This document shows positions 1-64,000 of a DNA stretch of 64,000 bases, one piece after another (position 1 is the first letter of the stretch; the number at the start of each line of letters is the position of its first letter). This stretch comes from Octopus vulgaris (lineage: Eukaryota). The stretch is taken from NCBI GenBank assembly GCA_951406725.2, contig OX597817.1, forward strand, positions 78,182,001 to 78,246,000, read 5' to 3'. The translations under genes were made by a program, and so were the position numbers. The notes beneath the pieces are model-generated. The model was not told the origin of the DNA. It searched no databases and was given only the letters and a program-made list of their open reading frames with translations.

Positions 1-429
1 CTCTCTCTCTCTGTCAGTTACTCTCTTTAATATTCACTTTTTTGCAGACAAACACTGATACACTGTATCCCTTCCCTCAGTCTCTCTCTTTCTCATTCTC
101 TCTCTGTCAATCCTTCTCTCGCTCCCTCCCTCTCTCTCACTCACCCCCTTACCACTGCCATTCTCATTAACAGCTCTGCATCAAACCTGAAACCATCGCA
201 ATATACTGATTCACTTAAATCTTCATCTTTTGTTCATTTACTCAGCTTACCTCCCCCTCCCCCAGAATCATATACAGACTCCTTCTCTTCTCTTCTTCCT
301 TTTCTTCTTCGTCATACGTCTCTTCCTCTCCCTCCTCTCCCTTTTTCCTCCTTCTCATCACCCATACTCACACATCAACTTAATGCAGTGGAAAGGTGTG
401 AACAAAAGTGTCAAATCTATGCATGAATG

Positions 430-1050
430 CACACGCGCTCTCACACACACACACACACATGCATACACACATATACACAAATTTATGTGCACATACACAT
501 TCAGATACATATACACATACTCAAATTTATACATACACACATTCACATTCAAACATACACTCATATGTGTACACATGCATTCACACATGCTGACATTCAA
601 ACATACATGCACACACATTCAAACACACACAGACACACTCTCAAAATATATATACACAATGCTGAACACACAATCAAGCATTCATATACATATACACACT
701 CTTGCACACACACGATCGAGCATACAGATATACACAGAGTTAAACACACACGCACACACACATAGTCAAACATAGATGCACATTCATAAACACACTCACT
801 CAAACACACACATATACACTCAAATAAACAGACACATTCAAACATACACATACTCAAACATACACATACACACTCAAGCACACATATATATACTCTCAAA
901 CACTCAGATACACTTAAACATGCACACACACTCAAACACACACACACTCCAATATGCACACACACACACACACACTCAAACACACACACATACACTCACA
1001 CTTTCACACATACACCCACATGTACATAACTATGCATACACATGTTTCTA
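430..1050. repeat. Degenerate (CA)n/(CATA)n low-complexity tract
   Basis: Continuous CA/TA dinucleotide-derived sequence; source of the His/Thr-rich spurious ORFs. Confidence 0.95.
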
Positions 1051-1479
1051 CTAACCCGATGTGATGCCGTGAAAGGCTCTATTATAATTATCTAATTAGA
1101 CCTCTGCAAATGCCTTGATTACAGGATGGTTTTCCCCGACCCCTCACCCCACCCTGCACACTCCTTCCCACTCACCCACCCTCACAAACTCATCTCTGCA
1201 ACTGCATCCCATTGCGATCGTGGCACTGAATTCTGAAGCTGCAACGAAATTCTGTGTGAAGGAAATTAAGATTGCACTAATTAGCTATAAGAGAACCATA
1301 TTCGGTTGATGCACATCACTGCTGCAGCTGACACCCCCACAAATTCACCACTGCCACTGCTGTGTTTCCCCACCATTGCCACAACTGCCACCACCCTGCC
1401 ACCGTCACCGCCACCATCAACACTGCCACCACCACTCCTTGTTTCACAGTTTTGTTTTCTAGCTTTGTGCATGTGTGTG

Positions 1480-1530
<51 letters not shown>

Positions 1531-1747
1531 GCAGATAGATAAATAGATATATATGAATATATATATTGTATATATACATATAAATATATATATATATATA
1601 CATATATATATACGTATATACACATATATACATATATATATACATATGTTTATATATATATGTGTGTATATATATATACATTGATAGATAAATATATATA
1701 TCTATATATATATATATCTGCACACATACACCAGATGCATATATATA

Positions 1748-1850
<103 letters not shown>

Positions 1851-2470
1851 TATATATGCATGCATACACCATATGCAAATACATGGAAATACACATACCA
1901 GTGTATGAATACACACACACACATGCATACTTATGTATTGAAATGTTAGAAATAGCATAGACAATGAATAACATGATAAAAATGTTGTATTTGTCTGATG
2001 GTGAATGAATGAAGAAAAGAAATGCTTGACATCGCACTTATTTGTCCTTCACCAAAAAGGAAAAACAGAGGGAAGAAGAAGAAAAGAAAGAAAAATGAAA
2101 CAAATTACTCCATGTGTATTTATGAGAAGGCCATGTTTTTGTATCAAATATATATGTATTTCTGTGTTAGAAAGAGAGTTAACTTTGATTAAGTAGTACT
2201 ATGATGAAAAATATGGTAGTCATTTCAATCGTTTATTTTTATATATCAGAAAACAGTGGGATTAAATTATATGTACTCAGAAAAAAAATCCCCATTTGAA
2301 TGAACTTAATAAAGACAAAGATTAATATAACTCAGCCAGAGAGCAAATACTGAATCTGTAGAAAAGGGAATGAAAGTAAGGCCATAAATTTAAAAAGAAA
2401 AAAGTGGCAAGTAAAAAGAAAAAAAGCGAGACTATATGAAACCTTAGAACATCATAAGCATTGTATTTCA

Positions 2471-2685
2471 GGTGGCAGATGGGAAAACTGGAACCACTCC
2501 AGACAAAATGTCTAGTGGCATTTCTTCTGTCTCTTTACACTGGTTTCAAAAGCTGCTGAGGTCAACTTTGCCTTTTGTCCTTTCAGGGTCAATGATACAA
2601 GTACAAGCTGAGTACTAAAGTAATGTAACCGACTTGCCGCTTCTCTCAAAAATGTTGACCTTATGCCAAAATTAGAAAGAATTAT
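2471..2685 (+). mobile_element. SINE family A (tRNA-like head), diverged copy
   Basis: Central box gaggtcaactttgccttttgtcctttcagggtcaatgatacaagtac matches the younger copies at 12032 and 29758. Confidence 0.8.
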
Positions 2686-2789
2686 CCACTTTGTAGTAAT
2701 TGTTAGAATTTAGAAAATCTCTGGTTTAGAATTATAAATGAAAATAATAAGAGCTGGTATAATTTTATTTATTGAAATTAATCCAATGA

Positions 2790-3315
2790 ATTTTGAAACT
2801 AATTTTACATGGAACATTGAAAATGAAAAGAAATACCTTCAAATTGTTAATCAGATTAACGATATTAAAGATGAGCATAAATTAATAATGTAGAAATAAA
2901 TTTAGTAAAAAAAAATTACTGAATATCAAAAGGAATGATTTCTAAGTTTATTAGAAACTAAAACAAGAAAGCTGAGGAAGTGTTAAAAAATCATTAGCAG
3001 GCTCTACAGAAACAGTAATGTTTCTATAAAGAAAACAAATGATTCATCTTTAAGCCTAAAATGTTTTCACTGGGAGCCGAACAAAAGCAAAACAAGCTAG
3101 ATACATGTAAGCATTGAGAAAATAGCAAAGTTCTAAGGAAATGTGTATGCCATAAAAGAAGACCATAGATAAAAAAAGAAAACAAGGGAGTGACAAACAA
3201 AAAAAATATAGACTATATAAAACTTTAGAACAAAGCTGTGAAGGTGTAAAAAACCAGTGAGTTACCCAGATACTGGAACTTACCAACAAGTGAAAGCTTC
3301 CTAATATTGACAAAC
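2790..3315 (+). pseudogene. Highly decayed R4/Dong-like (restriction-like endonuclease) LINE ORF fragment, region upstream of the RT
   Basis: Broken translation LLET-KQE...FYKENK*FIFKPKMF...TNK*KLPNID resembles the IExLKQ..FYxQNxxFxxNPKxFY..NWKxPGxD motifs; many frameshifts. Confidence 0.45.
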
Positions 3316-4216
3316 TACAAAAAAATTCCTGTTGAAATGGTACCTATCTATAAAGTATTTGCAAAGATATTTTATGCTTGCCTTAAAAAAATGTCCTCTC
3401 TTTCTCTCCTCATCTAAGAAAAAAGAATTAGTTTTGTTCATCACTAGCCAAAACAAAATAACAAAATTAAAAAAAACGATCTTCATTTCTCAATAATAAT
3501 GAAATAATAAAAAACACACACAAATGAAAAATAAATAGCAGAACACTGAACATTGGAATTACTGACTATCTACAGTCTATAAAACTTTCATATTGATCCT
3601 AGCACAGAGGTGAAATGCTCACCAGGGAAAAATAATACCTTGTCAGAAGAGGGGAAAAAAATAACAAGCTAACAAAACAATAACAGTACCAACAAAAAAT
3701 GTCATAAAAAAAGCAAAACAAAACATTCTTTGGCTGTAAGACCAGTTATTAATTAACAAAGCCTTCATTGAAGCTAGCTGGAAAAGAAGGGGGATAAAAC
3801 AAAAAAAAAGGTATGAAAGAAGGGGGACAAAACAAAAAAAAAGTAAGAAAGAAGAATGAAGAAAAAGAAAAGTCTGTGGGGAAAGTATGGATGACTAGTA
3901 GAAAACTTTTGATGGATTCTGGAAACATTAACCATGGGTAAGGCTGTAGCAACAATAATTATTCGGTGACTAACTACAAGAAAAACAAAATAGAAAAAAA
4001 AGTCTTGTGAGTAAATAAATATTTGCTGTAACACACTCAGCCACGCATGGCATAATGGATGTAAACCAAACAAACAGACACATACACACACTCTCACACC
4101 TACCTACATACATACACAGATACTCACGTGCCTGCATACACACATATTCACACATGTACATATTTACATACATATATATATATGTATGCATGTATGTATA
4201 TATGGATGTATGTATG

Positions 4217-4251
<35 letters not shown>

Positions 4252-5156
4252 GAAGAGAGAGAGAGAAAGAGAGAGAGAGATAGACAGATAGATAGATTAA
4301 ATATTTATGTGCATAGAGAGTATAAAGACATACCATAGTGCATACACTGATATTAAGATTTTCATTATTCTACCTTCACCCTCACTTTCACCTTCCTCTA
4401 TCTCTTGGCATACATGCTACAAGAGGGTCTCTCAAGGCTAATAATGCAGTATTCAGGGTTCTAACAAGGCAGCCATGTTAATCTGGATATAATGTTTACC
4501 TTATACACACACACGCACATATATATATATGCACATATGCATGTATGTGTGTGTATATATATATATATATATGCACATATGCATGTATGTGTGTATATAT
4601 ATATATATATATATGCACATATGCATGTATGTGTATATATATATATATATATATGATGTATGTATCTATATTTATATATGCATGCATGTGTATATATATA
4701 TATATATGTGTGTGTCTATGTATCTGTGTACATGTACACATATGGAGCAGGCATGTTGTGTACCTGCATGTAATTAAAAGGTTTGATAAAAGGGAGGGCA
4801 TCCAAGCATTAAACACAGCCTCAATATTACATCTAACCCGTGACAGTATAGAAATGTAAACATAAAGTGGAGATAATGCTAAACATTATTTTCTCTCAGA
4901 AATATGAGAAAGACTTCACAATACATGTAAGTAGAATTTCTAAGAAGTGTTTCTAAGAAGTTGATAGTTCTCTTTTTTACTATACAGAGGTTCCTGCTTG
5001 GTGTATTCTTGTAGGCAAGGATTAAACATAAATGCTGAAGAGAACAGCAAAATAGTTTGAGCATTATTTTCATTGGACACTTCAGTCCATAAGATATTGA
5101 TGTAGATTATTACTGATGTGTGTGATTGTACTATTATTGGGATATTATTGTTGGGG

Positions 5157-5380
5157 GCAGGTGGAGGCCTGGTAGAATTGTTAGCACACCAGGCTAGATG
5201 CTTAACAGTATTTCATCTGTCTATATGTTCTGAGTTCAAATTCTACTGGGGTCACCTTTGGCTTTCACCCATTTGGGGTCGATAAAATAAATACCAGTTG
5301 AGCACAGGTGTGAATGTAAATTAACTTAACCACTCTCTTGAAATTACTGGCCTTGTGCCAAAATTTGAAACCAATATTAT
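5157..5380 (+). mobile_element. SINE family A
   Basis: ggtagaattgttagcacaccagg...gttctgagttcaaattc...ggggtcgataaaataaataccagtt...ggccttgtgccaaaatttgaaacc. Confidence 0.9.
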
Positions 5381-5499
5381 TGTCCGGGGCTTTGAATAGA
5401 GATAGTACCTATGGTGTCTTGTAGCTGCACCTTGTCAGGGATTTGGTGATAGACATCATTTTAATGGCTCCTAATGCCACACCCTGGTATCTCTCTTCC

Positions 5500-5830
5500 C
5501 CTGGTGATGATGTGAACACTGCATCAGTAAGTGAAGGACATCAGGTAAGAATTCCTAAGTAGTCACTGGCTAAAATGGAGGAACCTGCTCCAGTCAAAGG
5601 CCAAGTGTTCTAGGCCAAGATGTGCCTTAGGTAGAGGCATATGATTGTAACTAACAATTTGGAGAGGAATGGGCACCACCAAGTAAACCTGCTCTTGATA
5701 CATTCATGATAATGACAACCAGACAAGATGCCATAGTGATCAGTTGTCAGCTGGGTTACTGACTCACAAAGGAAAGCAAAAGACCAAGCGGTGTGACAAA
5801 ATCTGGTTGCAACATCATCAATTTTAAGCC
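5500..5830 (+). mobile_element. Decayed RTE-type LINE 3' end
   Basis: Terminal peptide AKDQAV*QNLVAT resembles the AxDRxxWRxLV end of RTE ORFs. Confidence 0.4.
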
Positions 5831-5916
5831 TAGAATCTGTTGACAGAGGAATTGACATCAAAGTCACTGCCTGTAACTGAGTGATTTTCAGAGAAGAAGA
5901 AATGTAGACAAGCACA

Positions 5917-5996
<80 letters not shown>

Positions 5997-6054
5997 CACA
6001 CACATATGTGCATGTGTGCATGAATGCATATACTTACATAAATGTATACACTCA

Positions 6055-6225
6055 CTATCAACTGAATTGATCTGAGTACTTGAGTTGTATTTCATTTCCT
6101 CAACCCCAGAGTGACAGAAAGTAAAGATGACTACAATGAAATGTGAACTGAAAATAGAGATATAGTTAATAACTGGAGAGCATTTTTTTCCCTGTTAGTG
6201 TACTTATCCTGCTATCGACTGCCAT
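6055..6225 (-). mobile_element. SINE family A, very diverged
   Basis: aaccccagagtgacagaaagtaaagatgac...tgtgaactgaaa matches the reverse complement of the family A central and B-box region. Confidence 0.55.
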
Positions 6226-7037
6226 TATTGAACCGTTTTTCAATCAGTGATAACTTGCATAAAAACTTTAACCATACTAATATAGTATTCCAGAATAGTC
6301 TTCAAAATAAGGCTAAATTTATCGGATAAACACATGAACTCTAACGAATTTTAAAATTTTGAAATATCATTATTGAATTCAATGTAAATTAAAATTTGTT
6401 TTTTTTTTAATAGTTATTATAAAACACCAATTTGAGTTCAATTGCAATATGAGATGTGAAAACTTCTTTCATTTTATGAGAACTTATCACTTAGAAAATT
6501 ATTTTCTTTCCATCTCTTCTTTGTCTTATGTTATCCATATTCAGTTTTAAATTCATGAATATGATCTTCAATCAATCATATTTTAATCAATAATTGATTG
6601 ATAACTCTCAACATCATTTCAATTTGAAATAGTAAAAACTAAAACCAAAACCTGATGAGAAAAAATATCAAATTAAATATCATAGAATTTGTTATTTTGC
6701 ATCCTTTTACAGTTAAGCATTGTAATTCTTAAGAACCATACAGATATAGATATTGACTGTAAAACCATTTACTAAGTTAAAAATGCCAAACTACAATAGT
6801 CAGTTACGGTCAGTAAAAGGGAAATGCTAGTGGCAAATGTAATCTGCCGTAAATATGCTTTATAAAGATACATCTGGCATCACATGTGCTATGATTATGT
6901 AGAATGTTAATTTGTTGTAAGAAGGTTTTCTTTGTATATAAATTTTCAAATGTTTATATGTATATCTGAGACCTACATTTAGTCTGCATATTTATCATTG
7001 CTATTTATATCATGAGATATTAATAATAGTTGTTACT

Positions 7038-7069
<32 letters not shown>

Positions 7070-7740
7070 GAATATTCTTGTTGTTGTCGATTTTCTTGAA
7101 ACTGTTTTATCTTCTTTTTACACTTTCATATATGTTCTTCTCAGTTGCTTTGGGATATTTCAAAACAGAGAATTCCTTTGCCTGTGTTTAACGAACAAGC
7201 ATAAAACATACATAATTTAAAATTAAAAACACAAAGGCAAAACACACATTCACACACATACAGCAATCACCATAAAATTAATACACAACATTTCATACAG
7301 GAAAAACAAACATGAGAGCAAAAGTAATGTAAAAAAAGAAATAATACAAGAAAGTAAACCAAAGAATAAAATAAAACTTAACATACAAGCCGTAAAAGAA
7401 ACAATACGACAGAAGAAAACTGTAAACGTTTATAAGCTACGTTTGTGGTTAAATAGTGCTTGTAGGAATAATGCTAACATTATTAAATCTTAAAAACATT
7501 TTGCTTAATTTTCAATATATAATCAGGAACCCTAAAGTATTCCTTTTATTTAACAGGTTTTTTCAAAAATTTTCCTTTCAAATTTCATTAAAATCTTCAG
7601 TAAAATGTATGTGTAAAAATTAAGACTACATACAGCTCTTGATTCAATGAAAACTTTTGAAACAACTTTATAACAGAAGTAGCACAAATGTAAAAATGAA
7701 AATAATACTTGAAAGGTCATAGTTAACAATGCATAGACTA

Positions 7741-7796
<56 letters not shown>

Positions 7797-7909
7797 CAGT
7801 TGTAAATAAAATATCCATCAGCATGAGTGTAAGTAATGTATGCTTATGTTATATTAATTACATATGTACACATATGTATGTATGTATGTATGTATGTATC
7901 TATCTATGC

Positions 7910-7965
<56 letters not shown>

Positions 7966-7994
7966 GTCTATCTATCTATCTGTCTGTCTATCTA

Positions 7995-8050
<56 letters not shown>

Positions 8051-8363
8051 TAATAGGTAGATGAAATTGAGGTACATTACTTCAGTCTACTTGATTAATA
8101 AAGGTAGAATGAGATATTTTTACCTCTTGGCTGAAACAGCTGTAAGTTATTTTCCCAATTTATATTCATGTATGTTATTTTGTAATAATTACTGATATCA
8201 TTATATATTAATATATTTTATGTCTTATATGTAAAGCATAATATGTTAAATATGTATGTATATTATTGTAATTGTCAGTTTAGTAAATAAATAAATAAGT
8301 TAACATAGTATAATGTCTAAAAGTTGATGAACCACCTATTGATCCCCTCTATTTTCTTATTGC

Positions 8364-8394
<31 letters not shown>

Positions 8395-8399
8395 ATGTG

Positions 8400-8437
<38 letters not shown>

Positions 8438-8438
<1 letters not shown>

Positions 8439-9221
8439 CAATTGAGGATAAAATCTTTAAAAGAAATTATCAGTAGTCAGCGTGAAAACCTCGTAAGAGA
8501 AAAAATCCGTAAATTCTTCCTCTTTGAAAATATTCATTTATATTATATTGAGGGTACTACTATTCGTATACCAACACGCTAAGAGGGACCAATGCAGTCA
8601 AAACTACTAAAAATAAAAAATTTACCGAATGCAAAACTTCAAAACACATCATTTTAAAAAAGAATTCAGTTACATATCACATGTGATTTCGCATTTAATG
8701 CAGAATATGCATTTCATGTTCGTCAGTGCAACAAACTCAAGAAATATAAGAAAAAACATAACATTACAAACTCGATAGCCAACCGTAGAATTCGTCGTAG
8801 CATGTACGAATGTTTATCCTTACATATCTATGAAAATGGCGGGCTTTTTTGCAATGCATTTCGGTAACAAATTGCCTAGTCAGAATAAAAATTCAGTATT
8901 GAACTATTCCGGTGAAAAATATAAATTAACAATTGAGGATAAAATCTTTAAAAGAAATTATCAGTAGTCAGCGTGAAAAACCTCGTAAGAGAAAAAATCC
9001 GTAAATTCTTCCTTTTTGAAAATATTCATTTATATTATATTGAGGGTACTACTATTCGTAGATACCAACACGCTAAGAGGGACCAATGCGGTTTTTTAAA
9101 ATGATGTGTTTTGAAGTTTTGCATTCGGTAAAATTTTGTTTATTTTTAGTAGTTTTGACCGCATTGGTCCCTCTTAGCGTGTTGGTATCTATGAATAGTA
9201 GTACCCTCAATATAAAATAAA
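8438..9221 (-). mobile_element. Non-autonomous Penelope-like/retrozyme-like cassette: 491-bp period partial tandem plus inverted copy, flanked by (TA)n
   Basis: Direct repeat 8438-8598 / 8929-9092; 9092-9221 is the reverse complement of about 8538-8661; contains the hammerhead at 8669-8732. Confidence 0.75.
8669..8732 (-). ncRNA. Type I hammerhead ribozyme motif, intact core
   Basis: Minus strand: guugca CUGACGA acaugaaaugca-uauuc-ugcauuaaaugc GAAA ucacauguga UA uguaac. Stem I is 6 bp, helix III is palindromic, and the base of stem II has an A:C mismatch. Confidence 0.8.
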
Positions 9222-9499
9222 AATAATAATATATATATATATATAAAGCAAATAAGTAACAAGGATATCAAGGTATTAATGCATTACAGCTGTTTCAGAT
9301 GGCTCTATTTAATCAATTAATGCAAGCATTATATCAATTTGAAATACACTGCCTTCCTTGGATGCATAAGACAATATAGGTTTTTAACATACAGGATACT
9401 CCATTATAATTTCTTTACCAAATTTTTCATCAGAACTAGAGAATAAAAGAATTACATTCCTGCTGCTATTAGTGTAGCAGAATGAACTTAAAGAGAAAG

Positions 9500-9533
<34 letters not shown>

Positions 9534-9625
9534 AATGAGATAGGGGTTGAAAATTCAACCCACCATGGGATAATATATATCCAATATACTGCTAGATAGT
9601 ATGTTTCTCCATTCTCAATTTTGTA

Positions 9626-9708
<83 letters not shown>

Positions 9709-9789
9709 CATATGTGTGTGTGTATATATATATATATAAATAAAAGGGCTGCCTGGCCGCATAACCGAAAAATTAGAAATAGCAGTCAA

Positions 9790-9830
<41 letters not shown>

Positions 9831-9834
<4 letters not shown>

Positions 9835-10669
9835 GGGCGGTGAATAAACTGTCCTCTAAATTAAGCGAAAATAAAAATAACACTGAGATATCATTTTAAC
9901 AGATATATCTACCAAAATTATATAAAAATATCTTGAAATACTAAAAAGTAAATTTATTCATGAAAATCGCCATTGGCTTCAACCATAGCCTCCAGATGAC
10001 TTTGGAATCTTCTGCAACTCTTCTGGACAGTTTCCTTGTCTAAGATGGTGAATGGTGCCATAATCATTGCTTTCAGTTCATCTTTGCTGTTTGAAGGAGT
10101 TTTGATAGTCTCTCGCTCAACTGTGCCCCACACATAATAATTAAGGGGGTTGCAGTCTGGAGAGTTAAGTGGCCAGATGATAGGGAGTGATGTAGTTGTA
10201 GAAATTGCCTCACAGCCTTGACTGTGTTCCACTGATTTTGTGGCATGGTGCAGAGTCTTGTTGCTAGACACAGGGCCTTCCAGCAACCACCCTCTTTACC
10301 CAGAGCAGCACTATCTCCTCCAAGCACTTGATGTAGACCTCTGTGTTGAGTGTGATGCAGTGTGAGAAGATGAATGGAGGCATAACATCACCATCACTAG
10401 TGTTCACTCTAAACACCATGATGTTGACTAGATGTTTGATTTTTATCACTCTTGGTACATGTCCTCAGATTGCACTGTCCTTATATTGACACCCAAACAC
10501 TCTGAAATGTTTGTATTGGATTTCCAGCATGACTGTCAAGCAGTACAGCATTTTGTTTCCAAATTTTTGACAGAGTGAATCATCTCATGCTACTGTTTTT
10601 CTCACAGACGGTGCCCAACGGATCCTACTATATTTAGATGACAAAATCAAAAACAAACAATGCACCCTG
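9831..10669 (-). mobile_element. Tc1/mariner DD37D (maT-like) transposon, internally deleted and frameshifted
   Basis: QQDSAPCH...WPLNSPDCNPLNYYVWG in broken frames; TA at both flanks; same family as 43772-44610. Confidence 0.9.
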
Positions 10670-10687
10670 TATGTATACATATATATA

Positions 10688-10851
10688 AATTAATCGAAAA
10701 TGAAAATAACATTGATATATCATTTTAACAGACATATTTACCGAAATTATATTAAAATATCTTGAAATACTAAAGAGTAAATTCATTTATGAAAATCGCC
10801 ATTGGCTTTAGCCCTGGCTTCCAGATGACTTTGGAATCTTCTGCAACTCTT
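10688..10851 (-). mobile_element. Second 3'-terminal fragment of the same DD37D family
   Basis: Repeats about 9860-10021 (gaaaatcgccattggctt...ccagatgactttggaatcttctgcaactct). Confidence 0.9.
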
Positions 10852-10869
10852 ACATTTTACCAATGGCCC

Positions 10870-10930
10870 GATAACTGAAGAGATGGCGGTGTGGATTTCC
10901 ACCTCGGCATCTGAAACTCAGAGTTTTATT
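10870..10930 (+). ncRNA. Type I hammerhead ribozyme motif
   Basis: gauaa CUGAAGA gaug...gugga..uccaccucggcauc u GAAA cucagag UU uuauu. Long stem II, quasi-palindromic helix III, one extra U before GAAA. Confidence 0.7.
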
Positions 10931-11261
10931 ATGGCTACCGAATAATTGTCACATATTACTTTTGCAGATGAAAGGTGTTTGTTTTCTAATTTTTTATATA
11001 TATATTATATTGTGTGAAATTCGATTTAATATTTCTAAATTGACTTTTTTTCCTTGTAAGTTTGGATTTTATTCCCTCAAATAATAATTATATATATTTA
11101 TATATATATACATGCATATATATATATATATGTATGTATACACATATACATATATATATATATATATATACATATATATATACACATATACATACACACA
11201 CACACATATATATATATATACACATATACATATATACACATATACATATATACATATATAC

Positions 11262-11311
<50 letters not shown>

Positions 11312-11639
11312 TGTATGAGAGGGAGAGCAGATAGATAATGAAGAACTGAATCCGAAATCTTTAAAGCATAACAAACAGAATTGTAAGAATGCAACCCCTG
11401 TAGAAGAGGTTTTGGAAAATTTTAAATTCAATGATTTTCAAATAAGTTTAGGCTAAAATGAAAAGGGAAGAACACATTGAAGACTATAATCTGAAATACA
11501 GAATACCTCTGCAAAAGGAAATGGTCTTAACAATGATTGGTACGTTTTTTTCAGCCTAGCATGTCAAATTGCTTATTTGCCCAATGATTTTGTTATTAGA
11601 GGCTCACTTACATATTCACATGTAACACACCACATATAC

Positions 11640-11800
11640 GTGTATATACACCGCATTACAGTGATGTAAGAAGAGAAAGATGTCATCCCACTTACATCAA
11701 CAGCTTGATTGTAGACACTGGACTGGAACATAACCAGGACCTTGAAGTAGTGATGATGGACCGAGAAGTGTGGCAAGTAGACCTTGTTGCTGTGGACTCA
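11640..11800 (+). mobile_element. RTE-type LINE 3' end
   Basis: Translation TYINSLIVDTGLEHNQDLEVVMMDREVWQV, the typical TYIDxLxxDTG..MxDRxxW terminus. Confidence 0.65.
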
Positions 11801-11819
11801 GCCATAATAATAATGAAGT

Positions 11820-11935
11820 ATTTTAGACTACATTATATCACCACTGAAAGTACACTGACTTGGGATTTATCTTTACCATAAAGTTTGAGGTCATCCATGC
11901 ATAACAAGTGGTTGACTCTTTGTTGTACTCTTCCC

Positions 11936-11937
<2 letters not shown>
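11820..11937 (-). pseudogene. R4/Dong-like LINE reverse-transcriptase fragment
   Basis: ORF 11833..12096 contains RVNHLLCMDDLKLYGK (consensus INHLLYMDDLKLY); abuts a (TAA)n tract. Confidence 0.75.
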
Positions 11938-12023
<86 letters not shown>

Positions 12024-12030
12024 CATCATC
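11937..12030. repeat. (TTA)n microsatellite
   Basis: About 28 perfect units followed by (TCA)3. Confidence 0.99.
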
Positions 12031-12031
12031 A

Positions 12032-12543
12032 AGGTGGCAAGCTGGCAGAATCATTAGCACACCGGATGAAATGCTTAGCAGTATTTCAGCTGCCACTACA
12101 TTCTGAGTTCAAATTCTGCCAAGACCAACTTTGCCTTTAATCCTTTCGGGGTTGATAAATTAAGTACCAGTTAGGCACTGGGGTCGATATATTCGACTTA
12201 ATCCGTTTGTCTGTCCTTGCTGGTCCTCTCTGTGTTTAGCCCCTTGTGGGTAGTAAAGAAATAGGTATTTCACCTGCCACTACATTCTGAGTTCAAATTC
12301 CGCCGAGGTCAACTTTGCCTTTCATCCTTTTGGAGTTGATAAATTAAGTACCAGTTACACACTGGGGTCGATATATTCGACTTAATCCGTTTGTCTGTCC
12401 TTGCTTGTCCTCTCTGTGTTTAGCCCCTTGTGGGTAGTAAGGAAATAGGTATTTCACCTGCCACTACATTCTGAGTTCAAATTCCACTGGGGTCTACTTT
12501 GTCTTTCATCCTTTCGGGACCAATAAAATAAGTACCAGTTGAC
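12032..12543 (+). mobile_element. SINE family A with a 184-bp internal unit repeated about 2.5 times
   Basis: gtatttca(g/c)ctgccactacattctgagttcaaattc recurs at 12081, 12265 and 12449. Confidence 0.95.
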
Positions 12544-12690
12544 CAAAGTCTACTTGCCACGCTTCCCAATCCACTATCACAGCCTCAAGGCCCTGTATAC
12601 TTTCCAGGCCAGTGTCTGCAATCAAGTTATCAATGAAAATGTGATGACATTTTCCTCCTCTTACATCGCCATAAAGTGGGTTCCATGAGA
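12543..12690 (-). mobile_element. RTE-type LINE 3' end, inverted relative of 11640-11800
   Basis: caaagtctacttgccacgctt...ccagtgtctgcaatcaagtt...tcttacatcgcc is the diverged reverse complement of 11660-11787. Confidence 0.75.
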
Positions 12691-12771
12691 CAAATATGAA
12701 TGCTTCCCATTCAAGTTGGCATCTTAAACTCTGTTGATTGAATAATCAAACGATTTGTCAAAACATCGGTT

Positions 12772-13190
12772 ACTCTTTTAATATTTCACTTGTTTCAGTC
12801 ATTTGACTGTGGCCATGCTGGAGCATCGCCTTTAGTCAAGCAATTCGACCCCAGGACTTATTCTTTGTAAGCCTAGTACTTATTCTGTCAGTCTCTTCTG
12901 CTGAACTGCTAAGTTACAGGAATGTAAACACACCAGCATCGGTTGTCAAGCGATGTTGGGGGGAACAAACACAGACACACAAATATACACACACACACAT
13001 ACACATATATATATATATACATTTATGCGATGGCTTCTTATAGTTTCTGTCTACCAAATCCACTCACAAGGCTTTGGTCGGCTCGAGACTATAGTAGAAG
13101 ACACTTGCCCAAGGTGCCACACTGCGGGACTGAACCCGGAATCATGTGGTTGGTAAGCAAGCTACTTACCACACAGCCACTCCTACACCT
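12772..13190 (-). mobile_element. SINE family B (tRNA-like head, internal TA/TG tract, (GTAAAAGA)n-like tail)
   Basis: Reverse complement of the full-length copy at 23938-24375. Confidence 0.95.
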
Positions 13191-13207
13191 ATTAGTTAAA
13201 TCTATTG

Positions 13208-13583
13208 TCTTTTATCTTTTATTTGTTTCAGTCATCAGACTGCGACCATGCTGGGACACTGCCTTGAATCTTTTCAGTTGAGTGAATAAACCTCAGTACT
13301 TTTTTTTTAAAGCCTAGTACTTATTCTCTCTGTCTCTTTTTGCCAAACCACTAAGTTGTGGGGCTGCAAACACACCACCACTGGTTGTCAAGTGGATGTG
13401 GTAGGACAAACAGACACAATGACACACAGACACAAAGACACATGACAGGCTTCTTCCCGCTTACCAAATCCAATCACAAGGCTTTGGTTGGCCTGAGGCT
13501 ATAGCAGAAGACACTTGCCCAAGGTGCCACATAGTGAGACTGAACCAGGAACCATGTGGTTGGGAAGCTAGATTCTTACCATG
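13208..13583 (-). mobile_element. SINE family B
   Basis: ttgtttcagtcat...gacacttgcccaaggtgccac...accatgtggttgggaagc. Confidence 0.9.
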
Positions 13584-15608
13584 CAGAAGTAAAATAGAAC
13601 CAGTGCATGTGTCTTTTATTGGCATAATGACGCCCCAACCAAGATACAACAAAAGAATAAATTAGCTCTAATTAACATATTGTACCTGATCTTATACCCC
13701 TGTTATTCAGATAGAATATCATTGAAAAATGGTCGCAAAAGTCTACGGGCCATGGCTGCAGTCTCCAAGCAGTGCATCTCTACCTCTCCCTTCATCTTCT
13801 CAAATTAAATTACAAAGAAAACAACAAAATTACCTTTTTTAATCTAATAACAATCAACGACAATCTCGCAACAGAACTAAAAATTGTCACCTCCACACCC
13901 CCTTTCAGAATTGCCTCTATTTTTCCTGTCCCCTTTTTTCCCCACCTCGCATCGCCCCCACCCTCTTTACGTTTGTAATACAACAAACACCTTTGTTTTC
14001 TCTGTTGTGTTGCTTGTCATATCTAATTATTCCATTCTGAACTTCATTGAATAAATCTTGTGATAATTTTTAATGAATAATATTTGGCTAATTTCGAAAG
14101 AGTAATCTGATTTTAGTGATTGAGTGATTGATAACGGATGTGCATGCACGCATGCACACACCCTTGCACACATGCACACACGCACACTCACACACACACA
14201 CTTGTGCATTCAGGTAGATTATAAATATATGCATATGTTGGTGGTTATATGCAATTATGATTACATATGTATGAATCTGTATATGTGTGTACGTGTGTGT
14301 ACGTATGTATATATGTATGTATGTATATATATATATTTATATGTATATATATATATTTATATGCATCCATATATATGTTTATATATGTGTATATATGAAT
14401 ACATATATATATATATATTTATATAAATATATACATATATGGACATATATATATATATATATATGCTCACACATATATGTATATATATACACATATACAG
14501 ATACATACATATATGTATATATTTACATATCCAGGTGTAGATATATAGATATGTAGATATGTATATATATATAGGTATATGTATGTATATTTATAAATGC
14601 AATTCTGTAAATCTATATCTATCTAATTATCTAACACTTATCTATTTATATATAAGTACATACAGACACATACACACACACACACATATACATACACATT
14701 CTTACACACCCAAACTCACACCACATACAAGCACATACACCACACACACACACACATACACCCACGCCACACTCATACACAACCACTTACAGATATGCAT
14801 ATAACTTTGATTATAGTATTTCGAAAATTTTGAAAGAGTCTGAAAACAATGTTCGTAGTTCGCTCTTAAGGGAAAGGCTGATCTCATCTTAAAATGAGAT
14901 TATTACTTACATTTATGAATTAAATAAACATAACTAAGAATAGCTTTTCCATTAACTTCAAATAAACAATCAAATATGTGTAAGCTTAAGGGAAATAGAC
15001 ATTTTTCCATGTTTCCTTCAATAAGCCATACATAAATTTGACAAGATGTAGTGAAAACTTTGGAGAATAATTCCTTTGAGATCGTTGGCAGTTCACACTC
15101 TTTGAATTATCAGCATTTCTTCAATTTTAATGAAATTATAGTAGAGTGAAAAAGGCATATTTATTTTGTTTCAGTTTCGACTTTTCATTCTCTTAGGTTA
15201 GGAATGATTCCCACCAAGATGGAATTAGGTAATATGAGGTAAAGTTAAGTAAAGTGAAATTTTGATAAGATAAAAAAGAATAAAAATGAATGAAAATAAA
15301 CAAAAATCAAAGAGATAGAATGAGAGAGAACAAAATTCTAAAAGAAAAAAATAAATGAAAACAGATAAAATAGATTAAAAAAAAATCAATATTAACTTGT
15401 ATGTGTAAATGTGTATGTAAAGTTATATTTCTGTTAGGTCTATTATGTGTGTGTTATGTAAAATTTATATGCATATGTATAGTCATGTGTATGTATGTAT
15501 ATGTATATATACATATACATATAAATATACAATACACACACATATATTAATACACACACATATATATTTATATGAACATATATACATACATGTATCTATC
15601 TATATCTA

Positions 15609-15648
<40 letters not shown>

Positions 15649-15992
15649 CACATACATAGACACATACACGATCAATAAGCACACACATGTATGTACATAA
15701 ATATACACACATGAGACTGGTTGGAGGGTGCATTTGACAAATCAAAGACAAAATTAAAAAGATGACAATAATGGTACTACGACTAAGAATAATAACAATA
15801 GTGACAATAACATTGATTATAACAACAACAACAACAACAAGAGCACTAGTGGTAGTCGTAGTATCAGCAGAAATTAAAATTAAAGACTTATTAATAGATA
15901 AAGGGGAAATGCAATAAACTGTGTATGTGCACATGCATGTGCATAAATGTAAGTATAAATTCAGACACATGTATACATAAACATACATAGAT

Positions 15993-16050
<58 letters not shown>

Positions 16051-16057
16051 TACATAC

Positions 16058-16090
<33 letters not shown>

Positions 16091-16232
16091 TATACTTATA
16101 TATAAATACATATATACACATATATATGCATATATATATATGAGTTTACATATATATATTCCATATGTATACATAAATATAAATGTATATATATACATTC
16201 ATGTACACATACATACATATATATATGTGTGG

Positions 16233-16278
<46 letters not shown>

Positions 16279-16757
16279 ATGTATGTATATATATATATAT
16301 ATATATAGATATAGATATATATATGTATGTATACATATAGATGTTCATGTACATATGCACATACTTATTTCAGTCCATCTGCTTCATATTGTGTTGTGCA
16401 TGTATGCACACACTTATATATTTATATGTATACACATTTATAAAATAAATATATACAAAAGCTTATACATACCACTATATGCTCATCAACCCTTGTAACT
16501 GCATGTATGTTTATGCACATATTTACTTGTGGTTTCTCAAAAAATCACATAGTTCTTTATTAGATTTAACATTTTATTTCTATTTCTATTTGTTTTAAAG
16601 TCTCTAAGCAGCGTATTTCACTGGTGTTAAGAAAATTAACAATTCTCATATATTATTTTATGATGAAATCTCTGCCTCAGCACACACACACACACGCACA
16701 CACACGCATGCGCACACATGCACGCACACACACGCACAAGCAGTTCCACATAAACAT

Positions 16758-16824
<67 letters not shown>

Positions 16825-17007
16825 AGTATAGATATGCAATATCATTGCCCTTTCGTACGAATTTAGAAAATAACCTATGTACTTATATGTGTATATGGAT
16901 GTGTTTTGTTTGTGATATTTGCATATACATATATACACATATGCATACTGTCTGAACTGGTATCTATTTATATATACTTATATATGTGTACATAGATACA
17001 TAGATAC

Positions 17008-17203
<196 letters not shown>

Positions 17204-17217
17204 CACACACACACATA

Positions 17218-17355
17218 CATGGACATATGTATAGAAATTGAGGTTCAGACCCAATGCATGGCACCTTGCACAAGTGTCTGCTGCTATAATTGAAGGCTGG
17301 CCAAAGCTTTGAGAATTGATTTGTGCAATAGAAACTGAAAGAAGCCCCTCATATA
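17218..17355 (+). mobile_element. SINE family B, 5' fragment
   Basis: ggttcagaccc...ggcaccttgcacaagtgtc...gaaactgaaagaagccc. Confidence 0.75.
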
Positions 17356-17474
17356 TATACACACATACATGCATAAATATATATACATATATATCCAATT
17401 AAGTTTCTGTATTTTACTTGTAGTTTACTTGAAAATGTCTCTCTACATGTATCACTTGTCAGGCTTATACATAA

Positions 17475-17510
<36 letters not shown>

Positions 17511-17589
17511 CACACACATATATATATATAAAAGCACACACACACACATATATATATACATATATATATATAGAGAGAGATATTTGTAG

Positions 17590-17636
<47 letters not shown>

Positions 17637-17698
17637 CGCATATATATACATGCATGCATGCATACATACATACATACATGCATACATACATACACACA

Positions 17699-17732
<34 letters not shown>

Positions 17733-17914
17733 CATACATACATACATAAAAGTTTATGTATGTATATGTACACAAACTCTGAAGTATATCTTCTTCATTC
17801 AATAATAAATATACAGCAACCCACACATAGAAGCCTTAGAGACATACCAATGTATTCACATGTATTCAGGCATTGACATTTCCAGGAATCCTTTATTACC
17901 AATTCTAGAAGAAT

Positions 17915-17950
<36 letters not shown>

Positions 17951-18361
17951 TTTATGTGCACAGAAGGAAAATACATGATGTGAATTTGTCAATTCTACGG
18001 AGCAACGTTGATAAAGGGTTATAAGGTCAGACAGATTTTGATATGTGATCTTATGAACTTTAGGTTACCAATAATTATATGCCAGGCAACAATTACATAT
18101 AATAAATAATTGAAAAACTGCATTAGAATTAGGATAAGCTGAAATGATTTCTCTTATAACGTTTTCTGTTGTCTTTAAGTCTAAAAGAAAGTCTTTGTGA
18201 GTATAGAAAGCATTACCATTTGGAATACAAATTGTTAATGGCAATTGATAGATCTTCATTCGTACAGGATGTTGAGATTTTGGTTTTAGATGTTCTTTAT
18301 ATACTCATGCCTTTATTTTCTATTGCACTTGAACCATATCACACACACACACACATGCACG

Positions 18362-18392
<31 letters not shown>

Positions 18393-18755
18393 CCCCTATA
18401 TGTATCTATTTGTTCATTCAGGAGTATCAGAAAGATTTTTCTTGCGATTTTTACTCATTTCTTTTTGTCTTCCCACTACCTTCTCTCATTTTCTTACTTT
18501 ACTTGATGAAAGACTAACAGGTGAAACGTCAAGGCTCATTCCTTACTTTATAAAAGCCTATAACTAAAACAAGATTTGTTAAAACTTGTCGTTCTTATAT
18601 ATACATACAGACACACACAAACACCCAGCCACACACACAACAAACACACACACACACAAACACTCACACAGATAAATATATACATACATACATACATACA
18701 TATATATGTATATAGATATATATATAGAGATAAATATAGATATATTCCTGTATAA

Positions 18756-18787
<32 letters not shown>

Positions 18788-18827
18788 TTATATATGTATA
18801 TATATATACATAATTTGTATGTATATG

Positions 18828-19625
18828 CAGGGTGTCCCAAAAGTCACTGAAAGGGTTTTAATTTTTAATAACCTCATTAACGTTACAAATATATGTATGA
18901 AATTTTGATACAATATAAAAGAAATAATGGAAATTATTATGCACAAGTCAAATTTTGCAACACTACTACATCACATATAAAAAATGACATCACTTAAATG
19001 GTTGCCATTTTCAACTTCACACACCTGTGCTCTTTCCAAAACTTTCAGATCCCACTTCTCTGATTTCTCTAATGATGGCCCCCTTCAGTTGCATCAGGAT
19101 CTCCAGTTGGTTGATATAAACCCTCTCTTTCAGGTGTCCCCACAAGAAAAAATCCGGGCTAGTCAAGTCTTGGAAATGAAGGCCAGTTGACATTGCCGTT
19201 GTGGGAGATTATTCTCTCACCAAAGCACTGCCATAGTAACTGCATTATCTCGCTTGCAGTATGAACAGTTGCCCCATCTTCCTGGAACCATGTGTGAGGT
19301 CTATTTTGAATAACCAAGCACAAAAAGTTCTCAATCATGAATACCTCAGAACATTAATAGAGAAATATGATGAGTGGAATTTGAAACTCTTGAGGGTGTT
19401 ATGGTGCAACATTTGGAAAGAATACAGTCGGCCAAAGCCGAAGATGGCTGCCATTTAAGCAATGTCATTTTTAATATGTGATGTAGTGGTATTGTAAAAT
19501 TTAACTTGTGCATATTATAATATCTATTATGTCTTTTATATTGTATCAAAATTTCATGAAGTTATTTGTAACATCCAAAAAGTTATGAAAATTTGTAATC
19601 CATCGGCAACTTTTGGGACATGCTG
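18828..19625 (-). mobile_element. Tc1/mariner DD41D (rosa-like) deleted element with long (about 190 bp) terminal inverted repeats
   Basis: Ends cagggtgtcccaaaagt / acttttgggacatgctg-TA. Internal WFQEDGATVHTASEIMQLLWQCFGERIISHNGNVNWP[frameshift]DLTSPDFFLWGHLKERVY. About 18870-19015 is mirrored at about 19440-19575. Confidence 0.9.
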
Positions 19626-19634
19626 TATATGTGC

Positions 19635-19690
<56 letters not shown>

Positions 19691-19697
19691 ATATCTA

Positions 19698-19749
<52 letters not shown>

Positions 19750-19753
<4 letters not shown>

Positions 19754-19880
19754 TCCAAATGACCCATCCTTGTTTTCTTTGTATCGTCTGTCTGGATGTT
19801 TTGTTGTCCCTTTTCTGTATCACCTGTCTGCTTATTTTGTGTTCTTGTCCTATTTCTGTATTTATTATGTATAAATATGA
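19750..19880 (+). mobile_element. Fragment of an unclassified (TA)n-associated repeat
   Basis: gacccatcc...tctggatgtttt...gttcttgtcc is the reverse complement of about 53575-53645. Confidence 0.6.
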
Positions 19881-19892
19881 ATATAAATCGAT

Positions 19893-20106
19893 GACAGACT
19901 CCCCTGGCACGTGTGCTGGTGGCACGTAAAAAGCACCCACTACACTCGCGGAGTGGTTGGCGTTAAGAAGGGCATCCAGCTGTAGAAACACTGCCAGATC
20001 AGACTGGAGCCTGGTGCAGCCCCTGGCTTCCCAGACCCTGGTCGAACCATCCAACCTGTGCTAGCACGGAAAACGGATGTTAAACGATGATGATGATGAT
20101 CATCAT
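19893..20106 (+). mobile_element. RTE-LINE-derived 3' tail/SINE ending in (GAT)n
   Basis: ggtggcacgtaaaaagcaccc...aagggcatccagctgtagaaac...gttaaacgatgatgat; the same tail ends the LINE at about 47150-47357. Confidence 0.9.
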
Positions 20107-20128
20107 ATAAATATATATATATGATATG

Positions 20129-20218
<90 letters not shown>

Positions 20219-20231
20219 ATATATATATATA

Positions 20232-20593
20232 TCTTTTATTCTTTAGTCATCTGACAGCTGTCATGCTGAGTTACCAGCTTGAAGGAACTTTAGTAGAACG
20301 AATCTATCACAAGACATATCTTTTAAAGTCTGGTACTTATTCTATTGGTCTCATTTGCCAAACCACTAAGCTATGGAGAAGTAGACACACCAACACTAGT
20401 TATCAAGCAGTGGTGGGGGACAAACACAGACACAAAGACACACACACACACACACACACACATGCATATGTATATATATTTGGTCAACCAAGTCCTTGTG
20501 AGCAGAATACACTTGACTAAGGTGCTACAGTGTGGACTGAACCTGGAATCATGTGGTTGGGAAGTAAGCTTCTTACATTAGAGTCACACCTAT
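20232..20593 (-). mobile_element. SINE family B, diverged
   Basis: tacttattctattggtctc...ggggacaaacacagacaca...atgtggttgggaagtaagcttctta. Confidence 0.85.
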
Positions 20594-20604
20594 ATAATGT
20601 GTGT

Positions 20605-20652
<48 letters not shown>

Positions 20653-21279
20653 ATGTTGCATTAAATATATGCAGGTTTTTAACCATTACTTGCCTTATAA
20701 AATGCTGGAAAAGATTTCAGGTTAATATTTACAAAACTATTGAATAACATGCTAACATATGTTAATACAATATTAATCTTTAAACTCATAACTGTGTGTA
20801 TTCAAAAGAATTCCAAGGGCCAGTTATCCACCCATCTATGTATATCTAATGCTATATGTATAAATATGGTTAACTGAAGCAGAACAACAAATACAAACAA
20901 AGGCATGCTTGATTGCAAACAACATCTCGAGTAATGTTCTCTGAACACATCACATTGGATTTTATTCTCATCAGAATCTCAACTCTAGAAATTCATCTCT
21001 ATTATATTACAGTTAATATCCATTGTTAGTCTTGTTTTTTTGGGGGTATTTTTTTTTTGTGCTTGCAAAAAAAATTTTTTTCCTGAATCCAAGCAAGTTC
21101 ACGAAAGGAATAATGTTTCTTTATCAGTTAATTAGTAAACTATTACGAAGAAGGTATTCACAGAGATATGAAATGGTGGTTTAGTATATTACTTTCCATT
21201 TACCCACCTTCAAATTATCCCCCCACCACACACATATATGTTCGTGCACACACATTCACACACAAAACACAAACACACG

Positions 21280-21340
<61 letters not shown>

Positions 21341-21543
21341 TTATATGTATATACACATTCCAAATAAGTTAGAGGTTGTGAATCGAACCAACTAAGGGAT
21401 AATATCTATCCAATATACGGCTGGTAGAATAGCCAATTATTAATACACAAGTGTTTTTTATTGCATAATACAATGTATTATTGACATAATACAATGTCTA
21501 AAAGTTGATGAACCACCTATTGATCTGCTCCATTTTCTTATTG

Positions 21544-21599
<56 letters not shown>

Positions 21600-21602
<3 letters not shown>

Positions 21603-21770
21603 ATGGGTAAATTGTTGCAATTTTATAGTTTTTAATTTCGTGCATACACATTGTTTAATTTTGATTTTGTCATCTACACAGTATAGTAGGGTCAGTTGGG
21701 CACTGTCTCTGAGAAAAACAGCACCATGACCCAATTCACTTAACAGAAATTTGGAAATGACATGCTGTAA
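21600..21770 (+). mobile_element. 5' end fragment of the DD37D transposon family
   Basis: gtgatgggtaaattgttgc...cagttgggcactg...gaaatttggaaatgacatgctgta matches about 43778-43948. Confidence 0.85.
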
Positions 21771-22297
21771 ATTTACTCTTTAGTACTTCAAGCTATTTTT
21801 ATGTAATTTTGGTAAATATATTTTGGTAAAATAAATTTTGGTAAATATATTTCTTAATTTCGTGCATACACATTGTTTAATTTTGATTACATTGCTACAT
21901 AAGTGTGAACAATTCTATGTACTATGCTGGATACATTTGGTGTTCATCTGGTATGTTGATTTTTTGTTCATTTTTTTTTGTGTCTTGATTATGCTTGCCT
22001 GGATGATTAAAAAGTGCATTTTGTGCACTAATTATGAAATCATATAATCTGCAGCTGAATCTGGTTTTAAAAGGCTCGCTTTGAGAGTTGCATTCCCTCG
22101 CATTCAGTACAATGTGTTTATAATGGTAGTTTTGACTTTAAGAATCCCTCCTAGCATGAGGCATTTATGTATAGTAATGCCCTTAGTATAAATAAATATA
22201 TTTAAAAGGAATAATTAATAAAATTTCCCTTATGAGGTTTTTAACACTAACTACTTGATAAATTCTTATAAAGATTTTATCCTATTTTTCAATTATA

Positions 22298-22363
<66 letters not shown>

Positions 22364-22366
<3 letters not shown>

Positions 22367-22840
22367 GTGAAAGTGTGGCTACGTGATAAGGAGTTTCCTT
22401 CCCAACTACATGGTTCTGAGTTCAGCTGTGTGTGGCATCTTGGGTGAGTGTCTTCTACTATAGCCTTAGACTGACCAAAGCATTGTGATTGGATTCAGTA
22501 GGTGGAATCCGAAAGAAGCCCACTTTATGTATATATATATATTTTGACCCTCACAAAATCCAAAATTTTATTTAATTTGCCTTGTGGGAGCAACTGTTTT
22601 ATTGAAGCTATATCTTGCCAGGAATTGCTCAAAATATGGATTAGAAAAGCAGCTGACAACTGATGAGGGGTGGTCCTTTGTGTTGCTTGTCTTGTTTTCC
22701 ATTTGTTTTTTTCGTTGTTCGCAAAACAAAGTTCTTATTCCATGTATTCGTATTTCGTATTTCATGTTGTTTACTTTCTGTGACATCCTGTACCCACATA
22801 TGCATATATATATTATATATATGCATATACACATGCATTA

Positions 22841-22895
<55 letters not shown>

Positions 22896-23140
22896 ATATA
22901 AATATATATATATGGTTATATTTATGTCTTTGTGTCTGTGTTTGTCCCCACCACCACTGCTTGATAACCAATATTGTTGCGTTTACATCCCCGTAACTTA
23001 GTGATTCAGCAAAAGAGACAGATAGAATAAGTGCTAGGCTTTCAAAGGATAAGTCCGGTTGTCAATTCGTTTGACTAAAATACCCTTTTAAGCAGTGCTC
23101 CAGCATGGACGCAGCCAAAACACTAAAAGAGGTAAAAGTA
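22364..23140 (+). mobile_element. SINE family B split in its internal TA tract by an unrelated insert (about 22545-22800)
   Basis: Head at 22364-22530 and tail at 22920-23140 both align to the copy at 23938-24375. Confidence 0.8.
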
Positions 23141-23144
23141 TAAC

Positions 23145-23192
<48 letters not shown>

Positions 23193-23195
23193 TAT

Positions 23196-23608
23196 AAGGA
23201 ATGGCTGTGTGGTAAGAAGCTTACTTCCCAACTACATAGTTCCAGGTTCAGTCCCACACCATGGAACCTCAGGAAAGTGTCTTTTACCATAGACCCAGGC
23301 TGACCAAAGTCTTGTGAGGGAATTTGGCTCATGGAAACTGAAAGAAGCTCATTGTATGTATCTGTGTGTGTGTGTGTGTCTGTGTGTATGTGTGTTTGTG
23401 TGTCTGTGTTTGATCCCCCCACCATCGCTTGGCAACTGATGTTAGTACATTTACGTCCCTGTAACTTAGTGGTTCAGCAAAAGAGTTCGATAGAATAAGT
23501 ACTAGGTTTACAAAGAATAAGTCCTGGGGTCGATTTGTTCGACTGGGTGCAGTGCTCTTGCATGGCCACAGTCAAATGACTGAAGCAAGTAAAAGAATAA
23601 AAGAATAA
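23196..23608 (+). mobile_element. SINE family B
   Basis: ggaatggctgtgtggtaagaagc...cagtcaaatgactgaagcaagtaaaagaataaaagaa. Confidence 0.95.
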
Positions 23609-23925
23609 GAAGCTTGCTTCCCAACCACATGATTCTGGGTTCAATCCCACTGTGAAACACTTTGGTAAGTATCTTCTACTATAGCTTCAGGCTGACCAAT
23701 GCTTTGTGAGTGGATTTGGAAGACAGAAACTGAAAAAATATCGTTATATATTTGACGACTAATGTAGGTGTGTTTACATCTCTGTAACATAGCAGTTTGG
23801 CAAAAGTGACTGACAGATTAAATACTAGGCTTATAAAAAATAAGTCCTGGAGTTGATTAGCTCAACTAAAGGCAATGTTGCAGCATGGCTGCAGTTAAAT
23901 GACTGAAACAAGTAAAAGAATAAAA
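23609..23925 (+). mobile_element. SINE family B, 5'-clipped
   Basis: gaagcttgcttcccaaccacatg...gactgaaacaagtaaaagaa. Confidence 0.9.
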
Positions 23926-23937
23926 TAATATATATAT

Positions 23938-24113
23938 AGGCGCAGGAGTGGCTGTGTGGTAAGTAGCTTGTTTACCAACTACATGGTTCCAGATTCAGTC
24001 CCACTGTGTGGCACCTCGGTCAGGTGTCTTCTACTATAGCCTAGATCCAACCAAATCCTTGTGAGTGGATTTGGTAGACAGAAACTGAAAGAAGCCCGTC
24101 GTGTATATATATG

Positions 24114-24152
<39 letters not shown>

Positions 24153-24375
24153 ATGTGTTTGTGTGTCTGTGTTTGTCCCCCCAACATCGCTTGACAACCG
24201 ATGCTGGTGTGTTTATGCCTCTGTAACTTAGTGGTTTGGCAAAAGAGACTGATAGAATAAGCACTAGGCTTGCAAAGAATAAGTCCTGTGGTTGATTTGT
24301 TTGACTAAAGGTGGTGCACCAGCATGGCTGCAGTCAAATGACTGAAACAAGTAAAAGAGTAAAAGAGAAAAAAGA
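23938..24375 (+). mobile_element. SINE family B, full length
   Basis: A-box-like tggctgtgtggtaag and B-box-like gattcagtccc; internal TA/TG tract; tail aagtaaaagagtaaaagag. Confidence 0.95.
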
Positions 24376-24382
24376 ATATACA

Positions 24383-24600
24383 CCTCTTCTACTATAGGTA
24401 CAAGGCCTGACATTTTTGGAAAGTGATTTGGGCTAATCGATTACATCAATCCAAGTACAAGACAGGTAGTTTATTCTATGAAGCCCTCAAAACTGTAAAG
24501 TCAATTTGACCTAGGGGGACTTAGATCTCAGAATGTAAATATAGACAAAATGCCACTAAGCATGTTTTTGAATGTGCTGGTGATTTTTCAGTTTGGTGAA
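24383..24600 (-). mobile_element. SINE family A, diverged
   Basis: tctactataggtacaaggcctga...cgattacatc...ctcagaatgtaa...ctaagcat matches 50650-50862. Confidence 0.7.
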
Positions 24601-24869
24601 AAATGAACAGTAGTTAATAATACACTTTGTTAGAACCTCTTCATCAGGATTCATTGAGAAATGGAAGATGGTATCTTTGCTCTGATGTATTGGAAAGTAT
24701 AGTGCCAGGCAGTCTTGAGTTGTTATATTACCAGCCTGCCACATGTAATTCTTACCTGTTGTTTAATGAAAGAATACACACACACACACATGTATGTGTG
24801 TGTATATATATATATATACATATATATATATGTATGTATGTGTGTATATATATATATATATGTGTATAT

Positions 24870-25113
<244 letters not shown>

Positions 25114-26984
25114 AGCAAATGAAAACAGGAATTTTTCATAAAATGTTTAGTTTTAGCATCTATCATGTGTTTTAAGAAAAATTTTATGAGCTGATTGCAT
25201 TGTCAAATCTTCAGAGATTGTATAATTCTCATAAATAATTATTAATGCTCATATTATATGACAACAGTAATATAATATTAACTATCCAAAACGAATACAA
25301 AATTTTACTCATAATAGTTATGCAATCTCTGAAAATTTGACAATAAAATCCTGATATAACAGGTAATTTTTTATTGTCAATGAAACGCATGTAAGCTGCT
25401 GTAACTAAATATTTTCTGAACGAACTCTTCTGTTTTGTTTTGCATTTTATATGTACTCTGTAACCTATCCAAACAGTAGAATCCAACTAAATGAACTCAC
25501 ACTATAATGCAGGTCCTTCTTACAACATTTCTGTGGATTTGCTGGAATAGGTATAGAATTATAAATACTAGTTATTTGTAATACATTTTAATTTAAAATG
25601 CACTACAAAATTATATTTGCACATGCAAAGTTTCACACACACACACATACATGCATGCATACATGCATGTGCTCTTTATATATGTCTGTCATTTTACCCT
25701 GAGATAAAACAGCTATACACCATCATTACACTTCTCTTCTTTTTTAATATTCTTCATCTTTTCTCTGGAATATTTCTCTTTTCTTCTTTTCTCTCCCATT
25801 ATCCCACTGTCTTTCTGTCTGCTTTACTGCTATGCTGCTTGGCTCCTCCAGAAAAAAAAAATGGAAAGTGAGACAAAAACAACCCAGTAAAATTTGTAAA
25901 TAAATGAAAAAGATAGCTGTATATGTGTTGCAATATCTAAAATGAGAAATAAAAAAATTTTCCTTCATTGAAAGAAAATAAAAAAATCATTCTTTTTTTA
26001 TTCATTTCTAGACAATATTTCTGTATGTATCTGTTACCAATGTAATAGAAAAAAACTATAAGGATATATGAGTTAGAGAATGATTATAAAAACAGCAGGG
26101 TAGATAGATAAACAAACAAAACAAACAAGGAAAAGATATATCAAAATTCAGGATTCTTCCATATGACAGTACTTAATAAATCATCGAAGAATTTTTGTTA
26201 AATTATTTTCTATCACATAGATAATTCTTTGGTGCAGCTCTTTTTTTTGTTCTAAACTACAAAATTTCGGTGCTTATTTCCAACTTCTGTTCCATTGTAT
26301 TAACTGGCTGAGGAATTTATTTTCCCATAGACAATCCATCTACAAGGTGTTAATTAGCCCATGACTATGATAAAAGGTGCCATGCAATGGGCTTGAACCT
26401 CAAACTACGTGGTTTAGAAGCACACTTCTCAATGACACAACCATGTGTGACTGTTAATTTTGACACATTTTCTTTTCTCTCTCCACTGTTTTCCTCTCCC
26501 CATCTGCTTTCTTCATTCTTTTCTGTAGAAGAGCATAGGTGTAAAACTTCAAAGACTGTGTGTGTGTGTGTGTGTGTGTGTTAGTGAGTGTGCATATTTC
26601 GACTCTTTATCTCAATATTGCATAATTGTAAATAAATGTCATTTATTTCGAATATTCCACAAAAACACGTTTTGACCAAATGGAATTACTACCTTGCTCT
26701 CAAAAACAGATAAATGTTGGCAACAGGAAAGGAATCTGACCAGAGAAAAAGCTGCCTCAATAAATTCCATCTGACTCATACACGGCTTATTGGATATTAA
26801 GATGATAATGATGAACAAGCTGCTGGTTATTATTGCTAGTTTTTCTCTATCAGAAAAATTTAGTTTCTCTTTGTATACCAACACAAAGACTTATTCATAC
26901 TAAAGTGCTGCAATAATTTCCTGTAGTATATTATATACTACATAGTAATAACTTACATTTATTAGACTGAACCGACTAATAATC

Positions 26985-27385
26985 AAAGTCACTCCAGCCA
27001 TGACCACTCCATTTATTTTCAAACAATCTATTTAAGACTATATTACCCAATATATGCTTCATTGTTTTTAGATGGTAAGGTATGGTTTGAGGGAGATATG
27101 AGTGTTATTTCTATGAAATCAAATGACCTGGTGGAGGTGCCAGTATTAGCTCCACCAACTTGGATGTCCTAGTTGTAATTGTAGTACTTTTTCTTGTTTA
27201 ATGCTGGGTCAGCCCTAATCAAGATGACCTGTGATTAAAAGGCATTTCAGTCATGACTAACCTGTCTTGTTCCAACTTGCAAGAATATTAGTCAGTGTGT
27301 CCTTTGCTAAGTGTTTGACAAAGATTTTGTAGAGTTTGAGAAAGATTTAACTTCTATTTCTTGCAGATAGAAAGACCATGTTAAT
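26985..27385 (-). mobile_element. Two tandem diverged copies of repeat family D
   Basis: ccagccatgacc...tggtttgagggagat..gtgttatttct is the reverse complement of motifs at 54395-54580 and 54848-55045. Confidence 0.6.
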
Positions 27386-28004
27386 GTTCACTACGGTGGT
27401 GTACATTATATTTGACTGTACTCCACCACAAAAATAATAATAATAAACCTCAAAAGCAGAGTGCTTTTGTTAATAATTTAAACGATGAAATTGTGTTCAG
27501 AATTGAGGTGAATTCATGCTAAAGACTTAGAAAAAAAATCTTCGAAAAATATTTTTGTTGATTAGACAAAGTTGATATTCTTTTGAAGTATACTTCAAGC
27601 CATTAAAGTACTAACCACAGCAAGATCATATTCTTATTCAAAATTCTTATTTTCCAATCTTTATTTATCTTTCTCTTATTTTTCATTGCATCTATCTGTC
27701 TGTCTAACAATTCATGCATGTGTAATTATTTCTCTACTTAACTTTACATATCTAAAAACCTGCTTGCCTCTGACAAACTATCTTTCTCTCTGTCTATCTG
27801 GCAGTTTATCTGTCTGTCTGTCTGTCTGCCTGTCTGTCTCTCTCTCTCTCCTTCATTCTTCTCCTCTCTCTTTATGTTTATTCGTCTATGTATCAGTTGT
27901 ATTACAATTGAACAAATGAGCAGCCACAGAGCTCTGGAGAGGCCAGTTGTATATACTTAAAACTTAATATGCAGATAGTAAATTTTTTCATTGGCCACAC
28001 ACGT

Positions 28005-28057
<53 letters not shown>

Positions 28058-28206
28058 ATCTACATACATCTGTTTCGTCTCTCCCTATTTTAATTGTTGA
28101 GCTTCAATCAATTCAGATTTCTGTAGATGAACCAAGAAACTACAAATGACAATAAAAGAACCATATAGCCATTATACTTGAGCCACATAAACATACGCAC
28201 ACACAC

Positions 28207-28259
<53 letters not shown>

Positions 28260-28323
28260 ACATACATATATATGTATGCATGTGTTGTGTATATATATAT
28301 ATAAATATATCATATATATGTAT

Positions 28324-28354
<31 letters not shown>

Positions 28355-28867
28355 CATACATACACATATCTGTGTGTGTGTCAACATATATTATGTGGTT
28401 GCATTTATATACCATTTACATATATGTATGTGTATAAATTTCAAGATGAGAAATGCTATGCTATATACTTACTCTAAGTACTGAGTACGCAATATTGAAT
28501 TCAACATCTTGAAATATTGTTACATCTACTATCTTTGTGTTAAGTGTTCATGTCTCTTCTTTATCTGTACTTAACATTTACTTCAATTACTAATGTTACT
28601 ACTCCTATTAAATTCTTGTATATATGTGTGTGTGTGCATGTGAGTGTGTGTGTGTGTATTTATATATGTAAAGGTATGTATAGGTATCTGCATTCAACTC
28701 CATCTATTTACTTATACTACACAAATTACTGCACATTAACCCGGAGTGTCTACCTTTGAATAGGTCACTACATCCTTGTTACTTGCATGAATTTTGCTAC
28801 CCTGGTAACTGTTTATTGAATTTTCCATGTTAACGGTAAACAAAGGATAATTCATTCATCCATTTAC

Positions 28868-28899
<32 letters not shown>

Positions 28900-28924
28900 A
28901 TGTATGTGTGTGTGTGTATATGTG

Positions 28925-29130
28925 TGTTGCATTGGTATGGTCATGTACTGAGGATGGGCAAGGAGAGCTGTGTGAAGAAGTGTTACTCCCAAACAGTGGA
29001 AGGAATCCAGGGTAGAGGGGGGCCCAGGAAGACATAGGATGAGGTGGTGAAGCATGACCTTCGAATGTTGGGCCTCACAGAGATGACTATATTGGACTGT
29101 GTTAAATGGTGATTTGACTTGCAGGGAAGA
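28925..29130 (+). mobile_element. RTE-type LINE fragment
   Basis: tggtatggtcatgt...cccaggaagacataggatgaggtggtgaagcatgaccttcgaa matches about 46688-46880. Confidence 0.85.
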
Positions 29131-29757
29131 CCTGGCCACTCATTGAAAAATGAGGTCCTGAAAACATATAGTTTATGCCTATGACCCTCTACATCTAATC
29201 TATCCCTGTCTAGTCTTCTCCACAGCTCATCATTCTAACACCCAACACCGCCATTAATCTTCTAACTATGGTACTATTTATTCAACTACTGTGATAATAT
29301 GACAGAGTAACTGCGTATATTTCAAGGCCTCTTTTGTGCTACCAATTCTCTCTCTCCTTGGAACCATTTCCTATCATCATACAACCTGTATTTTCAATAT
29401 CCTCCCTTACTACTTTATTTTCCACCGAACACCTTCTCAAATCAGTTATAAATACCTCCCACCCTTAAGTACCTCTGACGTCCACCTCTGTCACTGAGTT
29501 ATTATGCTGTTAATTAGCTTTGCTTATATATGGAGGAACTATAAACAACATAAATATACAGGAATGAAAACGATAATCTTATATTATAAAAGAGATGGGG
29601 ATTCCCATCTGTCTGTCCATCACAACATCTATTAGAGGGAGGGAAAACAGGGAAGGAATCAAAATATACTCCCACAATGTATTTTTAGGAGAAGAGGAGG
29701 AGAAAAAGTTGTTGAGAGAATAACACAGTGAATATGTATGCATATATATATATATAT

Positions 29758-29990
29758 ATTTCTTTACTACCCACAAGGGGCTAAACATAGAGAGGATGAA
29801 CAAGGATAAACAAACGAATTAAGTCGATTACATCGACCCCAGTGCAAAACTGGTACTTTTATTTATCGACCCCGAAAGGATGAAAGGCAAAGTCGACCTT
29901 GGCGGAATTTGAACTCAGAACGTAACGACAGACGAAATACCGCTAAGCATTCGGCCCGGTGCGCTAACGTGTCTGCCAGCTCGCCGCCTT
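29758..29990 (-). mobile_element. SINE family A, young CpG-rich copy
   Basis: Reverse complement: ggcggcgagctggcagacacgttagcgcaccggg...gttctgagttcaaattccgccaaggtcgactttgcctttcatcctttcggggtcgataaa. Confidence 0.95.
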
Positions 29991-29991
29991 C

Positions 29992-30027
<36 letters not shown>

Positions 30028-30377
30028 CACATGCACGCAAAAGCATGCATACACACATATATTTATAGAGAGAAGGAGAGACATAGACAAATAGATAGAT
30101 AAGTAGTGTCATCACTGTTGTAACTAACAAGTTTTGTTTAGAAACATAGGAATTTTAAATGCAAGTCTGTCAACACAATGCAACACAGTTTCAAAACAAT
30201 TTTTCATTACGCAATATAGATAGTTATGTTTTTTGGTTGTTCATGCATCTGTATTTCTGTGTGTGTGTTTCCGTATGTCTTTCAACATAGAGAAAATGCA
30301 ACGGATACTTTAAAAAAAAGACTTTCACTACAATGACAAGTTGTTGTAGTTGTTGAGAGAGAAATTCTGTGCATGAA

Positions 30378-30428
<51 letters not shown>

Positions 30429-30958
30429 AAGTGTGTGTGTGTATTATAGATAGATAGGTAGACTGTTTTCCCCATAATAACTAACAAGACATTCACTACA
30501 TAACAGCCTACTATTAAAAGGAAGTACATGCATGGTTAACAAATATTTCTCCTGGCAGCACAGTGATGGGCAAAGACCTAGTATTAGCAATAATAATAAT
30601 AATAATGATAATAATGATTCTAACACATGGTACATGTCTAATAAAGTATCACGTTGGTATAATCAACCATGTGTAAATTTATATATGTATAGTGTATATA
30701 GTGTATATAGTGTAAATAGAATATTTTGTGACACATAATCATATATGTCATTTAAAATGGAATAGTACTCAAACAACTATAATTGAGTATTAAACTATTA
30801 AACATGTGCAACATTGTCCCTCCATTTTCTTCCTTGACTATGTATGTTTATACCTACCTACATACATATACATATGTGTACATATATATATATATGTAAC
30901 GTATGTGTACATGTACATATATATATATGCATACACATACACATATACATATGTATGT

Positions 30959-30997
<39 letters not shown>

Positions 30998-31217
30998 CAC
31001 ATATGTATATAAATATACATGTGTCTGTATGTATATATATATATGCATGTATGTAAGTATGTAGGTGTATGTGTGTGTTTGTAACCTCTTCACCTCACAC
31101 ATAATTCAAGAGGGCTTCTTAAACTCTATCACCTTCCTTTTATCTCTTCTACAGATGATGATGATCATCATCATTATTGTTAAGAAAACATTATTATTAT
31201 TATTATTATTATTATTA

Positions 31218-31287
<70 letters not shown>

Positions 31288-31575
31288 CATCATCACCATT
31301 TATCTTCTTATTGTGCTTGACCTCAGAATAAAGACTCAAAATTACACACACATACACACACACACACATATCTCAGCGATGGGGATGTTATCATTTTATT
31401 CTATAATGCATATGTATGTGTGAGATATGAAATATATCAATAAATAAACAAACAAACAAACAAAAAAAGAAAGAAAAATTATGTTATGTATCATTTTTGA
31501 TTTCTTATCAGGTTAGTGAGTACAGTAAAGAAATAAAACAAGAGAATTAAGATATTATTTGTGGGGTGAAAAACA

Positions 31576-31619
<44 letters not shown>

Positions 31620-31924
31620 TAACAACAATGATAATAATAATAATCACAATGATGATGATGATAATTTCAGGCAAAAGGGGTAAAAAAATGGAAAAATAGA
31701 ACCCAGAATTTCTGTTATTTCACTAGCTTCCTTTGAATAGAAATTATGAATACATGAAAAAAAAAAGGATGGGGTGGGGAATAAACATGTTGATAAAAAA
31801 CAAAGTAAAAAATAGTGCAACATATTTGGTAGAAGCCTTATCTTGGTTACGGAGAAATAAATTGAAGAAATACTGAAATATCAAACAAACAATTAGTAAC
31901 ATTATTCATTATATCGAACAATAA

Positions 31925-31965
31925 TTATGGTAGAAGCAACAACAATAACATCATCTACAACAGAA

Positions 31966-32009
<44 letters not shown>

Positions 32010-32035
32010 GGTTGTGGTGGTGGTGATGATGATGG

Positions 32036-32079
<44 letters not shown>

Positions 32080-32170
32080 GTGTTGGTGGTAATGATAATG
32101 ATGATGATTATGATGGTGATGATGGTGACGATGATGGTGGTGATGATGATAGTGGTGATGATGATGATAG

Positions 32171-32204
<34 letters not shown>

Positions 32205-32323
32205 GGTGATGATGATGATGATGATGATGATGATAGCAAGAAGAAGAGAATTGGTAATAAATATAACAGACTACTACAACTCTTATTGATAATAACGATG
32301 AAGATGATAATGATGAAGATGAA

Positions 32324-32374
<51 letters not shown>

Positions 32375-32375
32375 A
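31925..32375. repeat. (GAT)n/(GGT)n compound trinucleotide repeat
   Basis: Direct inspection; produces spurious poly-M/V/H/S ORFs. Confidence 0.97.
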
Positions 32376-32495
32376 AAGAACTAAATATATAATTAAAAAT
32401 AGGGGAAAAAATCATATTCAGGTTACACAGCGGCACACCAAGCATCATCGGTTATGGAGCAGTCTTAGAGTACTACACTGCAATTTTAGATAGTT

Positions 32496-32728
32496 CTAAC
32501 TCTTTTAGCATTTAAACAGGTGCCACACCCGGCCAAAATATTCTACCTGTTTTATGTTCAAATTGGCCAGATCTAGAGTCTCATATCTATTCTGCAATAT
32601 CATCCCAAAAAATAAAGAATCACATCTTTGAAATTTCAAAGTTACAAGATAAAACAGGATTAATTTTGAGAAAATATGAATAAATAAGCATTATGTTTGA
32701 CAAAGTAATCTGAATGCTAAAGGCTTAA
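32496..32728. mobile_element. piggyBac-type MITE (about 225 bp)
   Basis: Imperfect TIRs ctaa-ctcttttagcatt / aatgctaaaggc-ttaa with a TTAA-like target. Confidence 0.6.
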
Positions 32729-32884
32729 AGTTAATATTCATTTTTTTTTTTTTTTTTGTGAAAAACATTTAATTTTAACCTGGAGAACTTATAACAAGCT
32801 TCAATCATTTTTGGCAATCAAGTACTTCAAAGTAAACAAGACTGACCTTGTTCAGAGCATGTGTGAGAGTATTCTGTTCTATGG

Positions 32885-33440
32885 AGCCGAAATTTGGTGC
32901 TTATTTTATCAATCTCGAAAGGATGGAAAGCAAAGTTAAGCTTGGTGGAATTTGAACTCAGAACGTGAAAACAGACAAAATGCCACCGAGCATGTTGCCT
33001 GGTGTTCTTTTATTCTTTTATTCTTTTATTTGTTTCAGTCATTTGACTGTGGCCATGCAGGGGCACCACATTTAGTCAAGCAAATCGACCCCAGGACTTA
33101 TTCTTTGTAAGCCTAGTACCTATTCTATCAGTCTCTCTTGCCAAACCGCTAAGTGACGGGGAGGTAAACACACCAGCATCAGTTGTCAAGCAATGTTGGG
33201 GGGTGGGCGACAAATACAGACACACAAACATATATATATATATACGATGGGCTTCTTTCAGTTTCTGTCTACCAAATCCACTCACAAGGCTTTGGTTGGC
33301 CCGAGGCTATAGTAGAAGATACTTGCTCAAGGTTCTATGCAGGGGGACTGAACCCGGAACCATGTGGTTGGTAAGCAAGCTATTTGCCACACGACAACTC
33401 CTGCACCTGGAGTGTACTAACAATTCTGCTAGCTCACTGC
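32885..33440 (-). mobile_element. SINE family A interrupted by a family B SINE
   Basis: Family A body at 32885-33004 resumes at about 33408-33440 (gtgtactaacaattctgctagctcactgc). Confidence 0.8.
33006..33409 (-). mobile_element. SINE family B, full length
   Basis: Reverse complement of the copy at 23938-24375. Confidence 0.95.
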
Positions 33441-33466
33441 TTTTTATAATCAAACATTATTAAGAA

Positions 33467-33772
33467 CTAACAGTATCGCCCGGCGTTGCTCGGTTTTGTA
33501 AGGGAAATAACTATATAAGTATTTTTAGAGAGTTACTTCCCGTATATAACCCGAGCAAAAATCATAAAAAATGCGGAAAAATGATGGTAAATTTTTTTTA
33601 AATCGTAGACTCATCTTAGACACACGCTAATACCCAGAAGGGCTCGATATGAATGACGACTATAAGATACACGCTTTTGGTTCAACTGCACCGCAAAATG
33701 TGGGAGTAGTTAGGAATCTAAATCGGAGGAGACAGAGTCTCACACACACAACTTCAATTTTATATATAAAGA
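33467..33772 (-). mobile_element. Non-autonomous Helitron (306 bp)
   Basis: Minus strand starts A|TCTTTATATATAAAA and ends ccgagcaacgccggg (GC hairpin) cgatactgTTAG|T. It sits between A and T with no target-site duplication. Confidence 0.85.
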
Positions 33773-33781
33773 TTATACTGA

Positions 33782-34000
33782 AGGTAGCCAGCTGGCCATT
33801 TCGTTAGCACGCTGGTCGAAATGCTTAGTGGTATTTCACCTGTTACTCCATTCTGAGTTCAACTTCCACTGAGGTCGACTTTACCTTTCATCGTTTCAAG
33901 ATCGATAAATTAAGTACCAGTGAAGCACTGGGGGTCAATGTAATCGACTAGTTTTCTCCCCACAAATTCGATGCCTTGTGCCTCCAGTAGAAAGGATTAT
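33782..34000 (+). mobile_element. SINE family A
   Basis: gctggcc...cgttagcacgc...ttctgagttcaac...gaggtcgactttacctttcatc...gataaattaagtaccag. Confidence 0.9.
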
Positions 34001-34131
34001 TGGGAATTATGCAAGAAATTGTTTTGATATTTTGTGTATTTTAGAAGTATAACTAATTTATTGGAGATAGATTTTAACAACAAAATCTCATATGGAGACT
34101 CAAGGGTCATTTGGACTCTGGTTGTGAACCA

Positions 34132-34537
34132 CTCTTTTAACTCTTTTACTTGTTTGAGTCATTTGACTGCGGCCATGCTAGAGCACCACCTTTAGTCGAG
34201 CAAATCGACCCCAGGACTTATTCTTTGGTAAGCCTAGTACTTATTCTATCCATCTCTTTTGCTGAACTGCTATGTTACAGGGATGTAAACACACCAGCAT
34301 TGGTTGTCAAGCGATGCTGGGAGGACAAACACAGACACTCAAACATACACACATATACACACACACACACACATATATACGACAGGCTTCTTTCAGTTTC
34401 TGTTTACCAAATACACTCACAAGGTTTTGGTCAGTCCGAAGCTATAGTAGAAGACACTTGCCCAAGGTGCCACGCAGTGGGACTGAACCCAGAACCATGT
34501 GGTTGGTAAGCAAGCTACTTACCACACATCCGCACCT
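34132..34537 (-). mobile_element. SINE family B, full length
   Basis: Reverse complement of the copy at 23938-24375. Confidence 0.95.
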
Positions 34538-35502
34538 GTGCCACTGTTCAAAAAAGAACAAAAATAACTCAGTTACAGCGATGTCATTGGTAGAGAGAGA
34601 CTCAACGTGAAATTTAGAATCTACCAAACATCAAGGAGTTGGTGGGTGCAGAGATTCTTGGTATGAGGTGGTTAACCATATCTCAGTAGAATAAAAAAAA
34701 TAAACAAAGCACACTGGTCAAAGAAAACAAGGAACTTCTCAGACAATTTCCAAATTTTTCTACTCATGGAAAATGAAAAAACCATAGAATAGCCATGTTA
34801 TTTACTTTACACAGTGAGGCTATGAGGCTAAATCTGTTAGCTTATTAAAACAAGTGTACCTTCCTTTACAAATATATTTTTGCGCATGGATGTGTGTATG
34901 TGTGTAAGTCTGTTAGTGTGTGTGTGTTACTAAGGCTTCAAATATCACAGTTATTTCAGTCTTAATTAGATTAGACAGTAATCTTGATATATTCTACTGT
35001 TTTATCTCTGATTATTTTATCGCTTTCTTATATCATTCTCTTCTCTTACCATCTCTCCCTCTCTCTCTCTTCCTCTTCACTTACTCTCGACTTTCTCTCT
35101 CTCTCCCTCTCTCCCTCTTTACTTATTCTCTACTTTCTCTTTCTCTTTACTAGATCTCTATTCATTCACTTACTCTCTCCTCTTTTACAAGTATATTCTC
35201 AGTCTTTCTCCCAGCTGCTCTCTCTTTATCTTTATTATCTCAATCAATTCATCTTCTTTTTGCTCTCATCTCCTTCCTCTCTCTCTTTCTCTCTTTCTCC
35301 ATTTCCTTCTCTGTCTGTTTCTCTATCTGTGTATCTGTCTATCTGTCTCTCTCTCTCTCCTCCTTCCATACATTCTACATTTTTCAACACCAATCTTTTT
35401 GTAACTCATGCACACACACACACATCTCAACATGAAAACATGGACTCAAATACACCCATTTGCAACCTTATTCTATTTCTTATATCCTTGTTCTCCGAGG
35501 TG

Positions 35503-35825
35503 AAGTTGCATGGCTTAGTGGTTAGGGTACTCATCTCACAATCATAAGGTCATGAGTTCAATTCCTGGCAACGTGTTGTGTCCTTGAACAAAGCACTTTA
35601 TTTGACATTGCATCTGTCCATTCAGCTGACAAAAATAAGTACCTGTATTTCAAAGGGCCAGCCTTGTCACATTCTGTATCACACTGAATCTCCCTGAGAA
35701 CTACAGTAAGGGTAAGCATGTCTATGGAATACTCAACCACTTGCATGTTAATTTCATGAGCAAGATGTTCTCTTGATCAGATCAATTAAAATCTCATCAT
35801 TGTAACCAACGGAGGCCAGTTTTTT
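35503..35825 (+). mobile_element. SINE family C (tRNA-like head)
   Basis: A box tggcttagtggttaggg and B box gagttcaattcc; body shared with 41088-41390. Confidence 0.9.
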
Positions 35826-35834
35826 ATTCTCCAC

Positions 35835-35880
<46 letters not shown>

Positions 35881-36289
35881 CATTTATATAAGCAAAGAGA
35901 GAAAGAGAGGGAAACACAAATGCACATGTGTATACAAAACACATACACACATAAACATATATAGAGTTCCACATACATGCATCTACATGTATATGCATAC
36001 ACACACACATACTCATATACAATGACAAACACACAGTCACATTTGCACATAAAACATGCACACATACAAATACATGTATATACACACACATACACACATG
36101 CACATGCTCGTAGTGTATACTCAAAGACATAAATACACACATACAGATATAATCACAAGTCTGTTACATATACACACATAGGTGCATGCATACACTCATG
36201 CACACACACACATACATACACATATACACTCACACATACACGTACATACATTTACATTATATCAACATATTGAGTGTATTTACCATATT

Positions 36290-36675
36290 TTAACATTTAT
36301 AAAGAACCTTCGTGTATAAAGAACCTCTTAACTTTTTGGACTTAAAATTTGGAAAAGGTTTTGTAAGGGTTTATGATACTAGCCATGTATAAGAAACTCC
36401 CATATTTTTTAAAACTAATTTTTGACAAAAAAGGGTTCCTTATACATATTATAATATGGTATATCTTTGAGCATATACTTTGTCTGGAAATTTCATAGTT
36501 ATGTTGTAATGGAGAGACCGTGTGGTAAGTAGCTTGCTTACCAACCACATGGTTCCAGGTTCATTCCCACTGCATGTCACCTTGGGCAAGTGTCTTCTAC
36601 TACAATACTACAACCTCGAGCCAACCAAAGACTTGTGAGTGGATTTGTTAGACGGAAACTGGAAGAAGCCCATCG

Positions 36676-36708
<33 letters not shown>

Positions 36709-38215
36709 CTACATATATGGATATATGTGTTTATGTGTGTGTTTGTGTTTGTCCCCCACAACATTGCTTGAGAACTGATGGTGGTGTGTTTATGTCCCAA
36801 AACGTGACTGATAGTACTAGGCTTACAAAGAATAAGGGGTTGATTTGCTCGACTATAAAGGCAGCGCTCCAGCATGGCTGCAGTCAAATGACTGAAACAA
36901 GTAAAAGAGTAAAAGAGAAATAGTAGTTGCTAGTTCTCATATATTTTCTTTTACATCTAAAGGCTATAATAAATGGATGGAGGAATGTTCTTCGGAAATG
37001 AAAATATGTTTTTGAAATATGCTGGTAAGTTACATGCAACACTTTTGAAATGTCCATAAAGGTTTAGTGCCAATTAATCACTAAAAGATACTTGGTCACA
37101 AATTTTACTTTGGCTGCTAAAATTATGCATGAAAGCTTGACTTCCATTGCTAATCTTAGCGATGTCATTTTCAATTTCTTTACATTGCGATTCACTGTAA
37201 ACACATTTGACATAATGGCACACAAAAGTGTTAGCATGTTTTCAGTAATCCCCTGTTTCAGAAGAAATCCATTTTAATCTTAAAAACTTGGATCTTGGGT
37301 TTGACTTAATTGTATGATATGGATGACTGGAGTGGCAGTGAAGGTGGATGCGGAATGACATGAGTTTGCAAAATAGCTGTCATTCTTCAACCTTCTGAAA
37401 ACTTAACTCTTATATCCCAAAATTCGACAATGCTACTTTTGAAAAACTTGACGAGAATTTTATACTGGACCTAAAGCCATAATTTTTTTCTTTTTGTGAA
37501 ACAGTCACAGAAATGCAAAAACGGTAACTAAACAATCTTGTGATCTTTCCCAGACAAGAAAGAAATCATCAATGAACTGTAACCAGACTATTGGTTCCTG
37601 ACTATGCAAGGATTTGAATGTCCATTAACTTGTCTCAAATTTTGTCATGAAGATGTTGATGAATGAAATTAACTGCCATGGAGGCACCTATGGGACATCT
37701 CATTTAGTGGTGAAATTATTAAATTATTGTCTAGACTTTGTTCTGTTACTTTGTAACACAAACTTCGATAATCTACAGAGAAAATTAGTTGCAATACTTT
37801 TGTTTGACCATTTTTCAAAAGCAATCATGCATGCTTCCACCACTCATTGTAGTCAATGCTGGAGTACAGTGAGGAAACATCCATGGTTACTGAAAAACAG
37901 TTTTTGATACTGCTTCGGTGCTTAGAAATATTCCTAATTTTGTATAAAGAATCAAGAGTATCCTGTATATAGGTTGATTTGTTTACTACAAGGAGTAGAA
38001 AACCATCTAGTCACTACAAAAATTTTGGTTGTGTTACATTTATGCCTGCTGCAAATTGGGTGCAATGGAGGAAAATTTTCAAAACTTTTGTGTATTTTTC
38101 AAAGGCTATGAAATACGAATATAATTTTTGTTCTGACAAAAAAATCCTAGATTTAGTGTCATTTGTAGAATTGTTTTCCTCCATTTCCAAAATTATTTTG
38201 TTGAGTTCCTCTGTG
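36290..38215 (-). pseudogene. Penelope-like retroelement reverse-transcriptase relic, interrupted by a SINE at 36510-36920
   Basis: Ordered minus-strand motifs: PPLHPICS (about 38050), VTMDVSSLYSSI (37855-37890), CPIGASMAVNF..NIFMTKFE (37635-37698), QEPIVWLQFIDDFFLVWE (37547-37600), then a weak KP-D thumb motif (about 37055). Many stops and frameshifts. Confidence 0.85.
36510..36920 (+). mobile_element. SINE family B
   Basis: gtgtggtaagtagcttgcttaccaaccacatgg...gactgaaacaagtaaaagagtaaaagag. Confidence 0.95.
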
Positions 38216-38221
38216 TCTGTG

Positions 38222-38425
38222 GGGTTTGGATTGACAGGTAATTATAGTGGAGGGGTAAGCTAATTACATCGACCCCAGGGCTCAAATGATACTTAACTTA
38301 TCGACCCTTGAAAGAAAGAATAGCGGAGTTAGCTTCAACAGAATTTGAAGTCAAAATGAAAAAACTGACCAAATGCGCTTAAGCATTTTGCATAGTGCAG
38401 TAATGATTCTACCAGCTCATCACTT
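38222..38425 (-). mobile_element. SINE family A, diverged
   Basis: attacatcgaccccag...ttatcgaccc...aagcatttt...gattctaccagctca. Confidence 0.8.
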
Positions 38426-38760
38426 TCAGTAATAACAACAACAACAATAATAATAATGATGATGATGATGATGATGAAGATGATGATTATGATGATGATG
38501 ATGATGATGATGATGAGGAGGAGGAGGAGGAGGAGGAGGAGGAGGAGGAGAAGGAGGATACAAAAGTTTTGCCTCCTTGGCACGGCCAGAATAATCAGGT
38601 TTTAGATAGCTGAAAAAAATGAAAAGCATGGTACTGTAGGCTGCAGGGAGTAAGCCCCCTATGCATGTAAAACTCCAGGAGCTCCAACAAAATAACAATA
38701 ATAATAATATTAATAATAATATTAATAATAACGATAATAATAATAATAATAATAATAATA

Positions 38761-38810
<50 letters not shown>

Positions 38811-39057
38811 GACCAAAATATAGTCTAAAAAGAGGTGGAGAAATTGTCAAAGTACAAAGACCTTAAAATTGAAATATTGAAGATGTGGGGCCTGAAGGTG
38901 AAAACAGTACAAGTAATAATTGGAGCATTGGGTATGATAAAAAACATATGAACAAAACATAGAGAATATACCTGGATTCTTGACACTACACAATATCCAA
39001 AAAATAGCCTTGCTTGGAACAGCCCACATCCTATGCAAGACACTATCAATTCAATAA
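38811..39057 (+). pseudogene. R4/Dong-like LINE C-terminal restriction-like endonuclease region
   Basis: DQNIV*KEVEKLSKYKDLKIEILKMWGLKVKTVQVIIGALGMI...IQKIALLGTAHILCKTLSIQ*; begins directly after a (TTA)n tract. Confidence 0.85.
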
Positions 39058-40762
39058 TACAACCCAAACAAAACAATCCACAAACACAAGACACTCTATA
39101 TAACAGAAATCCAATAAAATAAACTACCACCAGCAGGCCTTTTATCCAATGCATTACACACACAGGACACAATATAAACACTAATATAACAAAAGACTGC
39201 ATCACACCTCATAAATAAAAGAGTGCACACTCCCAACAACACAAAGAGAACACAAAAATCTGCTCACACCTCAGCAACACAAAGGTGTAGCAGGCAATGT
39301 AGTAGAAATTTGCCTGAAACTACCAAATTTTGAACAACTGTATAATAATGATGATGTTGATGATGATGATGATAATAATAATAATAATAATGATGATGAT
39401 GATGATGATGATGTTGATGATGATGATGATGATGATGATGATAATAATAATGATAAAAATTTGTCTCATATATAGGTGTAAAGCCAGAAATTTTGGAACA
39501 AAGAATAGCTGAATTCTGTAATACTTGATGTTTACTTTGTTTTATCAAACTTGGAATGATAAGAGGCAAAAACTAGCCTCAAAAGGATTTGAACTTAGAA
39601 CATAGAAGGCTATTACTAAATACCACAAGATATTTATCTGATGTTCTAAGAATTTTATGATAGTAACAAGGAGCTGCAGAAAACTGGTGGGTGGGGAAAG
39701 AATTGGTGTTAAGCAGCAATGATTCTTTTACTAATGTTGACTGGAATTTTTGACTTGTTACTTTCCGACACTCCAAGCAAGCTGAAAAAATATGTCGCAA
39801 GAGAGAAGACCAGATAATGAAATTGTAAATTACCTTATGAACTTGCCTTATGTTTTATAGTCTTGTCTCCACATCTTAACTAGTTATTTTCTGTTCTCTG
39901 TGGGTTATTCAACACAAGTGTGTTATTTTGTTTTTTCTCTCTGTGTGAATGCATGTGCACACAACTCTTTATATGTATATTCATTTGTTTATGTAAGCAC
40001 TCGCACACGCCAATGTAATTTTAGAGGTTTGCATTGACATTCATTTCCTTTCATTTCTGTACTCGCAAAAAAAGAAAGTAAAAAGAAAAATTACTCACAT
40101 TCAGAGTTCTAGTTATTAAACCTGCACTCTCAGACAGTTCAAAGCTGTACATTAGACAATATAGAATCATTGTAAAAAGAGCTGATTTGTTTCTTCTCAT
40201 CTCCGTGTTTTTTAAAGGATAGTTGAAAATGCAAATTACAGGTTTTTCTTATTTGTTCTGCAAGTAATTCGTTTCTGTCTTGTTCCCCTGTTTGCTGGCA
40301 AATAATTAATATAATTTTTGCAGATTTCGATAACTGTCTGGATTGATCAATGAATTGTGATTTTCTGTGTATGCAAGTGTGTATATGTATGTATGTATGT
40401 ATGTATGTATTATGTATGTATGTATGTATGTGAGTATTTGTGTGTACATATGTATCTGTTATTATGAGTGTGTATCCATGTGTATATGTTCATAGGGGAA
40501 TATATGAATTTGTGAATGTATGTATAGATGTATGTATGTGTGTGTATGTGTGTGTGTATATATATATATATATATACATATATACACACACACACACACA
40601 TACACATACACACATATATATAGGATGGAGAAAGTTTAGAGAAATTTTGCTTCTACTGGCAGCCAAATGTTTCTCTCTTTACTACATTCACCCATCTTTT
40701 GTTGAAGCATTCGCTAGGCAAAACTTGCCTTTCTACTCTCACTTTCCTTTTCACACAATACT

Positions 40763-40975
40763 TGTATGATGAATGTGTACAAACTACGATGTTGCATGAT
40801 GGTGGGATGAGGGCCCTGAATGTGAAGGATGCTACGGTCCACTAGAGGTGGACGTGCAACAGCATGCATGTGCAACAGAGCATTGGTGTATTTAGAGAGA
40901 ATTAGGGTATAAGAGAAATTAGATGCAGTGTGCAAGAGGGGAGACTGCACTAGTTTAGTCGTGTGATGTGGAATA
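40763..40975 (+). mobile_element. RTE-type LINE fragment
   Basis: DECVQTTMLHD...GIREIRCSVQEGRLH, paralogous to about 46480-46710. Confidence 0.75.
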
Positions 40976-41054
40976 TATACATATATATTTATATGTATAT
41001 ATATTTATATATATATATATGTGTGTGTGTAAAAAGGGTAAAGGCTATACATGT

Positions 41055-41085
<31 letters not shown>

Positions 41086-41087
41086 GT

Positions 41088-41390
41088 GAAGGTACATGAT
41101 TTAGTGGTTAAGGTATTCAGTTCATGATAATAAGGTGATGAGTTCAATTCCCAGTAACACATTGTATCCTTGAGCAAGACACTTTATTTCCCATTGCTCC
41201 AGTCCACTCAGCTGGCAAAAATGAGTAGTACCTGTATTTCAAAGAGCCAGTTTTATCACATTCTGTTTCACGCTGAATCTCCCTAAGAACTACATTAAGG
41301 GCGCACATGTCTGTGGAGAGCTGAGCTACTTGCATGTTAATTTCACAAGCCGGCTGGAACCCTCATCATAACTGATGCAGTGCCAGTGTT
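41088..41390 (+). mobile_element. SINE family C
   Basis: ttagtggttaagg...gagttcaattccc...ccagtccactcagctggcaaaaatgagtagtacctgtatttcaaag. Confidence 0.9.
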
Positions 41391-42008
41391 TTTTTAATAT
41401 ATATATATATATATATTTTATATATATTGTGTAGGCGAGTGAAGGGCTTGATGAATGAAAGATGTATTTATGTTTCGAAGATTCAGCTACTTGTACATTT
41501 ATTTAATAATTAAGTAGTTTAGTTGATCAAGCAACTAAATTGTTCATCATAAAAATCAGCAGAATGTTCATAATTTTACAGAAAGTGCATGAGGGGACAG
41601 TGTTTGGACACCACCAAATATTATATTGGAGAAATAGACCATAGTGTAGGAGGTTGGATCAAAATCAGCATCTAAATTCTACAGCTATGGAATAAATAGA
41701 GAAGATGAATTCATAAATAAATGTCAAAATAAATATAAGTTCCTATACTAAGACAGGTTACTGAGGTAGTGTACATACCAGATGCAGACATGAAACAAGC
41801 TAACACTCACAACAGAAAGAACTAAACAATCAACAACATCCCATGCACACTAGATATATGTAATCACCACAACTACTGTCACTACAATCCAAATAACAAT
41901 AATGTAAAACCAAGATGATGACAATAGTAATTTCACAATATCAGATTATGTATGTAATGCAAAAAGTGCAACATAATGTAATAATGCAGTATAACAAATT
42001 ATCTAACA

Positions 42009-42039
<31 letters not shown>

Positions 42040-42056
42040 CACACACACACACATCA

Positions 42057-42356
42057 AGGCGCATGGCTTAGTGGTTAGGGTGTTGTGCTCATGATATCGA
42101 GATTGTGAGTTTGATTCCCAGACAGGGCATTGCATTGTGTTCTTGAGCAAAGCACTTCATTTCACGTTGCTCTGTAATCATTTCGACATCTGACATATGG
42201 TACCCAGTTGCATCTGTACAGGTAATGTCGATTTGATGGAGGGAGCAAGCTTGTGTCTACACAAACATTTGATCACTATAAACAAATCATCTGTGTGGGA
42301 TTGTTCAGTAAGAAATAGTCAAATCCTCATACATTGTCTAATGACAGGAGAATCCA

Positions 42357-42360
<4 letters not shown>
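42057..42360 (+). mobile_element. SINE with family C head and a variant body
   Basis: ggcgcatggcttagtggttaggg...gagtttgattccc...cttgagcaaagcacttcatttcacgttgctc. Confidence 0.85.
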
Positions 42361-42400
<40 letters not shown>

Positions 42401-43366
42401 GTCATTATTATTATTATTTTTATTGTTATTATCATTATTATTATTATTATTATTATCATTTTTATTTTTATTGTTATTATCATCATCATTATTATTATCA
42501 TTATTATTATCATTATTATTACTATTATTATTACCGTCATCATCATCATCATTATTATTATATATATACACGTATATACATGTATGTATGTATATATGTT
42601 TATGTATAAATGTATGTATGTGTACATAATGTGGGTGCATAATGTGTGAGTGTTTGAACATATGTATGTTTTTAGCACAGGTATGTGTATGTGTGTGGTG
42701 TGTGTGTGGAAGTAACTGTAGGACCAAATAGAAGTATGTGTGGTTGAGTATATGAATGACTAAACTTATCAGTGCATAAGTACGGCATTACCAGACAGTT
42801 AGTAGCAACTGACCTCAGAAACAGATGGTAATAAAACTCAAACCCAACCCTCATTATATAGTGAGTTGATAGACTAGTAAAACAACTACAAATATATTGT
42901 TTGTTTGTTTATGCTTCACTTTTGTTTTTCCATGCTAGCATGGGTTAGGTGGATATATTATTGTAGGATTGTTTTAAAACTGGATGCTCTACCTGTCCCA
43001 GATCTTTACCAGTTTGCCAAGAGGAGTGACAATTGAAACACCGTACATTTTAGAAAGAGCACAAATGTAAACAAACTACATAGACATATAAAGTACTCAT
43101 CTGCACACACATTTACTCATGTACGTTCATACAAAGGGCTATACTTACACACACCTACGAATGTGACGTACCTATTTGTCTTACATTCCTTTTCTCTCCT
43201 CTCATTCTTTCGATATATACATATATATATATATTAATATATTTTATTCCTTTATTCTTTTACTTGTTTCACTCAATGGAGTGAGGCAATTCTTGCACAT
43301 AACCTGTGTCTGTGTATACATATGCATACATACATACATACATACATACATACATACATACATACA

Positions 43367-43400
<34 letters not shown>

Positions 43401-43432
43401 CAAACATACATATATGTATATGCATAAGTGTA

Positions 43433-43496
43433 TAGAGTCTGATGAGCCGCCTATAAGGCTAAGCACTTTATAGAGGGGAAACCATTGGTCACTCTA
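43433..43496 (+). ncRNA. Type I hammerhead ribozyme motif, intact core, GUC cleavage triplet
   Basis: uagagu CUGAUGA gccgccuauaagg-cuaagca-cuuuauagaggg GAAA cc-auu-gg UC acucua. Stem I is a perfect 6 bp; predicted cut after 43490; G:G mismatch at the base of stem II. Confidence 0.8.
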
Positions 43497-43691
43497 AGAG
43501 CAGCCATAATATAGATATATATATATAGGTGAAAAAAGATTAGAGATCTATACAAATCCAATTTTTATATATAAAAGATGGAGATAGAAATAGTACAGAA
43601 GTAAGTCTAAGACATTTCAGTTTAAGAGGGAATTTAATAAGTATATATATATTTCTATATCTCTATCTATCTATCTATCTATATATAAATA

Positions 43692-43723
<32 letters not shown>

Positions 43724-43771
43724 CATATATACACGTGTGCACGTACACACACACACATGCACACACATATA

Positions 43772-44609
43772 CAAAGGGTGATGGGTAAATTGTTGCCATT
43801 TTATATTCTTAATTTTTTGCATGTGCATTATTTGTTTTTGATTTTGTCAACTACACATTATAACAGGTTCAGTTGGGCACTGCCTGTGAGAAAAACAGCA
43901 CTATGATGCAATTTACTCTGCCTGAAATTTGGAAATGATATGCTGTACTGCTTGGCATTGACACCAGAAACTCCAATACAAGCATTCCAGAGAGTTTGGG
44001 TGTCAATCTAAGGACAGAGAAATCCGAGGACATGTACTAAGAGTGATAAAAATCAAGTATTCAGTCAATGTGATGGTGTTTGGAGTAATCACTCGTGATG
44101 GTGAGGTTATGCCAAGTGCCTGGAGGAGGTAGTATTGGCCTAGGTAAAGGGTGTGGATGCTGAAAACCCTATGTCTGGTAATAGAACTCTGTACCATGTC
44201 ACAAAAGCAGGAGAACTCAGTCATGGCTGTCAAACAATATCTGCAACCACATCACCCACTAACATCTGGCCACCTAACTTCCCAGACTGCAGACCCCTTG
44301 ATTATTATGTGTGGTGGGCAGTTGAGCGAGAGATCAACAAAACTCTTTCTTACACTAAAGATGAACCGAAGGCAAGGATTATAGCAGCATTCACCAACTT
44401 AAACAAGCAGACTATCCAAAAGAGTTGAAGGAGATTCCAAAGTCATCTGGTGGCTGTGGTTGAAGCCAACGGCGATTTTATTGAATAATTTTACTCTTTA
44501 GTATTTCAAAATATTTTAATGCCATTTTGGTAAATATATCTGCTAAATGAGATGTCAGTGTTATTTTCATTTTTGTGTAATTTAGATAACAGTTTATTCA
44601 CCACACCCA

Positions 44610-44610
<1 letters not shown>
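43772..44610 (+). mobile_element. Tc1/mariner DD37D (maT-like) deleted element
   Basis: NSVPCHKSRRTQSWLSNNICNHIT[frameshift]NIWPPNFPDCRPLDYYVW gives 37-residue spacing; imperfect TIRs; TA flanks. Confidence 0.9.
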
Positions 44611-44677
<67 letters not shown>

Positions 44678-44679
<2 letters not shown>

Positions 44680-44908
44680 CATCATCATCATCTTTGTCTT
44701 TTAACGTCCGCTTTCCATGCTAGCATGGGTTGGACGATTTGACTGAGGACTAGCAAACCAGATGGCTGCACTAGGCTCCAATCTTGATTTGGCAGAGTTT
44801 CTACAGCTGGATGCCCTTCCTAATGCCAACCACTCCAAGAGTGTAGTGGGTGCTTTTATGTGTCACTGGCACAAACACCAGCTAGATGTTCTGGCAACAA
44901 TCATGCTC
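44678..44908 (-). mobile_element. RTE-derived tail/SINE
   Basis: Reverse complement of 19893-20106, with (CAT)n at the left end. Confidence 0.9.
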
Positions 44909-44910
44909 GG

Positions 44911-45588
44911 ATATACATATATATAAATAGGTTTAAGAGACAGAATCACCTTCAAGCAGCTCAAATGACATTGAATAACATTATCTATGATAGAGATATA
45001 TAAGATTAAATTTTATCAAAATTAATATCTACAGTTACTATTCTATTAAATGGAATATATAGACAAATGTTAATAAGAATTATCTCCCCCTACACCGGAG
45101 CTTCGTTGGAAGCCATGATTGATTCGCGAAGAGGGAAATTTCAAAAAGATAAGTTAATATTTCTATTTCGTTTTCTTATTTAAAAAATTTTTATTATTAT
45201 TATTTTTTATTCCTCATTTTTGTTCTTTATTTAAGGATGAAAAATTATTTTGACGATTTCTAGTTGTATAGTTTTGATTGTCATGTCTTTATATATGATG
45301 TTAATAGCAAAATAGTTGTATATAATCTAGACCTGAAGATTGGCAGTATAGTCGGATTGATATGGTATTGAATTTCAAGACCATCTATTTCAGCAATACC
45401 GATAAATATATTGTTATGAAATGTGCGTTGTCTATATAATTTAATATATGATTCAGAAAAGTAATTGTAGATATTAATTTTGATAAATGTTAATCTTACA
45501 TATCTCTATCATAGATAATGTTGTTCAATGTTCTTTGAGTTGCTTGAAGGTGGTTCTGTTTCCTAAACCTATTTATATGTATGTATAT
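44911..45588 (+). mobile_element. Penelope-like cassette with about 155-bp inverted repeats and a hammerhead
   Basis: 44911-45066 is the diverged reverse complement of 45428-45588. Confidence 0.8.
45328..45434 (+). ncRNA. Type I hammerhead ribozyme motif with long stem II
   Basis: uagac CUGAAGA u-uggcaguaua..ucggauug...caauaccga..uauauuguua-u GAAA ugugcg UU gucua. Helix III looks like a CpG-decayed cgcgcg palindrome. Confidence 0.7.
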
Positions 45589-45900
45589 AATACAGCGAGA
45601 AATTCATTTTAGAACCACTAAATTGAATTTCTCTCCCCTGTGGACTCGGAAAGAACTTCTCTAATATTAATAATTATATATATATATAATTATTAATATG
45701 TATGTATGTATATGTATATATAATTAGATGTGTACGCATATATCTATCTATCTATATACAAATTAGTGTACATTTAAACACAACAAACACGACCCTTAAC
45801 AGGCAGCCTTACATGCTAGAAGGCGCAGTCAAAACAACCAAAACCACATTTAAGAGCAATTTCGAAGGGAATGAAATATAAAAACTTTTACCTTGCTTTT

Positions 45901-45977
45901 TACAGCCATACCTAGGTTTCAAACTCTAATTAGTAATTAAAGTATTTTGTTAGGCAGAGTTCTCCTCAGTGGCTACA
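45901..45977 (-). ncRNA. Type I hammerhead ribozyme motif, intact core
   Basis: Minus strand: uguagcca CUGAGGA gaacucu...agaguuu GAAA ccuagg UA uggcugua. Stem I is 8 bp, stem II base is 7 bp, and helix III is palindromic. Confidence 0.88.
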
Positions 45978-46154
45978 CCAAAACATCATCATATAATTCA
46001 GAGACAAAATAAAATGTGTCTCAACATTATATGTTATAATTTTTCAAATTCACTGCAAAAGTGTGGTTACAGTCAGTCCGGTTAAATGTGGACCGAGTAG
46101 ACCCGAATGAAATCGGGTTATAATACTAGTATATATATATATATATATAAACTT

Positions 46155-47357
46155 CATAAGATGCACCCACTGTGAGCTTTGGACATGTAAATGGTATAGT
46201 AGTATCAGAAGAATGTTAACAGGGAAACTAGCTTTTGTGTGTGGAAGATGCACAGGTACAATAAACGCTAAAAATGAGCAGAGAATAGATTCCATCAACT
46301 ATCGAGGTGGGGGGCAGGTAGAGGTAGTAGATAGTTTCTGTTATGTACATGAAAAAGTTAATAGCAGAGGTGGATGATCTGAGAGTGTTGCTGTGAGAAT
46401 AAAATTAAGCATGGTTTAGAGAGCTCCTGCCCCTGGTGGCAACAAAAAGCTTCTCTCTCAGAGTGAAAAGTGGATTGTTTGATGCCTGTGTGCAAACAGC
46501 TATGCTGCATGGTAGTAAAACAGGGGCTGTGACAGCTGAGGACATATGTAGGCTTAAAAGAAATGAAGCCAGTATGCTTTGCTTGATGTGCAATTTCAGT
46601 GTGCATGTATGACAGAGTGTAAGTATCCCGAGAGAAAAGTTGGGCATAATAGGATCAGATATAGTGTACAAGAGAGACAACTGTGCTGGTATGGTCATGT
46701 GATGCATATGGACGAGAACATCTGAGTAAAGAAGTGCTGATCTCTAACTGTGGAGGGAACCTGTTGTACAGGTAGACCCAGGGAGACATGGGACGAGTGG
46801 TGAAGCATGATCTTCAAACTTTGAGCCTCACTGAGGTGATGACTAGTGATCGAAACTTTTGGCAATGTGCTGTGCTTGAGAGGACCCATCAAGCCAAGTG
46901 CACCCATGCTGGTGGCACGTAAAGAACACCTTTATGAGCATTGGGCCTCATGGAGGCAAAGTGGCTGAGTTCCTTTTGAACATTGGTCTTCACAGAAGCA
47001 AAGTTGCTGAGTTCCTTTTGAATGTTGGACCTCACGGAGGCAATCACCAAGAGCTTTGGCATTATGTCATGCTTGAGAAGACCCATCAAGCTGAGCAGAA
47101 TTGCAGTCGTGGCTGATACTAGTGTCATGCAAATTGGTACATAAAAGCACCCCTGTGTCATGCAAATGGTACCCATATTGGTGGCATGTAAAAGCACCCA
47201 TTACACCCATGGTTAGTTTTAGGAAGGGCATCCAGTCATAGAAGACCATGGCAAATCAGAAACTGGAGTCTGGTGCAGCTTTCCAGCATGCCAAACCAGT
47301 CAAACCATCCAGCCCATGCCAGCATGGACAATGGACATTAAACAATAATGATGATGA
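46155..47357 (+). mobile_element. 5'-truncated RTE-type LINE (3' ORF part, 3' UTR and (GAT)n tail)
   Basis: FVCGRCTG...EVVDSFCY...SLRVKSGLFDACVQTAMLHGSKTGAVTAEDICRLKRNEASMLCLMC; tail shared with 19893-20106. Confidence 0.9.
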
Positions 47358-47390
47358 CATGTCTGTATATACATGTATACATATATACAT

Positions 47391-47545
47391 AGTAAGGTAT
47401 GTGAAACCCTATAATATAATTTCCAGGAGATACCGTCTCTGCTCTGAGAAATCCCTGTCTATTTTGTGGACTAACGAGAAGATAATTAATAGAATTTCTG
47501 AATGACTCTCAAGATACCTACATGCATATAAATGTACTTTTGCAT
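47391..47545 (+). pseudogene. Penelope-like GIY-YIG endonuclease C-terminal remnant
   Basis: VKPYNIISRRYRLCSEKSLSILWTNEKIINRISE*LSRYLHAYK resembles PY...CxLCxxEKxxI...LNxRxExxSxCxHxxK. Confidence 0.65.
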
Positions 47546-48412
47546 ATTGCAGTGAGAATGAATTTTGAGTAATCGTTAACTTAAGTTAATTTACTTTAAG
47601 GCATGGATGACTTAAGTTTACTTTTAACCTCCCCATTCTTATAAACACCAAGCTGATAAATAACTTGATTTGTGATCTTGAGTGCACCTAACCTCACATA
47701 TGCGTATGTTCACATTTTTGTGGATGCTTATATGAGTGAGTGTACTCATGCCATGCTGCTTGCTCGAGGGCATTTATACATCCATACCTGTTCATATTAA
47801 TTTTTTGATAATTTTCTCGTTAGATTGCATGTTCATTTCTCTTTTTGTCATTGGTGATTTTATTTTTGATCTTCTATATAAATGAAGATATTTCTACTGT
47901 CTGGCCACTTTTCTCTCTACAAAAGGGAAAGTTACGTTGTGGAACAGTCATTTTACTCACCCGATGAGATACATCTGCACTACCTGATGCTCCTGAACCA
48001 GTTGTTGAGTGCCCTACCCAAGAGGAATCGATGCTAGATGTGGTGAAACAATTGTCGTAATTAATAATAAATTCCCATATATTCCATCTTCTGTCTTAAA
48101 TTTGCTATATATATGCATGTATATATATATGTATATATATATATAATAGAAATATGTTACAAAGAGAAAATAGAAACTACACGTAGTAATGTAAGGGGAA
48201 AGTAAGAAAAATAAACGAAAAATCGCATTGGAAATCAAAAAAGTAAAGGCTTTTTATGAAAAGTAATGAAAGATATATACAATTAGATGAACTGAGGTAG
48301 GAATAAAAGTAATAAAAGTCATTATTGAGAATTGTTAAAGATATTCAAGCATACTGGTTTCGTAAGTTACTAATCATTGCTTTGAATACAACTATTCATT
48401 GCTTTGAATGCA

Positions 48413-49698
48413 GTGGGTCATCCCATAAATAATGCAGTTTTTTATACTTCTTTTAGTTTTTAAAATTAAGATGCAAAAAGTTCTTTTTTAATCTGAAATA
48501 TACTCGCCATGATTTTCTACAATACTCTTCCATCTATCTGGTAGGCTTGCGAGGCCCCTATATCAAAAATCACTTGTCTGTGATGAAAAATACTCCTCCG
48601 CTACTGTTCTGACCTCTTCTGCAGAATTCATATTTTTTCTGTCCAAATGATTTTGAAAACTGCAGAATAAATGATAATCAGATGGGGCAATGTCTGGTGA
48701 ATGTGGTGGGTGGGACAGTGTTTCCCATTCAAATTGCTCCAGCCTTTGGAATGCCATCCTCACTGTATGTGACTGAGCATTATTCTGATGGAAGAACACC
48801 TTTCATCTTGAAACCAAAGATGGTCGTTTTTCTTCTAGTGCTGACCTAGGCTACTGAAGCTACTTGCAGTAGATCTTATTCATTATCATTTGGTTTGGGA
48901 TTAAAAATTCAAAGTGGACTAAACCTTTCATATCCTGCCAAACAGATAACAAAACTTTACACGGGTGAAGACCTTTAGCCTGAGTTACCAGTGTTTCTCC
49001 TTTCTCTACCAACTGTCTTCAGCTCTTGATATTTCTATAGAGAACTCATTTCTTATCACAATTCACTATTCAGTCCAAAAAAGATTCATTTGTGAGACAT
49101 GACAGCAAAGAAGAGTATACATTCTCTCTCTGCTGTTTGTGATTAGACTTGGAAAGTTTGTGTGGAACCCATTGACCCAATTTGCTGACTTTTTCAATGG
49201 CATGCAGATGTTGATGAATGGTTGAATGACCAAATCCAATCTTCTCAGTTAGTTCCTCAACAGTTGCAATGGGATTTTGTTCCACTAGGTTTTCAGGATG
49301 TCCTCACTGAGCTCTACATATCTTCCAGGACATGGCTTGTCTTCTAGGCTGTAGTTTCTGGCTTGGAATTTCTAGAACCAACGTTGACACTGGCTTCCGC
49401 TTATTGTCTGATCCCTATATACTGCATAAATATTCCTTACACTTTATGTGGCATTGTTGCCTTTGTTGAACTCATAAAGCAAAATATGTCAAATATGCTC
49501 TTTTGTAACTTCCTATATAGCTTTGAAAAAATATCTGTTAAAATCGGACTACACTCTTCAAAACTTGCACTAAGAATGAGTACAAGGCAAAATTAATTCC
49601 TGCGGTTATAGCAAGCTGATGCAGGTCGTTTATCCCACCCCCTCCAAATTATAGTTTGTGCAATTAAAGAAAACTGCATTATTTATGGGATGACACAA
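48413..49698 (-). mobile_element. Full-length (about 1.29 kb) decayed mariner, DD34D
   Basis: TIRs tgggtcatcccataaataatgcagtttt / aaaactgcattatttatgggatgacaca; WVPHKL and HQNNAQSH...HPPHSPDIAPSDYHLF with 34-residue spacing. Confidence 0.95.
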
Positions 49699-49989
49699 TA
49701 TTCACACACACACACACACACACACAGACACACATACATATATCAATATCTGTGAATCTATGAATCTATATATGAAGAGAGATATAGACATGTGTATATA
49801 TTTGTATATATGTATTATAAATATGTGTATGTGTGTGTGTATGTATATGTACACACACACACACATGCATCCTACATATACATGTGTGTACATACGTGCA
49901 CGCACACAAACACACATATATACATATATATATATGAATCTATATATATGTATATGTATATATAACCACACACATGCACATACATGCGT

Positions 49990-50039
<50 letters not shown>

Positions 50040-50442
50040 ATAAGTATGAGCAGATGTAAAGAGAGAAAGAGAGAGAAATTGTGTCAGACAGTGAAGTGCA
50101 TTCATGAGAGAAAGAGGGAGAGCACCTACATAGAAATGAGCATGCAAGCAGATGGGATGACATAGGTAATTAAATAGACAGTCAAATAGATATACCTATG
50201 TACCTATGATATATATAATTAGGTGGGAGAGACAACAAGTAAGACAACAACAGATGGTAGACTAGGTAGGTTAAATACACAAGCAGACAGACAGAAAGGG
50301 AGATAAGGAGAGAGAGAGAGAGTGTGTGAGAGTGAGAAAGATTGACAGACAGATGGGCAGGTAGATGCAAAAAGAAACAAATAGATAGTGAGATAAATAG
50401 ATAGACAGACAGATATATCAATACATACACACACACATATAT

Positions 50443-50480
<38 letters not shown>

Positions 50481-50481
50481 G

Positions 50482-50571
<90 letters not shown>

Positions 50572-50649
50572 CAGAGTGTGTGTTTGAAGGAAAGAGGTGA
50601 GACATTAGGAGAATTATACTGAAAGATTGATATATATATTGATGTAATA

Positions 50650-50862
50650 ATCCTCTCTACTATAGGCATAAGGCCTGAAATTTGAGGGAGGGGGATAGTT
50701 GATTACATCGACCCCAGTGCGTAACTGGTACTTATCTAATCAACCCTAAAAGGATGAAAGGCAAAGTCGACCTCAGTGGCATTTGAGCTAAGATTGTGAA
50801 GACAAACAAACTACCGCTAAGCATTTCACCTGGTGTGCTAACGATTCTGCCTGCTCACCGCT
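50650..50862 (-). mobile_element. SINE family A
   Basis: gattacatcgaccccagtgcgtaactggtactt...aaaggatgaaaggcaaagtcgacctc. Confidence 0.92.
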
Positions 50863-50934
50863 ATATATCGATGTAATAATAAAAAAATGTTGAGCTAGTG
50901 ATGCATGTCGATGTTTGTATGCATATGTGTGTGG

Positions 50935-51180
50935 AGGCATGTGGCCTTTTGGTTAGGACGTTACACTCATAAACATAAGATTGTGGTTTCGATTCCTGGA
51001 CTGAAAGATGATTTGTGCAAAGTACTTCATTTCCTATTGTTCCAGGCAACTCAGATACCAAAAACGAAGAGACCTGTTGTGGACTGGCATCCTATCCAAT
51101 AGGGAATATATACACCACAGAATTTGGGAAACCAGCCTTATGAGCTTATGGCTTGGGAAGAACCTCTGATCCTCTTTTTA
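50935..51180 (+). mobile_element. SINE with family C-like head, diverged
   Basis: ggcatgtggcctttt-ggttagg...gtttcgattcctgg. Confidence 0.65.
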
Positions 51181-52563
51181 TGCGTATATGTAGGTTTATA
51201 TGTGCATGGATGCGTATGAATATATGTATATATGTATATGTGGGTATGTATATATGTATATATGCATGTACATATGTTTCTATTATCTATGCACATATGT
51301 GTGCAAGTGTATATGCATGTACGCATGTATATATGTGTATATATGAATGTGGGTAAGCATTGCATGGTTGTGTATAAACATGTATATGTGAGAGTATGTA
51401 TATATGTCCGCATGTATAATAATCATTTATGTATCATACTTACTGTACATACATCATTGACAGGCAAGCTATAGTGATTTCCATTCAGAGATAACACGTC
51501 ATGGATGTGCTTTGTTTGAAACACCATGTATATTGAAGATGAAAAATTGTCCCTATAGCTAATAGCAAGAACATCAGATGCATTTCATCCTTCCTAGGCT
51601 TTGTCAGCAAAGTGTACTTACGACTAAGCACATGCTTAGATGAGAATTGTCATCTTCGTTATAGGAAGCAGTAAATAAAAATTTCTTGAATAATGAAAAT
51701 TGCTGCTGGGCTGAATAAGTAATCCAGTGTCTGCAACTGAAGAAATATTAAATGAAAATAGTCGTCTACTTAATAATATATAAACCATTGACAGGGCAAG
51801 TTGCAGTTGTAGCTACTTGTAACAATAGTGAATGTATTATTTACTGCTTTTTATATCAGAAGCAAATCTTGTCATTAATATAGTGTAAATTCAGAAACTG
51901 GTAAATTTCATAATTTCCAGTGACTGTCATACTCAATGCATATGTAAATAGATATGTCTATGTAAACAATGCAATTAAAGATAGAAAAATAGATAACTGG
52001 GTGTATATGCATATTTCAGGAGTCATTGCTGTTTCTTCAGTACAACATCTGACCCATCAACAGTCCATAAACACATTCTTTAAACACCCACTGAGTTTAG
52101 TTTTGCAACACAGTTAGATGTATGTATGTATGTATGTATGTATGTATGTATGTATGTATGTATGTATGTATGTATGTATGTATGTATGTATGTATGTATG
52201 CATGTATACATGCATGCTTGCATGTATGTATCTGTGCATATATTTGTAAATAAACAATGGTTTTTGTTTATGAAAATATCCATATATTTTATCTCATAGT
52301 ATAAAAAAATTATTTGCTAACAATATTCATTTCATTAATGCCTACTGTCTACCCTGACTAGCAACAGAAGGTACTTACCAGGTATGTATATATTAATATG
52401 CATAGCTATTTGGTAAGAGGCTTGCTTTTCAACCACATGGTTCAAAGTTCAGTCCTACTTCATGGCACCTGGAGCAAGTGTCTTATATATATACATATGT
52501 ACAGGCATGTCTGTGTGGTAAGAAGCTTGGTTCCCAACTACATGGTTTATATATAGATATACA

Positions 52564-53481
52564 CTGGCTGACATATCCAGTAATTCCTGGGAAAGTGGGG
52601 CTTATCCCTTGGTTCCATTCTCATAATTGTTTCACTAATCCAGTAACAACAATACAAAGTATGTAGCCCTTAAAACTGTCTTTGTTTCATTTATTGAGAG
52701 TACCAAACTGTCTTACACAGGATCTTGTTTTTAGAAATTCCCAATAAGTTATGAATACCCAAACTGTGAAGTTAGTTATGTAATAACATGAAAATAATTA
52801 CCCGACAGTAAGAATTCAAATATAGTAACCCTGAAAAGGGTTTTAATACATTCCAAGAGTATATAAAACTTAGGAGGAAATACTAATAACGTATTTATAG
52901 TAAAATCATGAAGCATGTTATGTAATAACAGACTAACTAGATACGAGATAATAACAATTCAAAGTAAATAACTCAGAAAAATGCTTTTGAGTATTCACAG
53001 AGAATATTACATAGAGCAGCGTTAGTGTTGGTATATTCGTGAATAATTCACTAATTGAAATAAGTGGATCTATTGCCTACGAAAATACTATTTACTTGTT
53101 TAAGTGCTGTACTGGATAAATTGCGAAAATAACTCAAATAGTTCAAATACTAAGAAATAAGCATACTCAATTTGATTTATAGGAAATGATTTATGAACAT
53201 GAATGGGTTATTTCCCTTGACTATATATAAGGATCCCTTTCAGGAGTGAATGGGTTATTTTCCTTGGATGTTTAAAAATAATATATTAGTTATATGCAGT
53301 AGATATAAGAATCCCTTCCAGGGGCCTTATTATCAATTTTTTTCAAAAATCTAAATATGTCACTAGTTTTCCAGACATGAATTCTACTCATGGGTCAAGT
53401 TTCATCAAAATCGATAAAACGATGTAGGAGGAATTAGATAACGATGCCACAAACAAACACACCCACAGATTACCACATATG

Positions 53482-53501
<20 letters not shown>
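52564..53501 (-). mobile_element. Probable non-autonomous Helitron-like element
   Basis: Left end a|ctggctgac..tccagtaattcctggga (CTAG-like end plus hairpin). Right part tttcatcaaaatcg...acaaacaaacac...tatatataga follows the layout of 33467-33772. Contains short internal direct repeats. Confidence 0.5.
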
Positions 53502-53516
<15 letters not shown>

Positions 53517-53564
53517 GGAGAGAGAGAGAAAGAGGACAAAGTGTACGTACGCCGCTATATATAT

Positions 53565-53910
53565 ATATATATATAAAATACAAAATGGGACAAGAACGCA
53601 AAACATCCAGATAGACAATACATAAAACACGGATGGGTCATTCGAAGTCTTTAATCTTCAGTCATGAACCGGATCATCCTTGCAATTTCGGGTGATTAAT
53701 CTTGAGATTGCTCCAATCTGGCCAGCCCCAAGGAAACACTAAGCTAAGAGCATTAGATTCCTGGGAAATAAGCTTCGAATGTATACGAAACAAGGACGGA
53801 AAAACGGACGATGTTGCATGAATATAAATACAAAAATAATGCAAAAAAAAACAATTATAATAATAATAACAGGACATAACAACAGGCGTCTTTCGACTGG
53901 AGATGAATAT
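53565..53910 (-). mobile_element. Unclassified (TA)n-flanked repeat
   Basis: Shares sequence with 19750-19880; CpG-rich relative to its surroundings. Confidence 0.55.
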
Positions 53911-53994
53911 ATATTTATATATATATGTATATATATGTGTGTATTTATGTATGTATGCATGTATGTGTATATATATATATATATATATATCCAT

Positions 53995-54205
53995 GTGAGT
54001 GTCATTGTGTCTGTGTTTGTCCTCCCACCCCTGGTACTCATGCGTTTATGTCCCTGTAACTTAGTGGTTTGGCTACAGGACTGATAAAATAAGTACAAGG
54101 CTTTGAAAAAAAGAATTTAAGTCTTGGGGTTGATTTGTTCAAGGAGGTATTCCAACATGGCTGCAGTCAAATGACCGAAACATGTAAAAGAATAAAAGAA
54201 CAAAA
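53995..54205 (+). mobile_element. SINE family B, 3' half
   Basis: gtgtctgtgtttgtcc...catggctgcagtcaaatgaccgaaacatgtaaaagaataaaag. Confidence 0.85.
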
Positions 54206-54394
54206 GAACAGCAGCAGCAATAACAACAACAACAACTAAAACAACAGCAACATCGACAAAAACATCAATAACAACAAAAACAACAAGAACAACATCTATC
54301 ACAACAACAACAACGACAACAACATCAACTACAACAATAAAAACAACAGCAACATCAGCATAAGCAGTAACAGCTGCACACCAATGCATGAGCC

Positions 54395-55045
54395 TATATG
54401 TGGTCATTTAATATCCTAAAAATAACAGCCAAATCTCCATAAAATCACATGCTACATCTTAAAACTTTGAAGGCCATGCTAGAGAATGTAGCGTAAGATA
54501 TAGGAAAAAATTAGAAGTTCATGGTTGAAATGCTTTCAATCATAGTTTGTTTAATCACGTCTAACCTAGGGCTAAATAGCAACAGCAATAACAAGAAGAA
54601 GAACAACAACACTGACAATGAACTGGCCCTCTGTTGGTTATGATGATGAAAGTTTCAGTTGAAATTAGCATACATGTGGCTGAGTACTCCACAGTCACAT
54701 GTACCCGTAATGCAGTTGTCATGTTCAAGGACACAATGCCTCACTGGGATTTGAACTCATAACCTTACAATCGTGATCTGAACACCCTAACCACAAAGAC
54801 ATGTGCCTTCACTGACAATGAACTAAAGAAGAAGTATTTATATAGACAATTGACTTGCTAGAAACAGCAGCCTAATCTCCATGAAATCACATGCTATTAT
54901 CATTATCAAAATGATTGAGCCATTGAGGGACACATTAGATAATGCAACCTGGGATTTTCTTGTACATAGAACAAAAAGACAGGATGGTCATGGCAGGCAA
55001 GCCTTTGAGCATAAGTCTGTTCCATCAGGAGAGACCTGGGACTTT
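54395..55045 (+). mobile_element. Two copies of repeat family D (54395-54580, 54848-55045) flanking a minus-strand family C SINE (54625-54812)
   Basis: cagcc(a/t)aatctccat(a/g)aaatcacatgcta recurs; cactgacaatgaact is duplicated on both sides of the family C copy. Confidence 0.75.
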
Positions 55046-55113
55046 AACAATATTAACAATAATATTTGCTATACTGACAAAACAAAATTACCTCCACCTC
55101 CACCTCCACCACC

Positions 55114-55145
<32 letters not shown>

Positions 55146-56191
55146 CAACAACAACATTAACAACAACAACAGCTGCAATGACAATAGCATAAAGAACTCA
55201 ACAACTATACATGTAACTACAACAACAATACTAACTACAACAAACAAAATATACAGCAATTGTTAGTGAAAAAGTGTGTACATTTATGTTTTATGTACAT
55301 GTTTGCATGTACATGCACGTCATATATACATGTGCATATGTTCACATGTACCTACATATATATACATACACACACACATAAATACTTATATGTGTGTGTG
55401 TGTGTGTGTATGCATGTATGTATGTATATATACATGTGAGCATACATAGACACATGTATACATGTATTCATGTACTTTCTCTCTCTCCTTAATTCTTTAA
55501 AAACTCTACACACCCTCTAGGCATACGAACGTATACATGCACATGCAAACACATATACATCCATGAATATGTATTTAAATGTACACATGCACAAATTCTA
55601 AACATGCACACCAACAAATATACACGCATACATACACATACACATACACATACGCATACATAAGCACACAGATGAAAACAACCACGTTCCCTTTTTTACC
55701 CTTTACAAAGTCAGTAAAACTCCTTATGTGGGTTATATACACTCAAATATACCCACACATATGCATGCATATGCACAAGCACATACTACATAGATATACA
55801 CACATATGCAAATACATATACAAATATATGCACACAAAACATGCAAACATGCATGTTCCTGCATGAGCCCATGTACATCTACACACATTCAGACACATCC
55901 ATACATGTGCAGTCACAAATATATATTCACACACACACATACATACAAACATATATATATATACACTCATGAACTCATATGCATTTACATACATTCATAT
56001 ACATGCATACACATAAATTCATATGTACACACACACACATATACACACATGTAGATATACATACACCCCCCACATATATATATATATACATACACACACA
56101 TATCTACATACATGCAAGCAAGCAAATCATGAATACAAGCATACATTTATATTCATATATACAGATGCATATAGATACATGCACACACACA

Positions 56192-56243
<52 letters not shown>

Positions 56244-57288
56244 CACATATCTACATACAAGCATGCATACAAACCGTGCACACATGCATATATTTTTATT
56301 CATATATGCATACACACACACACACATATATACATATGTATATGAATAAATATATATATATACACACACACACACATATATATATGAATATATATATCTA
56401 TCTACATATACATATGAATATATATGAATGCATGTATATATATATGTGTGTGTGTATATATATACATATATATATGTATGTATGCATGTATATACACACA
56501 TGTACACTCATACAAATTCAGATAAGTGCATAAATATGCATTCATATGCATTCAAATAAACATATATATTCTTTTATATATATCTATGTATGTGTGCACA
56601 CAGATACACGCATACATATACAGACATGCACAAACACTGACAGAAATACACACACACACATACACACACATACATACATACATACATACATACATACATA
56701 CATACATACATACATACATACATACATACATACACATGCATACATACATGTGCATACACTACACCTCCCTTCCATTTCTTTGACTATCTATTTACTCATC
56801 GTCCTCTGCACAGACACATGCATAATCAAACACACATACACACGTACACACATACGCACGTACACACATACACATTCACACACACACACACACACACACG
56901 CAAACATGCACGCCCACATCCTATCGCTCTTCCTTTTCCTCTCTCCTCCTCCCTGTTTCTCATAGGAAAACAATGATTAAGACTCAGTTTTGTATAAATG
57001 GTGAAAGGTACCAAGATGATCCCATGGCAAAAAGAAGGGGAAGGATGATGTGTATGCATTGGTAAATACTGAAGGTAATGGTGGGGGCGGGGGCGGTGAT
57101 GGTAGTGGTGGTGGTGGTGTTGGTGGTGGTGGTCATTAAAGAGGTTGTCTTTGATCTTTTCAAAATATGTCTTCTTTTCCCTTCTCCACACTGCTACACT
57201 GTTCTTGTATTTTAGAAGCCTCAAAAATATACAACTTCCACCCTTAATTCTTTCAAAATCTTTTATTAACTCACTGTCCCTTTATCTT

Positions 57289-57340
<52 letters not shown>

Positions 57341-57391
57341 GTGCACCCTCTTCCCTCTACATATTTCTATATGCGTGTGCATATGTGTGCA

Positions 57392-57443
<52 letters not shown>

Positions 57444-57517
57444 TGTATGTATGTAAGTATGTATGTATGTATGTATGTATGTATGTATGTATCTATCTAT
57501 CTATCTATCTATACATC

Positions 57518-57555
<38 letters not shown>

Positions 57556-57645
57556 TATATATACGTCCATAGCTAGATAGATATAAACAGGTAAATGTAT
57601 ATGTATATATATGTGTGTGTGTCTGTGTATGTATACATATATGTG

Positions 57646-57683
<38 letters not shown>

Positions 57684-57732
57684 CATACATAAATCTATAT
57701 ACGCATAAATATATATATATATACGCACATAT

Positions 57733-57800
<68 letters not shown>

Positions 57801-58751
57801 TTATTTACATACATACACACAGACAGATATATGTAGACATATATATATATGTATGTATATAAATATATATATATGAGTGTGTGTGTATACCTTGTCCTTC
57901 TATTCATTTATAATCCACCAATCTATCTACTTAGTAAACAAGTTAGTGATCTATTTACTCCACAGATATCTGATATCTACTGGTTTATCTACCTCTTAGT
58001 CACGTCTATCTATCTATCTATCTATCTATATATATATATATATATATCTACCTACCTACCTACCTACCTATCTATCTATCTGTCGATCTTTCTAACTCTC
58101 TCTTTCCCTCATTCCCTATATATATATGTGTGTGTATGCATATATATACACATATATACACACATGTATATATATGCATAGATACATACATATATTTATT
58201 GGTCAATCACTTGGTATGTCTACTTATATATACATACATACATACATATGAACACACGTGTGTGTGTGTGTGCATGTGTGTGTGTGTGCGTGTGTGTGTG
58301 TGTGTGTGCATCACCATCATTAACACAGCTGCCACTAATATCACCACCACCACCACTACCATTGACATCCCCAACACCCCCACAACAACAACAACAACAA
58401 CAACAACAAACAACAACAATAACCATAAACCCCACAGCAATCACCATCCTCAACCACCTCACCAGCCCACCTTCACCCAGACCTGTCCCCACCACCACCA
58501 CTCCGGCACCTTCTATCCACTACCAGTCCAATCTTTACCTACACCCACCCTTCTTTATTTCTTCCTCCTCCTCCTCCTCCTCCTCCCCTTCCTCTTCGTA
58601 CACCCAGAAGTGGACACAATAGAATACAAGAATGCCTCTGATGAAAGCCATGAAATCCTGACATAATAAACCAACAAAACTGCAAACACCCTGACCATCG
58701 CACTGCTTCTCTTACTCTGCTCATATTTTCCGCATTTCTTTCTCTTTCTTT

Positions 58752-58799
<48 letters not shown>

Positions 58800-59114
58800 T
58801 CCTCCTTCCTCTTCTCACCCCCACACCCATCCCCCGTCTTTCAGTTATCTTTGAAGTCCCCAGTACACTGTTTCTGGAAGTCATTTTTTTTTCTCCTTCC
58901 TTCCCTTCATTTTTTTGTTTTTTGTTTTGTAAATACATACACATACACACATATATACACAAACTCAAATACACACTCATACTTACACATACACACATAT
59001 ACACATATGAATGCATGTGTGCACACATTCACGCCAAATTGTATAAAAAAAAAACACATGCACATGACCTGATGTGATTTTGCACAATTCCCTGTTATAT
59101 TATGCACATATCTA

Positions 59115-59510
59115 TGGTGCAGCTGATAGCGGTAGGGACGATGGTGGTAGGGGTGTTGATGTTGATGGTAGTGGTGCTAATGGTGGTGGTGGTGTTGATG
59201 TTGTTGTTGGTGATGATGTTGATGGTGGAGGTGTTGATATCAGCATTAGTGGGGGTGGAGGTGTTGATGGTGGAAGTGTTGATAGCGGTAGTGGTGGTGG
59301 AGGTGGTGGGGTTGATGGTGGGGTTGTTGATAGTAGTGGTATTGAGGTGGTGTTGATGGTGGTGGTGTTGGTGGTGTTGATGGTGGTGGCGTTGATGTTG
59401 GTAGTGTTGGTGGAGGAGTTGATGGTTGTGGTGTTGATGGTAGTAGTATTGATGTTGTTGTTGGTGGTGATGTTGATAGTGGTGATGTTGGTGGTGGCAT
59501 TGACGGTGGT
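59115..59510. repeat. GGT/GAT/GTT low-complexity tract
   Basis: Direct inspection. Confidence 0.95.
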
Positions 59511-59721
59511 GCATATACACACATGCATATAGACATATATACACACATATAGATGATATCATATATGCAACGATGCACACACCCAAATGTATGTTTGTAT
59601 ACACTTACTACATGTGTATATGCACATATGTCTACACCATACTACACACACCTTGCACCAACACACACACACACTTATATATAAATATATATATACATAT
59701 CTATATATATATATGTATCAA

Positions 59722-59921
59722 ACTTTGGGACAAGGCCAGTGATTTTGTGGGGAAGTTGATTACATTGACCCCAGTGTTCAACTGGTACTTATTTCATTGG
59801 CTCCTAATTGGATGAAAGGCAAAGTTGACATTAGCGGAATTTGAACTCGGAACGTAAAGACATGAAATGCTGCTAAGCATTTTACCCAGCATGCCAACAA
59901 TTCTGCCAAGCTCACTGCCTT
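59722..59921 (-). mobile_element. SINE family A
   Basis: gaccccagtgttcaactggtactt...ggatgaaaggcaaagttgac...ctcactgcctt. Confidence 0.9.
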
Positions 59922-59952
59922 GATAATATTAAGAATAATAATAATAATAACA

Positions 59953-60023
<71 letters not shown>

Positions 60024-60098
60024 TATAATAATAATAATAATAATAATAATATCCAAAAATACCTTAGGAATGAGAACCCAAGTTCGAAATTTCCCCAA

Positions 60099-60144
60099 GA
60101 CACCTGATGAAGGCTGGAGGGTGTATCAGCCAAAACGTTGTGTT
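60099..60144 (+). ncRNA. Minimal type I hammerhead motif with a G12-to-A core mutation
   Basis: gacac CUGAUGA a ggcug-gaggguguau-cagcc aAAA cg UU guguu; aacguu palindrome at helix III. Confidence 0.75.
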
Positions 60145-60478
60145 AACAGCAAACAAGATGAGGACAAATATCTGTTGAATGTAAATATTATAAATAATGT
60201 ACATAATTCCTCATCTATGGAACCAAAGATTCTTGAAAATCGATGTTAGAAGAGTACTTACAGCTTATGGTTGAGTGGTCAGTAACTAAATTGGCTTCTA
60301 CTGGGTTTTCCTGATGTGGGCCTATTTAGTTACTAGGAGTTCCCAATGAATAGCGAGTACATCCAGCAGTAATTAAAAAAAGGAAACTGTCAAAAGTGGA
60401 TGATCTTGCGTGCTGACTGCTCCCATATTCTGGATAGGAGAATGGTGTCATCAGGATTACTAAACTCCAATGAAATAC

Positions 60479-60691
60479 TTGAAGGAAATTCTGTTGTGTC
60501 TGGGGAGGGTCATTTTCTTTTTGTGCCTTATAATGTAACACACTCATTGGTAAAATTTCCACTTATTTCCTATTTTTATTTTCCTAAAATTTTCATTGCG
60601 TCTTGCAACCTTTTCAATAGTCTTGAATGTGTTACATTATAAGGCACAAAAAGGAAATGCCTCTCCTCAGACACAACAGAATATGCTTCAA
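60479..60691. repeat. Inverted repeat with about 68-bp arms and a 77-bp spacer
   Basis: 60479-60546 matches the reverse complement of 60624-60691; both strands translate HFLFVPYNVTHS in the ORF track. Confidence 0.95.
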
Positions 60692-61185
60692 CACACGAAC
60701 TCATATAAAGAATCTTGCAAACCACATCCAAAAACGAAACTTGAATGAAAGTTATGCCAGTATCTAATTCTATGCAGGAACCAATCAAGGTACAGGTTCA
60801 TAAAGGAAGGTCAAGCCTTATAGGAGTGGAAAAAACTGGGAAAACTTCAGGTTCCTCAATGGCATAAATGTTATAGGAACAACTTACTTAGCAACTACCA
60901 CAAATCATATATTCAGTATGTCCCTCTTTTCAAAGGACAGTATTGTCTGGTTTTAAGGAGCTAGACATAGCTGATATTTCTATCTGGTAAGAGGCTTCCT
61001 TTATTGGTTTGTATAAGTTATTAGTACTGTGGGTATAGATTTCTGGAACAGAGATACCTGCAAGAAAATTAAATAACAGCTGACCTGATATTAACATCTT
61101 AAGCAAGTAGCAGCAGCAAGAACCACTGAAAAAGAATAGCAATAGCAAAACTATCTATATTATAGATATAAAAAATGTATATTAT

Positions 61186-61569
61186 GTAGCTGTATGGTAA
61201 GAAACTTGCTTCCCAAACACATGGTCCCGGGTTCATTCCCACTGCATGGCACTTCAGGCAAATGTCTTTTACTATAGCCTCAGGCTTTAGCCTTGTGAGT
61301 GAATTTGGTAGATGGAAACTGAAAGAAACCCATCATAAGTGTGTGTGTGTATTTGTCACCCCACAATCACTTGACAACCAATGTTGATGTGTTTACATCT
61401 CTGTAGCTTAGTGGTTCAGTACAAGTGACCAATAGAATAAGTACTAGGCTTACAAAGAATAAGTCCTGAGATCGATTTGTTCTACAAAAAAAACCCTTTC
61501 TATGCAGTGCTCTAGCATGGCCATAGTCAAATGACTTAAACAAGTAGAAGAATAAAAGAATAAAAGAGT
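61186..61569 (+). mobile_element. SINE family B
   Basis: gctgtatggtaagaaacttgcttccc...gtcaaatgacttaaacaagtagaagaataaaagaataaaagag. Confidence 0.92.
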
Positions 61570-61714
61570 CCAAGCTCTGCTGAATTATTCGCTTCAATGT
61601 TCATAATAAATGGAGTAAGAAATTTTATCTCTTCAAGGAAATTTATCATAGTATATCATTGCTTTCTAAGCATATTGAACAATATCAAGGTCTTTTTCCT
61701 GAAAAAATCTTTGT

Positions 61715-62093
61715 TATTACCTCTACCTTAGCGAAGGTGGAGGTATTGTTTTCAGTTGCCTTTGTTTGTTTGATTGTTCATTTGTTCTTGGACAAGATAT
61801 CTCAAGAACTGCTGGATGGATTTGGATGAAACTTTCAGGAATGTTTGACCTCATGACTGGCACAAACTGATTAGATTTTGAGACTGAATGGGTACCATTC
61901 TAAATTCTTGGTTATTTTGCTGTTTTTTTAACTTAAATTTTTGAGAGTGGTCGGGTTCATTTTGCGTATTCTCATTTGAGAGAACTGTTGAGTTTATTTC
62001 AGATATTCTCATTCTAAAAATCATCTCCGACTAATCATTGAGAGAACGTTGATGTTGCCTTGGCAAGGTTTGCACTCTCTGAGTGTTTTTGTT
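61715..62093 (+). mobile_element. Helentron-associated non-autonomous element (HINE/DINE-like)
   Basis: 5' stem-loop tacctctacctt-agcg-aaggtggaggta, a (TTTG)n tract, 3' subterminal inverted repeat ccttggcaaggt and hairpin gcactctctgagtgt; T-rich flanks. Confidence 0.75.
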
Positions 62094-62689
62094 ATTATTA
62101 AGTTGAGTATTTTGATGATTAGTGGTTTGATGATAGAACCTTAGTAGTTCTTAGTGTTGAACTGTAGGAATCAAACCATTCCGATCTTTGAAATAATCTC
62201 ATTAAAAATTTTCTTAAATATTGTGTTGATATCCAATTTCAGTAAGTTTATATGTCCACTGGACGGTTTTACTTGTGGTCCTTAAAGGTAAAGTGAGGTT
62301 ATTTTACAATATAGAATTTTGTACATGAAGTTGCAGTGAAATTTTCTGTTGATATTATTAAGGGTTTTCTTGTTACTGTATTTTGTAACTTGTAGTAATT
62401 GCTAAACAATACAATGTATTTTAATATATTTCATACAAGTTTTCCATCTTAAGAAATTAGATTAAAAATTAGTCAATTTCCTGATATCTCAAAATATGAA
62501 ATGTAACATGACTGGAATGAACTAGAGAGAAACTGTTTACAAGTCATTCAGATGGATTGAACTTGCAATTTAAAGGCTGGAACTGTCACACACTGTATCA
62601 CACTGATTCTTCTTGGAAATTACACAAATGTACACGTATCAATGGAATACTCAGCAATGTTTTGAGTGGCACAGGCACTACAAAAGCAG

Positions 62690-63382
62690 AAGAACGTCCC
62701 TGGAAGATAATGAGTGATCTGGAAGACCTGCCATGAGTGGCACCCTTGGAAATGTGGTATTGTGCATCGAGAATTTGTCCCCCAGAACCAGACCAGTAGT
62801 TGCGAGTTCCACTGTGACATTTTGAAGTGCTATTTTTTCGAGTTGAGGGAGGATATTCAGCAAAAGCAACCAGGATTGTGGAGTGCAAAAAATTGGATCC
62901 TTCACAATGATAATTGTTATATCACATGTTCGGATGACCTCTACTCAACTTCTTGACGTCTAGACTTCTCCCTCTATATCTACATATTGGGCTAGCCTAT
63001 TTCATTGTCTGGGAGCATCAACACAACAATAATGTACCCTGTCACCAAGCTCACCTCACTCGTGAGTTTCTCACCAAAAACAACATGGTGTTGCTTCCAC
63101 ACCCACCTTATTTACCAGATTTAGCCCCTGCAGACTTCCATCTCTTTCTCACGATGAAAATGCAGTTCAAAGGTCACTGTTTTAAAACCATTGTTGAGAT
63201 CCAGAGCTACTCACAGAAAATGATTTCCAGGCCATATTCCAAAAGTGACAGGAATGCTGGGACCAGTGCATTGCTGTACAAGGCGACTATTTTGAAGGTG
63301 ATGATGGTAAAACTTATGTAAATAAGTTACTTATTTTTTTGTTAAACATAATTAGTCTGGGAACCTTTTTATACCACTTATG
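62690..63382 (+). mobile_element. Mariner (DD34D) 3' fragment
   Basis: GIVHREFVPQNQT...WILHNDN...LPHPPYLPDLAPADFHLF; interrupted at 62915-63021. Confidence 0.9.
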
Positions 63383-63469
63383 TCATTTATGTCTTCAAGG
63401 AGGTCCACTATGATTTGCAAGAAATTAGTTGCTAATTTTTGTGGGTTAGTGAATCCACAGAAGCGCTAA

Positions 63470-63885
63470 GGGTGATGGTGGTTGTAGTGTTAGTGATGTT
63501 GATGGTGGTGATGATGATGATGATGATGGCAGTGCTGTTAATAGTGGTAGTGATGATGGTGGCAAGAGTGTTGATGTGGATGGTCTTGGTGGTGTTGGTG
63601 TTGGTGGTATTGATAGTGGTGATGATGATGATGGTGGTGCTGATGGTGGTGGTGGTGGTGGTGTTGATGTTGGTAGTGGTGGTAGTGGTAGTAGTGGTGT
63701 TGATGTTGATGGTGGTTCATGATTGCAGTGGTGGTGTTGATGGTGGTGGCGGCAATGATAGTCATGTTGATGTTGGTGTTGGTGGTGTTGATGTTGGTGG
63801 TGGTGAGGTTGGCAGTGATAGTGTTAATGGTGGTGCATTGATGGTGTTAGTGGTGGTTGTGTTGATGGTGGTGTTGGTGGCATGA
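63470..63885. repeat. GGT/GAT/GTT low-complexity tract
   Basis: Direct inspection. Confidence 0.95.
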
Positions 63886-64000
63886 TTTGCATTGTAGTGT
63901 AACCAATGGAGATGTTTGTGATAAAAGTCAAGTTGGTTTTTGATTCTGTCACAGTTTGAATGAGCAATAGCAGAATCTTGTTCAATTCAAGAACATCAGC

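Follow-up and report, generated by a model that had tools for sequence, protein, structure and literature searches.

Animal retrozymes have been proposed to be non-autonomous derivatives of Penelope-like elements (bioRxiv 10.64898/2026.07.22.740005; PMC7229834), and in the accounts available their Penelope-driven movement has so far been argued from shared ribozymes, co-occurrence and phylogeny. Insertions of Penelope-like elements are described as having several hallmarks, i.e. a partial tandem, an adjacent inverted and 5'-truncated copy, a tail at one side only and a bias for (TA)n targets (PMC8557442; PMC3846280). For the anole element, both strands are reported to be nicked at AT-rich sites, with the tail arising from initiation at two internal sites (PMC11167929), whereas such inversions have also been attributed instead to self-priming on an antisense template (PMC3846280). 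In cephalopods both hammerhead motifs and Penelope-like families are on record (PMC6962438; PMC13282606; supplement of PMC8557442).

Here we describe a cassette within 64,000 nucleotides of Octopus vulgaris DNA (the window), in which a retrozyme-type monomer itself bears the Penelope insertion signature of an inverted head, a one-sided tail and a TA target. The setting is AT-rich, microsatellite-dense eukaryotic DNA with 23-41% GC per 2 kb and no recognisable long gene frame, and runs of (TA)5 or longer make up 4.4% of the window. Based on our analysis we consider it quite probable that the cassette derives from a 491-nt non-coding, high-copy hammerhead unit of the non-LTR retrozyme type, and that an autonomous Penelope-like element supplied in trans the reverse transcriptase and endonuclease for its insertion into a TA microsatellite, the RNA template being longer than the unit.

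Three pieces in a TA microsatellite

The cassette is composed of three pieces, copies A, B and C, lying within a TA microsatellite (Table 1). A sequence-only reading had described a direct repeat (8438-8598 and 8929-9092) with a period of 491, followed by an inverted copy at 9092-9221, and our alignments confirm both: the period is 491, reaching 494 past indels, and the inverted piece is the reverse complement of 8661-8537 with 93% identity. The near-identity claimed for the repeats was slightly overstated, as substitutions amount to 1-3% and indels come in addition, i.e. 2 substitutions and 2 indel events separate A and B over 164 columns, 3 substitutions and 3 indel events separate A and C over 130 columns, and 2 substitutions separate B and C over 64 columns. 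Weak similarity of copy C may extend to about 9228, corresponding to about 8530. Since B and C overlap they can fold back on each other, a by-product of the arrangement; this hairpin had been noted before at about 55 bp, which is too short, its arms (9029-9092 and 9158-9221) being 64 nt long with a predicted stability of -69.9 kcal/mol as DNA. As the insertion is flanked by microsatellite, no target-site duplication is readable. The proposed likeness to the Penelope pseudo-LTR layout holds, with a partial tandem, an inverted copy joined 5'-to-5', a one-sided tail and a TA target.

Table 1. Features of the cassette and of the diverged second copy (positions are those of the window)
Feature	Position	Strand	Basis
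(TA)n microsatellite, left target flank, adjoining the 3' end of the unit	8404..8437		sequence
Copy A, complete 491-nt non-coding monomer, 31% GC, 3' end at 8438	8438..8928	- (RNA sense assumed to be the ribozyme strand)	repeat comparison; end-to-end coverage in 4/4 runs
One-sided 3' extension ('tail') of about 92-99 nt, in A and B, missing from C	8438..8536	-	copy alignments; loose contig ends
Type I hammerhead motif	8662..8738	-	pattern scan, predicted fold
Predicted cleavage site, after A17 (8675); 3' product from 8674	8674..8675	-	core-base assignment
Copy B, 5'-truncated tandem copy of 8438-8598, pseudo-LTR-like, without ribozyme core	8929..9092	-	repeat alignments
Copy C, inverted copy of 8661 to 8537, 5'-to-5' joint with B via 1 shared base, without ribozyme core or tail	9092..9221	+	repeat alignments
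Fold-back of B with C, arms of 64 nt with 97% complementarity around a 65-nt loop	9029..9221		repeat comparison
AT-only right flank with (TA)8 at its end	9222..9245		sequence
Single copy of the same family, about 70% identical, 3' end against (TA)n as in the cassette, decayed ribozyme core	21890..22297	+	alignments

The cassette is non-coding, as had been stated before: the longest stop-free frame lying fully within it has 69 aa, and a Pfam scan of 8 of its 21 listed frames gave no family at the cut-off (0/8). A coding relic on the plus strand, suggested by a stop-poor appearance to the eye, was rejected, as the stop-poorness is within chance (198 of 2000 Markov-simulated sequences are equally stop-poor) and no Pfam family was found. 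An ORF for a reverse transcriptase or GIY-YIG endonuclease is absent from the cassette, and visual inspection of the window's 62 long frames revealed none either.

Alternatively, the tandem and the inversion might have been made at the DNA level after insertion, by duplication and fold-back, or the inverted arm might be an artefact of assembly or library, both of which we regard as highly improbable. The cassette's own inversion joint (8598/8661) is missing from the joints listed for four public runs, whose contigs lose rare forms; moreover, the junction is AT-rich and palindromic, and the comparison with the runs was confined to 8438-8928. However, the two arms differ at 2 of 64 positions and about 63 nt of C are missing from B. 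Copy C is unlike A at six events and was therefore not copied from the adjacent assembled sequence either. Further opposite-strand joints were listed for two of the runs (8658/8900 in run X1 and 8612/8741 in run X3), and an unrelated repeat of the window (44911-45660) has a similar inverted-plus-tail layout.

A high-copy family with a 491-nt monomer

Part of the stretch is contained in 20 of 24 listed public runs, 11 of which hold at least half of its words. Contigs of four runs were placed on 8438-8928 alone, with the flanks outside the comparison, and all four cover every bin of the unit (957, 1137, 575 and 25 contigs). In the three large runs the summed depth, which is not a copy number, is about 1.5e4-3.9e5, as compared with 34-167 for the individual contigs listed. 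The unit is a high-copy repeat, in agreement with what the sequence-only reading had presumed. The head-to-tail joint from 8928 to 8438 was found in all four runs (depth 211, 5500, 6955 and 17), and thus 491 nt is the family-wide monomer and not a chance truncation. Of the earlier proposal of a multimeric or circular RNA template of about 491 nt, the 491-nt monomer and a template longer than the unit are supported.

The recurrent joint bears directly on another explanation, namely that the cassette is a pile of 5'-truncated 3' ends left by an autonomous Penelope-like element, with 491 being merely the truncation point of one copy. Most Penelope-like insertions are indeed reported to be 5'-truncated, and partial tandems are formed (PMC8557442; PMC4209133); in addition, the similarity of the diverged second copy in the window fades near the equivalent of 8835. 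Nevertheless, the same junction in four of four runs, at a depth of up to about 7000, and the lack of a coding remnant in the cassette make this very unlikely, and the recurrent junction largely refutes it. None of the 24 loose ends listed, beyond which there are 199 more, could be attached to a coding body.

The loose ends also bear on where the copies terminate. TA repeats stand before 8440 and 8445 in run X6 and before 8530 in run X2 (four contigs). Recurrent 3' ends are thus found at about 8438-8445, in an AT-rich internal motif far from the predicted cut, and a second recurrent 3' end, likewise in an AT-rich internal motif far from the cut, is probably located at about 8530-8537, as indicated by copy C and by one loose-end row of four X2 contigs. 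Both motifs resemble the target, and a (TA)n or AT target is seen at both flanks of the cassette, at the diverged second copy and at the two X6 loose ends. Run X6, whose RNA label is guessed, contains both the unit and the junction, its contigs revealing neither strand nor ends nor circularity. A pile-up of ends does not appear in the run table, contigs being unable to show one. Pattern scans of metagenome contigs and of genome contigs gave no locus each, and a single motif-pattern locus (L001) was dropped as it reads as a chance match within bacterial coding sequence.

Elements of this kind are ordinary in this DNA, the window containing two further hammerhead motifs and a second inverted-plus-tail cassette. 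The two additional motifs are complete and of type I (43431-43500, plus strand, core at 43439; 45897-45977, minus strand, core at 45969), and in the latter stem III is palindromic and helix I has 8 bp. The second Penelope-like layout, located in TA repeats at 44911-45660, has inverted arms at 44911-45066 and 45428-45588 (87-90%), an extension of about 70 nt at one side only (45589-45660) and, near 45330, possibly a decayed hammerhead core. Neither the ribozyme repeat at 45969 nor 45067-45665 was accepted as a homologue of the monomer, as the alignment scores are under the best shuffled score.

Decayed hammerhead-like relics are found on either side of the cassette, at 8133 (plus strand) and 9296 (minus strand), both facing the microsatellite and having a palindromic stem III in common. 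They do not align past the motif (score 21 as compared with a shuffled mean of 19), and thus we discarded the idea that they are the two arms of one older element. The microsatellite may serve as a repeated landing site. The end of another repeat (8300-8363 and 21481-21544, 91% identical over 64 nt) adjoins a microsatellite in the vicinity of each of the two 491-nt family copies.

Other repeats in the window are two 77%-identical copies of an element at 9839-10665 and 43823-44602, with fragments at 10682-10851 and 21600-21832, which from a transposase motif is presumably Tc1/mariner-like. At 12081-12540 a 184-nt unit from a dispersed repeat family is repeated in tandem about 2.5 times, and a weak hammerhead-like core at 10875 (plus strand) appears in a looser scan only and is gone under a stricter one.

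The hammerhead and the RNA template

The sequence-only reading had placed a ribozyme on the minus strand, with a predicted 3' product starting at 8674, about 13 nt from the position at which the inverted copy starts (equivalent to 8661), and our assignment agrees. Every core base is present, with C3-A9 at 8726-8720, G12-A15.1 at 8690-8687 and U16.1-A17 at 8676-8675. Helix I is formed by 8732-8727 and 8674-8669 (6 bp) with a predicted extension to 8738/8662, stem II comprises 8718-8692 with an internal loop, and stem III is a 12-nt palindrome (8687-8676). In this copy, however, an A·C mismatch takes the place of the canonical G10.1-C11.1 pair. A descriptor composed after the motif had been seen has one match in the monomer and none in 20,000 dinucleotide shuffles; over the window it has three matches, as compared with none in each of 30 shuffles. 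Rfam gave no match at gathering and nine at E<=10, no hammerhead being among them. The miRNA matches were rejected, as they correspond to the fold-back and to microsatellites and are all below their own gathering scores.

A dimer formed via the extended palindromic stem III, as has been described for type I motifs of animals (PMC4209133), is predicted at -46.6 kcal/mol, as compared with -30.0 kcal/mol for two monomers. The predicted pair probability of helix I depends on the context: it is 0.81-0.94 in 8660-8740, 0.6 in 8655-8760 and at most 0.3 in the remaining seven of nine windows, i.e. only short windows yield the active fold in the prediction. Together with the mismatch at 10.1-11.1, this context folding suggests that the ribozyme of this copy would have weak activity. 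Moreover, the cassette cannot release a monomer by double cleavage, because only copy A carries the ribozyme core, and this copy is probably a passive product rather than a source of circles.

In the wider family the motif varies. A subfamily with the canonical G10.1 accounts for 57, 8, 14 and 48% of the depth in the four runs, and N7 is variable with two other alleles, U or A. Variants at invariant core bases are not among the variant rows listed, beyond which there are 13 more, and these bases are too few to prove much. The diverged second copy retains nine of nine standard pairs in stem II, three of them via compensatory changes on both sides, and has a U·U at the base of this stem where the cassette has A·C.

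As to the template, we lean towards a linear multimer, with a circle as a serious contender. In the rolling-circle model of Cervera and de la Pena (PMC7229834) the RNA read by reverse transcription is circular. A ligated 491-nt circle read in this way would be a sub-case of the trans-mobilised unit and is not exclusive of it; in this specific form we find it possible, if on balance doubtful. The cDNA passes an intact predicted cut site and the head-to-tail junction is family-wide, as expected for a circle, and retrozyme circles of 170-400 nt are reported from coral, mussel and axolotl (PMC7229834). The predicted circular fold (-100.6 kcal/mol) is somewhat more stable than that of shuffled sequences (z -2.1; 2 of 100 shuffles are equally stable), but just 61% of the bases are paired in it. 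For repeated passes of one circle, however, A and B should match, and they differ at 8516, a position at which either allele is common within the family (T at 97, 13, 16 and 63% of depth). These depths are crude, though, and the pattern could also stem from gene conversion or recurrent mutation. The 8516 alleles hint that a multimer with differing units was copied, rather than one circle passed repeatedly. Additionally, the main substrate of the anole element is described as uncleaved RNA, with no reads ending at the cut in the account available (PMC11167929), and the head-to-tail contigs read alike for a circle and for a tandem.

The hammerhead might also set the end of the inverted arm, as 8661 would be reached if the template began at a cleaved hammerhead (8674) or if reverse transcription stalled at the base of helix I. 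We regard this as a lead that is unlikely on present evidence. The predicted extended helix I (3' strand 8674-8662) borders directly on 8661, run X1 has an independent opposite-strand joint at 8658, with 2 bases of slack, and two alleles are common to B and C and not found in A, as expected if both derive from an upstream cleaved unit. On the other hand, only one of the four other inversion ends (8612, 8658, 8741 and 8900, the joint geometry being read from two-number rows) is near 8661, corresponding to p = 0.056 for a 7-nt window and 0.15 for a 20-nt window, both picked afterwards. The T4A6 run at 8652-8661 with its 8-nt palindrome could itself favour fold-back, and the prediction loses helix I once more context is included. 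Over the 64 nt that all three copies share, the private events number 2 in A, 2 in C and 0 in B, so that equal distance is possible, and the anole ribozyme is reported to be dispensable in vitro (PMC11167929).

We speculate, with considerable doubt, that the template of the family is a linear RNA which owes its 5' end to the family's own hammerhead, and that priming occurs from both target ends. The inverted arms would then end where ribozyme helix I has its base (8658-8661), and the main arm would read through a second, uncut ribozyme. If true, a genome-wide pile-up of inverted ends at 8658-8661 would testify in vivo both to the shaping of Penelope/retrozyme templates by hammerhead cleavage and to the use of the Penelope machinery by retrozymes, the tail being nearly three times as long as published.

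Proposed insertion route and relation to known elements

Irrespective of how the inverted arm ends, the insertion of the hammerhead unit in trans may be pictured as follows. A source locus holding two or more units would be transcribed, and the enzyme would nick TA-rich DNA and prime at an internal AU-rich site, corresponding to 8438. Copying would then span one full unit, passing through the intact ribozyme, and continue for 164 nt into the next one (1.33 units). Priming from the other DNA end would use another AU-rich site, located about 95 nt inward (8530-8537), from which 125-130 nt would be copied. Finally, the cDNA ends would meet 5'-to-5' at 9092, giving the inverted arm, which lacks a tail. 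The autonomous partner was not found, none of four short exact words occurring in the Naiad/Chlamys supplement of PMC8557442. The interpretation offered by the sequence-only reading is partly supported.

The locus on its own is an ordinary copy and probably passive. The family, by contrast, is abundant and fairly young, and mapping of its ends would test the circle against the linear multimer as well as the in vivo role of the hammerhead cut. The literature searched, which did not include subscription papers or repeat libraries, contained no report of the 491-nt family or of inverted ends piling up at a hammerhead.

Several features of the unit recur in metazoan non-LTR retrozymes as characterised in PMC7229834 and by Li, Clavereau and Pollet (2026, bioRxiv 10.64898/2026.07.22.740005), i.e. 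a non-coding tandem unit with a length of a few hundred nt and low GC content (<50%), a type I hammerhead and a high copy number, and also a palindromic stem III suited to cleavage as a dimer. Even the mismatch at the base of stem II has a described counterpart, axolotl HHR_Amex2 having a U·U where the cassette has A·C. With 491 nt the unit exceeds the range of 150-450 bp given in PMC7229834 and lies within the 51-972 bp of bioRxiv 10.64898/2026.07.22.740005. The preprint calls a locus 'active' if it has two consecutive units with a complete ribozyme, whereas the cassette has one ribozyme. Because the locus falls short of this rule and both cleavage and circles are putative, the label retrozyme is provisional and applies to the family. 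Moreover, an inverted arm and a tail go unmentioned for retrozymes in the available text, 'inverted' having no occurrences in that of PMC7229834. As compared with the minimal hammerhead type (PMC4209133), the motif of the cassette is canonical in shape, with a 6-bp helix I and no extra base after A9.

The arrangement of the copies, in turn, corresponds to insertions of endonuclease-bearing Penelope-like elements (Penelope/Poseidon and Neptune, also Naiad), for which a pseudo-LTR and a head-to-head inverted, 5'-truncated copy are described (PMC8557442; PMC3846280; PMC11167929). A tail-like extension at a single end, an AT-rich or (TA)n target and a hammerhead within the repeated part are likewise shared with these insertions. 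The cassette differs from Penelope-like elements in that it has no reverse transcriptase/GIY-YIG frame and in that its tail is about 92-99 nt long, as opposed to the 30-40 bp given in the published descriptions available. It also differs from Naiads, in which canonical hammerheads are reported to be missing (PMC8557442). Non-autonomous Chlamys elements, e.g. MRC1, resemble the unit in being short and in forming pseudo-LTRs and head-to-tail insertions (PMC8557442). They are found in a green alga, however, hammerheads are described as mostly missing, and their autonomous partners are known via similarity of the 3' ends, whereas none is identified for the 491-nt unit (PMC8557442). Taken together, the unit behaves like a non-autonomous, Penelope-mobilised element and has the structural marks of an animal non-LTR retrozyme family, and thus probably adds a new member to an already known class of small parasitic retroelements.

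What the first reader, a model, noticed from the sequence alone, without database searches (positions are those of the whole stretch)
44911..45588. Inverted repeat whose inner breakpoint coincides with the predicted ribozyme cleavage site
The hammerhead at 45328-45434 would cut after 45429. The inverted arm 44911-45066 matches 45428-45588 and stops matching at ...tatatagacaa, within 2 nt of that cut. With the similar case at 8438-9221, this suggests the inverted copy is cDNA of a self-cleaved RNA run to its 5' end. That would be a genomic footprint of in vivo ribozyme activity (inference from two cases).
Basis: partly seen in the sequence, partly recalled or inferred. Interest (0 to 1): 0.8.

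Follow-up and report, generated by a model that had tools for sequence, protein, structure and literature searches.

The report
Ribozyme cut marks in retrotransposon fossils
Old copies of Penelope-type jumping genes in this animal genome often begin exactly where their built-in hammerhead RNA enzyme is predicted to cut, which likely means the enzyme cut the RNA in living cells before it was copied into DNA.

Summary
The inverted repeat is real (87% over 161 nt). It is the ordinary inverted 5'-truncated arm of an endonuclease-bearing Penelope-like element (PLE) carrying a type I hammerhead. Its inner end fits the predicted scissile bond exactly once a 2-nt microhomology is allowed. Genome-wide, 5' ends of inserted segments, inverted or direct, pile up at the predicted cut in this family (10 of 118 at risk within -3..0; 1.3-1.6 expected) and in a third family (12 of 43; 0.45 expected from the upstream rate; the element's own -1 base is absent in 11 of 12). 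The second family shows no peak (0 of 60). The order of the three follows core quality: GUC with G-C closing pair, then GUA/GUU with U-U, then AUA with A-C. Best reading: some retrotransposition templates were ribozyme-cleaved sense RNAs copied to their 5' end. Against: palindrome and (TA)n hot spots lie just downstream, the samples are partial, and no RNA or cleavage data were available. Ten papers consulted and six searches showed no such footprint for PLE hammerheads; R2's HDV ribozyme is the precedent.

The parts
44911..45066 (-). Inverted, 5'-truncated pLTR arm without the 3' tail; its 5' end lies at the predicted first base after the scissile bond (45064), plus 2 nt of microhomology
45065..45066 (.). 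2-nt microhomology (AA/TT) shared by the inverted arm and the direct copy
45065..45676 (+). Direct copy of the 3' UTR/pLTR of an EN+ Penelope-like element (family 1), 5'-truncated 365 nt upstream of the cut and spanning the whole hammerhead
   Evidence: longer copies carry RT and GIY-YIG remnants upstream
45329..45433 (+). Type I hammerhead motif: stem I 45329-32/45430-33, CUGAAGA 45333-39, long stem II 45341-50/45407-16 with U-U at the closing position, GAAA 45418-21, 2-bp stem III with palindromic loop (ACGCGCGU in most copies), predicted cut after 45429
45590..45676 (+). About 90-nt 3' tail, present on the direct copy and absent from the arm; exactly one arm carries it in 34 of 38 head-to-head pairs
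8431..9092 (-). Family 2 (about 497-nt tandem unit, copies 97% alike): full unit with hammerhead (CUGACGA 8726-8720, AUA triplet, predicted cut 8675/8674) plus upstream partial tandem 8919-9092
9092..9221 (+). Family 2 inverted arm, starting 13 nt downstream of the predicted cut (not at it)
10967..11095 (+). 3' tail shared with family 3' (5228 search candidates), whose GUC hammerhead shows the strongest pile-up of 5' ends at the cut

Best explanation
The repeat is a head-to-head Penelope-like element insertion, and its inverted arm is likely cDNA of a sense RNA already cut by the element's predicted hammerhead, copied to the new 5' end and joined to the direct copy through a 2-nt microhomology. 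Shown: the element's identity, the junction interval, and the pile-up of 5' ends at the predicted scissile bond in two families. Inferred: a tandem-pLTR transcript self-cleaves (likely as a dimer, through the palindromic stem III loop) in a fraction of molecules. The element's GIY-YIG nuclease nicks both strands of an AT-microsatellite target, and each nick primes RT at one of two start sites about 90 nt apart, giving one tailed and one tail-less arm. A cDNA on a cleaved template cannot pass position 0, so ends collect there or a few bases short after microhomology trimming. Here the direct copy spans the ribozyme, so it came from an uncleaved template; cleavage is thus partial and not required for insertion.
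For: Family 1: 10 of 118 segments at risk end in -3..0 (2.2%/nt) against 0.18-0.5%/nt in the flanking windows; binomial P 7e-7 to 1e-4 depending on the background used. Cut-anchored lists: 7 of 161 family hits end at -3..0 and 0 of 154 at -13..-4. Partner-resolved intervals all contain 0: L001 [-2,0], L034 [-2,+1], L141 [-1,0], L160 [-1,+1]; L039, L053 and L162 lack the element's -1 base. Family 3': 12 of 43 at -3..0, 1 at -13..-4, background 0.26%/nt, P 2e-14; C17 is present in 1 of 12 against 25 of 31 spanning copies (Fisher 2e-5). The end rate there is 5.5%/nt just downstream and falls to 0.6%/nt upstream, a cliff at the cut. Flanks and partners differ between events and span several subfamilies, so the events are independent. 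The rank GUC > GUA/GUU > AUA fits GUC being the best triplet (PMC2238771, passages).
Against: Family 2 shows no peak: 0 of 60 at risk; 0 of the 98 one-mismatch hits listed ended at the cut; 4 of 10 filtered hits were compatible, about 2% against 1.3% expected (P 0.2). In family 3' the largest cluster is at +10..+17 in a TATTATATA palindrome. If the 5.5%/nt downstream rate is spread over a 4-nt window, 10 of 41 is not significant (P 0.32; P 6e-5 for a 1-nt window). The cut-anchored pattern needs G at 0, which CpG decay removes from spanning copies, inflating the at-cut share. Only 3 of the 7 cut-anchored family 1 hits were new. L130 has one unexplained base at -1, and L149, L153, L045 and L071 end 5-10 nt upstream. 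The chosen helices pair in 94% of cells but show no two-sided covariation. In the anole PLE, cleavage was dispensable in vitro and no RNA-seq reads ended at the cut (PMC11167929).
Confidence: 0.72

Rival explanations
1. Ends collect near the hammerhead because short palindromes and AT runs around it (ACGCGCGT, TATATA, TTTTTTAAAA) favour fold-back and microhomology joining, or because RT stalls at the ribozyme's helices; no cleavage is involved.
For: Fold-backs centred on such palindromes exist (L119, L040, L071, L209/L210). Family 2 peaks at +13..+19 and +81..+88 and family 3' at +10..+17, none at a cut. Palindromes at inverted junctions were described before (PMC3846280, passages).
Against: Microhomologies at the position-0 junctions examined are only 0-3 nt, and many are with host DNA. 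A stall at the foot of stem III should keep C17, which is absent in 11 of 12; a stall at stem I should fall near +5..+10. The three families share no DNA motif at the site beyond NUH.
Confidence: 0.14
2. Position 0 is a transcription start inside the pLTR, or a cut by a protein nuclease, that happens to coincide with the ribozyme site.
For: PLE transcripts start inside the pLTR (PMC6765202 and PMC8557442, passages). Genomic DNA cannot tell a capped 5' end from a 5'-OH end, and no raw RNA reads were available.
Against: It needs the coincidence, to about 1 nt, in two families with unrelated sequence around the site.
Confidence: 0.08
3. The peak is an alignment or sampling artefact: CpG decay in stem III stops alignments early, and anchored patterns select copies.
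For: Stem III is CpG-rich and decayed in many copies. Automatic calls erred for some segments (L001 at +24, L053 at +8, L039- at -3). Samples are partial (43 of 361; 94 of 749).
Against: Partner or host sequence can be read right up to position 0. Decayed copies still align across the site. The -13..-4 window is nearly empty rather than merely shifted.
Confidence: 0.06

Closest known systems
EN+ Penelope-like elements of the Neptune/Nematis type (PMC8557442, passages)
   Same: RT followed by a Cys-rich linker and C-terminal GIY-YIG; pLTR with hammerhead; partial tandems; inverted 5'-truncated copy; optional 3' tail on one arm; (TA)n targets
   Different: Tail about 90 nt instead of 30-40 nt; long AT-rich 3' UTR; 5' ends enriched at the hammerhead cut, which the passages read do not report
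PAc (Poseidon, Anolis carolinensis) in vitro system (PMC11167929, main text parts 1-2 of 4)
   Same: Both target strands cut and extended; two RT start sites that define the tail; hammerhead in the pLTR
   Different: There cleavage was dispensable and no RNA-seq reads ended at the cut; here genomic ends mark the cut in a minority of segments
R2 retrotransposon HDV-like ribozyme (PMC3774820, abstract)
   Same: [quoted passage not shown]
   Different: In R2 the cut defines the full-length 5' end at a fixed rDNA site; here it is a hammerhead near the 3' end of the element, and the cleaved product gives short pLTR-only segments
Metazoan non-LTR retrozymes (PMC7229834 passages; bioRxiv 10.64898/2026.07.22.740005 part 1 and passages)
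   Same: Type I hammerhead in short tandem units; family 2 (497-nt tandem unit) looks like one
   Different: Family 1 is the pLTR of a coding PLE; no circular RNA was tested here

Membership tests
EN+ Penelope-like element | RT followed by C-terminal GIY-YIG endonuclease in one ORF upstream of the pLTR | tested here: met
   Neighbouring loci L012+L005 read RT motifs (..GLYRDD..), then CNCR..C, VYK and YIGST remnants in several broken frames. Pfam GIY-YIG E 6e-4 and 3e-3, below the cut-off. The RT piece had no Pfam hit but matched a 759-aa protein with PF26215 at 48%. All copies seen are broken.
EN+ Penelope-like element | pLTRs in partial tandem or inverted arrangement with optional tail | tested here: met
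   38 head-to-head pairs, 34 with exactly one tailed arm; tandems in family 2
Neptune/Nematis clade | CX2-5CxxC zinc-finger-like linker before GIY-YIG | tested here: inconclusive
   Cys-rich linker seen (CNCRHKINC..KCNL), but no reference set to place it
Neptune/Nematis clade | RT phylogeny grouping with the clade | not tested
   No reference PLE proteins held
Type I hammerhead ribozyme | Core CUGANGA / GAAA / NUH with three helices, open at stem I | tested here: met
   Sequence; 93.7% of cells paired against 22-51% for slid controls, one-sided changes only; U-U at the stem II closing position
Type I hammerhead ribozyme | Match to an Rfam hammerhead model | tested here: not met
   0 matches at gathering score in the window; no E-value search was run
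Type I hammerhead ribozyme | Self-cleavage after H17 | not testable with these tools
   Only indirect: genomic 5' ends at N1.1
Non-LTR retrozyme (family 2) | Non-coding tandem units each with a type I hammerhead | tested here: met
   497-nt tandem units with intact motif; no element ORF seen in 30 loci
Non-LTR retrozyme (family 2) | Circular RNA intermediate | not testable with these tools
   No raw RNA reads listed

The most novel reading that the evidence does not exclude
PLE hammerheads cleave in the germ line often enough to shape the repeat landscape. In the GUC family most templates are cleaved, so the cut sets a hard 5' wall and turns pLTRs into short mobile pieces. Each head-to-head insertion is built by a dimeric RT from two separate sense RNAs (cleaved or not) primed at two start sites. 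The height of the position-0 peak is then a fossil, family-by-family readout of ribozyme activity in vivo.
Probability: 0.35. Interest if true: 0.8.

Novelty: new variant of a known kind. Interest (0 to 1): 0.64.

Why it matters
Whether the minimal hammerheads of animal Penelope-like elements cut in vivo, and whether cut RNA is used for retrotransposition, is open. [quoted passage not shown] End-mapping of genomic copies gives a cheap test in any repeat-rich genome. It also points to the sense RNA as template for inverted arms, against the antisense self-priming model offered in PMC3846280.

Tried and rejected
Rfam scan: no hit. Monomer folding energy: not informative. Whole-window inverted-repeat scan: swamped by microsatellites. 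The first 30 family 1 loci were found with a query containing the ribozyme and are biased to spanning copies; the window and the 11 loci found only that way were left out of the test. One search's exclusion letters were set in the wrong order, so it served only as a denominator (386 hits). Six microsatellite chance hits and two were dropped after inspection. The automatic partner-interval script resolved only 4 of 17 junctions cleanly; the others were read by eye. No RNA holder was listed for family 2 and only contigs were offered, so no reads were laid. Phage and PDB searches with the RT piece found nothing. The window's own hammerhead at 10875-10925 had no close relatives among the 40 scored hits, which matched only its tail. 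Earlier-findings look-ups were empty. Rejected: 'the ribozyme causes the inversion' (most arms end elsewhere) and 'one master copy starting at the cut' (flanks, partners and subfamilies differ).

Full report
Observation. The arm 44911-45066 is a reverse copy of 45428-45588 (87% over 161 columns, E 1e-50). The sequence shows a type I hammerhead core: CUGAAGA 45333-39, GAAA 45418-21, GUU 45427-29 (core numbering recalled). The predicted 3' product begins at 45430, called position 0 below. Rfam gave no hit and the monomer fold is unremarkable (z -1.4). On 14 copies the named helices pair in 93.7% of cells against 22-51% when slid, with one-sided changes only and no gain over shuffles. The two bases by which the arm passes the cut are also the first bases of the direct copy, so the junction interval is -2..0. 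The arm's last 9-10 nt lie beyond a diverged patch, and a stricter aligner ended it at +24. The second case fails: its cut would be 8675/8674 and its arm starts at +13.

What the element is. The window lies in a 2.8-Gb genome where this repeat has 503 search candidates. Long copies share more than 1.4 kb upstream and lead into broken GIY-YIG, Cys-linker and RT frames, so it is the 3' end of an EN+ Penelope-like element. Inverted 5'-truncated copies and an optional tail are normal for these elements (PMC8557442, passages; PMC3846280, passages). Here exactly one arm has the roughly 90-nt tail in 34 of 38 head-to-head pairs. That fits two RT start sites and extension of both target strands, as shown in vitro for PAc (PMC11167929, main text parts 1-2 of 4).

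Test 1, family 1. Copies were sampled by a motif 107-149 nt downstream of the cut: 313 matches at up to 3 mismatches, of which the 100 listed and all 69 exact matches of subfamily B were held. Of 182 unique segments, 10 from the window and from loci found only with a ribozyme-containing query were dropped, leaving 172. Of 118 that reach position 0, 10 end in -3..0. That list counts L039 twice and misses L053-, which ends at 0 by eye; corrected, it is 10 loci. End rates per nt at risk are 0.29% (+23..+100), 0.5% (+1..+22), 2.18% (-3..0), 0.18% (-30..-4) and 0.30% (-120..-31); P is 7e-7 to 1e-4. Cut-anchored lists gave 3 of 67 and 4 of 94 (first 100 of 448 listed) at -3..0 and none at -13..-4, after 8 microsatellite chance hits were removed; P 0.002, but only 3 of the 7 are new. 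The four intervals resolved by script all contain 0. L039, L053 and L162 exclude -1, and L001 and L141 exclude +1. L130 has one extra base, and four segments end 5-10 nt upstream.

749 exact matches to a downstream motif; 94 of the 100 listed were held. Of 102 segments, 0 of 60 at risk end in -3..0, and clusters lie at +13..+19 and +81..+88. A genome-wide filter for non-element upstream sequence gave 10 hits, 4 compatible with 0, about 2% of an estimated 178 against 1.3% expected (P 0.2). This is a negative result.

Test 3, family 3'. A search with a third hammerhead region of the window retrieved a large family sharing its tail and carrying its own hammerhead with GUC and a G-C closing pair. 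Of 361 exact matches to the first 21 nt after its cut the first 43 were fetched. 12 end in -3..0, 1 in -13..-4 and 6 in -100..-14 (P 2e-14 against the upstream rate); the count is 10 of 41 without two hits that lack the family body. The -1 base is C in 1 of 12 against 25 of 31 spanning copies (Fisher 2e-5), so these ends stop at the bond itself. In 45 tail-anchored segments 22 end at +1..+22, mostly at a TATTATATA palindrome: 5.5%/nt downstream against 0.6%/nt upstream. Against that local rate the at-cut count has P 6e-5 (1-nt window) to 0.32 (4-nt window). The anchor needs G at 0, which CpG decay removes from spanning copies. PLE membership of this family rests on architecture and one GIY-YIG remnant beside a copy (L360).

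Mechanism. Shown: identity, architecture and end distributions. Inferred: part of the pLTR transcripts self-cleave, probably as dimers through the palindromic stem III loop (dimer model: PMC4209133 and PMC6765202, passages). RT copies the 3' product to its end, and the cDNA joins host DNA or a partner cDNA by 0-3 nt of microhomology; trimming back would explain the downstream shoulder. In the window the arm came from a cleaved template and the direct copy from an uncleaved one; the arm is no closer to its partner than to other copies, which is weak support for two templates. The three families rank as their cores predict (GUC best: PMC2238771, passages; the role of the G10.1-C11.1 pair is recalled), but three families are too few to establish a trend.

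Rivals. Palindrome or AT-run joining and RT stalling are real here and explain the other clusters, but they do not predict loss of the -1 base or a cliff at 0. A start site at the same base in two unrelated families is unlikely but cannot be excluded from DNA. An alignment artefact is unlikely because partner or host sequence is readable up to 0.

Literature. Searches and the texts seen gave no report of PLE insertion ends at the hammerhead cut. Besides those cited above I saw the bioRxiv retrozyme preprint (part 1 of 5 and passages), PMC7229834 (passages) and PMC6431247 (passages). PMC11167929 reports no RNA-seq reads at the cut; its supplementary figure S2 was not readable and could bear on genomic ends. 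Lunse 2017 was not held; Arkhipova 2006 and 2017 were not read. The precedent is R2, whose HDV ribozyme sets 5' junctions (PMC3774820, abstract).

Verdict. Confidence in cleaved-RNA templates is 0.72; interest 0.64.

Noticed in passing
window 10867-10934 +: A third hammerhead motif (CUGAAGA 10875-81, GC-rich stem II, GAAACUCAGAGUU, predicted cut after 10925) on the same 3' tail as family 3'; a relative appears in reverse in L339.
   Followed up: partly
family 1 pairs, e.g. window 44911 and 45590-45676; family 2 arms ending at +137/+144 against +243: The tail is about 90-100 nt, longer than the 30-40 nt in print, and exactly one arm carries it in 34 of 38 family 1 pairs.
   Followed up: yes
L347, L352, L353, L356, L377, L379, L382, L385: T precedes the cut position in 11 of 12 at-cut family 3' junctions, often as ATT; this may be an ATT target preference (as for PAc), untemplated A on the cDNA, or an abortive inverted arm.
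   Followed up: no
L053 1190-1390: An unrelated insert of about 170 nt with an apparent 8-bp duplication (TTTAGACC) sits exactly in the head-to-head junction.
   Followed up: no
L168 1054-1080: 14-nt tandem duplication starting at position 0 next to a fold-back, as if RT reached the cut twice.
   Followed up: no
L172-L175 (C31 and start of C4): Near-identical long family 1B copies with GIY-YIG remnants, three on contig C31 and one 45 kb from the start of C4, all interrupted at the same place by a CATCAT-starting repeat; possibly a segmental duplication.
   Followed up: no
L012 2650-3000: Asparagine-rich stretch between RT and endonuclease, like the N-rich inserts described in rotifer Penelopes (PMC3846280).
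   Followed up: no
window 21959-22363 -: Older (70-76%) relative of family 2 in the same window.
   Followed up: no
window 43439-43481 +: CUGAUGA..GAAA match with a hairpin but no convincing stem I/III; probably chance or decayed.
   Followed up: no
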